Part shown: positions 1 to 18,478 of the stretch, piece after piece
Numbering within the stretch: position 1 is the stretch's first letter
Layout of the letters: each line of letters begins with the position of its first letter
Virus record (IMG/VR): IMGVR_UViG_2671180637_000005
Source: a virus
Taxonomy: Duplodnaviria > Heunggongvirae > Uroviricota > Caudoviricetes
Reading direction: 5' to 3' (one strand)
DNA: 18,478 bases
Notes under the pieces: model-generated
Seen by the model: the letters and a program-made list of their open reading frames with translations, nothing else
Databases searched by the model: none
Told to the model about the DNA's origin: nothing
Made by a program: the position numbers and the translations under genes

Positions 1-180
1 CAGTTTAAGAAAGAATATGAAATGATTAATTATAATGATGGTTGGTATTATGTTCTTGCTCGTTATGATAATTGTCTGGTTTTGTCTACTTCTTTTAATG
101 CAGGTAGTAAAAGGTTTGTCATTTATCAATCAGCACAAGATAAGAATCTTCAGGTTGATATTGTAAGGACCAGAATTTAA
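1..180 (+). CDS. 3' end of an unidentified protein-coding gene (partial, start lies outside the window)
   Basis: Frame 1 is open from base 1 to a TAA at 178-180 (60 codons, ...DGWYYVLARYDNCLVLSTSFNAGSKRFVIYQSAQDKNLQVDIVRTRI*). Visibly AT-rich compared with the structural genes. No family recognised. Confidence 0.35.
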   Translation, partial: QFKKEYEMINYNDGWYYVLARYDNCLVLSTSFNAGSKRFVIYQSAQDKNLQVDIVRTRI

Positions 181-427
181 TTGGCTGCATAAATAATATT
201 TTAAGTTGCAAGTTGGCTATTCGTAGGAATAGAACCTTAGGCATGCTGAATGCGTTTTCTGAACATTGTTTTATAAACTGTGTCTGCTTGCTGTTGTGAT
301 CCTGCTTTTAGTGATGGTGATGATGGATTTCACCAGCAGGATAATGTTGGTACTGACTGATGGCGCTCTGGTCTGCGGCATTGTGGTATTGCTGTGGCCG
401 ATGATGAAAAAACAGAATGAATAATCC

Positions 428-456
428 TTGACTTTTTTGTTTACTGTTTATTAAAA
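428..456 (+). promoter_or_regulatory. candidate sigma70-like promoter (TTGACT -35 with AT-rich -10-like sequence)
   Basis: TTGACT at 428-433 followed 15-17 nt later by TATTAA/TTAAAA. AT-rich context, so chance occurrence is possible. Confidence 0.25.
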
Positions 457-610
457 AATCAACCGCATGGTGAATCCTCCTTGGAGGGGCTAAATGATCG
501 AGTTTTAAGGGCACGTAGCGAGTTCTGTTTGATCATTGCAGAACTTAGCGGGAGGCGCCATGCGTACATCACTAATGTTATTTCCTTCTATCATTTTCCT
601 TGTGAGTTCT

Positions 611-636
611 GGCTGCGCATGGCGCGGCCTTTTTTT
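611..636 (+). terminator. intrinsic terminator-like hairpin plus T-run
   Basis: GGCTGCGC(611-618) / GCGCGGCC(622-629), 8 bp stem with one G-U pair and a 3-nt loop, then TTTTTTT (630-636). Confidence 0.4.
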
Positions 637-817
637 ATGACCTGCCACTGGCAGATGGTCATCCTGTGATTTGATTCCGGTTCCGGCTTTTTAACTCTGT
701 TCCTGTACACGGGAGAAATTCTATGTCGATTAATCGTTATGATATTGGTTACAAGAAGTACCACGTATTGTGTTGAGATAGAAAGCCTGGTGCCAGAGGT
801 AAATGCAGCAGCATAAT

Positions 818-880
818 AAAAAAGAGCCAGCGCAGAAGAGAACGGGTAAAAGAGTCTGCGCTGGCGTGGGGATATTCCCC
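818..880 (-). terminator. leftward intrinsic terminator-like structure (two adjacent hairpins, U-run on minus strand)
   Basis: 11-bp perfect inverted repeat GCCAGCGCAGA(826-836)/TCTGCGCTGGC(855-865) with 18-nt loop; second hairpin GGGGA-TAT-TCCCC (868-880). A6 run at 818-823 on + strand gives a U-run directly 3' of the stem on the minus-strand RNA. Confidence 0.4.
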
Positions 881-1044
881 GTGGAGAAATGATATGTAAC
901 ACACATCGGGAACCTTTCTATATAAACATTATCATTATTGTCAATCATAACAGTCAGGTATTATGACGTTTATGCATCAGGGCCATCAGGAATTAACTGG
1001 TGGCTTTTTATTGTTGTCAGCTTCCGGATAACGGGAGACGGGGT

Positions 1045-1260
1045 ATGTACCAGATGGAAAAAATAACAACAGGTGTGTCATACACCACGTCAGCGGTGGG
1101 GACGGGATACTGGCTACTGCAGTTGCTGGACAAAGTCTCCCCATCCCAGTGGGTGGCAATAGGCGTATTGGGTAGCCTGGTGTTTGGCTTGCTGACGTAT
1201 CTGACAAACCTTTATTTCAAGATTAAAGAAGATAAGCGTAAGGCTGCGAGAGGTGAATAA
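1045..1260 (+). CDS. pinholin, phage 21 S21-like class II holin with dual-start motif
   Basis: Translation [71 protein letters not shown] closely matches my recollection of S21 (...[15 protein letters not shown]...[20 protein letters not shown]). Two TMDs. Two in-frame ATGs at 1045 and 1054. Stop overlaps endolysin start (TAATG). Confidence 0.85.
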
Positions 1261-1757
1261 TGTCGCCATCATTACGCAAGGCTGTTGCTGCTGCTATTGG
1301 TGGTGGGGCTGTTGCCATAGCGTCTGTGCTCATCACTGGTCCGAGTGGTGACGATGGCCTGGAAGGTGTCAGCTACATACCATACGAAGATATCGTTGGC
1401 GTATGGACTGTATGTCACGGACACACCGGAAAAGACATCATTCCCGGTAAAACGTATACCGAAGCAGAATGCAAAGCCCTCCTGAATAAAGACCTTGCCA
1501 TGGTCGCCAGACAAATTAACCCGTACATCAAAGTCGATATACCGGAAACAACGCGCGGCGCTCTTTACTCGTTTGTTTACAACGTGGGCGCTGGTAATTT
1601 CAGAACATCGACGCTTCTTCGCAAAATAAACCAGGGTGATATCAAAGGCGCATGTGACCAGCTACGTCGCTGGACATACGCTGGCGGTAAGCAATGGAAA
1701 GGCCTGATGACTCGTCGTGAGATTGAGCGTGAAGTCTGTTTGTGGGGGCAGCAATGA
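1260..1757 (+). CDS. SAR endolysin (signal-anchor-release T4-lysozyme-type muramidase, R21-like)
   Basis: N-terminal Gly/Ala-rich weakly hydrophobic SAR segment ([21 protein letters not shown]) followed by E...D...T catalytic region ([16 protein letters not shown]). Near-identical to recalled phage 21 R. Confidence 0.9.
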
Positions 1758-2221
1758 GCAGAGTAACCGCGATTATCTCCGCTCTGATTATCTGCATCAT
1801 CGTCTGCCTGTCATGGGCTGTTAATCATTACCGTGATAACGCCATCGCCTACAAAGAGCAGCGCGACAAAAACGCCAGAGAGCTGAAGCAGGCGACCGCC
1901 ACCATTACTGACATGCAGCAGCGCCAGCGTGCTGCTGATGTACTCGATGCTAAATACACGAAGGAGTTAGCCAATGCGAAAGCTGAAAATGATGCTCTTC
2001 GGCGTAAGCTTGATAATGGTGGTCGGGTGCTCGTCAAAGGAAAATGCCCTGTGCCAGCCTCAGCCAAAACCTCCAGCGCCTCCGGCATGGGCAATGAGGC
2101 CACCGTCGAACTCTCTTCAGTTGCTGGACGAAACGTTCTCGGTATCCGGGACGGAATTATCCGTGACCAAACAGCACTGAGAACGCTTCAGGAGTACATC
2201 AGGACGCAATGCCTGAAATAA
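1754..2221 (+). CDS. i-spanin Rz (lambda-like)
   Basis: [45 protein letters not shown]... closely matches recalled lambda Rz. N-terminal TMD then coiled-coil periplasmic domain. ATG 1754 overlaps endolysin stop (ATGA). Confidence 0.9.
1974..2180 (+). CDS. o-spanin Rz1, lipoprotein embedded in the +1 frame of Rz
   Basis: Entirely inside Rz in another frame. Signal peptide with lipobox VVGC then Pro-rich mature part ([18 protein letters not shown]). Resembles lambda Rz1. Confidence 0.85.
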
Positions 2222-2254
2222 ATTTTTTTGCAAATCACAAAGTCAATTTAATGA

Positions 2255-2277
2255 GCCTCGCGATGCGGGGCTTTTTT
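2255..2277 (+). terminator. intrinsic terminator-like hairpin downstream of Rz
   Basis: GCCTCGC(2255-2261) / GCGGGGC(2265-2271) stem, 3-nt loop, followed by TTTTTT (2272-2277). Confidence 0.55.
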
Positions 2278-2420
2278 ATGTCCGCAGTAAACGCGCATCT
2301 CACGCGCATATTAACGAGAGCCTTTCAGTAAGCGAGCCTGAGAAATGCCGTTATAGGTGGCGACCTCTCTCGGGCGGCTTTTCTGTGAGACAGGCTCACT
2401 TTCTAAAAGGTAAAGACGCT

Positions 2421-2945
2421 ATGAATAATCATTCAGTTATTCCAGCCTTCGACTTCCGAGAAATGGTGCAAGCCAAAAACGGAGAGGTCGTTACCACATC
2501 CAGAAAAATTGCCAAGTACTTCGGCAAGCGACACGGTGATGTTCTCAGGAAAATCGAGCAGGTTAAGGCTGATTGCTCGCGTGAGTTTAGCCAACGCAAT
2601 TTTGCGTCGGCTGATTATATCGATGAGCAGGGCAAGGTTCGCCCGATGTACAGCCTGACGAAAGATGGCTGGATCATGGTTGTGATGGGGTTCACCGGGA
2701 AAGCTGCTGCGGCAATCAAGGAGAGCTATATCGCAGCATTCAACTGGATGGCAGAGCAACTGAGCCGCCGCATGGCAATTGGCGAAGAAATGCAGCACCG
2801 CTACGCCATCAAAGAAACACGCTCAAAGCTGAAAGGTACGATCGGCAGTCGGTTAATGAACGAACGGAAGAGAGAGAAGCGTGTCCTGGCTGTCGAGCAT
2901 GAATACATTTTGCAGGTGACACAGCCTGAACTGCTGATTAATTGA
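2421..2945 (+). CDS. Rha-family phage regulatory protein (moron position between lysis cassette and cos)
   Basis: N-terminal region ...VTTSRKIAKYFGKRHGDVLRKIEQ... matches the Rha signature as I recall it. ORF open from 2385, but ATG 2421 (MNNHSV) is the more plausible start. C-terminal ~80 aa unassigned. Confidence 0.7.
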   Translation: MNNHSVIPAFDFREMVQAKNGEVVTTSRKIAKYFGKRHGDVLRKIEQVKADCSREFSQRNFASADYIDEQGKVRPMYSLTKDGWIMVVMGFTGKAAAAIKESYIAAFNWMAEQLSRRMAIGEEMQHRYAIKETRSKLKGTIGSRLMNERKREKRVLAVEHEYILQVTQPELLIN

Positions 2946-3341
2946 AGATGTCATTACAAAGCCTATCTACGGGTGGGCTTGATAATGGCTTATACCCTGC
3001 ACGGGATAACTTAACTGATATCCCTTTTAACGGATAAAGGTATTCAGGCCAGACACATCATGCGCTGTATCGTCGCCGTATTCCCGCATTAACCATGACC
3101 GTAGCCCGACGGGGAACTCCTCTGCGTGAGTGTGCGGGAATAATCAAAAACGATGCACACCGGGTTTTTACCGCGTTTATGATTCGTGGGTTTGTCCCTC
3201 ATGCTCGCCAGTCCTGTGCGGGGGTGGAAGAAACAGGACACTTACACAGATTCTTGTGGGCACGATGCTATGCCTTTCTGGATTATCCCGATGCCATTCA
3301 TGCAAGGCGTTGTATCAGACGTTCGTCAGAGTTGTCAGGCT

Positions 3342-3390
3342 GACGGGTCCTCCCGGTGGGGTGGCCTGCCACGGGGCGGGAGCGTCGCGG
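3342..3390. other. cos site: cosQ-like and cosN-like elements of a lambda-type cohesive-end site
   Basis: GACGGGTCCTCCCGGTG (3342-3358) resembles lambda cosQ (ACGGGTCCTTTCCGGTG). ACG|GGGCGGGAGCGTCGCGG (3371-3390) resembles the lambda cosN junction (ACG|GGGCGGCGACCTCGCGG). Lies ~180 bp upstream of the small terminase gene, as in lambda. Lambda sequence is recalled from memory. Confidence 0.5.
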
Positions 3391-3428
3391 AAAAAGGCTA
3401 GTTTTTGAAATTTTATTCGTCATCACCA

Positions 3429-3456
3429 CCACTGTAATTGATTGATATTACAGTGG
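3429..3456. repeat. perfect 10-bp inverted repeat in the cosB-equivalent interval
   Basis: CCACTGTAAT (3429-3438) / ATTACAGTGG (3447-3456) with 8-nt spacer TGATTGAT, followed by TTTTATTTTC. Candidate terminase or host-factor binding site, or a terminator. Confidence 0.4.
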
Positions 3457-3559
3457 TTTTATTTTCATGGTGTCGATTCTGATTGTTTTTTGTTCATCAC
3501 TAACACCGTTTGCCTAAAGTTGTTCGCAAGATGCATGTTTAAAACATTCTGGAGCGGGT

Positions 3560-4054
3560 ATGGATCGAGAGTTAAAAAATCTGACGCTGAATATCAGTCA
3601 ACTGGCGGCATTGTCAGGTGTACATCGCCAGACTGCTGCGGCAAGGCTGCAAAATCTACCCGTTGCAGGGGGGCATGAAAGCAACCTCAAGCTTTATCGG
3701 GTGGTTGATATTGTGTCGGCATTTCTGGCATTACCACCGCCGGTTGCAGAAGGCGAAATGGACGCGCATGAGCGCAAAGCCTGGTATCAGTCTGAACGTG
3801 AGCGTCTTAAGTTCGAACAGGAAACGGCACAACTCATTCCGGCCAGTGATGTCAGACGGGAGTTTGCCATCTGGGCAAAAGCGGTCGTGCAGGTGCTGGA
3901 GACATTACCGGATATTCTTGAACGTGACTGCGGTCTGCAGCCTGCCGCTGTGAGCCGTGTTCAGTCCATTATTGATGATCTGCGCGATCAGATAGCCCTG
4001 CGGGTGACTGAAGCAGGTGCGGATGATGAGGAGGAATTACAGCAGGAGGAGTAA
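3560..4054 (+). CDS. terminase small subunit (Nu1-like, N-terminal HTH DNA-binding)
   Basis: Position immediately downstream of cos and upstream of terL. N-terminal HTH-like segment (LTLNISQLAALSGVHRQTAAARLQN), acidic C-terminus. RBS GGAG upstream. Stop overlaps terL start (TAATG). Confidence 0.75.
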   Translation: MDRELKNLTLNISQLAALSGVHRQTAAARLQNLPVAGGHESNLKLYRVVDIVSAFLALPPPVAEGEMDAHERKAWYQSERERLKFEQETAQLIPASDVRREFAIWAKAVVQVLETLPDILERDCGLQPAAVSRVQSIIDDLRDQIALRVTEAGADDEEELQQEE

Positions 4055-5838
4055 TGCTGAATCAGGAAACCGCAAAGGCAGCACGAACCGATTCAGGTTA
4101 TATCCTTCGCGCACCGAGACGAATGCGGGTTGCTGATGCCGTTGCTCAGTATATGCGGGTGCCTATGGGGGCAGGGAACTCAGTCCCGTGGGATCCGCTG
4201 GTGGCACCGTATGTTATTGAGCCTATGAACTGCCTGGCCTCGCGTGAATACGACGCAGTGATATTTGTTGGCCCGGCACGAACCGGCAAGACTATCGGCC
4301 TGATTGACGGCTGGGTGATTTACAACGTGATTTGCGATCCTGCTGATATGCTGATCATTCAGATGACGGAGGAAAAAGCCCGCGAACACTCCAAAAAACG
4401 ACTCGCCAGAACGTTTCGCGTCAGCCCGGAAGTGGTCAGTCGCCTGAGTCCGAACAAAAATGACAACAACGTTTATGACAGAACATTCCTTGCTGGCAAC
4501 TACCTGAAAATCGGCTGGCCGTCAGTCAATATCATGTCTTCATCAGATTATAAATGCGTGGCGCTGACGGATTATGACCGTTTTCCGGAAGATATTGATG
4601 GTGAGGGGGATGCCTTCTCTCTTGCCTCAAAACGTACCACCACATTTATGTCCAGTGGTATGACGCTGGTGGAGAGTTCCCCCGGCAGGGATGTGAAGGA
4701 TGTGAAATGGCGACGGACTTCACCGCATGAGGCTCCACCAACCACGGGGATCCTGTCGCTCTATAACCGTGGCGATCGCCGTCGCTGGTACTGGCCCTGT
4801 CCACACTGTGGTGAGTATTTTCAGCCCTGCGGCGATGTGGTTGCTGGTTTCCGTGATATTGCCGATCCTGTGCTGGCAAGTGAGGCGGCTTATATTCAGT
4901 GTCCTTCCTGTTCAGGACGGATTTTGCCTGAACAAAAACGCGAGCTGAACGGACGTGGGGTCTGGTTACGGGATGGTGAATCCATCAATGCAGATGGCAG
5001 TCGTTATGGTGATCCCCGGCGTTCACGTATTGCGTCATTCTGGATGGAGGGTCCGGCAGCTGCTTATCAGACACTCTCGCAACTCGTTTACAAACTGCTT
5101 ACTGCAGAACAGGAATACGAGACAACCGGAAGTGAAGAGACACTCAAGACGGTTATCAATACCGACTGGGGATTACCTTATCTTCCCCGCGCCAGCATGG
5201 AGCAACGAAAAAGTGAATTGCTTGAGCAGCGGGCAGAGCCAGTTCCTTCCCGCAGTGTGCCGGATGGCGTTAATTTCCTTGTGGCGACAGTGGATGTGCA
5301 GGCGGGACGTCATCGCCGTTTTGTGGTTCAGGTAACGGGCTATGGCAGCCGTGGCGAACGCTGGATTATTGATCGTTACAACATCACGCAGTCATTGCGC
5401 GGTGACAGCGACGGGGAGAGCCAGCGAATTGATCCGGCCAGCTATCCGGAAGACTGGGATGTCCTGCTGACGGATGTTTTTCATAAAAGCTGGCCGCTGG
5501 CCTCCGATCCTTCTCAACAAATGCGACTGATGGCAATGGCGGTGGACTCCGGCGGTGAAGACGGGGTCACTGATAATGCCTATAAATTCTGGCGTCGTTG
5601 CCGTCGTGATGGCCTTGGTAAACGTATTTACCTGTTTAAGGGCGACAGCATCCGGCGCGCAAAACTGATCACCCGTACATTCCCTGATAACACCGGACGA
5701 ACGGGCCGACGGGCGCAGGCCGCAGGTGATGTGCCGCTCTGGCTTCTTCAGACGGATGCCCTGAAAGATCGGGTGAATAACGCGTTATGGCGTGACTCGC
5801 CAGGTCCCGGCTGGCGAGGTTCTGATGGCAATTCTTGA
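4054..5838 (+). CDS. terminase large subunit (GpA family)
   Basis: 594 aa. Walker A-like GPARTGKT; CPHCGE zinc-ribbon-like motif and VWLRDGE segment shared with lambda gpA (recalled). Followed directly by portal. Confidence 0.9.
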   Translation: MLNQETAKAARTDSGYILRAPRRMRVADAVAQYMRVPMGAGNSVPWDPLVAPYVIEPMNCLASREYDAVIFVGPARTGKTIGLIDGWVIYNVICDPADMLIIQMTEEKAREHSKKRLARTFRVSPEVVSRLSPNKNDNNVYDRTFLAGNYLKIGWPSVNIMSSSDYKCVALTDYDRFPEDIDGEGDAFSLASKRTTTFMSSGMTLVESSPGRDVKDVKWRRTSPHEAPPTTGILSLYNRGDRRRWYWPCPHCGEYFQPCGDVVAGFRDIADPVLASEAAYIQCPSCSGRILPEQKRELNGRGVWLRDGESINADGSRYGDPRRSRIASFWMEGPAAAYQTLSQLVYKLLTAEQEYETTGSEETLKTVINTDWGLPYLPRASMEQRKSELLEQRAEPVPSRSVPDGVNFLVATVDVQAGRHRRFVVQVTGYGSRGERWIIDRYNITQSLRGDSDGESQRIDPASYPEDWDVLLTDVFHKSWPLASDPSQQMRLMAMAVDSGGEDGVTDNAYKFWRRCRRDGLGKRIYLFKGDSIRRAKLITRTFPDNTGRTGRRAQAAGDVPLWLLQTDALKDRVNNALWRDSPGPGWRGSDGNS

Positions 5839-7333
5839 TGATGTGATTGGCGTTTTTTCACCAGGATGGAAAGCGGCAAGGCTGCGTTCCCGTACGGTGA
5901 TCCAGGCTTATGAGGCCGTAAAAACGACGCGGACACACAAAGCCCGGCGGGAAAACCGAACTGCCGACCAGTTAAGCCAGTACGGGGCCGTGTCGTTACG
6001 TGAGCAGGCCCGTTACCTTGATAACAACCACGATCTGGTTATTGGTGTATTTGATAAGCTGGAAGAACGGGTGGTGGGGAAAAACGGGATTATTGTCGAG
6101 CCACATCCGGTATTACGCAATGGGGCCATTGCCCGTGACCTGGCTGCGGAGATTCGCACCCGATGGAGTGAATGGTCTGTCAGCCCGGAAGTCACCGGGC
6201 AGTTTACCCGTCCGATGCTGGAACGTCTGATGCTGCGTACCTGGCTGCGCGATGGTGAGGTGTTTGCCCAGATGGTTTCCGGGCGCATAAACAGCCTGAC
6301 GCCTTCTGCCGGTGTTCATTTCTGGCTGGAGGCGCTCGAGCCGGACTTTATTCCCATGACCAGTGATGAGAGCAACAGGCTGAATCAGGGCGTGTTTGTT
6401 GATGACTGGGGGCGTCCCGAAAAATATCTGGTGTATAAAAGCCGTCCCGTATCCGGACGGCAGATGGAAACCAAAGAAGTGGATGCAGAGCGAATGCTGC
6501 ATCTTAAATTTGTTCGCCGTCTGCACCAGATGCGCGGGACGTCTTTATTGTCCGGTGTGCTGATCCGCCTCAGTGCTCTGAAAGAGTATGAAGATTCTGA
6601 GCTGACTGCAGCAAGGATCGCCGCTGCTCTGGGGATGTACATCCGGAAAGGCGACGGGCAGAGCTATGAAGCGGATGGTAATGGCAGCAAGGATAAGGAA
6701 CGCGAGCTTACCATTCAGCCAGGCATTATTTACGACGATCTGAAACCCGGCGAAGAAATCGGAATGGTGAAGTCGGATCGTCCCAATCCTAACCTTGAAA
6801 CTTTTCGTAATGGTCAGTTGCGTGCCGTGGCGGCGGGCAGTCGTCTGAGTTTTTCCAGTACGGCACGCAACTATAACGGCACTTACAGCGCCCAGCGTCA
6901 GGAGCTGGTTGAATCCACTGATGGCTACCTGATCCTGCAGGACTGGTTTATTGGTGCCGTCACCCGCCCGATGTATCGTGCCTGGCTGAAACTGGCTGTG
7001 GCATCCGGTGTTATCAGGCTACCCCGCGATCTTGATCGTTCTTCACTGTATACCGCGGTGTATTCCGGACCGGTGATGCCGTGGATTGACCCTGTTAAGG
7101 AGGCTGAGGCCTGGAAAATTCAGATTCGTGGTGGAGCGGCGACAGAATCAGACTGGGTACGTGCAGGTGGTCGTAATCCGGATGATGTCAAACGTCGGCG
7201 CAAGGCCGAAATTGATGAAAACCGCAAGCTGGATCTGGTATTTGATACCGATCCGGCCAGTGATAAAGGAGGCAGCAGTGCCGCAACGAAACGACAGGAG
7301 CCGCAGCACACCGACGACCAGTCCGAAGAATAA
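5825..7333 (+). CDS. portal protein (lambda gpB family)
   Basis: ~500 aa ORF between terL and the protease/capsid gene. ORF is open from GTG 5792; ATG 5825 with GAGG 7 nt upstream preferred. Acidic C-terminal tail. Confidence 0.85.
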   Translation: MAILDDVIGVFSPGWKAARLRSRTVIQAYEAVKTTRTHKARRENRTADQLSQYGAVSLREQARYLDNNHDLVIGVFDKLEERVVGKNGIIVEPHPVLRNGAIARDLAAEIRTRWSEWSVSPEVTGQFTRPMLERLMLRTWLRDGEVFAQMVSGRINSLTPSAGVHFWLEALEPDFIPMTSDESNRLNQGVFVDDWGRPEKYLVYKSRPVSGRQMETKEVDAERMLHLKFVRRLHQMRGTSLLSGVLIRLSALKEYEDSELTAARIAAALGMYIRKGDGQSYEADGNGSKDKERELTIQPGIIYDDLKPGEEIGMVKSDRPNPNLETFRNGQLRAVAAGSRLSFSSTARNYNGTYSAQRQELVESTDGYLILQDWFIGAVTRPMYRAWLKLAVASGVIRLPRDLDRSSLYTAVYSGPVMPWIDPVKEAEAWKIQIRGGAATESDWVRAGGRNPDDVKRRRKAEIDENRKLDLVFDTDPASDKGGSSAATKRQEPQHTDDQSEE

Positions 7334-7346
7334 TTCCTGGTTCAGG

Positions 7347-9305
7347 ATGCAGGCAGGTCACCAGAGTGACGCGGATATTTATATTTATGACGAGATTGGT
7401 TTCTGGGGTGTTACAGCGAAGCAGTTTATCAGTGATCTGAATGCACTGGGCGATATCACCCACATTAATCTCCATATTAATTCACCGGGTGGCGATGTCT
7501 TTGAAGGCATCGCCATTTTTAATGCACTGAAAACACATGGTGCGTCCATTACCGTTTATGTCGACGGTGTGGCGGCGTCAATGGCGTCGGTCATTGCGAT
7601 GGTGGGAAGCCCGGTCATTATGCCGGAAAACTCCTTCATGATGATTCATAAACCATTTGGCTTTACGGGCGGTGATGCGGAGGACATGCGCACCTATGCC
7701 GACCTGCTCGATAAAGTTGAGGCGGTTCTGTTACCCGCTTATGCACAGAAAACCGGGAAAACCACCGATGAAATTGCTGCCATGCTGGCGGATGAGACCT
7801 GGATGTCCGGTGCCGAATGTCTGGCACATGGATTTGCTGATCAGGTGACGCCAGCCGTTAAGGCAATGGCATGTATTCAGTCAAAACGTACAGAGGAATT
7901 TAAAAAGATGCCGGAATCCATTCGAAACATGATTACTCCGCCACGCAACAGTGCTCCACGCGTACAGGATAATGAACCTGCAGCTTCCCGGACGCCAGTG
8001 CAGGCAGCAGCACCCGTGGTGGATGAAAACAGTATCCGTGCGCAGGTACTGGCAGAGCAAAAAGCGCGTGTAAATGGTATTAATGATCTGTTTGCCATGT
8101 TTGGCGGGCGTTATCAGATGCTGCAGGCTCAGTGTCTTGCCGATCCTGAATGTTCGCTGGAGCAGGCCCGCGAAAAGCTGTTGAACGAGATGGGGCGCGA
8201 GTCCACGCCATCCAATAAAAATACCCCGGCTCATATTTATGCCGGTAACGGTAATTTTGTGGGGGACGGGATCCGCCAGGCGCTGATGGCGCGTGCCGGA
8301 TTTGAAAAAACCGAACGTGATAATGTCTACAACGGGATGACCCTGCGTGAATATGCCCGTATGTCACTGACTGAACGGGGTATTGGGGTTTCCGGTTATA
8401 ACCCGATGCAGATGGTCGGTGCGGCGTTCACACACAGTACGTCTGACTTCGGTAATATTCTGTTGGATGTTGCGAACAAAGCCATTCTGCAGGGCTGGGA
8501 AGATGCCCCTGAAACCTATGAACAGTGGACGCGGAAAGGTCAGTTGTCTGATTTTAAAATTGCCCATCGTGTGGGTATGGGGGGCTTCAGTGCTCTGCGT
8601 CAGGTGCGTGAAGGGGCGGAATATAAATACGTCACCACCGGAGATAAACAGGCCACTATTGCACTGGCGACCTATGGCGAGCTGTTCAGTATCACCCGTC
8701 AGGCCATTATCAATGATGATCTGAATATGCTGACCGATGTCCCGATGAAACTGGGCCGTGCGGCGAAATCCACTATTGCCGATCTGGTTTATGCCATTCT
8801 GACGTCTAACCCGAAAATCTCCACAGATAATGTAAGTCTGTTCGATAAAGCGAAACATGCAAACGTACTGGAGAGCGCTGCAATGGACGTGGCATCGCTG
8901 GATAAAGCCCGCCAGTTGATGCGCGTTCAGAAAGAGGGGGAGCGTCATCTGAATATTCGTCCTGCGTTCGTACTGGTACCGACGGCGATGGAGTCTGTTG
9001 CTAACCAGGTCATTCGCTCCTCAAGTGTCAAGGGGGCTGACATTAACGCCGGTATTATTAACCCGGTGAAAGATTTTGCGACCGTTATTGCAGAGCCTCG
9101 TCTTGATGATAACAGCCAGACCACCTTCTACCTGGCTGCGTCAAAAGGCTCCGATACGATTGAAGTGGCTTATCTCAACGGTGTGGATACGCCATATATT
9201 GATCAGATGGAGGGCTTCAGTGTGGATGGCGTGACAACGAAAGTGCGTATTGACGCCGGTGTCGCGCCAGTTGATCACCGCGGTCTGGTGAAATGTACGG
9301 CGTAA
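7347..9305 (+). CDS. prohead protease (ClpP/S14-like) fused to scaffold-like linker and HK97-fold major capsid protein
   Basis: N-terminal ClpP-like domain (INSPGGDVFEGIAIFNALK...GVAASMASVIAMVG...MIHKP), ~150-aa linker, C-terminal ~350 aa capsid-like domain. Frame is open from 7086, overlapping the portal; ATG 7347 just after the portal stop is chosen, with weak RBS, so the start is uncertain. Confidence 0.8.
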   Translation: MQAGHQSDADIYIYDEIGFWGVTAKQFISDLNALGDITHINLHINSPGGDVFEGIAIFNALKTHGASITVYVDGVAASMASVIAMVGSPVIMPENSFMMIHKPFGFTGGDAEDMRTYADLLDKVEAVLLPAYAQKTGKTTDEIAAMLADETWMSGAECLAHGFADQVTPAVKAMACIQSKRTEEFKKMPESIRNMITPPRNSAPRVQDNEPAASRTPVQAAAPVVDENSIRAQVLAEQKARVNGINDLFAMFGGRYQMLQAQCLADPECSLEQAREKLLNEMGRESTPSNKNTPAHIYAGNGNFVGDGIRQALMARAGFEKTERDNVYNGMTLREYARMSLTERGIGVSGYNPMQMVGAAFTHSTSDFGNILLDVANKAILQGWEDAPETYEQWTRKGQLSDFKIAHRVGMGGFSALRQVREGAEYKYVTTGDKQATIALATYGELFSITRQAIINDDLNMLTDVPMKLGRAAKSTIADLVYAILTSNPKISTDNVSLFDKAKHANVLESAAMDVASLDKARQLMRVQKEGERHLNIRPAFVLVPTAMESVANQVIRSSSVKGADINAGIINPVKDFATVIAEPRLDDNSQTTFYLAASKGSDTIEVAYLNGVDTPYIDQMEGFSVDGVTTKVRIDAGVAPVDHRGLVKCTA

Positions 9306-9328
9306 ACGTCGCAGACAACAACTCTGAT

Positions 9329-9348
9329 GGCCCGTAAGGGCTTTTTTT
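9329..9348 (+). terminator. terminator-like hairpin after the capsid gene
   Basis: GGCCC-GTAA-GGGC then TTTTTTT (9342-9348). A second hairpin CAGCCC-TGAAC-GGGGCTG lies at 9360-9377. Confidence 0.45.
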
Positions 9349-9390
9349 GTACCTGAAATCAGCCCTGAACGGGGCTGTGCGGAGACAGTT

Positions 9391-9714
9391 ATGGCAAAGA
9401 ATTTTGTAGAAGAAGGAAAAACGGTGGCGATTGTTGCCAGTGCAGCCATCAGCAGCGGAGATCTGGTGCAGGTGGGTGATGTTTTTGCGGTGGCGCTGAC
9501 CGATATTCCACAGGGTGAAACAGGCGACGGCATGACCGAAGGTGTGTTTATGCTGCCTAAGCTGAAAACGGATGACATGAAAACGGGTAAGAAGGTTTAT
9601 CTGAAGTCAGGAAAAGTTCAGCTGACTAACAGCGGCTCTGATCCGCTGGTCGGGGTTGTCTGGGCAGATGCCGGAACCAGTGCAGAAGAAGTGCCGGTAA
9701 AACTCAATGTCTGA
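9391..9714 (+). CDS. small head protein, likely capsid decoration/cement-like (DUF2190-like)
   Basis: 107 aa directly after the capsid gene with strong RBS (GGAGACAG). Family assignment is from memory of DUF2190-type proteins and is tentative. Confidence 0.5.
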   Translation: MAKNFVEEGKTVAIVASAAISSGDLVQVGDVFAVALTDIPQGETGDGMTEGVFMLPKLKTDDMKTGKKVYLKSGKVQLTNSGSDPLVGVVWADAGTSAEEVPVKLNV

Positions 9715-9982
9715 TCCCTTTTCCCGGCTGGCAGCGCGTATGGATACGATCACGGTCAGAAAGATGGGAAAGACAGCCTCGATTAATGATGCCGATATGA
9801 CTGTGATCCCGGGAGAAACACTGGCAGAGCTGAATGCTCTGTCCGGACCTGCGGTCTCTCTGGTGGTGTTTTCTTCGGGATACCGCCCACGGCGCGGGGA
9901 TCGCGTTGTTTATGACGGACAACAATGGACGGTCACACGGCATGAACGCTTTAACGGTAAGCCAATGATCTTTATTGAGTAA
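9707..9982 (+). CDS. head-tail connector / tail attachment protein (lambda gpFII-like)
   Basis: 91 aa. C-terminal PRRGDRVVYDGQQWTVTRHERFNGK resembles lambda FII LRRGDTLTIGEENFWVDRV (recalled). Overlaps previous stop (ATGTCTGA). Confidence 0.6.
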   Translation: MSDPFSRLAARMDTITVRKMGKTASINDADMTVIPGETLAELNALSGPAVSLVVFSSGYRPRRGDRVVYDGQQWTVTRHERFNGKPMIFIE

Positions 9983-9993
9983 AGAGGTATGGG

Positions 9994-10572
9994 ATGAAGG
10001 GGCTTGAGAATGCCATCCGTAATCTGAACAGCCTTGATACCCGGATGGTACCGCAGGCCAGTGCATGGGCGATAAACCGTGTGGCACAGAAAGCCGTTTC
10101 GGTTGCCACACATAAGGTCGCACAGAATACCGTGGCAGGGGATAACCGGGTGAAGGGGATCCCTTTCCGGCTGGTGAAAGAACGTGTCCGGGTACTGAAA
10201 GCCAGTCCGTCAGGAAAAATGTATGCCCGCATTCGCATTAACCGGGGCAACCTGCCCGCCATTAAGCTGGGGGCAGCCCGGGTCAGACTGGCCCGTCGTG
10301 GCGGAAAACTGCGGTACCGTGGCAGTGTGCTGAAGGTGGGGAAATATCTTTTCCGGGATGCGTTTATTCAGCAACTGGCGAATGGTCGCTGGCATGTGAT
10401 GCGGCGTATTGATGGCAAAAATCGTTACCCCATTGATGTGGTGAAAGTCCCGCTGTCCGGACCGCTGACACAGGCATTTGAAGATGCCCGCGACCGCATC
10501 ATTGCTGCGGAAATGCCGAAACAGCTGGGGTATGCACTGAAACAACAACTGAGATTATGGCTGACCCGATGA
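9994..10572 (+). CDS. Z: tail completion protein Z (lambda gpZ-like)
   Basis: 192 aa, same length as lambda Z; MKGLENA..., ...NGRWHVMRRIDGKNRYPIDVVKVP... match recalled lambda Z. Confidence 0.85.
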   Translation: MKGLENAIRNLNSLDTRMVPQASAWAINRVAQKAVSVATHKVAQNTVAGDNRVKGIPFRLVKERVRVLKASPSGKMYARIRINRGNLPAIKLGAARVRLARRGGKLRYRGSVLKVGKYLFRDAFIQQLANGRWHVMRRIDGKNRYPIDVVKVPLSGPLTQAFEDARDRIIAAEMPKQLGYALKQQLRLWLTR

Positions 10573-10970
10573 ACCGACATACACAAATCCGCCAGGTCGT
10601 ACTGGCACGCCTTCGGGAACAGTGTGGAGACAGCGCCACGTTTTTTGACGGGCTTCCGGTATTTATTGATGCGCAGGAACTGCCTGCCGTGGCGGTGTGG
10701 CTGAGTGATGCTCAGTACACCGGAAAAATGACGGATGAAGATGACTGGCAGGCTGTTCTGCATATTGCCGTCTTCATCCGGGCACAGGCACCGGATTCAG
10801 AGCTGGATATGTGGATGGAGAGCACCATTTTTCCTGCCCTGAATGATATACCGGCACTTTCCGGACTCATCGACACCCTGATCCCACTCGGTTTTAACTA
10901 TCAACGTGATAATGAGATGGCCACCTGGGCGATGGCGGAAATCACGTACCAGATCACGTACACGAATTAA
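10569..10970 (+). CDS. U: tail terminator protein U (lambda gpU-like)
   Basis: ...GDSATFFDG...PAVAVWLSDAQYTGKM...DSELDMWMES...IPALSGLI... matches recalled lambda U. ATG 10569 overlaps Z stop (ATGA); upstream ATG 10557 also possible. Confidence 0.9.
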   Translation: MNRHTQIRQVVLARLREQCGDSATFFDGLPVFIDAQELPAVAVWLSDAQYTGKMTDEDDWQAVLHIAVFIRAQAPDSELDMWMESTIFPALNDIPALSGLIDTLIPLGFNYQRDNEMATWAMAEITYQITYTN

Positions 10971-10980
10971 GGAGGTGGTA

Positions 10981-11724
10981 ATGACCACACCAAATCCACT
11001 GGCAAAGACGAAAGGTGCGGGGACGACGTTCTGGATGTATACCGGCAACGGCGATGCGTTTGCGAATCCTTTGTCGGACACTGACTGGCTGCGTCTTGCG
11101 ATGGTGAAGGATCTGCAACCTGGCGAAATGACCGCTGATGCAGAAGATGACACTTATCTCGATGATGAAGATGCAGACTGGAAAACGACAACCCAGGGGC
11201 AGAAATCCGTCGGTGATACTTCGGCGACGCTGGCCTGGCGTCCGGGTGACAGCGGACAGAAAAAACTGGTTCAGTTGTTCGACTCCGGTGAAGTCTGCGC
11301 GTTTCGTATCAAATATCCCAACGGTACTGTTGATGTTTTCCGTGGCTGGCTGAGTTCACTGGGTAAAACCATTGCCTCAAAAGACGTGATGACCCGCACC
11401 GTGAAAATCAGCGGTGTGGGGCGTCCATATCTGGCAGAGGAGGGCTCTGAAACCGTGGGCGTTACCGGGCTGACGGTGGCACCGGCATCCGCCAGTGTCA
11501 ATGTGGGAGCAACCACCACGCTGACCTTTACAGTAAAACCTGACGGAGCCAGTGACAAAGCGATCAGTGTGCATTCGACAGATCCACAGACTGCCACGGT
11601 GACCCTGAACGGGCTTGTGGCCACGGTGAAAGGCGTGAAGCAGGGCAGTGTCAGCATTGTGGGCATGACTTCTGACGGCGATTTTGTGGCAGTGGCTACG
11701 GTGGCTGTCAGCGCCGCAGGTTAA
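10981..11724 (+). CDS. V: major tail protein V (lambda gpV-like) with C-terminal Ig-like domain
   Basis: MTTPNPLAKTKGAGTTFWMYTGNGDAFANPLSDTDW... closely matches lambda V; strong RBS GGAGGTGG. C-terminal ~90 aa looks like a bacterial Ig-like (Big_2-type) domain, as in lambda V. Confidence 0.9.
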   Translation: MTTPNPLAKTKGAGTTFWMYTGNGDAFANPLSDTDWLRLAMVKDLQPGEMTADAEDDTYLDDEDADWKTTTQGQKSVGDTSATLAWRPGDSGQKKLVQLFDSGEVCAFRIKYPNGTVDVFRGWLSSLGKTIASKDVMTRTVKISGVGRPYLAEEGSETVGVTGLTVAPASASVNVGATTTLTFTVKPDGASDKAISVHSTDPQTATVTLNGLVATVKGVKQGSVSIVGMTSDGDFVAVATVAVSAAG

Positions 11725-11744
11725 CAGGACGATACTCATCATTT

Positions 11745-11768
11745 GCCCCGGTTATCCGGGGCTTTTTT
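11745..11768 (+). terminator. terminator/attenuator-like hairpin between V and G
   Basis: GCCCCGG-TTAT-CCGGGGC followed by TTTTTT (11763-11768), in the V-G intergenic space. Confidence 0.5.
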
Positions 11769-11781
11769 GCAGGTGGAGAAC

Positions 11782-12171
11782 ATGATGTTTCTGAAACAGG
11801 GCACGTTTAATTATGAAAAACAGTCCGTGGTGCTCAGTGAGCTGTCCGGGCTGCAGAGAATTGAATATCTGGCGTTTGTTCAGCAGCGAACGGCAAAGTT
11901 TGATGCCGAAGAGGGAGAACTGCCGGAGGCTGAACGACAGATTGCTTTTCTGCGGATGGGGATGGATATCAATGCCTGGCTGGTTTCCCGCTCACTGTGG
12001 AATGCGGAACAGTCTCAGGATGTTGAGACGCTTTGCGCATCCGTTATTACAACATGGTCGTATGATGCCCTGGGAGCGGGGGCGGAGATGGTTCTGTCGC
12101 TGAGCGGTATGGGAGCCATTGAGAATGCCGGGGATTTGGAGCATGAGGTGCTGACGCCGGAAAAGTCCTGA
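11782..12171 (+). CDS. G: tail assembly chaperone G (lambda gpG-like)
   Basis: MMFLKQGTFNYEKQSVVLSELSGLQRIEYLA... resembles lambda G (MFLKTESFEHNGVTVTLSELSALQRIEHLA...). RBS GGTGGAG; the ORF track begins at an upstream TTG, ATG 11782/11785 preferred. Confidence 0.85.
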   Translation: MMFLKQGTFNYEKQSVVLSELSGLQRIEYLAFVQQRTAKFDAEEGELPEAERQIAFLRMGMDINAWLVSRSLWNAEQSQDVETLCASVITTWSYDALGAGAEMVLSLSGMGAIENAGDLEHEVLTPEKS

Positions 12172-12509
12172 CGCGGGAAATGCAGTTTGTCATGCGGCTT
12201 GCCCGGGAGTTCCGGCGGGCAGACTGGCGGCGGATGCTGTCGGAAATGTCGGCCACTGAGCTTGGTGAGTGGGGCGATTATTTCCGGATGCAGAGCTTCA
12301 GTGATGTGTGGATGGATGCGCAGTTTGCCTCGCTGAAGGCATTGATCGTGAGAATGGTGTCCGGCAGCAGTGATGCTGCGGTGGCTGATTTCAGCCTTTT
12401 ACCGGAAGAGAACGGGATACCGGAGCGAACGGACGAAGAACTGATGCATCTTGGGGAAGGTATTTCCGGAGGTGTGCGTTATGGACCAGATAGCCAACCT
12501 GGTCATTGA
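11782..12509 (+). CDS. tail assembly chaperone G-T fusion made by a programmed -1 frameshift near the end of G
   Basis: The T reading frame (12180-12509 ORF, ...ADWRRMLSEMSATELGEWGDYF...) is -1 relative to G and is open from 12147, overlapping the last 22 nt of G. Candidate slip site G GAA AAG at 12159-12165. Same arrangement as lambda G/GT. Confidence 0.7.
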
Positions 12510-15500
12510 TTTGGGGATTGATGCGGCAGAGTTTAAAAATGAAATTCCCCGTATCAAAAACCTTCTGAATGGTGCAGCCAGCGATGCAGAACGGTCTTCT
12601 GCCCGTATGCAGCGTTTTATGGAGCGTCAGACTCAGGCCGCCCGGCAGACAACGCAGGCGGCTTCTTCGGCTGCAACAGCCGCATCCGTCCATGCGCAGA
12701 CGGTGGAGAAAAACGCACAGGCTCATGAACGCATGGCCCGCGAGGTGGAGAAAACCCGCCAGCGCATGGAGGCACTGAGCCAGAAAATGCGCGAGGAACA
12801 GGCGCTGGCCATGGCTCTGGTGGAGGCTCAGGATAAAGCGGCTGCTGCGTTTTATCGTCAGATTGACAGTGTGAAACAGGCCAGTGCGGGGCTGCAGGAA
12901 TTACAGCGTATTCAGCAGCAGATCCGACAGGCCAGAAACAGTGGCGGGATTGGTCAGCAGGATTATCTGGCGCTGATTTCTGAGGTTGCTGCGAAAACCC
13001 GTGTTCTTACACAGGCTGAGGCAGAGGCTACCCGACAGAAAGTGGCGTTTATCCGTCAGCTCAAAGAGCAGGCAACCCGCCAGAATCTTTCATCTTCTGA
13101 GTTGCTTCGTGCTAAGGCAGCCCAGCTGGGGGTAAGCAGTGCTGCAGAAGTGTATATCCGCAAAATGGAGCAGGCAGGAAAAGCCACGCATTCGCTGGGT
13201 CTGAAAAGTGCAGCAGCCCGCCAGGAGATAGGCGTTCTGATAGGTGAACTGGCCCGCGGCAATTTAGGGGCGCTGAGGGGATCCGGGATAACGCTGGCTA
13301 ACCGTGCCGGATGGATAGACACACTGATGTCACCGAAAGGCATGATGCCAGGCGGGGTTATTGGCGGTATTGCCGCGGCCGTCTATGGTCTGGGTAAAGC
13401 CTGGTATGACGGTCAGAAGGAGGGGGAAGAATTTAACCGCCAGTTGTCGCTGACGGGGCATTATGCCGGAGTCACTGCCGGGCAGCTGTGGACGCTCAGT
13501 CGTGCTATTTCCGGGAATGGTATCACGCAACATGCTGCAGCCGGTGCGCTGGCTCAGGTGGTGGGGAGTGGTGCATTTCGTGGAAACGATATCGGTATGG
13601 TGGCGAGAGCTGCCGCACAGATGGAGCGATCGGTTGGCCAGTCGGTCAGCGATACCATAAATCAGTTTAAGCGGCTGACGGATGATCCTGTAAATGCCGC
13701 GAAGGCTCTGGACAATGAGCTGCATTTTCTTACTGCCACTCAGCTTGAGCAGATACGCGTCCTTGGGGAGCAGGGGCGGTCCAGTGATGCTGCACGGATA
13801 GCCATGTCTGCACTGGCGGAGGAAACCGGTCGGCGTACTGCGGATATTGATAATAACCTCAATGCGCTGGGTAGTACGCTGCAAACCTTGTCTGACTGGT
13901 GGAAGCAGTTCTGGGATGCGGCCATGAATATTGGTCGTGAAGATTCGCTGGATGCGCAGATTGCCACTTTGCAGGAGAAAGTGTCGCGGGCGAAAAGACT
14001 CCCCTGGACGGCATCATCTTCTCAGGTTGAATACGATCAGCAGCGTCTTAACGATCTTCAGGAGAAAAAACGCCAGAAGGATTTGCAGGATGCAAAAGAG
14101 CAGGCAGAGCGGAATTATCAGGAGCAACAGAAACGCCGTAATGCTGAAAATGCTGCACTGAACCGGATGAATGAAACGGAAGCAGCACGACATCAGCGTG
14201 AAATTGCGCGTATTAATGCCATGCAGTACGCCGATCAGGCTGTCAGGGATGCGGCGATACAACGTGAAAATGAACGTTACGAGAAAGCCCAGGCATCCGG
14301 TAAGAAAAAAACACGCGAAACCCGTAATGATGAGGCCACCCGGTTATTGCTGCAGTACAGTCAGCAACAGGCACAGGTGGAAGGACAGATTGCTGCTGCC
14401 AGACAGTCAGCAGGCATTGCCACGGAAAGGATGACAGAAGCGCATAAACAGCTTCTGGCTCTGCAGCAGCGCATCAGCGACCTGGACGGGAAAAAACTGA
14501 CGGCAGATGAAAAGAGTGTGCTGGCCCGTAAAGATGAACTGATTCAGGCACTGACGCTGCTGGATGTAAAACAGCAGGAGCTTCAGAAACAGACGGCACT
14601 CAACGATCTGAAGAAAAAAACAATTCAGCTGACCAGTCAACTGGCTGAAGAAGAGCGCGCTCAGCGTCAGCAACATGACCTGGATATCGCCACGGTGGGT
14701 ATGGGTGATCAGCAGCGACAGCGATATCAGGTACAACTGAGTCTTCGCCAGAAATACCAGCAACAGCTGGAGCAGTTGAGGCGGGATAGTGAGCAGAAAG
14801 GGACATATAACACGGATGACTACAGAAAGGCCGAGCAGGCGCTGACGGAGAGCCTGAACCGACAACTGAATGAGAATCGCCGTTACTGGCAACAGCTTGA
14901 AGTTGTGCAGGGTAACTGGAAAAACGGAGTCCTGCGTGCATTTCAGGATTTTACCGTGGATGCAGATAATACGGCAGGAACAGCAGAACAGGTGTTCTCG
15001 TCAGCCTTCAGCAACATGGGAAATGGCCTGGCAACTTTTGTCACTACCGGCAAACTCAATTTCAAATCCTTCACCTCTTCTGTGCTGTCAGATATGGCGA
15101 AAATCCTGGCGCAGGCAACCATGATGAAATCGATAAAAGGGATTGGCAGTGTACTGGGATTTGATCTCAGCAGCCTTTCCCTGAATGCCAATGGGGGGAT
15201 TTATCAGTCTGCTGATTTGAGTCGTTACAGTGGCACGGTGGTTAACCGTCCGACGTTTTTTGCTTTTGCAAAAGGCGCGGGTGTGATGGGGGAAGCGGGA
15301 CCTGAAGCCATTCTGCCACTGCGTCGTGGTGCTGACGGTAAGCTGGGGGGTGTGGCGGATATTGGGGGTTCAGGTATGGCGATGTTTGCCCCGCAGTACA
15401 ACATCGAGATCAATAACGATGGCACGAACGGGCAGATAGGTCCGGCTGCCCTGAAGGTGGTTTATGACCTCGGGAAAAAAGCGGCAGCGGACTTTATGCA

Positions 15501-15546
15501 ACAGCAGGCCCGTAATGGTGGTCGGTTAAGTGGAGCATATCGGTAA
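12481..15546 (+). CDS. H: tail tape measure protein H (lambda gpH-like)
   Basis: ~1020 aa; start MDQIANLVIDLGIDAAEF with RBS GGAGG; C-terminus INNDGTNGQIGPAALKVVYDL... matches lambda H. Long Q/E/R/A-rich coiled-coil-like centre. Confidence 0.9.
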   Translation: MDQIANLVIDLGIDAAEFKNEIPRIKNLLNGAASDAERSSARMQRFMERQTQAARQTTQAASSAATAASVHAQTVEKNAQAHERMAREVEKTRQRMEALSQKMREEQALAMALVEAQDKAAAAFYRQIDSVKQASAGLQELQRIQQQIRQARNSGGIGQQDYLALISEVAAKTRVLTQAEAEATRQKVAFIRQLKEQATRQNLSSSELLRAKAAQLGVSSAAEVYIRKMEQAGKATHSLGLKSAAARQEIGVLIGELARGNLGALRGSGITLANRAGWIDTLMSPKGMMPGGVIGGIAAAVYGLGKAWYDGQKEGEEFNRQLSLTGHYAGVTAGQLWTLSRAISGNGITQHAAAGALAQVVGSGAFRGNDIGMVARAAAQMERSVGQSVSDTINQFKRLTDDPVNAAKALDNELHFLTATQLEQIRVLGEQGRSSDAARIAMSALAEETGRRTADIDNNLNALGSTLQTLSDWWKQFWDAAMNIGREDSLDAQIATLQEKVSRAKRLPWTASSSQVEYDQQRLNDLQEKKRQKDLQDAKEQAERNYQEQQKRRNAENAALNRMNETEAARHQREIARINAMQYADQAVRDAAIQRENERYEKAQASGKKKTRETRNDEATRLLLQYSQQQAQVEGQIAAARQSAGIATERMTEAHKQLLALQQRISDLDGKKLTADEKSVLARKDELIQALTLLDVKQQELQKQTALNDLKKKTIQLTSQLAEEERAQRQQHDLDIATVGMGDQQRQRYQVQLSLRQKYQQQLEQLRRDSEQKGTYNTDDYRKAEQALTESLNRQLNENRRYWQQLEVVQGNWKNGVLRAFQDFTVDADNTAGTAEQVFSSAFSNMGNGLATFVTTGKLNFKSFTSSVLSDMAKILAQATMMKSIKGIGSVLGFDLSSLSLNANGGIYQSADLSRYSGTVVNRPTFFAFAKGAGVMGEAGPEAILPLRRGADGKLGGVADIGGSGMAMFAPQYNIEINNDGTNGQIGPAALKVVYDLGKKAAADFMQQQARNGGRLSGAYR

Positions 15547-15875
15547 TGGAGACGTTTCACTGGAAAGTGCGCCCGGATATGAATGTGGTATCAGAGCCGA
15601 AAGTGGTGACAGTGAAGCTGGGCGATGGTTATGAACAGCGTCGTGCGGCGGGACTGAATAACCAGTTGTCGATTTACAGCGTGACGATACGTGTTCGTAA
15701 ATGTGAACACCCATCTTTAAAAGCCTTTCTGGAACGGCACGGTGGCGTCCGCGCATTTCAGTGGACGCCACCTTATGACTGGAAGCCGATCAGGGTGGTT
15801 TGTCGTAAATGGTCGGCAAGCGTGGGGGCGCTGTGGATAACCATAACGGCAGATTTTGAACAGGTCGTGGCATAG
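15546..15875 (+). CDS. M: tail tip protein M (lambda gpM-like)
   Basis: 109 aa, METFHWKVRPDM...GDGYEQR...WTPPYDWKPI... matches lambda M. Start overlaps H stop (TAATG). Confidence 0.9.
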   Translation: METFHWKVRPDMNVVSEPKVVTVKLGDGYEQRRAAGLNNQLSIYSVTIRVRKCEHPSLKAFLERHGGVRAFQWTPPYDWKPIRVVCRKWSASVGALWITITADFEQVVA

Positions 15876-15884
15876 GAGGCTCTG

Positions 15885-16583
15885 ATGCAGGATATTCCAC
15901 AGGAAACACATCATGAGACGACACGCCTCACTCAGTCAGCCCAGGTGGTGCTCTGGGAAATCGATCTGACAGAGGTCGGTGGTGAACGTTATTTTTTCTG
16001 TAATGAGCAGAACGAAAAAGGTGAGCCGGTTACCTGGCAGGGGCGGCAGTATCAGGCATACCCCATTCAGGGGACGGGATTTGAACTGAATGGCAAGGGC
16101 AGTGCTGCCCGTCCGACACTGACGGTTTCTAACCTGCACGGCATGGTCACCGGGATGGCGGAAGACCTGCAGAGTCTGGTCGGCGGAACGGTGGTCCGGC
16201 GTAAGGTTTACGCCCGTTTTCTGGATGCGGTGAACTTCGTCAACGGAAACAGTGACGCCGATCCGGAGCAGGAGGTGATCAGCCGCTGGCGCATCGAGCA
16301 GTGCAGCGAACTGAGCGCGGTGAGTGCCTCTTTTGTACTGTCAACGCCGACGGAAACGGACGGTGCCGTTTTTCCGGGACGTATCATGCTGGCCAACACC
16401 TGCACCTGGACCTATCGCGGTGACGAGTGCGGTTATCACGGTCCGGCGGTCGCGGATGAATATGATCAGCCGACGTCCGATATCACGAAGGATAAATGCA
16501 GCAAATGCCTGAGCGGCTGTAAGTTCCGCAATAATGTCGGCAACTTTGGCGGCTTCCTTTCCATTAACAAACTTTCGCAGTGA
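15885..16583 (+). CDS. L: tail tip protein L (lambda gpL-like)
   Basis: 232 aa, nearly identical to recalled lambda L (MQDI.QET...VVLWEIDLTEVGGERYFFCNEQNEKGEPVTWQGRQYQ...). RBS AGGAGG. Confidence 0.95.
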   Translation: MQDIPQETHHETTRLTQSAQVVLWEIDLTEVGGERYFFCNEQNEKGEPVTWQGRQYQAYPIQGTGFELNGKGSAARPTLTVSNLHGMVTGMAEDLQSLVGGTVVRRKVYARFLDAVNFVNGNSDADPEQEVISRWRIEQCSELSAVSASFVLSTPTETDGAVFPGRIMLANTCTWTYRGDECGYHGPAVADEYDQPTSDITKDKCSKCLSGCKFRNNVGNFGGFLSINKLSQ

Positions 16584-17332
16584 ATCCCATGACAGAGACA
16601 GAATCAGCGATTCTGGCGCACGCCCGGCGATGTGCGCCAGCGGAGTCGTGCGGCTTCGTGGTGAGAACACCGGAGGGGGAAAGATATTTTCCCTGCGTGA
16701 ATATCTCCGGTGAGCCGGAGGCGTATTTCCGGATGTCGCCGGAGGACTGGCTGAGTGCAGAAATGCAGGGAGAGATTGTGGCGCTGGTCCACAGCCACCC
16801 CGGTGGTCTGCCCTGGCTGAGTGAGGCCGACCGGCGGCTGCAGGTGCAGAGTGATTTGCCGTGGTGGCTGGTCTGCCGGGGGGCGATTCATAAATTCCGC
16901 TGTGTGCCGCATCTCACCGGGCGGCGCTTTGAGCACGGGGTGACGGACTGTTACACGCTGTTCCGGGACGCTTACCATCTGGCGGGAATTGAGATGCCGG
17001 ATTTTCATCGCGGGGATGACTGGTGGCGTAACGGTCAGAATCTCTATCTTGACAATATGGAGGCAACGGGTTTTTACCGTGTCCCACTGACAGAGGCGCA
17101 GCCTGGCGACGTGCTGTTGTGCTGTTTTGGTTCATCGGTGCCGAATCATGCCGCCATTTACTGTGGCGACGGCGAGCTGCTGCACCATATTCCTGAACAA
17201 CTGAGTAAACGAGAGAGGTACACCGACAAATGGCAGCGACGCACACACTCCCTCTGGCGTCACCGGGCATGGCACGCATCTGCCTTTACGGGGATTTGCA
17301 ACGATTTGGTCGCCGTATCGACCTTCGTGTGA
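16580..17332 (+). CDS. K: tail tip assembly protein K (lambda gpK-like; MPN/JAMM plus NlpC/P60-like domains)
   Basis: Near-identical to recalled lambda K. JAMM motif HSHPGGLPWLSEAD (H-x-H-x7-S-x2-D) present. Frame open from GTG 16580; ATG 16589 is an alternative start. 3' end overlaps gene I by ~100 nt in another frame. Confidence 0.9.
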   Translation: MNPMTETESAILAHARRCAPAESCGFVVRTPEGERYFPCVNISGEPEAYFRMSPEDWLSAEMQGEIVALVHSHPGGLPWLSEADRRLQVQSDLPWWLVCRGAIHKFRCVPHLTGRRFEHGVTDCYTLFRDAYHLAGIEMPDFHRGDDWWRNGQNLYLDNMEATGFYRVPLTEAQPGDVLLCCFGSSVPNHAAIYCGDGELLHHIPEQLSKRERYTDKWQRRTHSLWRHRAWHASAFTGICNDLVAVSTFV

Positions 17333-17901
17333 AAACGGGGGCTGAAGCCATCCGGGCACTGGCCACACAGCTCCCGGTGTTTCGTCAGAAACTGAGCGAC
17401 GGCTGGTATCAGGTACGGATTGCCGGGCGGGACGTCAGCACGTCCGGGTTAACGGCGCAGTTACATGAGACTCTGCCTGATGGCGCTGTGATTCATATTG
17501 TTCCCAGAGTCGCCGGGGCCAAGTCAGGTGGCGTATTCCAGATTGTCCTGGGAGCAGCCGCCATTGCCGGATCATTCTTTACTGCCGGAGCCACCCTTGC
17601 AGCGTGGGGGGCAGCCATTGGGGCCGGTGGTATGACCGGCATCCTGTTTTCTCTCGGTGCCAGTATGGTGCTCGGTGGTGTGGCCCAGATGCTGGCACCG
17701 AAAGCCAGAACTCCCCGTACACAGACAACGGATAACGGCAAACAAAACACCTATTTCTCCTCACTGGATAACATGGTTGCCCAGGGCAATGTTCTGCCCG
17801 TTCTGTACGGTGAAATGCGCGTGGGATCACGTGTGGTTTCTCAGGAGATCAGCACGGCAGACGAAGGGGACGGTGGTCAGGTTGTGGTGATTGGTCGCTG
17901 A
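17230..17901 (+). CDS. I: tail tip assembly protein I (lambda gpI-like)
   Basis: 223 aa, MAATHTLPLASPGMARICLYGDLQRFGRRIDLRVKTGAEAIRALATQLP... nearly identical to recalled lambda I. Confidence 0.9.
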   Translation: MAATHTLPLASPGMARICLYGDLQRFGRRIDLRVKTGAEAIRALATQLPVFRQKLSDGWYQVRIAGRDVSTSGLTAQLHETLPDGAVIHIVPRVAGAKSGGVFQIVLGAAAIAGSFFTAGATLAAWGAAIGAGGMTGILFSLGASMVLGGVAQMLAPKARTPRTQTTDNGKQNTYFSSLDNMVAQGNVLPVLYGEMRVGSRVVSQEISTADEGDGGQVVVIGR

Positions 17902-17920
17902 TGCAAAATGTTTTATGTGA

Positions 17921-17940
17921 AACCGCCTGCGGGCGGTTTT
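17921..17940 (+). terminator. terminator-like hairpin in the I-J intergenic region
   Basis: AACCGCC-TGC-GGGCGGTT followed by TTTG. Confidence 0.35.
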
Positions 17941-17961
17941 GTCATTTATGGAGCGTGAGGA

Positions 17962-18478
17962 ATGGGTAAAGGAAGCAGTAAGGGGCATACCCCGCGCGAA
18001 GCGAAGGACAACCTGAAGTCCACGCAGTTGCTGAGTGTGATCGATGCCATCAGCGAAGGGCCGGTTGAAGGTCCGGTAGATGGATTAAAAAGCGTGCTGC
18101 TGAACAGTACGCCGGTGCTGGACAGTGAGGGGAATACCAACATCTCCGGCGTCACGGTGGTGTTCCGGGCAGGTGAGCAGGAGCAGACACCGCCGGAGGG
18201 ATTTGAATCCTCCGGCTCCGAGACGGTGCTGGGTACGGAAGTGAAATATGACACGCCGATCACCCGGACCATCACGTCGGCAAACATCGACCGACTGCGC
18301 TTTACTTTCGGCGTGCAGGCACTGGTGGAAACCACCTCAAAGGGGGACAGGAATCCATCGGAAGTCCGCCTGCTGGTTCAGATACAACGTAACGGTGGCT
18401 GGGTGACGGAAAAAGACATCACCATTAAGGGTAAAACCACTTCACAGTATCTGGCCTCGGTGGTGGTGGATAACCTGC
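17962..18478 (+). CDS. J: central tail fibre / host specificity protein J, N-terminal part (continues past window end)
   Basis: ATG 17962 after RBS GAGG; MGKGSSKGHTPREAKDNLKSTQLLSVIDAISEGPVEGPVDGLKSVLLNSTPVLD... matches lambda J N-terminus. No stop before the window end. Confidence 0.9.
   Translation, partial: MGKGSSKGHTPREAKDNLKSTQLLSVIDAISEGPVEGPVDGLKSVLLNSTPVLDSEGNTNISGVTVVFRAGEQEQTPPEGFESSGSETVLGTEVKYDTPITRTITSANIDRLRFTFGVQALVETTSKGDRNPSEVRLLVQIQRNGGWVTEKDITIKGKTTSQYLASVVVDNL

Follow-up and report, generated by a model that had tools for sequence, protein, structure and literature searches.

Genes and features of the locus

The window, by which we mean the whole stretch of 18,478 nucleotides of IMG/VR record IMGVR_UViG_2671180637_000005 (Caudoviricetes), begins inside a gene for a membrane protein, which is followed by a short hydrophobic open reading frame (ORF), by the small RNA gene pasD1 and, further downstream, by a class II holin gene. 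The features considered below are the following, in window coordinates.

1..180, plus strand: 3' end of the upstream gene (as annotated in E2348/69, where the locus is nearly identical; translation, PHROG and Pfam)
266..424, plus strand: DUF3927/TciB-family ORF of 52 aa with a TTG start (ORF list, RefSeq CDS, Pfam, PHROG and gapless alignment)
300..700, plus strand: block homologous to the TerB-coupled lambdoid allele (window and locus L093 in local alignment)
314..424, plus strand: sub-ORF of 36 aa from ATG 314, the last 36 codons of 266..424
428..457, plus strand: pasD1 promoter-like element, with a -35 TTGACT (428-433), an 18-nt spacer and a -10 TAAAAA (452-457)
465..636, plus strand: PasD1, an Hfq-dependent sRNA of enteropathogenic Escherichia coli (EPEC) (coordinates of PMC8550237 Table S6 mapped onto the window)
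481..669, plus strand: ORF of 62 aa, largely inside PasD1, whose equivalent in the phage 434 GenBank record is called "putative membrane protein"
505..903, minus strand: 399-nt RefSeq "hypothetical protein" of E2348/69, antisense to most of PasD1 and covering the Esr41-like RNA
816..905, minus strand: Esr41-like sRNA (weak Rfam match of 32.3 bits, where the gathering score is 102; the terminator on the minus strand is clear)
979..1007, plus strand: hairpin and T run resembling a terminator; the class II holin gene starts about 40 nt further on, at 1045

The upstream gene encodes a polytopic membrane protein of 247 aa, named "hypothetical protein" or "STM1630 family" in RefSeq, which belongs to PHROG 1521 (E 1.9e-154) and carries the precomputed Pfam assignment PF27470 (TfpB); it ends 85 nt before TTG 266. 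Two of the reading frames that overlap PasD1 deserve less attention. The frame at 505..903 on the minus strand is split in the window into 591..902 and 505..648 by a one-T difference in the PasD1 terminator and is probably not a gene, and the ORF at 481..669 on the plus strand has no Pfam match and is probably a mis-call. In the region of the Esr41-like RNA, RIL-seq of E2348/69 gave minus-strand reads at NC_011601 1060613-1060654 with the behavior of an Hfq-dependent sRNA; they were filed as CDS E2348C_1013, with a log2FC of -2.9 in the hfq mutant.

The ORF at 266..424 is a known member of the DUF3927/TciB family

The original prediction placed an unannotated small hydrophobic peptide at 314-424, in an AT-rich segment. 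The peptide is present exactly as given (MVMMDFTSRIMLVLTDGALVCGIVVLLWPMMKKQNE*, the translation of window 314-424 on the plus strand), and the segment is indeed AT rich, with 29-47% GC across positions 1-1000 against about 50% in the lysis genes. It is, however, not unannotated. The peptide constitutes the C-terminal two thirds of a frame that is open from 263, ends with the TAA at 422-424 and yields, from the TTG at 266, a 52-aa product (MFYKLCLLAVVILLLVMVMMDFTSRIMLVLTDGALVCGIVVLLWPMMKKQNE; ORF list). RefSeq/PGAP has 266..424 as a "DUF3927 family protein" (WP_000499456.1), whose boundaries in E. coli E2348/69 are exactly 266..424 in window coordinates, and the GenBank record of phage 434 calls the equivalent ORF TciB. 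Of 5,426 complete E. coli genomes, 697 match bases 150-700, EPEC E2348/69 best of all (99.8% identical). A "DUF3927 family protein" CDS lies under every match listed, and RefSeq has exactly this ORF in every match listed among 678 genomes. Over positions 1-1300, the window differs from prophage PP4 of E2348/69 at three positions only. The older (2009) annotation of E2348/69 lacks the ORF in PP4 but does include its PP2 paralogue, E2348C_0687 (PMC8550237 tables).

Since the first 2.5 kb of the window contain 47 ORFs of at least 20 aa, the size of this ORF is no more than chance would give, and the case for a gene rests on homology. With Pfam PF13064 (DUF3927), whose curated gathering threshold is 25, the product scored 54.2 bits (E 1.4e-14), its residues 7-50 covering positions 7-49 of the 53-position profile; it also matched PHROG 1470, "TciB-like" (E 1.2e-17). 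It is 96% identical to TciB of phage 434 (CPT_434_69), which occupies the equivalent position, and 53% identical to P1 TciB across residues 21-52. We are nearly certain that 266..424 descends from a TciB/DUF3927 gene and is no type I toxin module; as a member of its family, it is already known and annotated.

Start codon, translation signals and protein architecture

We aligned the window ORF with family members from P1, from lambdoid phages (allele A, Evi and LMessi) and from N4-like virulent phages (TR2 and Pollock). The alignment is gapless in all 52 columns, and 12 residues are invariant (M1, K4, L14, D21, F22, T23, L30, D32, G33, L35, W44 and P45), all 12 of which are kept by the window ORF. 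TTG 266 shares its column with the ATG or GTG start of every other aligned member, and neither Met17 (ATG 314) nor Met27 (ATG 344) is conserved among the relatives. Because the alignment with the P1, lambdoid and N4-like TciB proteins runs without gaps over 52 residues, it sets the family start at TTG 266, not at ATG 314 or ATG 344. The start at ATG 314 was thus misplaced, the true family start lying 48 nt upstream of it. As to the alternative start at ATG 344, for which an AGGA 4-5 nt upstream had been put forward, the in-frame ATG is there, but the AGGA (338-341) is only 2 nt away from it. We rejected this start: the pairing is weak (-4.1 kcal/mol), the AGGA reads AGAA in allele A, and Met27 is a leucine in P1. 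Shine-Dalgarno pairing ranges from 0.4 to -4.1 kcal/mol over all candidate starts, compared to about -7 for the holin and endolysin genes, and by these energies no candidate start of the window ORF has a usable Shine-Dalgarno sequence.

In its full length, the product contains two hydrophobic segments, at about residues 2-20 and 26-47, with DFTSR between them, and not the one predicted transmembrane helix of the original prediction. The two segments are split by the invariant D21-F22-T23; D32-G33 is conserved within segment 2, and W44-P45 marks its end. Hydropathy maxima are 3.4-3.7 for products of 36 to 52 aa. Calling the product a small phage membrane protein was right in kind, the ORF descending from a real phage gene for a small membrane protein. 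Since its 52 residues consist almost wholly of two hydrophobic segments plus the invariant Asp-Phe-Thr, we take TciB to be, most probably, a small protein of the inner membrane. An N-in/C-in helical hairpin is suggested by hydropathy and, through Lys4 and the Lys-Lys at the C-terminus, by the positive-inside rule. The AlphaFold2 monomer was instead a single continuous helix over residues 2-51 (pLDDT 85, pTM 0.42), a model that neither supports nor settles the hairpin topology.

The TTGACT hexamer and the PasD1 sRNA gene

A promoter-like TTGACT had been noted 4 nt past the end of the ORF, and this spacing is correct (stop codon at 422-424, hexamer at 428-433). The -35 hexamer and the TTATTAAAAA stretch are conserved in allele A by local alignment; a consensus promoter scan did not call the 428..457 element. 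Because TTGACT and TAAAAA are correctly spaced from the mapped sRNA 5' end at 465, the hexamer is probably the -35 element of the sRNA gene pasD1 and not that of the ORF, and the element would act as the pasD1 promoter.

PasD1 was defined by Pearl Mizrahi et al. as NC_011601 1060260-1060432 (plus strand; PMC8550237 Table S6) and validated by Northern blot and RIL-seq (PMC8550237). The window sequence is identical to that of E2348/69 except in the terminator U tract, which has 7 T instead of 8. The terminator scan gave an intrinsic terminator composed of a stem at 611-629 and this U tract. The Rfam STnc100 model matched positions 435-640 with 40.2 bits, below its gathering score of 47 (E 5.8e-7), which fits the reported relationship between PasD and STnc100. 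The locus thus holds a lesson for annotation, in that a seemingly new peptide turned out to be a member of a known family, and the hexamer next to it probably belongs to a validated sRNA gene.

The neighborhood of tciB and an STnc100 or PasD gene is frequent, although not universal, among the relatives. In TerB-coupled lambdoid loci, an STnc100 gene (94-120 bits) starts 5-8 nt past the tciB stop codon, and the linkage also occurs in E. albertii, in two Enterobacter species (with a tRNA gene in between) and in one metagenome-assembled genome. We found no mention of it in the papers on Pas sRNAs that were consulted. In allele A, the -35 hexamer of the sRNA gene overlaps the tciB stop codon. The STnc100 genes near a tciB stop codon are located as follows, in the coordinates of each locus.

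L093: 3173..3350
L165: 2113..2299
L182: 2679..2872 and 3148..3336
L172: 2936..3139
L174: 2953..3123

The type I toxin reading

The peptide had been likened to type I toxins, and its size, hydrophobicity and short charged C-terminus do resemble theirs; moreover, the gene of an abundant Hfq-dependent sRNA lies 41 nt downstream. According to this reading, the 36- or 52-aa form would depolarize the inner membrane, either as a type I toxin restrained by an RNA or as a stand-alone membrane-damaging peptide. Apart from peptide size and hydrophobicity, none of the testable features of a type I module was found. Over positions 181-460, no Sok-, Sib-, Rdl-, IstR-, Orz- or OhsC-like RNA was detected on either strand (Rfam, modelled families, E<=1), and a scan of the same interval gave no promoter-like or terminator-like site on the minus strand. 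PasD1 is transcribed in the same direction as the ORF, its complementarity to the ORF mRNA is no better than that of shuffled sequences (z -0.85 and -0.74), and the CUCACA target motif of PasD1 is absent from this mRNA. The statement that the peptide does not match Hok, Ldr, TisB, ShoB or Ibs held up, as no toxin family was found with Pfam, NCBIfam, PHROGs or PADLOC. The first three of these matched only DUF3927, and PADLOC gave no match at all. Finally, the family is normally coupled translationally to tciA, also in virulent N4-like phages, and type I modules are built otherwise. With neither an antisense or complementary RNA nor homology to a toxin family (Zor and DinQ included) found, we rejected the type I module and give practically no credence to a toxin or stand-alone membrane-damaging peptide.

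In most relatives tciB is coupled to a TerB-like gene, and the family is under purifying selection

In P1, the start of tciB overlaps the stop of tciA, which encodes a TerB-domain protein, and the name TciB derives from the TerB homology of this neighboring gene. In lambdoid allele A, the GTG start overlaps the TGA (GTGA) of a gene for a TerB-like protein of 143-167 aa. The adjacency of tciB and a TerB-like gene is also annotated in Evi, LMessi, TR2 and Pollock, with an overlap or a gap of 0-1 nt, and the overlapping start and stop codons of the TerB-coupled members take the form GTGA or TGATG. Among 15 loci taken from different Enterobacterales species, 12 have a TerB-like ORF that runs up to the tciB start. 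The TerB-like/tciB unit thus recurs in P1, in lambdoid prophages, in N4-like virulent phages and in prophages of many Enterobacterales.

Most TerB-coupled pairs have a dN/dS (NG86) of 0.04-0.25, with values up to about 0.4 for the most distant pairs, and the TciB family is under strong purifying selection. Among 1.84 billion protein representatives, the family forms 26 clusters at 50% identity, composed of proteins of 39-81 aa that always stand alone. A TerB-TciB fusion, which we had considered as evidence for an interaction, was found in none of these 26 clusters. Membership in a defense system was likewise discarded: PADLOC had no match for TciB and, for the TerB-like protein, just one that was weak and meaningless. 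CRISPRi on P1 showed tciA, tciB and tciC all to be non-essential (PMC10695390), and our full-text literature searches returned no functional study of DUF3927, TciB or tciA.

In lambdoid prophages, the TerB-like/tciB pair is regularly preceded at close range by tRNA genes, and in P1 tRNA genes flank tciABC. The positions of these tRNA genes, in the coordinates of each locus, are as follows.

L093: 2168..2397, upstream of the TerB-like/tciB pair
L165: 1094..1334, upstream of the TerB-like/tciB pair
L003 (P1): 1131..1284 and 2716..2791, flanking tciABC

Across the family, TciB would be made in a fixed proportion with the TerB-like protein, and the two would act together at the inner membrane. In the simplest case, TciB would be the membrane-embedded partner or anchor of the TerB-like protein, a role that gene order and overlap suggest. 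It would act during phage development, in an accessory and not an essential capacity. A TerB-like protein with a coupled hydrophobic protein of 52-55 aa, strongly conserved across P1-like, lambdoid and N4-like phages, is in our opinion the part that is worth study.

The window copy has lost its partner

The window copy lacks this arrangement. A profile search in six frames of the window, which begins inside the upstream gene, gave no TerB-like sequence, and the start of the window ORF is not coupled to the stop of a TerB-like gene as is typical of the family. The homology with allele A at 300..700 takes in codons 12-52 of the ORF and, for the sRNA gene, its promoter, 5' end and terminator; the first approximately 11 codons and everything 5' of about 300 are a different sequence. 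Since the homology begins only at about 300 (codon 12), we place a recombination joint inside the ORF. The idea that a piece of the TerB 3' end survives upstream of 266 was also discarded, there being no homology 5' of about 300 and no HMM match. From this sequence evidence, the window copy is orphaned and possibly decaying.

Several variants of the gene are found in related genomes. Copies in E. albertii with the window-type N-terminus have one to three tandem 7-residue (21-nt) repeats in segment 2; the repeats (EAGGWRL, or CGIVGLWD) add charges and remove the conserved Asp-Gly (proteins P0030, P0042, P0063, P0071 and P0072). In prophage PP5 of E2348/69, a 28-aa remnant annotated as "DUF3927 family protein" (locus L189 2033..2119, NC_011601 1288032..1288118) sits downstream of tRNA-Ile and tRNA-Arg genes, with no TerB-like gene left. 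The E2348/69 genome therefore contains, in total, two orphan tciB copies and one stump.

The window copy could then be a non-functional relic, a tciA-tciB unit broken by recombination and giving no useful translation, whose ORF owes its intactness only to the youth of the lineage and to the selected pasD1 promoter and upstream region next to its 3' end. Both the TerB partner and the translational coupling are lost, and the TTG start has no Shine-Dalgarno sequence. Ser28, present in all other aligned members, is a leucine in the window copy. The orphan lineage has 5 nonsynonymous substitutions against 0-1 synonymous ones, and 1 against 0 relative to phage 434, counts that are too small to tell neutrality from weak constraint; these 6 nonsynonymous changes include Leu5Pro, which puts a proline in segment 1. 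By eye, similarity to allele A within the shared block is about equal in the ORF and in the adjacent promoter region, and the versions in E. albertii and PP5 are degraded. Other observations speak against a relic. Over codons 12-48, the dN/dS between the window copy and allele A is 0.42 (17 changes) and not 1. The replaced N-terminus is still in frame, hydrophobic and in possession of Lys4-Leu5. The ORF is intact, with every invariant residue and no frameshift or stop, in 84 of 84 close IMG/VR loci and in all of the E. coli genomes listed. On balance, we consider a relic rather unlikely, if by no means implausible. The original prediction had looked to frame conservation and purifying selection for support: the frame is intact in the 84 loci and selection on the family is strong, but the window copy's own lineage is without sign of it.

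Expression and possible activity of the window copy

Lysogen RNA-seq of E2348/69 gave baseMean values of 36.7 for the PP2 paralogue E2348C_0687, which is identical, 226 for the upstream gene, 11017 for pasD2 and 3-5 for the lysis genes (PMC8550237 Table S2). Judging from the PP2 values, transcription of the ORF, taken per base, roughly equals that of the upstream gene, and the sRNA exceeds it by far.

We hold it to be fairly probable, as far as sequence comparison goes, that the window ORF is an orphaned TciB gene, that its family acts with a TerB-like protein and that this copy is at most weakly translated. Recombination with a joint at about codon 12 would have replaced the first 11 codons and everything upstream, leaving the orphan copy. 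Its transcripts would come from read-through of the upstream gene in lysogens, or from Q-antiterminated late transcription after induction, and would be, at most, weakly translated. The DNA of the ORF may owe its retention in part to the pasD1 promoter, on which its 3' end borders. Whether the window copy still makes a working protein is, in our judgment, about evenly balanced; if translated and active, the orphan would offer a handle on the function of TciB without its partner.

Another explanation is that the ORF encodes a TerB-independent phage membrane modulator, for example a regulator of the downstream pinholin/SAR-endolysin lysis system, a superinfection exclusion factor or a partner of the upstream protein. 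Its place in the Q-dependent late region, with Q on one side and the lysis cassette on the other, would suit such a role. The ORF always follows the gene for the 247-aa membrane protein at a distance of 85 nt, in two E2348/69 prophages, in phage 434 and in many genomes, and in lysogens RNA per base is similar for the two, with the lysis genes silent. However, we see this pairing only in a single, almost clonal lineage, and inheritance together with the 247-aa gene therefore does not show that the two act together. The ORF has no Pfam match to holins, and the class II holin gene is 620 nt and two sRNA genes away; in the paralogues, a 1.85-kb esterase gene intervenes. In P1 and in N4-like phages, the family is nowhere near the lysis genes. 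A modulator of this type seems to us very improbable.

A wider proposal is that TciA and TciB, the latter as the membrane-embedded half, form a widespread phage module acting on the host inner membrane during phage development, and that the orphan keeps an activity of its own or works with the upstream protein. The orphan would also be tied, physically and perhaps in its regulation, to the PasD/STnc100 sRNA, whose promoter starts at the stop codon of the ORF. Such a module might, for example, protect membrane energization or exclude colicins or superinfecting phages. We regard this as speculative and unlikely, and retain the orphaned and at most weakly translated TciB gene as our reading of the locus.

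Comparison with known systems

Like the type I toxins (Hok, Ldr, TisB, ShoB, Ibs and Zor), the window ORF specifies a small, very hydrophobic peptide beside a small RNA gene on a mobile element. It has no sequence relationship to them, however, and neither an antisense RNA nor a stand-alone transcription unit.

DjlA combines a TerB-like domain with a J domain and has a membrane anchor of its own at the N-terminus. The TerB-like partner of TciB gave a sub-threshold match to the DjlA model (E 1.1e-6), and, by analogy only, DjlA may serve as a loose precedent for TerB-like domains at the inner membrane. In contrast to the DjlA anchor, TciB is a separate polypeptide, and there is no J domain.

The closest counterparts are those of phage 434 and PP2 (E2348C_0687, WP_000499454.1), which share with the window the succession of Q, the 247-aa protein, the 52-aa DUF3927 ORF and a PasD-type sRNA, and whose TciB proteins are 96-100% identical to that of the window. 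They differ in having a sialate esterase gene between the sRNA and the holin, while in the window, which is of the PP4 type, the sRNA region leads directly to the lysis cassette.

The TerB-coupled lambdoid allele ("MTVKLRL...", 55 aa), common in Stx-type prophages, is homologous to the window from codon 12 to the sRNA terminator and, as in the window, is followed by an STnc100-family sRNA gene, there within 5-8 nt. It differs in its GTG start on the TGA of the TerB-like gene, in its upstream tRNA genes and in its C-terminal tail, KRNSLHNA.

P1 TciB (gp075) aligns with the window copy over its full length without gaps and shares the DFT, DG and WP motifs; both proteins are about 52-54 aa long, have two hydrophobic segments and are phage borne. 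In the C1-controlled ban operon of P1, tciB lies between tciA, whose stop it overlaps, and tciC, whereas the window copy, with neither tciA nor tciC, has other N-terminal 11 codons, a TTG start and a place in a lambdoid late region.

Follow-up and report, generated by a model that had tools for sequence, protein, structure and literature searches.

PasD1 is a small RNA (sRNA) of 173 nt encoded on the plus strand of prophage PP4 in EPEC E2348/69 (NC_011601.1 1060260-1060432; Table S6 of Pearl Mizrahi et al. 2021, PMC8550237). It was mapped by RNA-seq coverage, northern blotting and RIL-seq, with an RNA-seq baseMean of ~8,650, a RIL-seq rank of 20 and a band detected on the northern blot (probe CATGCGCAGCCAGAACTCACAAGG), and its EHEC homologue is named as EcOnc13 in the same study (PMC8550237). 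EcOnc13, from prophage Sp3 of E. coli O157:H7 Sakai, is an Hfq-CRAC peak that runs at ~187 nt on a northern blot (Tree et al. 2014, PMC4104026). PasD1 and EcOnc13 are the same locus, but EcOnc13 was defined only as an Hfq cross-link cluster, without further characterisation (PMC4104026). STnc100 (Rfam RF02076) is an sRNA carried by prophages of Salmonella, E. coli and Shigella; in Stx2 phages, for instance, it lies downstream of stx2. Common ancestry and structural homology of PasD and STnc100 are the independent conclusion of a preprint (Zhu, Shabalina and Storz 2026, doi 10.64898/2026.05.13.724894), which also reports PasD in two phages and Esr41-type matches near PasD. The lambda pR'-6S RNA-tR' unit, of which StxS is the Stx-phage counterpart, also produces a short terminated RNA in the late region, and its -35 hexamer is likewise TTGACT.

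The window analysed here, the whole stretch of 18,478 nt in IMG/VR record IMGVR_UViG_2671180637_000005, is late-region DNA from a lambdoid E. coli prophage. For positions 1-1300, 563 complete E. coli genomes gave matches covering at least 80% of the query length, and the best of these, EPEC O127:H6 E2348/69 among them, are 99.8% identical. From the annotation of matching genomes and the open reading frames (ORFs) of the window, the gene order around the unit is the 3' end of a membrane-protein gene (247 aa, 1-180), tciB (DUF3927, 266-424), the sRNA unit itself from promoter to terminator (428-640, plus strand), a 17-codon remnant of a nanS-p/SASA sialate esterase gene (723-776), a class II holin gene (1045-1260) and a SAR endolysin gene (1260-1757), followed by spanin and terminase genes. 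In the annotated E2348/69 PP4 and Sakai Sp3 prophages the sRNA likewise lies 3' of Q and tciB and adjoins the holin/lysozyme cassette, and the preprint gives the same arrangement, with Q/tciB upstream and holin/lysozyme adjacent (doi 10.64898/2026.05.13.724894). The unit sits in the 'moron' insertion site, between cargo genes downstream of pR' (membrane protein, tciB) and the lysis cassette. This matches the layout described by Tree et al. 2014, in which sRNA genes lie between a moron CDS 3' of pR' and a conserved phage ORF (PMC4104026).

The unit at 428-640 is, with high confidence, the PasD1 gene (EcOnc13 in EHEC); its product is a trans-acting prophage sRNA of the PasD/STnc100 group that associates with Hfq. 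The RNA-coding part, 465-636 on the plus strand, is identical at 172/172 positions to NC_011601.1 1060260-1060432, and the sole difference from the published PasD1 is in the U-tail, which has 7 residues here and 8 there. The reverse complement of the published northern probe matches window 598-621 exactly. PasD1 of E2348/69 and the window also agree in probe site, in seed and in the terminator variant, GGCUGCGC-AUG-GCGCGGCC. The gene order is shared as well, running from Q through the membrane-protein gene, tciB and the sRNA to the holin gene, with the esterase gene deleted. Compared with Sakai Sp3, 648/651 positions of window 400-1050 are identical, and the Hfq-CRAC cluster EcOnc13 (Sakai 901332-901382) maps to 571-621; the EcOnc13 northern oligonucleotide given in the supplement of Tree et al. 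(PMC4104026) did not match the locus in the window, and coordinates alone were used for this assignment. The element was already known, and was re-found here from raw sequence with no new biology needed. PasD2, the second copy in E2348/69, departs from this sequence at 5 positions: A>G, C>T, a deletion of 1 nt and two changes in the terminator. Unlike the unit in the window, it has an intact esterase gene and PasA downstream.

A scan of the window with Rfam at gathering thresholds reported nothing. At an E-value threshold, RF02076 STnc100 gave a full-length match to 435-640 when 400-1050 was searched (40.2 bits, E 2.9e-7), a score below the gathering cutoff of 47 bits. The intergenic regions between tciB and the esterase or holin gene in phages JLK-2012, PPyecE_EH1910 and Evi and in a Korean clinical isolate carry STnc100 at 104-145 bits. 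PasD itself was found in phages 434 and 2B8 in our phage search. STnc100 and PasD have in common their genomic slot (3' of tciB or stxB, 5' of the nanS-p esterase gene), a promoter motif, helices P1, P2 and P4, a loop pairing and the invariant blocks GCAUGGUGAAUCC and CGGGAGGC. PasD is unlike STnc100 in a 7-nt deletion that removes P5 and in a P2 with CCUCC in place of CCCCC and a 3-nt loop, and its linker, seed and terminator are unrelated to those of STnc100. PasD is a divergent relative of STnc100.

Two further arrangements of the family were observed. Eight IMG/VR contigs (L012, L015, L024, L025, L033, L046, L078 and L088) each have the RNA gene in tandem, with two STnc100-type cores on one strand at a distance of 230-480 nt. 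In phage PPyecE_EH1910, the anti-sRNA AgvB (L005 2704-2765, minus strand; Rfam 96.5 bits) lies tail-to-tail directly after an STnc100 copy, and the two use one bidirectional terminator, an arrangement of convergent sRNA pairs described by Tree et al. (PMC4104026).

A promoter-like element at 428-456 had been part of the original prediction, and it is present and rightly placed: the combination TTGACT-N18-TAAAAA occurs once in the window and in 0/200 shuffles. The -35 hexamer is TTGACT at 428-433 (plus strand). The region of the predicted -10 element also stands, but the hexamer first proposed (TTAAAA, 451-456) is one base off, and the best one is TAAAAA at 452-457, after an 18-nt spacer and 7 nt before the mapped 5' end. 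A generic sigma-70 scan made no call on this TTGACT/TAAAAA promoter, because the -10 hexamer lacks the final T. To set the element in its family context, 120 IMG/VR loci with the invariant core GCATGGTGAATCCNCCT were collected, which together with earlier loci gave 26 distinct upstream sequences. In all of these variants the block TTT(G/A)TTAAAA is present at constant spacing to the first G of the RNA, which places a TAAAAR hexamer 6-7 nt upstream of the published 5' end. PasD copies have TTGACT or TTGATT as the -35 hexamer, and most STnc100-type copies have TGn before the -10 block (an extended -10), with TTGTCT or TTGCCT ~18 nt upstream. The conserved spacing of the block supports an independent sigma-70 promoter for the sRNA, and an RpoD ChIP-exo signal has been reported at Salmonella STnc100 copies (PMC10794520).

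The published ends of the E2348/69 RNA map to window positions 465 and ~636, where the two stretches are identical, and the unit therefore corresponds to the detected ~173-nt RNA. The 5' end of PasD1 was set from RNA-seq coverage and northern size (PMC8550237). Position 465 is thus a presumed primary start, and a 5' end made by processing from the upstream tciB transcript is possible.

The original prediction took this unit for the equivalent of pR'-tR', a late promoter like that of lambda pR'-6S RNA-tR' which would constitutively make a short terminated RNA unless a cognate Q modified the polymerase. Part of this holds: the unit is discrete, lies in a lambdoid late region and yields a short (~173 nt) terminated RNA, and the layout is alike in having the -35 TTGACT of lambda pR', an RNA of ~170 nt and a strong terminator upstream of the lysis genes. 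However, the unit stands apart from Q. Its TTGACT/TAAAAA promoter lies ~1.2 kb downstream of the end of Q in the matching genomes, with two protein genes (the 247-aa membrane protein and tciB) in between, and the real pR' follows Q there. The Q gene of PP4 (L002 3561-4184, 98% identical to lambda Q) ends ~820 nt before the window begins. Directly 3' of it, the sequence aligns with lambda from the pR' -35 through the Q-binding spacer and the -10 to the early transcribed pause region, with a near base-for-base match of TTGACTTTTTGAATAACTTTGGGGAAACTTGACACCAATAATGGG to lambda TTGACTTATTGAATAAAATTGGGTAAATTTGACTCAACGATGGG, so that E2348/69 PP4 has a lambda-like pR' and Q-binding/pause region directly after Q, ~1.2 kb upstream of the promoter of the sRNA. 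For phage 434, the curated record likewise places a terminator ~50 nt after its Q. Compared by eye, the spacer TTTTTGTTTACTGTTTAT and start GCATGGTGAA of the unit are unlike lambda ATTGAATAAAATTGGG and TTGACTCAACGAT, and beyond the -35 hexamer no likeness to a lambda Q-binding or promoter-proximal pause element was seen. The near-copy of lambda pR', its Q-binding element and its pause region lies at L002 4227-4270 in PP4, ~775 nt upstream of window position 1.

The Q proteins encoded upstream of the family are also of more than one type. They have 207 aa at PasD1, 229 aa at PasD2 and 162 aa at the STnc100 copy of JLK-2012, and BLASTP of the 207-aa Q against the 229-aa and 162-aa proteins gave nothing significant, so the RNA family is found behind three Q types with no detected similarity. 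Q-promoter pairs are type-specific (lambda, 21, 82). A promoter shared by several Q types is therefore unlikely to be a Q-loading promoter, and the reading of 428-640 as the late promoter unit is improbable in the extreme. PP2 and Sakai Sp3 have an unrelated 229-aa Q (Q82-like in the phage 434 record) and the same downstream cassette, pointing to mosaic exchange at the Q/pR' module.

The PasD1 RNA begins with a structured 5' domain (465-564, plus strand) made up of helices P1 (465-472/556-563), P2 (477-481/485-489) and P4 (520-527/539-546). This segment folds at -39.4 kcal/mol (z = -3.9), and 0/200 shuffles were as stable. Pairing in P1, P2, P4 and P5 was counted on an alignment of 24 distinct family members. 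Across these 24 variants 96.4% of cells pair; shifting the 3' partners by 1-3 columns lowers this to 37-50%, and the observed pairing or covariation score was reached by 0/500 shuffles. P1 is uninformative in this count, as its 5' strand was fixed by the search pattern. Covariation in P4 involves three pairs, with 18 cells changed on both sides; its strands are GAGUUCUG/CAGAACUU in the window and GGAUUCAG/CUGAAUUC, among others, in relatives. All three of the STnc100 consensus helices P1, P2 and P4 form in PasD. The STnc100 hairpin P5 (CCGGG-AGGCA-CCCGG) is absent in PasD, where the 7 nt forming its 3' arm are missing and GCGGGAGGCGCC joins the 3' strand of P1 directly.

An additional pairing was found between the segment that follows P2 (493-501, AAUGAUCGA) and the loop of P4 (529-537, UUGAUCAUU), which are complementary. 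It co-varies by sequence type, as AUCAGC/GCUGAU, AUCAGU/ACUGAU, CUGGUG with CACCGG or CACCAG, and AAUGAC/GUCAUU. Since MAFFT aligns the types in different registers, a formal pair count was precluded, and the pairing was judged instead by comparing duplexes within and across types: the cognate loop pairs (25 distinct combinations) have a mean run of 7.0 bp and -9.3 kcal/mol, compared with 4.2 bp and -3.0 for cross-type pairs. One sequence type is without the loop pairing. The strands follow in the order a, b, a', b', and the pairing must therefore form either a pseudoknot or an alternative fold. It is not part of the consensus structure line of Rfam RF02076, and is possibly the one new point of this analysis.

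Linker, seed and terminator are swapped freely between variants of the family, while P1, P2, P4 and the loop pairing are retained. It is conceivable, though we hold the idea only tentatively, that the conserved 100-nt 5' domain is a functional module of its own and not a passive scaffold for the seed, with the loop pairing acting as a pseudoknot or switch. Candidate roles are protection from RNase, a docking site for a protein or the ribosome provided by the invariant GGGAGG and GAAUCC blocks, and an effect in cis on read-through transcripts of the late operon.

Downstream of the 5' domain lies an unstructured, U-rich linker (565 to ~610-612, plus strand), which has no stable fold (-2.6 kcal/mol, z = +0.5) and carries the proposed seed UGUGAG at 601-606. 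The seed and its target motif CUCACA come from Fig. S5 and Table S7 of PMC8550237, where the MEME E-value of the motif is poor. The RNA ends in an intrinsic terminator at 611-636 (plus strand), with a stem-loop at 611-629 followed by T7 at 630-636, as recovered by scan and fold. Its sequence, GGCTGCGC-ATG-GCGCGGCC, forms an 8-bp stem (7 G-C, 1 G-U) with a 3-nt loop ahead of U7, at -15.2 kcal/mol (z = -3.0; 0/200 shuffles as good). A terminator at exactly this place had been proposed from the letters alone, and the published 3' end of PasD1 falls there. The terminator 3' end probably also binds Hfq.

PasD1 RIL-seq chimeras lie at 1060384-1060434, with partners that include aceE, uspA, tir, bfpB, cesF, gltI, coaE and yhdW (PMC8550237); this interval corresponds to window 589-639. 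The existence of the RNA, its size, its Hfq association and its target chimeras have been shown for the identical sequence in E2348/69 and Sakai. An Hfq-associated base-pairing sRNA is the best-supported mechanism, the regulatory effect on targets being presumed. In RNA-seq of an hfq deletion, the abundance of PasD1 and PasD2 was not lowered (log2FC -0.18 and +0.55), and PasA, PasB and PasC fell by 2-7 log2 units (PMC8550237). The main text of that paper speaks of Hfq-dependent stability, despite the unlowered RNA-seq levels of PasD. Levels of PasD independent of Hfq are compatible with a putative self-stabilising 5' domain.

The position of the unit also allows it to be read as a cis-acting leader or attenuator for the downstream esterase and lysis genes, or as a 3'-UTR fragment cut from tciB mRNA. 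In PasD2, phage 434 and STnc100 loci the unit is directly 5' of the nanS-p esterase gene, and 555-564 (GCGCCATGCG) is perfectly complementary to 616-625, a stretch inside the terminator. The resulting 10-bp duplex has -23.3 kcal/mol, compared with -14.8 for P1, making an antiterminator pairing conceivable. As for processing, Pearl Mizrahi et al. bracket PasD2 with its upstream gene in their orientation column (PMC8550237). However, the attenuator pairing is weakened by a mismatch in PasD2 (-16.5) and is impossible in STnc100 relatives, which have unrelated terminators, and the minimum-energy fold retains both P1 and the terminator. In all variants, even those with unrelated upstream genes, a conserved promoter motif keeps a constant distance from the 5' end, which speaks against this reading. 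Additionally, the sRNA gene is fully conserved in the window even though the esterase gene has been deleted. The attenuator model is therefore unlikely, and a cis-acting or processed RNA as a whole has a low probability beside the independently transcribed sRNA PasD1.

Two micro-ORFs had been noticed in the unit, ATG 494-508 (encoding MIEF) and ATG 560-640 (26 aa), and both are present, each after a GGAGG-type sequence. A small-protein gene or dual-function RNA, with the 26-aa ORF, the 4-aa ORF or a 62-aa TTG ORF (481-669) translated, would fit the strong SD-like sequences at suitable spacing, the hydrophobic 26-aa peptide with its SSGC motif and the annotation of the 62-aa ORF in phage 434 (GenBank OL657226). 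Several STnc100 copies of EDL933 also have ribosome footprints, with ribosomal coverage values of 0.04-3.2, but in these data genuinely non-coding sRNAs, RyhB, OmrA and CyaR among them, are covered by ribosomes to an equally high degree (PMC5331693). The frames themselves are not conserved. In PasD2, the 1-nt deletion turns MRTSLMLFPSIIFLVSSGCAWRGLFL into an unrelated 14-aa peptide with its stop inside the seed, and in 30 family variants the peptides that start at the conserved ATG range from 2 to >70 aa and are unrelated in sequence, which speaks against a membrane protein, lipoprotein remnant or leader peptide. Among family variants, MIEF is limited to PasD copies. In the predicted fold, ATG 560 lies within the 3' strand of P1, and GGGAGG at 550-555 is paired with CCUCCU at 476-481.

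Translation of any of these ORFs is thus very unlikely, even more so than the cis-acting reading above. We conclude that the micro-ORFs are by-products of conservation at the RNA level, because their frames are not conserved while ATG and GGGAGG are kept in RNA helices; GGAGG/GGGAGG and ATG 560 are structural and not translation signals. Two longer candidates were examined and rejected. The 26-aa micro-ORF as the start of a longer lipoprotein was searched by tblastn against phages, and matched only the same locus in 434 and 2B8. The 62-aa TTG ORF of phage 434 (481-669) does not keep its frame: copies with ~97-100% identity in the RNA differ in reading frame across the C-terminal third (17-20 codons).

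Further features were observed in the region between the terminator and the holin gene. At 723-776 the nanS-p/SASA sialate O-acetylesterase gene is reduced to its first 17 codons (MSINRYDIGYKKYHVLC, followed by a stop), and the conserved 5' leader at 640-722 is retained. The esterase gene (1851 nt) is intact in phage 434 and E2348/69 PP2, and phage Evi has the same deletion as the window. A convergent partner sRNA gene lies at ~812-921 on the minus strand. Rfam gives it a weak Esr41 match at 816-905 (32.3 bits against a gathering score of 102, E 3.4e-4), which coincides with Sakai EcOnc32 (an Hfq-CRAC cluster with an RNA of ~112 nt on a northern blot, PMC4104026; window 812-900). On the plus strand, ~872-905 matches the published probe for EcOnc32. 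A promoter-like CTGACT-18-GATAAT (957 to 928, minus strand) would give a predicted RNA of ~110 nt ending at the terminator GCCAGCGC...GCGCTGGC plus T6. RefSeq places a 132-aa 'hypothetical protein' at 505-903 on the minus strand (E2348C_RS28255 in E2348/69, ECs_0817 in Sakai), overlapping both sRNA genes. As a gene this ORF was rejected: it is split in the window by the T7 versus T8 difference in the U-tract of PasD, and is probably an annotation artefact.

The mode of action proposed for PasD1 is the following. Its own sigma-70 promoter, TTGACT-18-TAAAAA, would start transcription at about G465, and the first 100 nt would fold into a compact multi-helix domain. The U-rich single-stranded linker would then display the seed UGUGAG, and the G+C-rich hairpin with U7 at 611-636 would both terminate transcription and provide the Hfq-binding 3' end. 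In the lysogen, the seed may pair with mRNAs that bear CUCACA, from core as well as virulence genes. Like lambda tR', the terminator would need read-through by Q-modified polymerase, and, judging from gene order, polymerase of this kind that starts at the real pR' upstream would pass 611-636 during lytic growth and go on into the lysis genes.

For annotation, a late promoter should not be placed at 428-640, and neither the micro-ORFs, nor the 62-aa ORF of phage 434, nor the RefSeq minus-strand ORF at 505-903 should be called genes. For the family, the loop pairing gives experiments a starting point for asking why Stx-type and related prophages retain this RNA so widely.

Follow-up and report, generated by a model that had tools for sequence, protein, structure and literature searches.

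The window (the whole stretch of 18,478 nucleotides analyzed here) is 99.8-99.9% identical to the lambdoid prophage PP4 of EPEC E2348/69, and the segment of interest is identical in prophage Sp3 of O157:H7 Sakai. The genes follow one another as Q, a membrane protein inside which the window starts, DUF3927/TciB (266-424), a 620-bp gap, a class II holin, a SAR endolysin and Rz. The 620-bp stretch lacks real genes. It holds the small RNA PasD1, a remnant of nanS-p and, on the opposite strand, the small RNA gene described below, which we identify as EcOnc32 (Table 1). A scan for tRNAs found none in the window. Downstream of the lysis cassette the window may diverge from E2348/69 PP4; the ORFs at 4054-5838, 5792-7333 and 7086-9305 (together spanning 4054-9305, plus strand) are unlike the terminase-large/portal layout of that prophage.

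Table 1. Features of the interval between DUF3927/TciB and the holin (positions in the window).
Feature	Position	Strand	Basis or remark
PasD1 (EcOnc13; STnc100-like), convergent small RNA	465-637	+	Table S6 coordinates 1060260-1060432
nanS-p (SASA carbohydrate esterase) remnant	723-817	+	Start and last codons only; internal deletion
Small RNA gene (EcOnc32; Esr41-like)	818-907	-	Minimal form, ~90 nt; 3′ end from RIL-seq
U6 tail of intrinsic terminator	818-823	-	Sequence; longest U tract in RIL-seq is 6
Terminator hairpin	826-865	-	11-bp perfect stem, 18-nt loop (CUCUUUUACCCGUUCUCU); folds and RNAalifold
Second hairpin, GGGGA-AUA-UCCCC	868-880	-	Sequence, MFE fold and RNAalifold; Esr41 counterpart GGGGUAUUCCC
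Seed region, ACAUAUCAUUUCUCCAC	881-897	-	Core UCUCCAC is an anti-Shine-Dalgarno
5′ hairpin, GAUGUGU-GUU-ACAUAUC, 7 bp	891-907	-	MFE fold and, independently, RNAalifold
Predicted 5′ end of small RNA	907	-	By homology to the +1 G of Esr41
Putative P1 -10, TATAGA	917-922	-	16-nt spacer; read from sequence
Alternative promoter P2	928-957	-	CTGACT (957-952), 18-nt spacer, GATAAT (933-928); promoter scan, 9/12 matches
P1 -35, TTGACA	939-944	-	Conserved, with equal spacing to the RNA start, in classes A, B and C and in Esr41
Class II holin, first lysis gene	1045-1260	+	EcOnc32 gene lies ~140 nt upstream on the opposite strand

PasD1 has a full-length match to the Rfam STnc100 model (40.2 bits, under the gathering score of 47) and its own terminator, found by the terminator scan at 611-629 and followed by T7. 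The PasD probe, in reverse complement, matches from position 598 onward. EcOnc13 was named a PasD homologue by the EPEC authors, and in Sp3 it is the convergent partner of EcOnc32. The nanS-p remnant can be placed by comparison with related prophages. Homology to phage 434 stops at position 747, within the beginning of the esterase gene, and the flank ATTATGCTGC...CATTTA recurs at the 3′ ends of the esterase genes of E2348/69 PP2 and PP5. PP2, PP5 and phage 434 keep the full 1.85-kb nanS-p between PasD and a leftward small RNA. The EcOnc32 terminator abuts the 3′ end of the remnant, as the corresponding terminators do in the PasA and PasC loci. On the other side, just upstream of the holin, a terminator-like hairpin and T-run lie on the plus strand at 979-1007; the equivalent in phage 434 is annotated as a terminator, and homology to Stx phages resumes at ~977.

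The initial annotation, made from the letters alone, had proposed a leftward small RNA that ends in two hairpins and a U-run. The elements on which it relied are as described. The arms at 826-836 (GCCAGCGCAGA) and 855-865 are 11 nt long and 100% complementary across an 18-nt loop, the GGGGA-TAT-TCCCC hairpin and the A6 run are read directly from the sequence, and on the minus strand the latter gives ...GCUGGC-UCUUUUUU after the stem-loop. The 18.5-kb window has two perfect inverted repeats with arms of 11 bp or more and a loop of 3-30 nt, while dinucleotide shuffles hold a mean of 0.155 and any at all in 18 of 200 shuffles. The sole other such repeat lies at 3428-3457 on the plus strand (CCACTGTAATT / AATTACAGTGG, then TTTTATTTT) and resembles a plus-strand terminator; the surrounding 2946-3560 has only short unannotated ORFs, ahead of DUF1441/terminase. 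The minus strand of 812-950 folds at -40.0 kcal/mol, versus -24.5 ± 3.2 for shuffles (z = -4.9; none of 200 as good). The plus-strand fold is weaker (z = -3.1), and the stem there has no U-run 3′ of it. A simple terminator scan did not pick up the 826-865 hairpin because its loop limit was 8 nt.

The small RNA is already known. Positions 800-960 are 100% identical to NC_002695.2 901562-901722 in Sakai Sp3, where Table S2 of Tree et al. (2014, Mol Cell, PMC4104026) places EcOnc32 on the minus strand and gives it an Hfq-CRAC peak at 901574-901662. Those peak coordinates possibly derive from version.1 of the record, though the coordinates of ECs_0817 agree with the version used here. The same source flags a Rho-independent terminator, passes EcOnc32 in 5 datasets and gives a Northern band of ~112 nt. 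The published Northern probe (ATATTCCCCGTGGAGAAATGATATGTAACACACAT) corresponds to 872-906 of the plus strand, so it detects a minus-strand RNA. Sequence, strand and slot (between EcOnc13/PasD and the holin) are thus the same in Sakai Sp3 and in the window, with no sequence difference. Within the literature searched, EcOnc32 appears in supplementary tables only, with no mention found in a main text, and its function, family and exact ends are, as far as searched, unpublished. HnrS (EcOnc10-12) was considered as an identity and rejected, as it is a 66-nt RNA present in multiple copies in Sp9, Sp10 and Sp12.

In EPEC E2348/69 the locus was counted under the CDS name E2348C_1013 (PMC8550237). In the RIL-seq data of that study all chimeric fragments of E2348C_1013 (100%) have it in the RNA2 position; its U tract is 6 long and its partners number 8. 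Its RNA2 fragments start at NC_011601 1060613, which is position 818 of the window and the exact end of the U-run; the Table S3 rows that we consulted for E2348C_1013 correspond to 818-877 on the minus strand. A leftward transcript ending near 818-826, which the initial annotation had said should be sought in strand-specific data, is therefore present, and its main proposal of a leftward, terminator-ended small RNA is upheld by the CRAC peak and Northern of EcOnc32 together with the EPEC 3′ end. The U6 tail is likely the Hfq-binding 3′ end. In the part of the RNA-seq table consulted, E2348C_1013 has a base mean of 2064 and a log2 fold change of -2.91 (padj 1.4e-23), a change of ~8-fold. We take the contrast to be hfq mutant against wild type, since the Hfq-dependent mgrR (-3.04), pasB (-6.79) and sdhX are also negative in these rows. 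PasA behaves like E2348C_1013 (-2.78), and the adjacent holin has a base mean of 5. On this reading of the consulted rows, the level of EcOnc32 depends on Hfq. E2348C_1013 fails one of the four EPEC criteria for a small RNA, with 4 of 8 partners in the CDS/5′UTR category and thus under the 67% rule, which is likely why the authors did not name it as one. Taken together, the minus-strand small RNA at 818-907 is real; it is EcOnc32, already known and functionally uncharacterised.

Two promoters could produce this RNA. A minus-strand TTGACA is present as the initial annotation had it, two bases away from where it was placed (944-939, not 941-946), and TATAGA, the putative -10 of P1, is at 922-917. 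This -10 reads TATAAA in Stx2g-type variants. P1 predicts a start near 911-907 and an RNA of 90-94 nt. P2 predicts a start near 921-923 and an RNA of ~104 nt; its -10 is TATAAT in class C (variant classes are described below) and is lost in class B and in Esr41. The observed Northern band of ~112 nt exceeds the predicted 90-104 nt, with the P2 size closer to the band than the P1 size.

No Rfam family matches the window at gathering thresholds. A permissive scan returned Esr41 (RF02676) at 905-816 of the minus strand over the full model (1-74) with 32.3 bits (E 1e-4 to 3.6e-4), which falls below the Rfam gathering score of 102. The alignment takes in the seed, the second hairpin and the terminator, and a covariance-model search of the kind suggested in the initial annotation, which could assign the RNA to no named family, does name a relative, through a full-length match below threshold. 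MFE folds of classes A, B and C and of Esr41, the RNAalifold consensus and the cmscan alignment all give the Esr41 architecture. Our own covariance model (R1) matches the window at 907-815 with 113 bits and Esr41 with 46 bits; R1 was built from eight sequences including Esr41, so the latter score is no independent test. Judged by sequence and predicted fold, EcOnc32 is a divergent relative of Esr41.

The likeness to Esr41 (EcOnc14; EHEC SpLE1) extends over the whole RNA. Both have a TTGACA at the same distance from the RNA start, begin with GAUG and are Hfq-bound. Both have a 5′ hairpin, a single-stranded anti-Shine-Dalgarno seed (UUUCUCCA), a GGGG..CCC hairpin, a GCC(A/G)GC terminator and a U-run. 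In EcOnc32 positions 881-890 of the seed region are single-stranded, and the remainder overlaps the 3′ arm of the 5′ hairpin. Both are also related to iron: Esr41 represses cirA, chuA and bfr, and EcOnc32 is linked to entC (see below). The two differ in the terminator loop, which is 18 nt in EcOnc32 and ~7 nt in Esr41, in the top of the 5′ hairpin, and in the seed flank, where EcOnc32 alone has the AUAUCAU that pairs with the start codon of entC (duplex of -27.6 versus -17.0 kcal/mol for Esr41). They also differ in context, as Esr41 lies downstream of iha in SpLE1 (O-island 43/48) and EcOnc32 in a lambdoid late region. A 2026 preprint reports that Esr41 matches are frequent near PasD and has nothing further on EcOnc32.

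PasA and PasC (E2348/69 PP2 and PP5; Pearl Mizrahi 2021; Zhu 2026 preprint) occupy the same leftward slot, between the nanS-p 3′ end and the holin, and are Hfq-dependent. In the window the slot runs from the esterase remnant at 723-817 to the holin at 1045. They share with EcOnc32 a terminator module (GCCAGCG...CGCTGGC-U7) and the downstream flank ATTATGCTGC, but their bodies and seeds seem not to align with it. R1 gives 16.9-18.1 bits (E 0.04-0.09) on PasC and on a unit downstream of PasA, in the terminator module only, and 9.3 bits on PasA itself; by these scores, membership of PasA/PasC is unsupported beyond the shared terminator module. The unit downstream of PasA in E2348/69 PP2 (L004, 2365-2450, minus strand; the same in phage 434, L003, 5173-5258) has a second promoter-like TTGACA and a second terminator. 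In terminator and flank it agrees with PasC and EcOnc32, and it corresponds to the 3′ end of the 'minor 236-nt' form of PasA, which suggests tandem small RNA cassettes with one common terminator module. The anti-sRNAs AgvB and AsxR (Tree et al., 2014) are Hfq-bound like EcOnc32 and, again like it, encoded at the moron site that follows PR′, facing a moron or stx gene. Unlike EcOnc32 they are 51-60 nt long with a common 42-nt 3′ region, and Rfam matches to AgvB or AsxR were absent from the window even at E up to 10. EcOnc32 is thus best described as a divergent Esr41-family small RNA in the PasA/PasC slot.

The 161-nt region is present in 603 of 5426 complete E. coli genomes, at an identity of at least 99% in 564. 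From IMG/VR prophage contigs and E. coli genomes we distinguished the window type (class A), the type of Stx2g and Stx2 phages (classes B and B2), class C, the copy of an Stx2i phage (class D) and Esr41 (class E). Variants are convergent with stx2B in Stx2g, Stx2 and Stx2i prophages (L007, 1552-1646; L008, 1552-1645; L009, 1486-1575). Classes A, B, C and E each fold alone into the same three hairpins, and RNAalifold recovers the same helices. The 5′ part of class D is unrelated and its fold is not that of the other classes; the Stx2i copy may be a decayed one. Across 8 distinct sequences 90.1% of cells pair, versus 30-57% with the partners slid. The family is too shallow for covariation to speak clearly for or against the structure, with one pair showing a double change and 50 of 500 shuffles reaching the observed percentage paired; in the class C stem (GCCAGCGTA/TACGCTGGC), compared by hand, a C-G pair of the terminator is replaced by U-A. 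In a pattern scan of one genome per species, plausible matches occurred only in E. coli and Shigella flexneri, both of the Esr41 type. Other matches, scattered over unrelated phyla, were taken as chance, so that at this stringency there was no evidence outside Escherichia/Shigella.

The RNA partners of EcOnc32 point to entC, which opens the enterobactin (iron-scavenging) operon. In the rows of the EPEC RIL-seq table consulted, the entC 5′UTR forms 263 chimeras with E2348C_1013 (odds ratio 14, p = 4e-165), making up 39% of all entC 5′UTR chimeras and placing entC as the top specific partner. Our reading of the columns reproduces the tabulated odds ratio (263 x 17,417,128 / (405 x 808,038) = 14.0). 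An independent chimera from EHEC RNase E-CLASH joins the entC 5′UTR to EcOnc32. Its mRNA half begins at the Fur box, takes in the Shine-Dalgarno, ends at ATGGAT and is identical to the E2348/69 entC leader; its sRNA half is ACATATCATTTCTCCACGGGGAAT, starting at ACAUAUCAUUUCUCCACGGGGAAU. A physical link between EcOnc32 and the entC 5′UTR is thus shown in two data sets.

The sequence of the seed fits this link. The seed 5′-AUAUCAUUUCUCCAC-3′ pairs with entC 5′-GUGGAGGAUGAUAU-3′ (target listed as GUGGAGGAUGAUAUG) in a duplex of 14 bp that spans the GGAGG Shine-Dalgarno and the AUG. As a windowed seed duplex it has -22.0 kcal/mol, versus -8.9 ± 2.4 for shuffled targets (none of 200 as good). Windowed seed duplexes replaced RNAduplex runs of the whole RNA against 100-nt targets, which were uninformative (huge internal loops, with shuffles equal). 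The entC pairing is about -27 kcal/mol in variant classes A, B and C and weaker for Esr41 (-17). The dnaK 5′UTR has the same GUGGAGA core, with 5 of 200 shuffles as good. We did not find significant complementarity between the seed and either the rpoS leader or the nleB-region IGR (windowed duplexes versus shuffles). In the consulted rows the odds ratios of these two partners are low (2.8-6.0), and they may be Hfq-proximity background. The 18-nt terminator loop was tried as a second seed for the same two partners and rejected, its complementarity to the rpoS leader and the nleB region not being significant (35 and 20 of 200 shuffles as good, respectively). The Esr41 targets fliC, LEE, cirA, chuA and bfr are absent among the four of eight EPEC partner rows that were consulted. 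From the duplex over the Shine-Dalgarno and AUG of entC, together with the chimeras, we infer that EcOnc32 represses translation of entCEBAH.

We therefore propose the following. EcOnc32 is encoded on the minus strand at 818-907, possibly to ~921, in the late region of lambdoid prophages such as Sakai Sp3 and E2348/69 PP4. Its leftward transcription during lysogeny would start from its own sigma-70 promoter and stop at the intrinsic terminator, whose U-tail and hairpin would load it onto Hfq. Built like its relative Esr41, with three predicted hairpins and an anti-Shine-Dalgarno seed (AUUUCUCCAC) that is single-stranded, it would pair across the Shine-Dalgarno and start codon of entC and so block translation of entCEBAH for enterobactin synthesis. 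We consider this explanation as a whole, a trans-acting, Hfq-dependent RNA with its own promoter, the Esr41 layout and entC pairing, to be very probably right.

An alternative is that EcOnc32 acts mainly in cis, modulating late and lysis gene expression through antisense pairing, RNase III cleavage or transcriptional interference. The initial annotation had called the RNA antisense to the late-gene leader, and as a matter of geometry it is, its gene lying opposite the late genes in the interval from Q/PR′ to the holin. With Q upstream and the holin downstream the position suits such a role, the RNA has complementarity to the Q-antiterminated late transcript at a point ~140 nt before the holin, and its gene converges on PasD1. 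In many Sp prophages, according to Tree et al., this moron site carries sRNAs in convergent pairs, and the position opposite stx2B recurs in Stx2g, Stx2i and Stx2 phages. However, in the RNA-seq rows consulted EcOnc32 is abundant in uninduced lysogens while the holin is silent (base mean 5), the chimeras found in the consulted tables involve trans-encoded host RNAs, and Esr41 has the same architecture outside a late operon, next to iha in SpLE1. We regard a main role in cis as unlikely; a cis role is compatible with the trans-acting one, and the two are not exclusive.

It seems more doubtful still that EcOnc32 is mainly an Hfq competitor or sponge and not a regulator of specific mRNAs. Its abundance on Hfq speaks for such a reading. 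In the part of the RIL-seq tables consulted, ~808,000 of ~18.2 million chimeric fragments (~4%) have E2348C_1013 as RNA2, far above PasC (47,000) and PasD1 (24,000), and just 8 partners are significant. In EHEC its CRAC AUC of 64.7 million is close to the 77.8 million of EcOnc01a, an orphan Hfq site and the first row of the table (PMC4104026). However, high abundance by itself depresses odds ratios and masks real targets, and the entC chimeras are highly specific, with the share of entC 5′UTR chimeras given above for the consulted rows and a 14-bp duplex at the ribosome-binding site.

Least probable of all, and hard to reconcile with the data, is that the region is the 5′ part of an mRNA, either for ECs_0817 / E2348C_1013 (505-903, minus strand, 399 nt), which RefSeq annotates as a 132-aa hypothetical protein in E2348/69 and Sakai and under whose name the EPEC study counted reads, or for the 730-948 ORF: the intrinsic terminator and the RNA 3′ end (818) lie ~85 nt into the annotated ORF, which continues antisense through PasD1, is shortened to 103 aa by an indel in the window and has no Pfam family at cut-off, and the 5′-proximal ATG frame varies between classes (GATGTG in class A, GATATG in classes B and C). 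The 730-948 ORF, whose translation the initial annotation had named as evidence against a small RNA, begins at 948, before either candidate transcription start, and extends beyond the terminator; therefore the small RNA transcript cannot express it. The RefSeq CDS ECs_0817 / E2348C_RS28255 (505-903, minus strand; here 591-902) overlaps two experimentally detected small RNAs, one of them in sense and the other in antisense, and is almost certainly a spurious call behind which EcOnc32 disappears in expression tables.

In two major pathotypes, EHEC and EPEC, few unannotated transcripts are as heavily bound to Hfq as EcOnc32, which is still annotated as a hypothetical protein. Its relation to PasA, PasC and Esr41 suggests that the slot upstream of the holin holds interchangeable small RNA cassettes with a common terminator module. 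More tentatively, in a picture that we find almost as easy to believe as to doubt, prophages, including Stx2 variants, may use an Esr41 paralogue to occlude the entC ribosome-binding site and shut down enterobactin synthesis, with a shift in Hfq availability owing to its abundance on Hfq, possibly a second target site in the 18-nt loop and possibly a cis-antisense effect on the late holin/Stx transcript. A prophage small RNA that would restrain siderophore synthesis is a concrete hypothesis, drawn from the kinship with Esr41, two interactomes and the 14-bp entC duplex.

Follow-up and report, generated by a model that had tools for sequence, protein, structure and literature searches.

The rha locus and its neighbours

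The stretch of DNA analysed here (the window) comprises 18,478 nucleotides of a Caudoviricetes virus (IMG/VR record IMGVR_UViG_2671180637_000005). An open reading frame running on the + strand from an ATG at 2421 to a stop codon at 2943-2945 encodes a product of 174 aa, and not of 175 aa as stated in the original prediction. On its upstream side lie the genes of a P21-type holin (1000-1260), a lysozyme (1260-1757), Rz (1742-2221) and Rz1 (1974-2180), and on its downstream side those of a DUF1441 small terminase (3560-4054) and, from 4054 onwards, of a GpA-type large terminase. The gene thus sits, as had been proposed, between the lysis cassette (after Rz) and cos. The features of this part of the window are:

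2253 to 2279, + strand: intrinsic-terminator-like hairpin, GAGCCUCGC GAU GCGGGGCUU followed by a U-run (terminator scan; conserved in the alignment)
2421 to 2945, + strand: rha coding sequence, 174 aa (Rha models, identity to phi80)
2493 to 2753, + strand: Rha domain, residues 25-111, winged-helix-like fold (the part varying between alleles is residues 17-87)
2700 to 2921, + strand: predicted single long basic helix, residues 94-167 (positions 121-173 nearly invariant in close alleles)
3374 to 3385, + strand: cosN, start of the cohesive end and downstream boundary of the slot (record starts of cdtI, Tritos and mEp460_4F5)

We place cosN at 3374-3385 because three independent phage records start there (those of cdtI and Tritos at 3374 of the window, that of mEp460_4F5 at 3369), because the sequence at 3374, ACGGGGCGGGAGCGTCGCGG, resembles the cosN of lambda, and because an IHF consensus lies 50 nt to the right. 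This consensus is perfect (3435-3447, - strand) and is contained in a perfect 11-bp inverted repeat (3428-3457) followed by a T-rich run. The repeat, about 45 nt to the right of cosN, may be the IHF site of cosB. It is also terminator-like on the + strand, where it lies across the path of late transcription.

The hairpin upstream of the gene, originally located at 2255-2277, is real: it has a 9-bp G+C-rich stem at 2253-2273 and a T-run extending to 2279, the phi80 and HK639 records mark the corresponding hairpin as a terminator, and P22 has one too. Rather than being the gene's own terminator, as first supposed, it closes the lysis cassette and shields rha from upstream transcription. A 40-aa ORF at 2209-2331 starts 13 nt before the Rz stop codon and crosses this hairpin, and a 50-aa ORF ('UTI89_C2658-like') overlapping the end of Rz is annotated at the corresponding position in mEp460 and g341c; we doubt that the 40-aa ORF is a real gene.

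A rha gene follows directly after Rz/Rz1 in phi80, P22 (after gene 15/Rz1), HK639, the Klebsiella phage Chronis and the Stx phage Lyz12581Vzw, and a Rha-family gene lies to the right of the lysis cassette in Sf101 and CUS-3 too (PMC4159516). What had been described as an insertion at a moron site is instead the canonical position of rha, as in phi80, P22 and HK639. The slot after Rz is nevertheless variable, as had been stated: mEp460 and Ayreon share the flanks and lack rha, and in HK620, SPN3UB and g341c the place of rha is taken by KilA-N or T5orf172 genes. The occupant of the post-Rz slot in lambda is bor.

The 428 nt that separate the end of rha from cosN (2946-3373) contain no convincing ORF, whereas phi80 has four more ORFs between rha and cos. 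Other records carry two overlapping ORFs in different frames over this interval, one of them called 'putative late gene regulator' in Ayreon. The interval travels with the terminase module, being common to mEp460 (without rha) from 2949 on, and the similarity to phage 2B8 ends at 3239. A search against Rfam found no match in it, its fold z-score is a modest -2.05, and it is free of notable repeats.

Compared with a prophage of E. coli E2348/69, with which it shares 98.7-98.9% identity, the window lacks 527 bp (E2348/69 locus 9606-10132), with the junction at 5800-5812 and a 13-bp overlap. Lost with these bp are the 3' end of the large terminase gene (594 aa here, 700 aa there) and a gpW-like gene, and the truncated terminase frame runs into the portal gene. 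Judging from this rearrangement, the prophage is probably defective for packaging.

The gene is an ortholog of phi80 rha

The Rha-type N-terminal domain that had been predicted was recovered by profile search. The product matches Pfam Phage_pRha PF09669 over residues 25-111 (E=2.2e-28, 99.1 bits, cut-off 29.9), the NCBIfam model TIGR02681 (113.8 bits, cut-off 45.95) and, over its full length, phrog_518, 'Rha-like transcriptional regulator' (3.5e-78). It is 73% identical end to end to the Rha of phi80 (126/173 residues, 2 gaps) and 38% identical to that of P22. The segment 2200-3560 has a 97.7% identical copy in E. coli E2348/69, in which the gene is annotated 'Rha family transcriptional regulator', the annotation also found in the top-ranked RefSeq E. 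coli matches. The phi80 gene (PHI80_62, JX871397), founder of the Rha family, resembles the window gene in its full-length sequence, in its position after Rz/Rz1 and a terminator, and in its two-part architecture. By sequence, the gene is therefore an ortholog of phi80 rha in a lambda-like E. coli prophage, that is, a known gene and nothing new in itself. The name rha dates from the 1980s.

A Shine-Dalgarno sequence, AAAGG (2406-2410), lies 10 nt 5' of the rha ATG. We rejected an upstream GTG at 2385, which would give a 186-aa ORF, as it lacks a Shine-Dalgarno sequence and as an extra leader base in homologs brings the frame opened by the GTG to a stop. The phi80 record has a GTG start 12 codons upstream; here too we take the downstream ATG as the true one, since the homologs with the extra base hit a stop. 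The GTG starts annotated for phi80 and P22 rha both fall inside the leader hairpin described below. The annotated and the modelled starts are at 39575 and 39644 in P22 (NC_002371) and at 3185 and 3221 in phi80. The homologs and the covariance model described below suggest that both genes start at the downstream ATG, which would give a P22 Rha of 178 and not 201 aa and a phi80 Rha of 172 and not 184 aa.

The AlphaFold2 model of the product (46 homologs, mean pLDDT 82) consists of a compact alpha/beta domain (residues 17-88) and one uninterrupted helix (residues 94-167). Variation between close alleles hardly touches the first 16 residues and the C-terminal helix; residues 17-87 fall into two allelic types, one in the window and HK639 and the other in phi80, Chronis and ENT1; phi80 Rha thus differs from the window protein in the allelic type of this part. 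The C-terminal half had been described as basic and uncharacterised. It is basic (residues 112-174 have a pI of 9.9, with 13 K+R against 9 D+E), and, far from being an addition peculiar to one lineage, it is the most conserved part of the protein: on allele comparison it is the conserved core of the subfamily, and variation is concentrated in the putative recognition domain. From the model, the long basic helix is probably an oligomerisation element.

Foldseek returned no significant match (E >= 0.08), the weak top matches being winged-helix proteins of the MarR and PadR types, and a sequence search of the PDB gave no match. PF09669 was the sole Pfam match, the ANT (PF03374), KilAC and P22_AR_N (PF10547) domains being absent. 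We also considered the C-terminal half as an ORF11CD3 domain (PF10549) and rejected this assignment, as residues 107-174 had no Pfam match at E <= 10 and the profile-profile probability was 0.2%. No defence model of PADLOC-DB 2.0 matched the product at E <= 0.01.

A conserved hairpin pairs the ribosome-binding site

The cassette consists, in order, of the terminator, a structured leader of about 130 nt and rha. The 199 nt from the Rz stop codon to the rha ATG are identical to those of phi80 at 198 positions (99.5%), for an identity of 73% in the rha coding sequence and 64% in Rz. When 25 homologous leaders were folded singly, they gave a common architecture, made of a small hairpin (P0) and a hairpin of about 90 nt whose base pairs GCCUUU to the Shine-Dalgarno sequence AAAGGU. 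The elements of the leader are:

2293 to 2307, + strand: P0, small hairpin at the 5' end of the leader (GCGC, 7-nt loop, GCGC), predicted in 24 of the 25 single folds
2315 to 2320, + strand: segment a, CGAGAG, just 5' of the long hairpin; exact complement of a'
2320 to 2411, + strand: long leader hairpin (single-sequence folds and covariation)
2320-2332 with 2399-2411, + strand: P1, whose base GCCUUU pairs with the Shine-Dalgarno AAAGGU
2334-2340 with 2391-2397, + strand: P2, helix of the leader hairpin
2341-2345 with 2380-2384, + strand: P3, helix of the leader hairpin
2347-2352 with 2373-2378, + strand: P4, helix of the leader hairpin, with frequent G-U pairs
2355-2358 with 2363-2366, + strand: P5, helix of the leader hairpin
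2367 to 2372, + strand: segment a', CUCUCG, in the apical internal loop of the hairpin; partner of a
2406 to 2410, + strand: Shine-Dalgarno AAAGG of rha, paired inside P1

The pairing is maintained through sequence change. A search of viral contigs with the product returned only copies 99-100% identical, useless for covariation. A plain MAFFT alignment of 13 leaders had 88% of its cells paired, against 41-51% in slid controls, and 15 pairs changed on both sides. A covariance model was built from this alignment, i.e. from one leader group; RNAalifold, applied to a joint MAFFT alignment of both leader groups, yielded only 9 pairs with the arms out of register, and the covariance model was used instead. 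Among 43 distinct leaders aligned with the model, 92% of the cells were paired and 32 of the 34 pairs showed changes on both sides, in 285 cells as compared with 16-43 in slid controls, values that none of 500 shuffles reached; the fitting of this alignment to the model favours the structure, and the unfitted alignment and the single folds agree with it, more weakly. The stem of P0 also varies in the alignment (GCGC/GCGC, GUGCA/UGCAC, GCUC/GAGC, CGCC/GGCG). The model scores 120 bits on the + strand and 24 bits on the - strand, and 29 of the 43 distinct leaders have a minimum-energy fold in which the Shine-Dalgarno core is paired. As judged from covariation, the leader forms a conserved RNA hairpin whose base pairs the ribosome-binding site.

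This RNA is apparently undescribed. Rfam 15 gave no match at the gathering score in the window, only chance-level matches in 2150-3600 (E >= 0.19), and none on the leader in 7 loci with divergent leaders, and our literature search found no paper describing a rha leader element. Apart from the ATG, the only unpaired positions at least 85% conserved in the 43 sequences are A2319, G2387 and A2405, and the small number of strongly conserved unpaired positions argues against a ligand-binding aptamer. Two other readings of the leader were set aside: a leader peptide (AUG-CCG-UUA-UAG at 2346) was rejected since the mini-ORF is not conserved in the alignment, and a K-turn at the 6-nt bulge since no GA motif is conserved there. 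P4 followed by a U-tract was considered as an intrinsic terminator; the U-tract is weak in many homologs.

A second pairing involves a and a', which form a perfect helix of 5-8 bp in 39 of 41 distinct homologs, in 21 sequence versions (CACCGA/UCGGUG in P22). The mean run of this helix is 6.29, against 4.17 +/- 0.16 with permuted partners. By our own reasoning, a:a' does not coexist with the extended hairpin, because both of its strands abut hairpin strands without a linker, and the two appear sterically incompatible when the hairpin is fully extended. When the transcript is cut after a', as in nascent folds, it adopts a three-way junction closed by a:a'. The second pairing could be either an alternative state of the RNA or part of a pseudoknot, with the hairpin folded back at the 6-nt bulge.

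The same leader precedes unrelated genes

The search set comprised 75 loci with genes for Rha relatives, each species being represented by a single genome. The covariance model found the leader on the + strand, with its end at the start codon, in 46 of these 75 species-level loci and in all the reference phages, and it is still recognisable before proteins only 35-43% identical to the product, in Erwinia, Xenorhabdus, Morganella, Providencia and others. One locus, that of Enterobacter sichuanensis, has a near-threshold match to the Rfam family int-alpA downstream of the Rha gene (2241-2304, 32.8 bits for a gathering score of 35.8).

The leader is not confined to rha. An identical 108-nt leader precedes HK620 hkbK, which encodes a KilA-N + ORF11CD3 protein, and variants of it precede the genes of a KilA-N protein in SPN3UB, of a T5orf172/MUG113 protein in g341c and of a Rha + ORF11CD3 protein in the Stx phage Lyz12581Vzw. 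The latter phage carries a second copy (462-569) between R and Rz, before an 'antirepressor' gene of the P22_AR_N + ORF11CD3 type, and phi80 has a second copy (4710-4800), devoid of P5 and a', before PHI80_66 (N15 gp59-like). By blastn, the leader occurs in 155 phage records, 73 of which are Stx2a-converting phages. Short 'hypothetical protein' ORFs annotated over the leader in g341c (1756-1926, +) and SPN3UB (1759-1917, -) are probably spurious.

As an identical leader serves unrelated proteins, the control that it exerts is probably not an autoregulation by Rha. The variety of the genes downstream of the leader also leads us to see the slot as one that houses interchangeable regulator-like genes behind a single RNA element. 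We regard as evenly balanced the more general proposal, built on these sequence comparisons, that the leader (2286-2420) represents an undescribed class of cis-regulatory RNA, combining a hairpin that hides the ribosome-binding site with the a:a' pairing (switch or pseudoknot), and that it would act as a portable gate, in late operons of both lambda-like and P22-like phages, for regulators that can replace one another and are probably dose-sensitive (Rha, KilA-N, T5orf172 and P22_AR_N/Ant-like), responding to a common phage or host signal.

Expression of rha

A scan of 2222-2420 on the + strand revealed no sigma-70-like promoter, by a simple consensus match that could miss a weak or non-sigma-70 promoter, and a terminator scan of the + strand after rha found none before 3428. 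The G+C content of rha (0.497) is ordinary; the window as a whole has 0.528, and Rz and the small terminase gene have 0.53. Of the usual marks of a moron, the gene therefore shows presence and absence among related phages, and neither a promoter and terminator of its own nor a distinct composition. A late-operon gene fits these observations better than a moron expressed in the lysogen, because no promoter, no downstream terminator, no odd composition and no match to a defence system were found.

Henthorn and Friedman are said to have described, in 1995, a promoter that lies upstream of phi80 rha with IHF sites on either side. No site with at most one mismatch to the IHF consensus WATCAANNNNTTR is present in 2200-2420 of the window; three IHF-like sites with 2 mismatches lie at 2217-2253, and a site with 1 mismatch (2427-2439) is inside the rha coding sequence and is not kept in phi80. 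Over the whole window, matches to the IHF consensus are fewer than expected by chance.

Function of Rha and of its leader

The phenotype on record for Rha is an inhibitory one. The phi80 record carries the note 'DNA synthesis inhibition in IHF- hosts' (JX871397), and, in the account given in PMC4936722, which summarises Mozola and Friedman (1985) and Henthorn and Friedman (1995), the Rha of phi80, like that of P22, halts phage growth and DNA synthesis when the host lacks IHF.

The explanation that we favour, and that we consider rather probable, is that the gene is an ortholog of phi80 rha held in the late operon as a cassette with a structured leader, translated at a low level and encoding an oligomeric DNA-binding regulator. 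The terminator precedes the leader and no promoter was found there by the scan, for which reason rha would most likely be transcribed only late in the lytic cycle, by polymerase under Q antitermination. The leader would then keep the translation of rha low, or time it, acting either as a switch between two states or a folding intermediate, or as a substrate for processing. Its input would be something other than the encoded protein, the candidates being RNase III, a small RNA, co-transcriptional folding or a late phage protein. Rha itself would most likely be an oligomeric DNA-binding regulator, putatively one that, when overproduced or when the cell lacks IHF, stops the phage from replicating its DNA and growing, i.e. 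the classical phenotype of phi80 and P22 Rha.

One might alternatively see Rha as an antirepressor that inactivates a CI-type repressor, either that of its own phage, thereby locking lytic growth, or those of co-resident prophages, which it would induce or exclude. Related PHROG families are labelled anti-repressor and RefSeq names P22 rha 'anti-repressor', yet these labels stem from annotation and not from tests, and the product lacks the ANT, KilAC and P22_AR_N domains. The second leader of Lyz12581Vzw, before the P22_AR_N + ORF11CD3 gene, does put Rha in one regulatory class with Ant-like proteins. However, a late gene, being expressed after the loss of the repressor, cannot be what triggers induction of the prophage that carries it, and what has been documented for Rha is that phage growth and DNA synthesis are blocked, not that induction occurs. 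We thus hold this alternative to be unlikely.

We think it quite improbable that rha is a moron expressed in the lysogen and involved in superinfection exclusion or phage interference, as put forward in the original prediction. The polymorphism of the post-Rz slot, which holds accessory genes in other lambdoid phages, is in keeping with such a role, as is the capacity of Rha to inhibit phage growth under some conditions (PMC4936722). Against it, the gene has no promoter-like site on the + strand, a terminator directly upstream and none directly downstream, a ribosome-binding site engaged in pairing, an unremarkable composition and no PADLOC match; moreover, the inhibition described in phi80 hits the very phage that carries rha, and only in IHF-deficient hosts.

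Finally, lambdoid phages being mosaic, with the identical 108-nt leader found beside quite different genes as a recombination linker would be, and palindromic operators being able to change symmetrically too, the conservation of the leader could be ascribed to recent recombination at a shared junction or to a protein-binding site in the DNA instead of a functional RNA, but this is very improbable given that divergent copies (66-75% identical) keep their pairing, 32 of 34 pairs having changed on both sides, that G-U pairs are frequent in P4, that the reverse strand scores so much lower (24 vs 120 bits), that a:a' persists in 21 sequence versions and that an imperfect, bulged hairpin of 90 nt is atypical for an operator.

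Relation to known systems

Our favoured explanation, that of a late-operon rha restrained by its leader, can be set beside several known systems. The rha gene of P22 (ORF201) is like that of the window in its slot, its Rha domain and the architecture of its leader (terminator, P0, a/a' and long hairpin). The C-terminal part of its product resembles the ORF11CD3-type tail of the Rha of the Stx phage, unlike the tail of the window protein.

The leader of the lambda N gene is sensitive to RNase III and contains a hairpin that hides the ribosome-binding site. It shares with the rha leader a long imperfect hairpin located 5' of the start codon and including the Shine-Dalgarno sequence, and the control of a dose-sensitive regulator. 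The two leaders have no sequence relationship, however, and the rha leader differs by the a:a' pairing and by the unrelated genes that follow it; cleavage by RNase III would be a conjecture here.

Phage antirepressor genes are controlled by RNA in the cases of sar of P22, c4 of P1/P7 and IsrK/anrP of Gifsy-1, and sar is annotated in the P22 record. By analogy, the rha leader may be akin to these RNAs in gating, at the RNA level, the translation of Ant- or Rha-type proteins. Nevertheless, sar, c4 and IsrK are trans-acting or antisense, whereas the rha leader is cis-acting and on the sense strand, and no match to C4, IsrK or another Rfam family was found here even at E <= 5.

Our comparisons also suggest that rha of phi80 and of P22 has been annotated with a start too far upstream. 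More generally, the leader RNA provides a testable handle on the way in which rha, KilA-N and Ant-like genes are restrained in the late phase. Its presence in Stx2a-converting phages, as detected in their sequences, could bear on the control of late genes in those prophages.

Follow-up and report, generated by a model that had tools for sequence, protein, structure and literature searches.

A probable lambda-type cohesive-end site upstream of a truncated terminase gene in an 18.5-kb prophage contig

Organisation of the locus

The window, i.e., the whole stretch of 18,478 nucleotides that was analysed, is the entire contig CYEI01000038.1 of GCA_001285545.2, and our view of the strain is confined to these 18.5 kb. 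Upstream of the presumed packaging site lie a lysis cassette and a Rha-family regulator, and downstream of the large terminase gene (Table 1) lie a lambda-family portal gene (5825-7333) and then a ClpP-protease/capsid fusion. The small terminase gene begins 174 bp past the predicted cohesive end, in the same orientation, and is followed by the gene for the large subunit; in lambda, the site is likewise placed directly upstream of the two terminase genes, with the Nu1 start at bp 191.

The preliminary description of this DNA called the terminase a divergent GpA-type enzyme, which is borne out for both subunits. TerL matches PF05876 (E = 1e-71) and PF20454 (E = 8e-64), the gpA-family ATPase and endonuclease, and like lambda gpA belongs to the gpA family, although it is only 25% identical to gpA and about 41% identical to the TerL of Chi-like phages. 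Its GpA_ATPase domain is complete, whereas the GpA_nuclease profile is matched only at positions 1-230 of 294 (1-294 in the 700-aa homologue of E2348/69). TerS falls outside the Nu1 family of lambda: its sole Pfam match is DUF1441, not Phage_Nu1, and a BLASTP comparison with lambda Nu1 detected no similarity (E = 20). A phmmer search of the PDB with TerS returned nothing relevant, and a single-sequence AF2 model (mean pLDDT 66; 44-68 in the N-terminal region) was too poor for a test of a winged helix-turn-helix. Headful packaging was considered and rejected, given a gpA-family TerL and a conserved cos motif.

Table 1. Features of the predicted packaging region, in window coordinates (bp, distance from the predicted left end)
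Feature	Coordinates	Strand	Basis or remark
cosQ-like heptamer GGGTCCT	3345-3351	+	same as the lambda cosQ heptamer; predicted top-strand nick 22 nt downstream
cosN core CG/GGGCGGGAGCGT/CG	3372-3387		lambda junction alignment; predicted nicks after 3373 (top) and at 3385/3386 (bottom)
Predicted 12-nt 5' cohesive end GGGCGGGAGCGT	3374-3385	+	commonest allele in the clade sample
Conserved linker between cosN and cosB, CGCGGAAAAAGGCTAGTTTTTGAAATTTTATTCG	3386-3419	+	resembles CGCGGGTTTTCGCTATTTATGAAAATTTT of lambda
Candidate R3-like TerS binding repeat TCATCACCACCACTGT	3420-3435	+	bp 47-62; position and repetition
Perfect 11-bp inverted repeat with 8-nt loop, then TTTTATTTT	3428-3457	+	T-run 3458-3466, then 3467-3472
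I1-like IHF consensus TATCAATCAATTA	3435-3447	-	bp 62-74; sequence consensus
Candidate R1-like repeat TCATCACTAACACCGT	3494-3509	+	bp 121-136; kept in most relatives with window-type cosB
Small terminase subunit, 164 aa	3560-4054	+	Pfam DUF1441 (E = 2.7e-41); phrog_141 'terminase small subunit' (E = 7e-74)
Large terminase subunit, truncated, 594 aa (586 native + 8 out-of-frame)	4054-5838	+	gpA family
540-bp deletion junction in GGTCCCGGCT microhomology	5803-5812	+	comparison with the E2348/69 prophage

Resemblance to lambda cos

The cosQ-like and cosN-like segments had been matched to the lambda junction in the preliminary description. The lambda sequence used there agrees with the ends of NC_001416, and alignment to that record reproduces the match, its coordinates and its bases. 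Positions 3345-3390 read GGGTCCT-N19-ACG/GGGCGGGAGCGT/CGCGG (slashes mark predicted nicks), with CCACG stopping at 3373 and CGCGG occupying 3386-3390; in the wider context, the heptamer is preceded by ...GCTGAC and followed by CCCGGTGGGGTGGCCTGCC ACG/GGGCGGGAGCGT/CGCGGAAAAAGGCTAGTTTTTG... In lambda, as taken from the ends of the record itself, the right end ...GGGTCCTTTCCGGTGATCCGACAGGTTACG is joined to the left end GGGCGGCGACCTCGCGG (at greater length, ...ACGGGTCCTTTCCGGTGATCCGACAGGTTACG and GGGCGGCGACCTCGCGGGTTTTCGC...). Aligned to this junction, 3342-3390 is identical in 34 of 50 columns, with a single gap of 1 nt.

The cosQ heptamer, the left half ACG/GGGCGG and the right flank /CGCGG are unchanged from lambda, so that both GGGCGG and the CG flank at each predicted nick are present, as in lambda cosN. 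A partial two-fold symmetry about the centre of the overhang takes in the CG on the 5' side of both predicted nicks and extends to 12 of 22 positions in the window and to 10 of 22 in lambda. The differences from lambda are a spacer of 22 rather than 23 nt between cosQ and the nick, and mismatches at overhang positions 7, 8, 9 and 11, i.e., the four differences that had been predicted. With up to 2 mismatches allowed, a search of the window for the composite motif GGGTCCT-N19-ACGGGGCGG-N6-CGCGG returned a single site, and none of 200 dinucleotide-preserving shuffles contained it, even with 2 mismatches.

From homology, conservation, frequency, position beside the terminase genes and agreement with deposited genome ends, it is very probable that 3345-3390 is the cosQ-cosN part of a lambda-type cohesive-end site in a lambdoid E. 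coli prophage of the mEp460/cdtI/E2348-69 packaging type, whose head module contains a ClpP-capsid fusion. The exact nick register is likely to be the one that lambda homology predicts, with comparably high confidence, and identification as a cos site appears more secure than the register.

Genome ends in deposited phages and the nick register

Several deposited phages carry the same site. In cdtI, Tritos, mEp460, phi458, vB_EcoS-569R4 and Ayreon, the cosQ heptamer is accompanied by a cosN with the overhang GGGCGGGAGCGT, the same 12-mer as in the window within the frame CCACG...CGCGGAAAAAGGCTAGTTTTTG; about 21 bp of the linker are identical or nearly so in the cdtI/Tritos/mEp460 group, and the cosQ-cosN spacer varies at a few bases. 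The region also matches PhiR47_1, among others. The TerL proteins of phi458 and 569R4 are 99.7-99.9% identical to that of the window, whereas cdtI and Tritos have a different cosB, a TerS of 42% identity and a TerL of 87-88% identity. Phages of the cdtI/Tritos/mEp460 group have a full-length TerL and a gpW-like gene, both of which the window lacks. More distant members of the terminase clade, mEp213 and LLS (TerL about 80% identical, TerS of the DUF1441 type), share the frame CCACG/GGGCGG-N6-/CGCGGRAAANGGCTAGTTTTT and have an IHF-like site at the same position, one mismatch from the consensus. They differ from the window in the hexamer that completes the overhang (CGCGCT vs. GAGCGT) and in the R-like repeats (TCATCATCATCAT vs. 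TCATCACCAC).

Comparison with related cos regions, which the preliminary description proposed as a check, places the predicted ends at the first and last bases of the cdtI (AB285204, 2007) and Tritos (OV696610) records, which begin with GGGCGGGAGCGTCGCGG and finish with ...CCTGCCACG, i.e., open with GGGCGGGAGCGT and close with ...CCACG. In the LLS record, a misc_feature, '5' extended single-strand cohesive site GGGCGGCGCGCT', is annotated at the homologous base (TerL 80% identical). The left end therefore lies at the predicted base or its homologue in three independent records. Tritos is prophage 3 of LF82 and forms virions and plaques; the paper describing it gives no end mapping that would explain how its ends were set (PMC9928086). 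The cos of LLS was inferred by its authors as equal to the putative mEp213 cos, with reference to Vahanian et al. 2017 and a personal communication of M. Feiss (PMC12315714). In the accessible literature, no experimental end mapping was found for any phage of this terminase clade, and a literature search with the overhang 12-mer matched only an unrelated rat promoter paper.

Other records bear less on the ends. Following convention, the Ayreon genome was opened at its terminase gene, as the paper says, and its start is therefore uninformative; the mEp460 record closes at the same arbitrary position. No IMG/VR contig among the matches listed begins at the nick, but these are mostly prophages from isolate genomes and thus uninformative in this respect. 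In the mEp460_4F5 record (LR595868.1, bases 1-30), the first base lies 5 nt before the predicted nick (CCACG GGGCGGGAGCG), and 3 nt are missing where overhang and right flank meet (GAGCG-CGGAAAAA); this has the look of a misassembly at a cohesive end and not of true variation. With arbitrary openings in several deposited genomes and one start that is 5 nt off, annotation of the cos region would be useful for fixing genome start points in this phage group.

An observation on a sister subgroup of five IMG/VR loci (L095, L126, L081, L067 and L065; TerL 72-74% identical) is relevant to the variability of the site. Here GCGG, GCGGG or GTCGG takes the place of the hexamer, and the cosQ-to-nick distance is 24 nt. 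Either the overhang of this subgroup falls short of 12 nt, or distance, rather than the right flank, determines its nick register. With the hexamer replaced by 4-5 nt, the wider clade may therefore be variable in overhang length or register.

These data bear on whether the site is a real cos that is nicked away from the places predicted from lambda, with a 10-11 nt overhang or a shift of 1-2 bases. Such a shift is conceivable because TerL is only distantly related to gpA and closer to the Chi-like enzymes. The 22-nt spacer, the sister subgroup in which no more than 4-5 nt separate GGGCGG from CGCGGAAAAA, and the displaced, 3-nt shorter start of mEp460_4F5 point the same way. On the other hand, the CG 5' of each predicted nick and the centre of symmetry are kept, and the cdtI, Tritos and LLS records all place their left end at this base or its homologue. 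Chi-like relatives, too, have 12-nt 5' ends. The hexamer is also exactly 6 nt long in the 123 clade sites listed, although the search pattern itself demanded that length. A shifted nick is therefore considered improbable, and the lambda-like register is retained; as TerL is only 25% identical to gpA, this register rests on conservation of the DNA site.

The putative cosB and a model of cos cleavage

From its sequence, we infer that cosB occupies about 3386-3510, just before the terminase genes. The linker at 3386-3419 is common to the window, Tritos and cdtI despite their differing cosB and TerS. The cosB sequence is unrelated to that of lambda. A direct repeat, TCATCACNANCACNGT, is present at bp 47-62 and again at bp 121-136; the two copies agree at 13 of 16 bases, a likeness of marginal significance by a rough estimate; R3 of lambda occupies bp 50-65 (PMC9026076). 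For the inverted R2 of lambda, only weak matches with 5 mismatches were found in cosB, so that an R2-like element is not recognised in the window. As in lambda, whose nearest IHF match is also on the minus strand (bp 79-91), an IHF consensus lies between the candidate repeats, and it is the only perfect match to WATCAANNNNTTR in the 18.5-kb window. Among 99 distinct left ends of the clade, which span several TerS types, 54 have a perfect minus-strand IHF consensus at bp 60-64, compared with 0.3% of shuffles.

The IHF consensus is contained in the loop of the inverted repeat. The RNA fold of 3410-3480 has an energy of -20.9 kcal/mol (z = -4.3), and the pairing is kept in 24 relatives through T-A, C-G, A-T and T-G changes; in these relatives, wobbles are tolerated only on the plus strand, and one distal pair covaries from A-T to G-C. 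From its sequence, the hairpin followed by TTTTATTTT looks like an intrinsic terminator inside cosB. It could thus act as an RNA element, for example, as a terminator before the terminase genes, besides or instead of being a protein site.

By analogy with lambda (PMC9026076, PMC4669245), nick positions, TerS binding, IHF binding and activity can be projected onto the window as follows. TerS dimers would bind cosB at the two candidate repeats, IHF would bend the DNA at bp 62-74, and TerS bound in this way would position the gpA-type TerL for nicking. One TerL would then nick the bottom strand at 3385/3386 (bp 12/13) and a second the top strand at 3373/3374, which would leave 12-nt 5' overhangs with the top strand starting GGGCGGGAGCGT and the bottom strand starting ACGCTCCCGCCC. 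At the end of a packaging run, cosQ would support the terminating cut.

Distribution and conservation of the site

The cos region was found in 2093 of 5426 complete E. coli genomes (about 39%), with at most 7 copies per genome, and none of the E. coli records listed has an annotated feature under the match. To judge conservation independently of the DNA motif, IMG/VR loci were retrieved by the TerL protein alone (at least 87% identity). All 80 carry the element. Of these loci, 66 are identical over 3369-3390, i.e., have the allele GGGCGGGAGCGT, and the cos core of the window is the majority form. The block 3369-3406 is more conserved than its flanks, its linker part (3386-3406) is nearly invariant, and the cosQ heptamer is well conserved, albeit not invariant.

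Scans of IMG/VR by DNA pattern gave a wider view. A general lambda-type pattern returned at least 46 sites with the lambda allele, at least 11 with GGGCGGGAGCGT and at least 8 with the mEp213 allele. The clade-specific frame returned at least 123 sites with, among the matches listed, at least 18 hexamer alleles, the commonest being GAGCGT (57 of 123); cosQ stands at the 22-nt spacing in 99 of the 123. Among GTDB species representatives, the frame ACG/GGGCGG-N6-/CGCGGRAAANGGCT is spread across the Enterobacterales (Escherichia, Enterobacter, Klebsiella, Citrobacter, Kluyvera, Rahnella, Proteus, Providencia, Morganella, Xenorhabdus, Erwinia and other genera). In the same set, the GAGCGT allele is found only in Escherichia, E. 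ruysiae and a few MAGs labelled Veillonella or Bacillota, labels that are probably binning errors. The cos element is ordinary, widespread and essentially documented already.

It might be argued that the conserved block is not a packaging signal at all and is instead part of a small gene or a purely transcriptional element such as a terminator-like hairpin. Two mechanically called plus-strand ORFs, 3130-3408 (92 aa) and 3186-3401 (71 aa), cross cosQ and cosN, hypothetical proteins are annotated at the homologous place in some phage records (e.g., mEp213_073), and the terminator-like hairpin lies 55 bp downstream of the site. Nevertheless, neither Pfam nor PHROG gave a match for the neighbouring ORF 3095-3343, the block corresponds to the experimentally defined cosQ and cosN of lambda, and it is kept where the upstream context is of at least four unrelated kinds and the downstream cosB of three types. 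Because conservation persists across unrelated flanks, a DNA site fits and a gene does not. The coding explanation was rejected on this ground, both ORFs are probably over-calls on a non-coding packaging site, and a role unrelated to packaging is regarded as extremely improbable.

Overhang alleles and packaging specificity

The preliminary description took the four overhang differences from lambda to imply altered terminase specificity. This interpretation does not hold, since overhang positions 7-12 are naturally variable and tolerant of change. Lambda-like phages commonly differ at bp 7-12, for example, Gifsy-1 at 8, 9 and 11 and N15 at 9 and 12, and right-half cosN mutations show at most a slight phenotype (Feiss et al. 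2015, PMC4669245). In the same work, C11G, a change also present in the window, had no phenotype, whereas the symmetric G2C decreased the yield approximately 10-fold; selection falls on cosQ, the left half of cosN and the CG flanks, and no cosN specificity was found in lambda and N15-hybrid terminases (PMC4669245).

The alleles sampled here agree with this. Adding C7G to GGGCGGCAGCGT, an allele with differences from lambda at 8, 9 and 11, gives the window allele. GGGCGGCAGCGT departs from lambda at the same three positions as Gifsy-1 and occurs in lambda-clade loci; those sampled encode a lambda-clade TerL (66% identical to gpA) and a Nu1-type TerS, in contrast to the DUF1441 TerS and 25%-identical TerL of the window. 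Gifsy-1 and N15, whose cosN alleles likewise differ from lambda only within bp 7-12, are described as lambda-like. The lambda hexamer CGACCT, in turn, was also found next to a TerL of the window's clade. Four hexamers (GAGCGT, GAGCGG, GAGCAT and CAGCGG) occur beside TerL proteins that are 96-100% identical to the E2348/69 reference, i.e., the intact form of the window's TerL, and beside 100%-identical TerS proteins. On these comparisons, the overhang differences are ordinary allelic variation and no mark of a new nuclease specificity. It should be noted that an altered sticky end by itself does not signal altered nuclease specificity, which corrects an easy misreading.

Because overhang alleles vary beside near-identical terminases, and because TerL and TerS have both diverged from those of lambda, packaging specificity most likely resides in cosB and TerS, neither of which resembles its lambda counterpart. 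Tritos and cdtI, which combine the same cosN with a different cosB and a TerS of 42% identity, show that cosN and cosB are separable modules.

The hexamer at positions 7-12, with its 18 or more alleles in an otherwise nearly invariant frame, might also be under diversifying selection rather than neutral drift. Such selection might serve sticky-end incompatibility, for example, by preventing end-joining between co-resident lambdoid prophages or by evading cos-hijacking satellites. A companion proposal is that the strand-specific hairpin and U-run in cosB might block uninduced read-through into the terminase genes. Taken together, the two proposals are a long shot. For the hexamer, neutrality is favoured, since within the window-type group its variability does not exceed that of the neighbouring cosQ-cosN spacer.

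A deletion in the terminase gene and its consequences

Comparison with the E2348/69 prophage explains the shortened nuclease profile. Positions 1-5812 of the window correspond to 1-5805 of the E2348/69 locus, and the window from 5800 onward corresponds to the locus from 6333 onward; the intervening deletion is flanked by two imperfect 10-bp repeats, GGTCCCGGCT and GGTACCGGCT. The native TerL sequence stops at residue 586 of 700, so that 114 C-terminal residues are lost and 8 out-of-frame residues are added. The lost part aligns with lambda gpA from residue ~541 on and includes a conserved NEA[FL]D motif. In gpA, portal binding is located in the C-terminal region (PMC9026076), and by alignment the lost region covers this portal-binding end. 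The deletion also removes a 70-aa gpW-like head-tail joining gene between the TerL and portal genes.

An assembly artefact was rejected as the cause of the truncation. The identical 594-aa product is found on 7 contigs from three sources (NCBI, ENA and Logan), and the deletion is therefore real. The best-ranked complete E. coli genomes match a query across the junction only as two pieces spanning 941 bp, so that none of them carries it. Apart from this deletion, the structural genes look intact, with open portal, capsid and tail frames; the tape-measure ORF (12451-15546, 1031 aa) is open, whereas its E2348/69 counterpart is annotated as frameshifted.

For these reasons, the earlier statement that the virion genome ends fall inside the window applies to the phage type but probably not to this prophage. 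With a truncated TerL and no gpW-like gene, the prophage probably cannot mature its DNA or make virion ends unaided, and its site would therefore be cut and packaged only through the terminase of a co-resident phage with the same cosB specificity. The strain thus combines an intact cos with a broken terminase, and any mobilisation would need a helper.

A stronger version of this conclusion is that the cos of this genome is an inert relic that is never cut, the prophage being packaging-defective and lacking a compatible helper. The damage is in keeping with such a state: the deletion, real as it is, truncates the TerL nuclease domain and removes both the portal-binding-end region and the gpW-like gene. 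Yet the cos core is still the majority form and the portal, capsid and tail frames are open, so the deletion looks recent. Moreover, E. coli genomes carry up to 7 cos copies, which makes a helper of the same specificity plausible, and only one 18.5-kb contig of the strain was examined. The relic reading is accordingly given slightly less than an even chance. Marking cos in genome records would help to separate packageable from defective prophages.

Variants and hybrids of the site

Two further observations concern the wider family of sites. In prophages of Proteus, Providencia, Morganella, Xenorhabdus and Rahnella (L291-L329, e.g., L295, L307 and L318), the cosQ position has AGGTACTCC instead of GGGTCCTCC, a genus-associated variant that stands beside the same cosN frame. 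In two IMG/VR loci with lambda-clade terminases (L011 and L032, with cos at ~12071 and ~2345, respectively), a cdtI-type cosQ side with 22-nt spacing (...TTCCGGTGGGGTGGCCTGCCACG) passes, within GGGCGG, into a left end of the lambda type (CGCGGGTTTTCGCTATTTATG...). These hybrids suggest that the two terminase clades have recombined or exchanged ends at cosN.

What the first reader, a model, noticed from the sequence alone, without database searches (positions are those of the whole stretch)
12147..12171. G/GT programmed -1 frameshift with a slip site one base different from lambda's
The T frame is -1 relative to G and overlaps only the last 22 nt of G (12147-12168). The only A-AAG-type slip candidate in that overlap is G GAA AAG (12159-12165), whereas lambda uses G GGA AAG. 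A-site Lys slippage (AAG to AAA) is preserved but the P-site codon is GAA (Glu) rather than GGA, which may change efficiency and the G:GT ratio. Predicted junction: ...LTPEK then VLTREMQFVMRLAREF...
Basis: partly seen in the sequence, partly recalled or inferred. Interest (0 to 1): 0.45.

Follow-up and report, generated by a model that had tools for sequence, protein, structure and literature searches.

The report
Ordinary phage tail-chaperone G/GT frameshift site
This is the usual lambda-type tail-chaperone gene pair (G and T) joined by a programmed -1 ribosomal frameshift; its slip sequence G GAA AAG is the commonest form in enterobacterial prophages and is already annotated in phage N15.

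Summary
Window 11785-12171 encodes a lambda gpG homolog. The -1 frame is open from 12147 and encodes a gpT homolog ending at 12509. The 22-nt overlap holds one slip-prone site in the right phase, G GAA AAG at 12159-12165. The predicted junction is ...LTPEK|VLTREMQF.

The heptamer is not unusual. GenBank record AF064539 (phage N15) annotates GGAAAAG at the homologous position as the "slippery sequence for -1 translational frameshift". Gifsy-2, HK225, mEp213 and Eeyore carry it there too.

In a one-genome-per-species survey, 40 of 54 distinct G/T junctions use GGAAAAG and 5 use lambda's GGGAAAG. Synonymous positions of the heptamer are fixed, while the same codon families vary freely elsewhere in the same G genes. 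This indicates selection on the nucleotide sequence.

I found no downstream RNA structure beyond shuffled controls. An upstream SD-like GAGG is only a lead.

The locus belongs to an mEp460/cdtI-type lambdoid prophage found in 1849 of 5426 complete E. coli genomes. None of the four annotations read for this phage type joins G and T; T is called from an unconserved ATG at 12180. That is an annotation gap, not new biology. Frameshift efficiency and the GT protein itself remain untested. Interest is low.

The parts
10981..11724 (+). Major tail tube protein gene (lambda gpV homolog with a C-terminal Ig-like domain); upstream neighbour of G
   Evidence: PF16461 E 1.2e-66 and PF02368 E 2.4e-11; annotated as major tail protein in Ayreon, mEp460 and RefSeq
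11745..11770 (+). Terminator-like G+C hairpin plus T run between V and G
   Evidence: Consensus scan; annotated as a terminator in mEp460 and Ayreon, and as a putative terminator stem-loop at the same place in N15. Function not tested.
11785..12171 (+). Tail assembly chaperone gene G (128 aa; alternative start ATG 11782)
   Evidence: PF06894 Phage_TAC_2 E 1.7e-39; RefSeq 'phage tail assembly chaperone G' WP_001300035.1
12145..12149 (+). SD-like GAGGT, 9 nt upstream of the heptamer; candidate stimulator only
   Evidence: GAGG is kept in sister haplotypes, although base 12149 varies T/C. SD-like cores occur at -17..-6 in 22/54 junctions against 11% background in the same G genes. This is confounded by the acidic (GAG/GAA-rich) C-terminus of G.
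12147..12168 (+). G / -1-frame overlap; the only stretch in which a -1 shift can join G to T
   Evidence: -1 frame stop at 12144-12146, G stop at 12169-12171
12159..12165 (+). Slip heptamer G GAA AAG (zero-frame codons Glu GAA and Lys AAG; -1 frame GGA AAA)
   Evidence: Only in-phase Z_ZZN site in the overlap. Identical to N15's annotated slippery sequence. Present at the homologous position in 40/54 distinct junctions. Synonymous sites fixed. Invariant in 80 IMG/VR loci.
12165..12509 (+). T-domain coding sequence in the -1 frame (114 aa after the shift, then the stop). GT fusion = 11785-12165 joined to 12165-12509, 241 aa.
   Evidence: PF06223 Phage_tail_T E 5.1e-15; fusion translation; alignment with T of lambda, N15, Gifsy-2 and others
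12180..12182 (+). ATG used as the T start in public annotations; probably an internal Met of GT
   Evidence: Annotated as the start in mEp460, Tritos and RefSeq. It aligns with Leu in Gifsy-2, Citrobacter L103, N15 and lambda. The invariant Glu of the T alignment lies upstream of it.
12481..15546 (+). Tail tape measure gene (lambda gpH homolog); downstream neighbour, overlapping the T 3' end by 29 nt
   Evidence: PF06791 E 7.7e-49 and PF09718 E 3.2e-22; annotated start

Best explanation
Most ribosomes translating G terminate at TGA 12169 and make the 128-aa chaperone gpG. A small fraction slip back one base on G GAA AAG (12159-12165) while Glu-tRNA occupies the P site on GAA and Lys-tRNA the A site on AAG. 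Lys-tRNA re-pairs with AAA. Glu-tRNA re-pairs with GGA through G-C, G.U and A-U pairs. Translation continues from GTC at 12165 in the -1 frame to 12509, giving a 241-aa GT fusion with junction ...LTPEK-VLTREMQF.... By homology with lambda, the G part of GT would bind the tape measure H and the T part would recruit the tail tube protein V. Shown here: the frames, the homologies, the unique in-phase slip site, and its nucleotide-level conservation at the homologous position. Inferred: that slippage occurs, its efficiency, the tRNA pairing details, and the assembly role.
For: (1) Frames and the unique in-phase A_AAG in a 22-nt overlap. (2) G is PF06894 and T is PF06223, between V and H in a lambda-order block of terminase, portal, protease-capsid, Z, U, V, G, T, H, M, L. 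(3) The same heptamer at the homologous position is annotated as the -1 slippery sequence in N15 record AF064539. Gifsy-2's T is annotated as part of a frameshift hybrid. (4) The heptamer sits at a fixed offset from the T alignment in 75 loci analysed. Of 54 distinct contexts, 40 are GGAAAAG, spread over more than 20 genera, with divergent flanks. (5) Synonymous control: elsewhere in the same G ORFs Lys is AAG in 37%, Glu is GAA in 57%, and the third codon base is G in 33%. At the site AAG is 51/54 and GAA 42/42. The preceding codon ends in G in 52/54, across eight different codons. (6) The conserved T sequence begins upstream of ATG 12180 (invariant Glu). That ATG is Leu in relatives of 54-66% identity, so they have no start codon there. 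(7) A_AAG is by far the most -1 shift-prone tetramer in E. coli (Sharma 2014, PMC4066793). Shifting at NNA_AAG with a non-repetitive 5' codon is documented (Atkins 2016, PMC5009743). G.U-assisted re-pairing of Glu-tRNA from GAA to GGA is discussed for phage chaperone sites (PRFect, PMC10885494).
Against: There is no direct evidence for a GT protein in this phage type. The exact 241-aa fusion is absent from a collection of about 15 billion proteins, and none of the four annotations read joins the ORFs. G GAA AAG is not a canonical X_XXY_YYZ heptamer. Without a stimulator, A_AAG alone was barely above background in a reporter (about 0.15%). I found no downstream structure better than shuffles (z -0.96 and +0.38). 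The surveyed loci are phylogenetically related, so the counts overstate the number of independent events.
Confidence: 0.9

Rival explanations
1. T is made as a free 109-aa protein from ATG 12180, as every public annotation of this phage type implies. This could occur by termination-reinitiation after the G stop 8 nt upstream, and no frameshift would be needed.
For: ATG 12180 exists, is invariant in close relatives and lies 8 nt after the TGA of G. The 109-aa product is deposited on at least 1000 contigs as 'tail assembly protein T'.
Against: The ATG is CTT in Gifsy-2 and CTG in Citrobacter L103, and Leu in N15 and lambda, while the heptamer is kept. The only SD-like bases (GGGAA) abut the ATG, a spacing far too short for a ribosome binding site (inference). 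T-frame conservation extends upstream of the ATG. The nucleotide-level fixation of the heptamer would be left unexplained. From established knowledge of lambda (Xu et al. 2013/2014, cited in PMC5009743), T acts as part of GT, tethered through its G part.
Confidence: 0.06
2. The shift is essentially a single-tRNA (A-site Lys) slip on A_AAG. P-site re-pairing would be irrelevant, so the GAA versus GGA difference from lambda would have no mechanistic meaning.
For: Heptamer position 3 varies across the family: A in 78% of junctions, otherwise G, T or C. Examples are G GTA AAG in Pantoea and G GCA AAA in Ewingella and Kluyvera, where mid-codon re-pairing is a mismatch. A_AAG shifts with unrelated 5' codons in cdd and IS1222.
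Against: Position 1 is G in 52/54 junctions even though it is a synonymous third base of eight different codons. Position 2 is G in 54/54. This fits a need for the P-site tRNA to re-pair at its first codon position. Efficiency at NNA_AAG is reported to depend on the 5' codon.
Confidence: 0.25
3. The heptamer is a chance feature of a Glu-Lys dipeptide in G, and the G/T arrangement is a decayed or non-functional remnant.
For: GGAAAAG is not rare in the window (6 copies against 2.65 expected).
Against: The locus is intact in viable phages (Ayreon, mEp460, phi458, cdtI). The heptamer is fixed at synonymous sites across genera and always falls in the G/T overlap.
Confidence: 0.01

Closest known systems
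Phage N15 genes 14/15 (GenBank AF064539): annotated -1 frameshift with slippery sequence GGAAAAG
   Same: Identical heptamer in the same phase at the homologous position of the G/T alignment. Same V-G-T-H gene order and a terminator-like hairpin before G.
   Different: About 36% protein identity. N15's G continues for 5 codons after the heptamer (PSPVS*) against 1 codon here (S*). N15 has no ATG right after the G stop.
Phage lambda G/GT programmed -1 frameshift at G GGA AAG (Levin, Hendrix and Casjens 1993; Xu, Hendrix and Duda 2004, 2013, 2014, as cited in PMC5009743)
   Same: Homologous G and T (PF06894, PF06223), same neighbours, a -1 shift on an ...A AAG site near the end of G, and an aligned junction K|V. 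No downstream RNA structure beyond shuffles was found here; that lambda also lacks a known stimulator is from my own knowledge.
   Different: Heptamer position 3 is A, not G, so the P-site codon is Glu GAA re-pairing to GGA with a central G.U, instead of Gly GGA re-pairing to GGG. The overlap is 22 nt against 61 nt. T is 114 aa after the shift against 144 aa (lambda has a duplicated C-terminal GGVRY motif). About 36% identity.
Salmonella prophage Gifsy-2 STM1039 / STM1041.1n ('G+G' frameshift hybrid')
   Same: Closest annotated relative that recognises the frameshift, at 54% identity. Same ...ACG CCG GAA AAG TCC TGA ending of G.
   Different: No ATG after the G stop (CTT at that position). The slip site itself is not annotated.
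A_AAG tetranucleotide -1 shift sites with a non-repetitive 5' codon (B. subtilis cdd A_CGA_AAG; IS1222 G_CGA_AAG)
   Same: The A-site Lys-tRNA slips from AAG to AAA while the P-site codon cannot re-pair perfectly (review PMC5009743; reporter data PMC4066793).
   Different: These are unrelated genes. Here the P-site tRNA can still form two Watson-Crick pairs plus a G.U. From my own knowledge, those cases depend on an SD-like or structural stimulator; none is established here.

Membership tests
Lambda-type tail assembly chaperone G/GT with programmed -1 frameshift | Two short ORFs between the major tail tube gene and the tape measure gene | tested here: met
   V 10981-11724, G 11785-12171, T frame 12147-12509, H 12481-15546; the rest of the block is in lambda order
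Lambda-type tail assembly chaperone G/GT with programmed -1 frameshift | Upstream ORF homologous to gpG | tested here: met
   PF06894, 134.9 bits, E 1.7e-39, cutoff 27
Lambda-type tail assembly chaperone G/GT with programmed -1 frameshift | Downstream ORF in the -1 frame, homologous to gpT, overlapping the end of G | tested here: met
   PF06223, 56.1 bits, E 5.1e-15, cutoff 25.9; 22-nt overlap in the -1 frame
Lambda-type tail assembly chaperone G/GT with programmed -1 frameshift | Slip-prone sequence in G-frame phase inside the overlap, conserved among relatives | tested here: met
   G GAA AAG at 12159-12165; homologous position in 75 loci analysed, 54 distinct contexts; synonymous sites fixed
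Lambda-type tail assembly chaperone G/GT with programmed -1 frameshift | T has no start codon of its own | tested here: inconclusive
   An ATG is present at 12180 in this phage type and is used by annotators. It is not conserved in relatives of 54-66% identity and has no properly spaced SD.
Lambda-type tail assembly chaperone G/GT with programmed -1 frameshift | A GT fusion protein is produced at a low ratio to G and is required for tail assembly | not testable with these tools
   Needs protein work. The exact fusion sequence is not deposited anywhere in the collection searched.
Canonical X_XXY_YYZ tandem-slippage heptamers | Positions 1-3 identical and positions 4-6 identical, so both tRNAs re-pair at their non-wobble positions | tested here: not met
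   GGA AAA G: position 3 is A, not G. G contains no canonical heptamer. The site belongs to the looser G_GNA_AAR pattern of this family and matches PRFect's 'twofour' motif by name.
N15-type G GAA AAG slip site | Heptamer GGAAAAG with GAA and AAG as zero-frame codons at the homologous G/T junction | tested here: met
   N15 misc_feature 10027-10033 reads GGAAAAG; same phase and alignment position

The most novel reading that the evidence does not exclude
The majority G GAA AAG site is intrinsically weaker than lambda's G GGA AAG because Glu-tRNA must accept a central G.U pair. On this reading, lineages such as this one compensate with an SD-like GAGG 9-10 nt upstream and a stop codon 0-1 codons downstream. 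Different lambdoid tails would then be tuned to different G:GT ratios by a stimulator that lambda itself lacks.
Probability: 0.12. Interest if true: 0.3.

Novelty: already known. Interest (0 to 1): 0.08.

Why it matters
Practically, it matters for annotation. This prophage type is present in about a third of complete E. coli genomes. All four annotations I read list G and a truncated T separately, so the GT fusion is missing from those protein sets; the exact fusion sequence is also not deposited. Scientifically it adds little. The G/GT frameshift is a textbook case, and this heptamer is already annotated in N15. The survey shows it is the commonest form, so lambda is the atypical member. Measuring how the G_GNA_AAR variants differ in efficiency would be a modest, incremental study of P-site near-cognate re-pairing.

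Tried and rejected
(1) A downstream stimulatory RNA structure. The 100 nt and 50 nt after the heptamer fold no better than dinucleotide shuffles (z -0.96 and +0.38), so I rejected it as unsupported.

(2) An upstream SD-like stimulator. GAGGT lies 9 nt upstream. SD-like cores are enriched at -17..-6 (22/54 against 11% background). However, the region encodes an acidic tail rich in GAG/GAA, N15-type and lambda junctions lack the motif, and base 12149 varies T/C within the close family. I kept it as a lead only.

(3) Rarity of the heptamer itself. It is not significant: 6 copies against 2.65 expected.

(4) The IMG/VR scan with the single T protein returned only 100%-identical T sequences among the best 80. 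That was useful for showing invariance but not for diversity, which came from the alignment-based genome scan and tblastn against phages.

(5) Looking for a deposited GT fusion by exact sequence found none.

(6) Primary literature: Xu et al. 2004 (Mol Cell) and Licznar et al. 2003 (EMBO J) are not held in the library. Statements about them rest on the Atkins 2016 review or on my own knowledge, and are marked as such. A full-text search for 'GGAAAAG' with frameshift and tail gave nothing relevant among the 20 papers listed of 335 that hold all three terms.

(7) The Bock 2019 dnaX variant set contains no GAA P-site variant.

Full report
OBSERVATION. In the G frame the sequence reads ...GAG GTG CTG ACG CCG GAA AAG TCC TGA, with the stop at 12169-12171. 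The -1 frame carries a TGA at 12144-12146 and is then open from 12147 to a stop at 12507-12509. I listed every Z_ZZN site in G-frame phase across the gene. Only A_AAG at 12162-12165, within G GAA AAG at 12159-12165, falls inside the overlap, and G has no canonical X_XXY_YYZ heptamer anywhere. Joining 11785-12165 to 12165-12509 gives a 241-aa protein with junction ...HEVLTPEK|VLTREMQFVMRLAREF..., as predicted.

WHAT THE GENES ARE. The upstream ORF matches Pfam PF06894, the lambda tail assembly chaperone gpG (E 1.7e-39). The -1 frame ORF matches PF06223, minor tail protein T (E 5.1e-15). The neighbours are a lambda-type tail tube protein with an Ig-like domain and a tape measure protein. The wider window carries terminase large subunit, lambda-family portal, a ClpP-protease/capsid fusion, Z, U, then V, G, T, H, M, L.

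The DNA is 97.8-99.7% identical to phages phi458, Ayreon, mEp460, cdtI, Tritos and others. It occurs in 1849 of 5426 complete E. coli genomes. None of the four annotations read for this phage type joins G to T. T is called from ATG 12180 in mEp460, Tritos and RefSeq, and from an even later start in Ayreon. The exact 241-aa fusion is absent from the 15-billion-protein collection, while the separate G and T products each occur on at least 1000 contigs.

COMPARISON WITH RELATIVES. A tblastn search of the fusion against phage records found 186 records. Gifsy-2 is the closest outside the immediate family (54% identity). N15 and lambda are at about 36%. I extracted the G/T junction from 14 annotated phages:
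- G GAA AAG: this family, Gifsy-2, N15, HK225, mEp213 and Eeyore.
- G GGA AAG: lambda (as DE3), Turner, PhiR5_1 and PhiR12_1.
- A AAA AAG: the Stx1 and Stx2 phages examined.

In every case the heptamer lies at the same place relative to the T alignment. The post-shift sequence follows the pattern K-[VA]-[LF]-x-x-E-[LM]-x-F-...-LAREF.

The decisive point is the N15 GenBank record AF064539. It carries a misc_feature "slippery sequence for -1 translational frameshift" at 10027-10033, and that sequence is GGAAAAG. Gifsy-2's T is annotated as part of a "G+G' frameshift hybrid protein". HK225 and mEp213 point to the N15 frameshift product in their notes.

HOW COMMON IS IT? I aligned seven diverse T sequences and scanned one genome per species (GTDB set), which returned 78 loci. 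For each locus a script found the -1 frame opening, the G stop and the in-phase slip candidates. Collapsing identical 67-nt contexts left 54 distinct junctions:
- GGAAAAG: 40 junctions, in Escherichia, Shigella, Citrobacter, Enterobacter, Klebsiella, Kluyvera, Kosakonia, Proteus, Providencia, Serratia, Sodalis, Phytobacter and others, more than 20 genera in all.
- GGGAAAG: 5 junctions, namely lambda-identical sequences, one E. coli, E. albertii and Edwardsiella.
- GGTAAAG: 4 junctions (Pantoea).
- GGCAAAA: 2 junctions.
- AGAAAAG: 2 junctions (Morganella).
- GGGAAAA: 1 junction.

The window's heptamer is thus the majority form and lambda's is a minority form. The family consensus is G-G-N-A-A-A-R. 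Positions 2, 4, 5 and 6 are invariant, position 1 is G in 96%, and position 3 is A in 78%. Two caveats apply. The scan was seeded with T-family peptides, and the loci are related by descent, so the counts are not independent events.

IS THE CONSERVATION AT THE NUCLEOTIDE LEVEL? Yes, judged by an internal control. Elsewhere in the same 54 G ORFs, Lys is AAG in 37% of cases (126 of 338), Glu is GAA in 57%, and the third codon base is G in 33%. At the slip site Lys is AAG in 51/54 and Glu is GAA in 42/42. The preceding codon ends in G in 52/54, although it is any of eight codons (CCG, GCG, CTG, TTG, ACG, GTG, AAG, ATG). That preceding G is not decoded in the -1 frame by a shifted ribosome. Its fixation is best explained by the P-site tRNA needing G at the first position of its new codon (inference).

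Among 80 IMG/VR loci of the immediate family there are 11 haplotypes of window 12100-12200. All variable sites lie at or before 12149, and 12150-12200 is invariant.

MECHANISM. Established facts support the slip. A_AAG is by far the most -1 shift-prone tetramer in E. coli, reaching up to 5.6% with a strong pseudoknot but only about 0.15% without one (Sharma et al. 2014, PMC4066793). Shifting at NNA_AAG depends on the 5' codon and its tRNA (Atkins et al. 2016, PMC5009743). From textbook knowledge of E. coli tRNA anticodons, Lys-tRNA (UUU) moves from AAG to AAA. Glu-tRNA (UUC) moves from GAA to GGA, keeping G-C and A-U pairs with a central G.U. The PRFect authors discuss exactly this GAA-to-GGA re-pairing for other phage chaperone sites, and their motif list includes a 'twofour' pattern that by its name would fit GGAAAA (PMC10885494).

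I found no downstream structure more stable than shuffled controls. From my own knowledge, no stimulator is known for lambda either. An SD-like GAGGT lies 9 nt upstream. Such cores are about four-fold enriched at -17..-6 across the family (22/54 against 11%). This is confounded by the acidic coding sequence and is absent from N15-type and lambda junctions, so it remains a lead.

RIVALS. Independent translation of T from ATG 12180 is unlikely to be the functional route, for four reasons. The ATG is Leu (CTT or CTG) in Gifsy-2 and in a Citrobacter prophage with 66% identity, and Leu in N15 and lambda. It has no properly spaced SD. An invariant Glu of the T alignment lies upstream of it. It would also leave the fixation of the heptamer unexplained. 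Some reinitiation 8 nt after the G stop cannot be excluded.

Whether the slip is a two-tRNA or a one-tRNA event is open. Variable position 3 argues for a relaxed P-site requirement, while fixed positions 1 and 2 argue for some P-site contribution.

VERDICT. It is a standard lambda-family G/GT frameshift using the heptamer already annotated in N15, which is the commonest form in Enterobacterales prophages. The only practical outcome is an annotation correction for a very widespread E. coli prophage. The efficiency and the G:GT ratio remain unmeasured.

Noticed in passing
window 11745-11770: Terminator-like hairpin GCCCCGG-TTAT-CCGGGGC followed by TTTTTT lies between the major tail gene V and G. 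It is annotated as a terminator in mEp460 and Ayreon, and as a putative terminator stem-loop at the same place in N15. It might lower G/T/H expression relative to V.
   Followed up: partly
L148-L154, L156-L160, L168-L170, L172 (genome-contig hits): G/T junctions identical to phage lambda sit on contigs of assemblies labelled Neobacillus, Oceanobacillus, Kitasatospora, Pseudomonas, Shewanella, Chromatium, Leeuwenhoekiella, Enterococcus, Pseudoxanthomonas, Psychrobacter and others. Several of these contigs are short or have coverage near 1. This is most likely lambda control-DNA contamination of those assemblies.
   Followed up: no
L097 (MAG 'Bacillota bacterium') and L139 (MAG 'Geobacteraceae bacterium'): These metagenome-assembled genomes carry G/T loci identical or nearly identical to E. 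coli / Enterobacter prophages, which suggests mis-binned contigs.
   Followed up: no
L112, L115, L117, L118, L125, L162 (Proteus, Providencia): The G stop codon follows the heptamer directly (GGAAAAG TAG). In the window one codon intervenes, and in N15 and lambda five do. The distance from slip site to stop varies freely within the family.
   Followed up: partly
L140, L142, L143, L145 (Pantoea); L104, L106; L108, L109; L146: Further heptamer variants occur at the homologous junction: G GTA AAG, G GCA AAA, A GAA AAG and G GGA AAA. The family pattern is G_GNA_AAR, with a poorly re-pairing P-site codon in several lineages.
   Followed up: partly
window 12145-12150: SD-like GAGGTG lies 9 nt upstream of the heptamer; sister haplotypes have GAGGCG. 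SD-like cores occur at -17..-6 in 22/54 junctions against 11% background. This is a possible stimulator, but it is confounded by the acidic coding sequence.
   Followed up: partly
window 12481-12509: The tape measure gene start (ATG 12481) overlaps the 3' end of the T frame by 29 nt, in a different frame.
   Followed up: no
window 7086-9305: A single long ORF combines a ClpP-type protease domain (PF00574, residues 95-255) with a phage capsid domain (PF25209, residues 441-736). It is a prohead protease/major capsid fusion, unlike lambda's separate C/Nu3 and E genes.
   Followed up: partly
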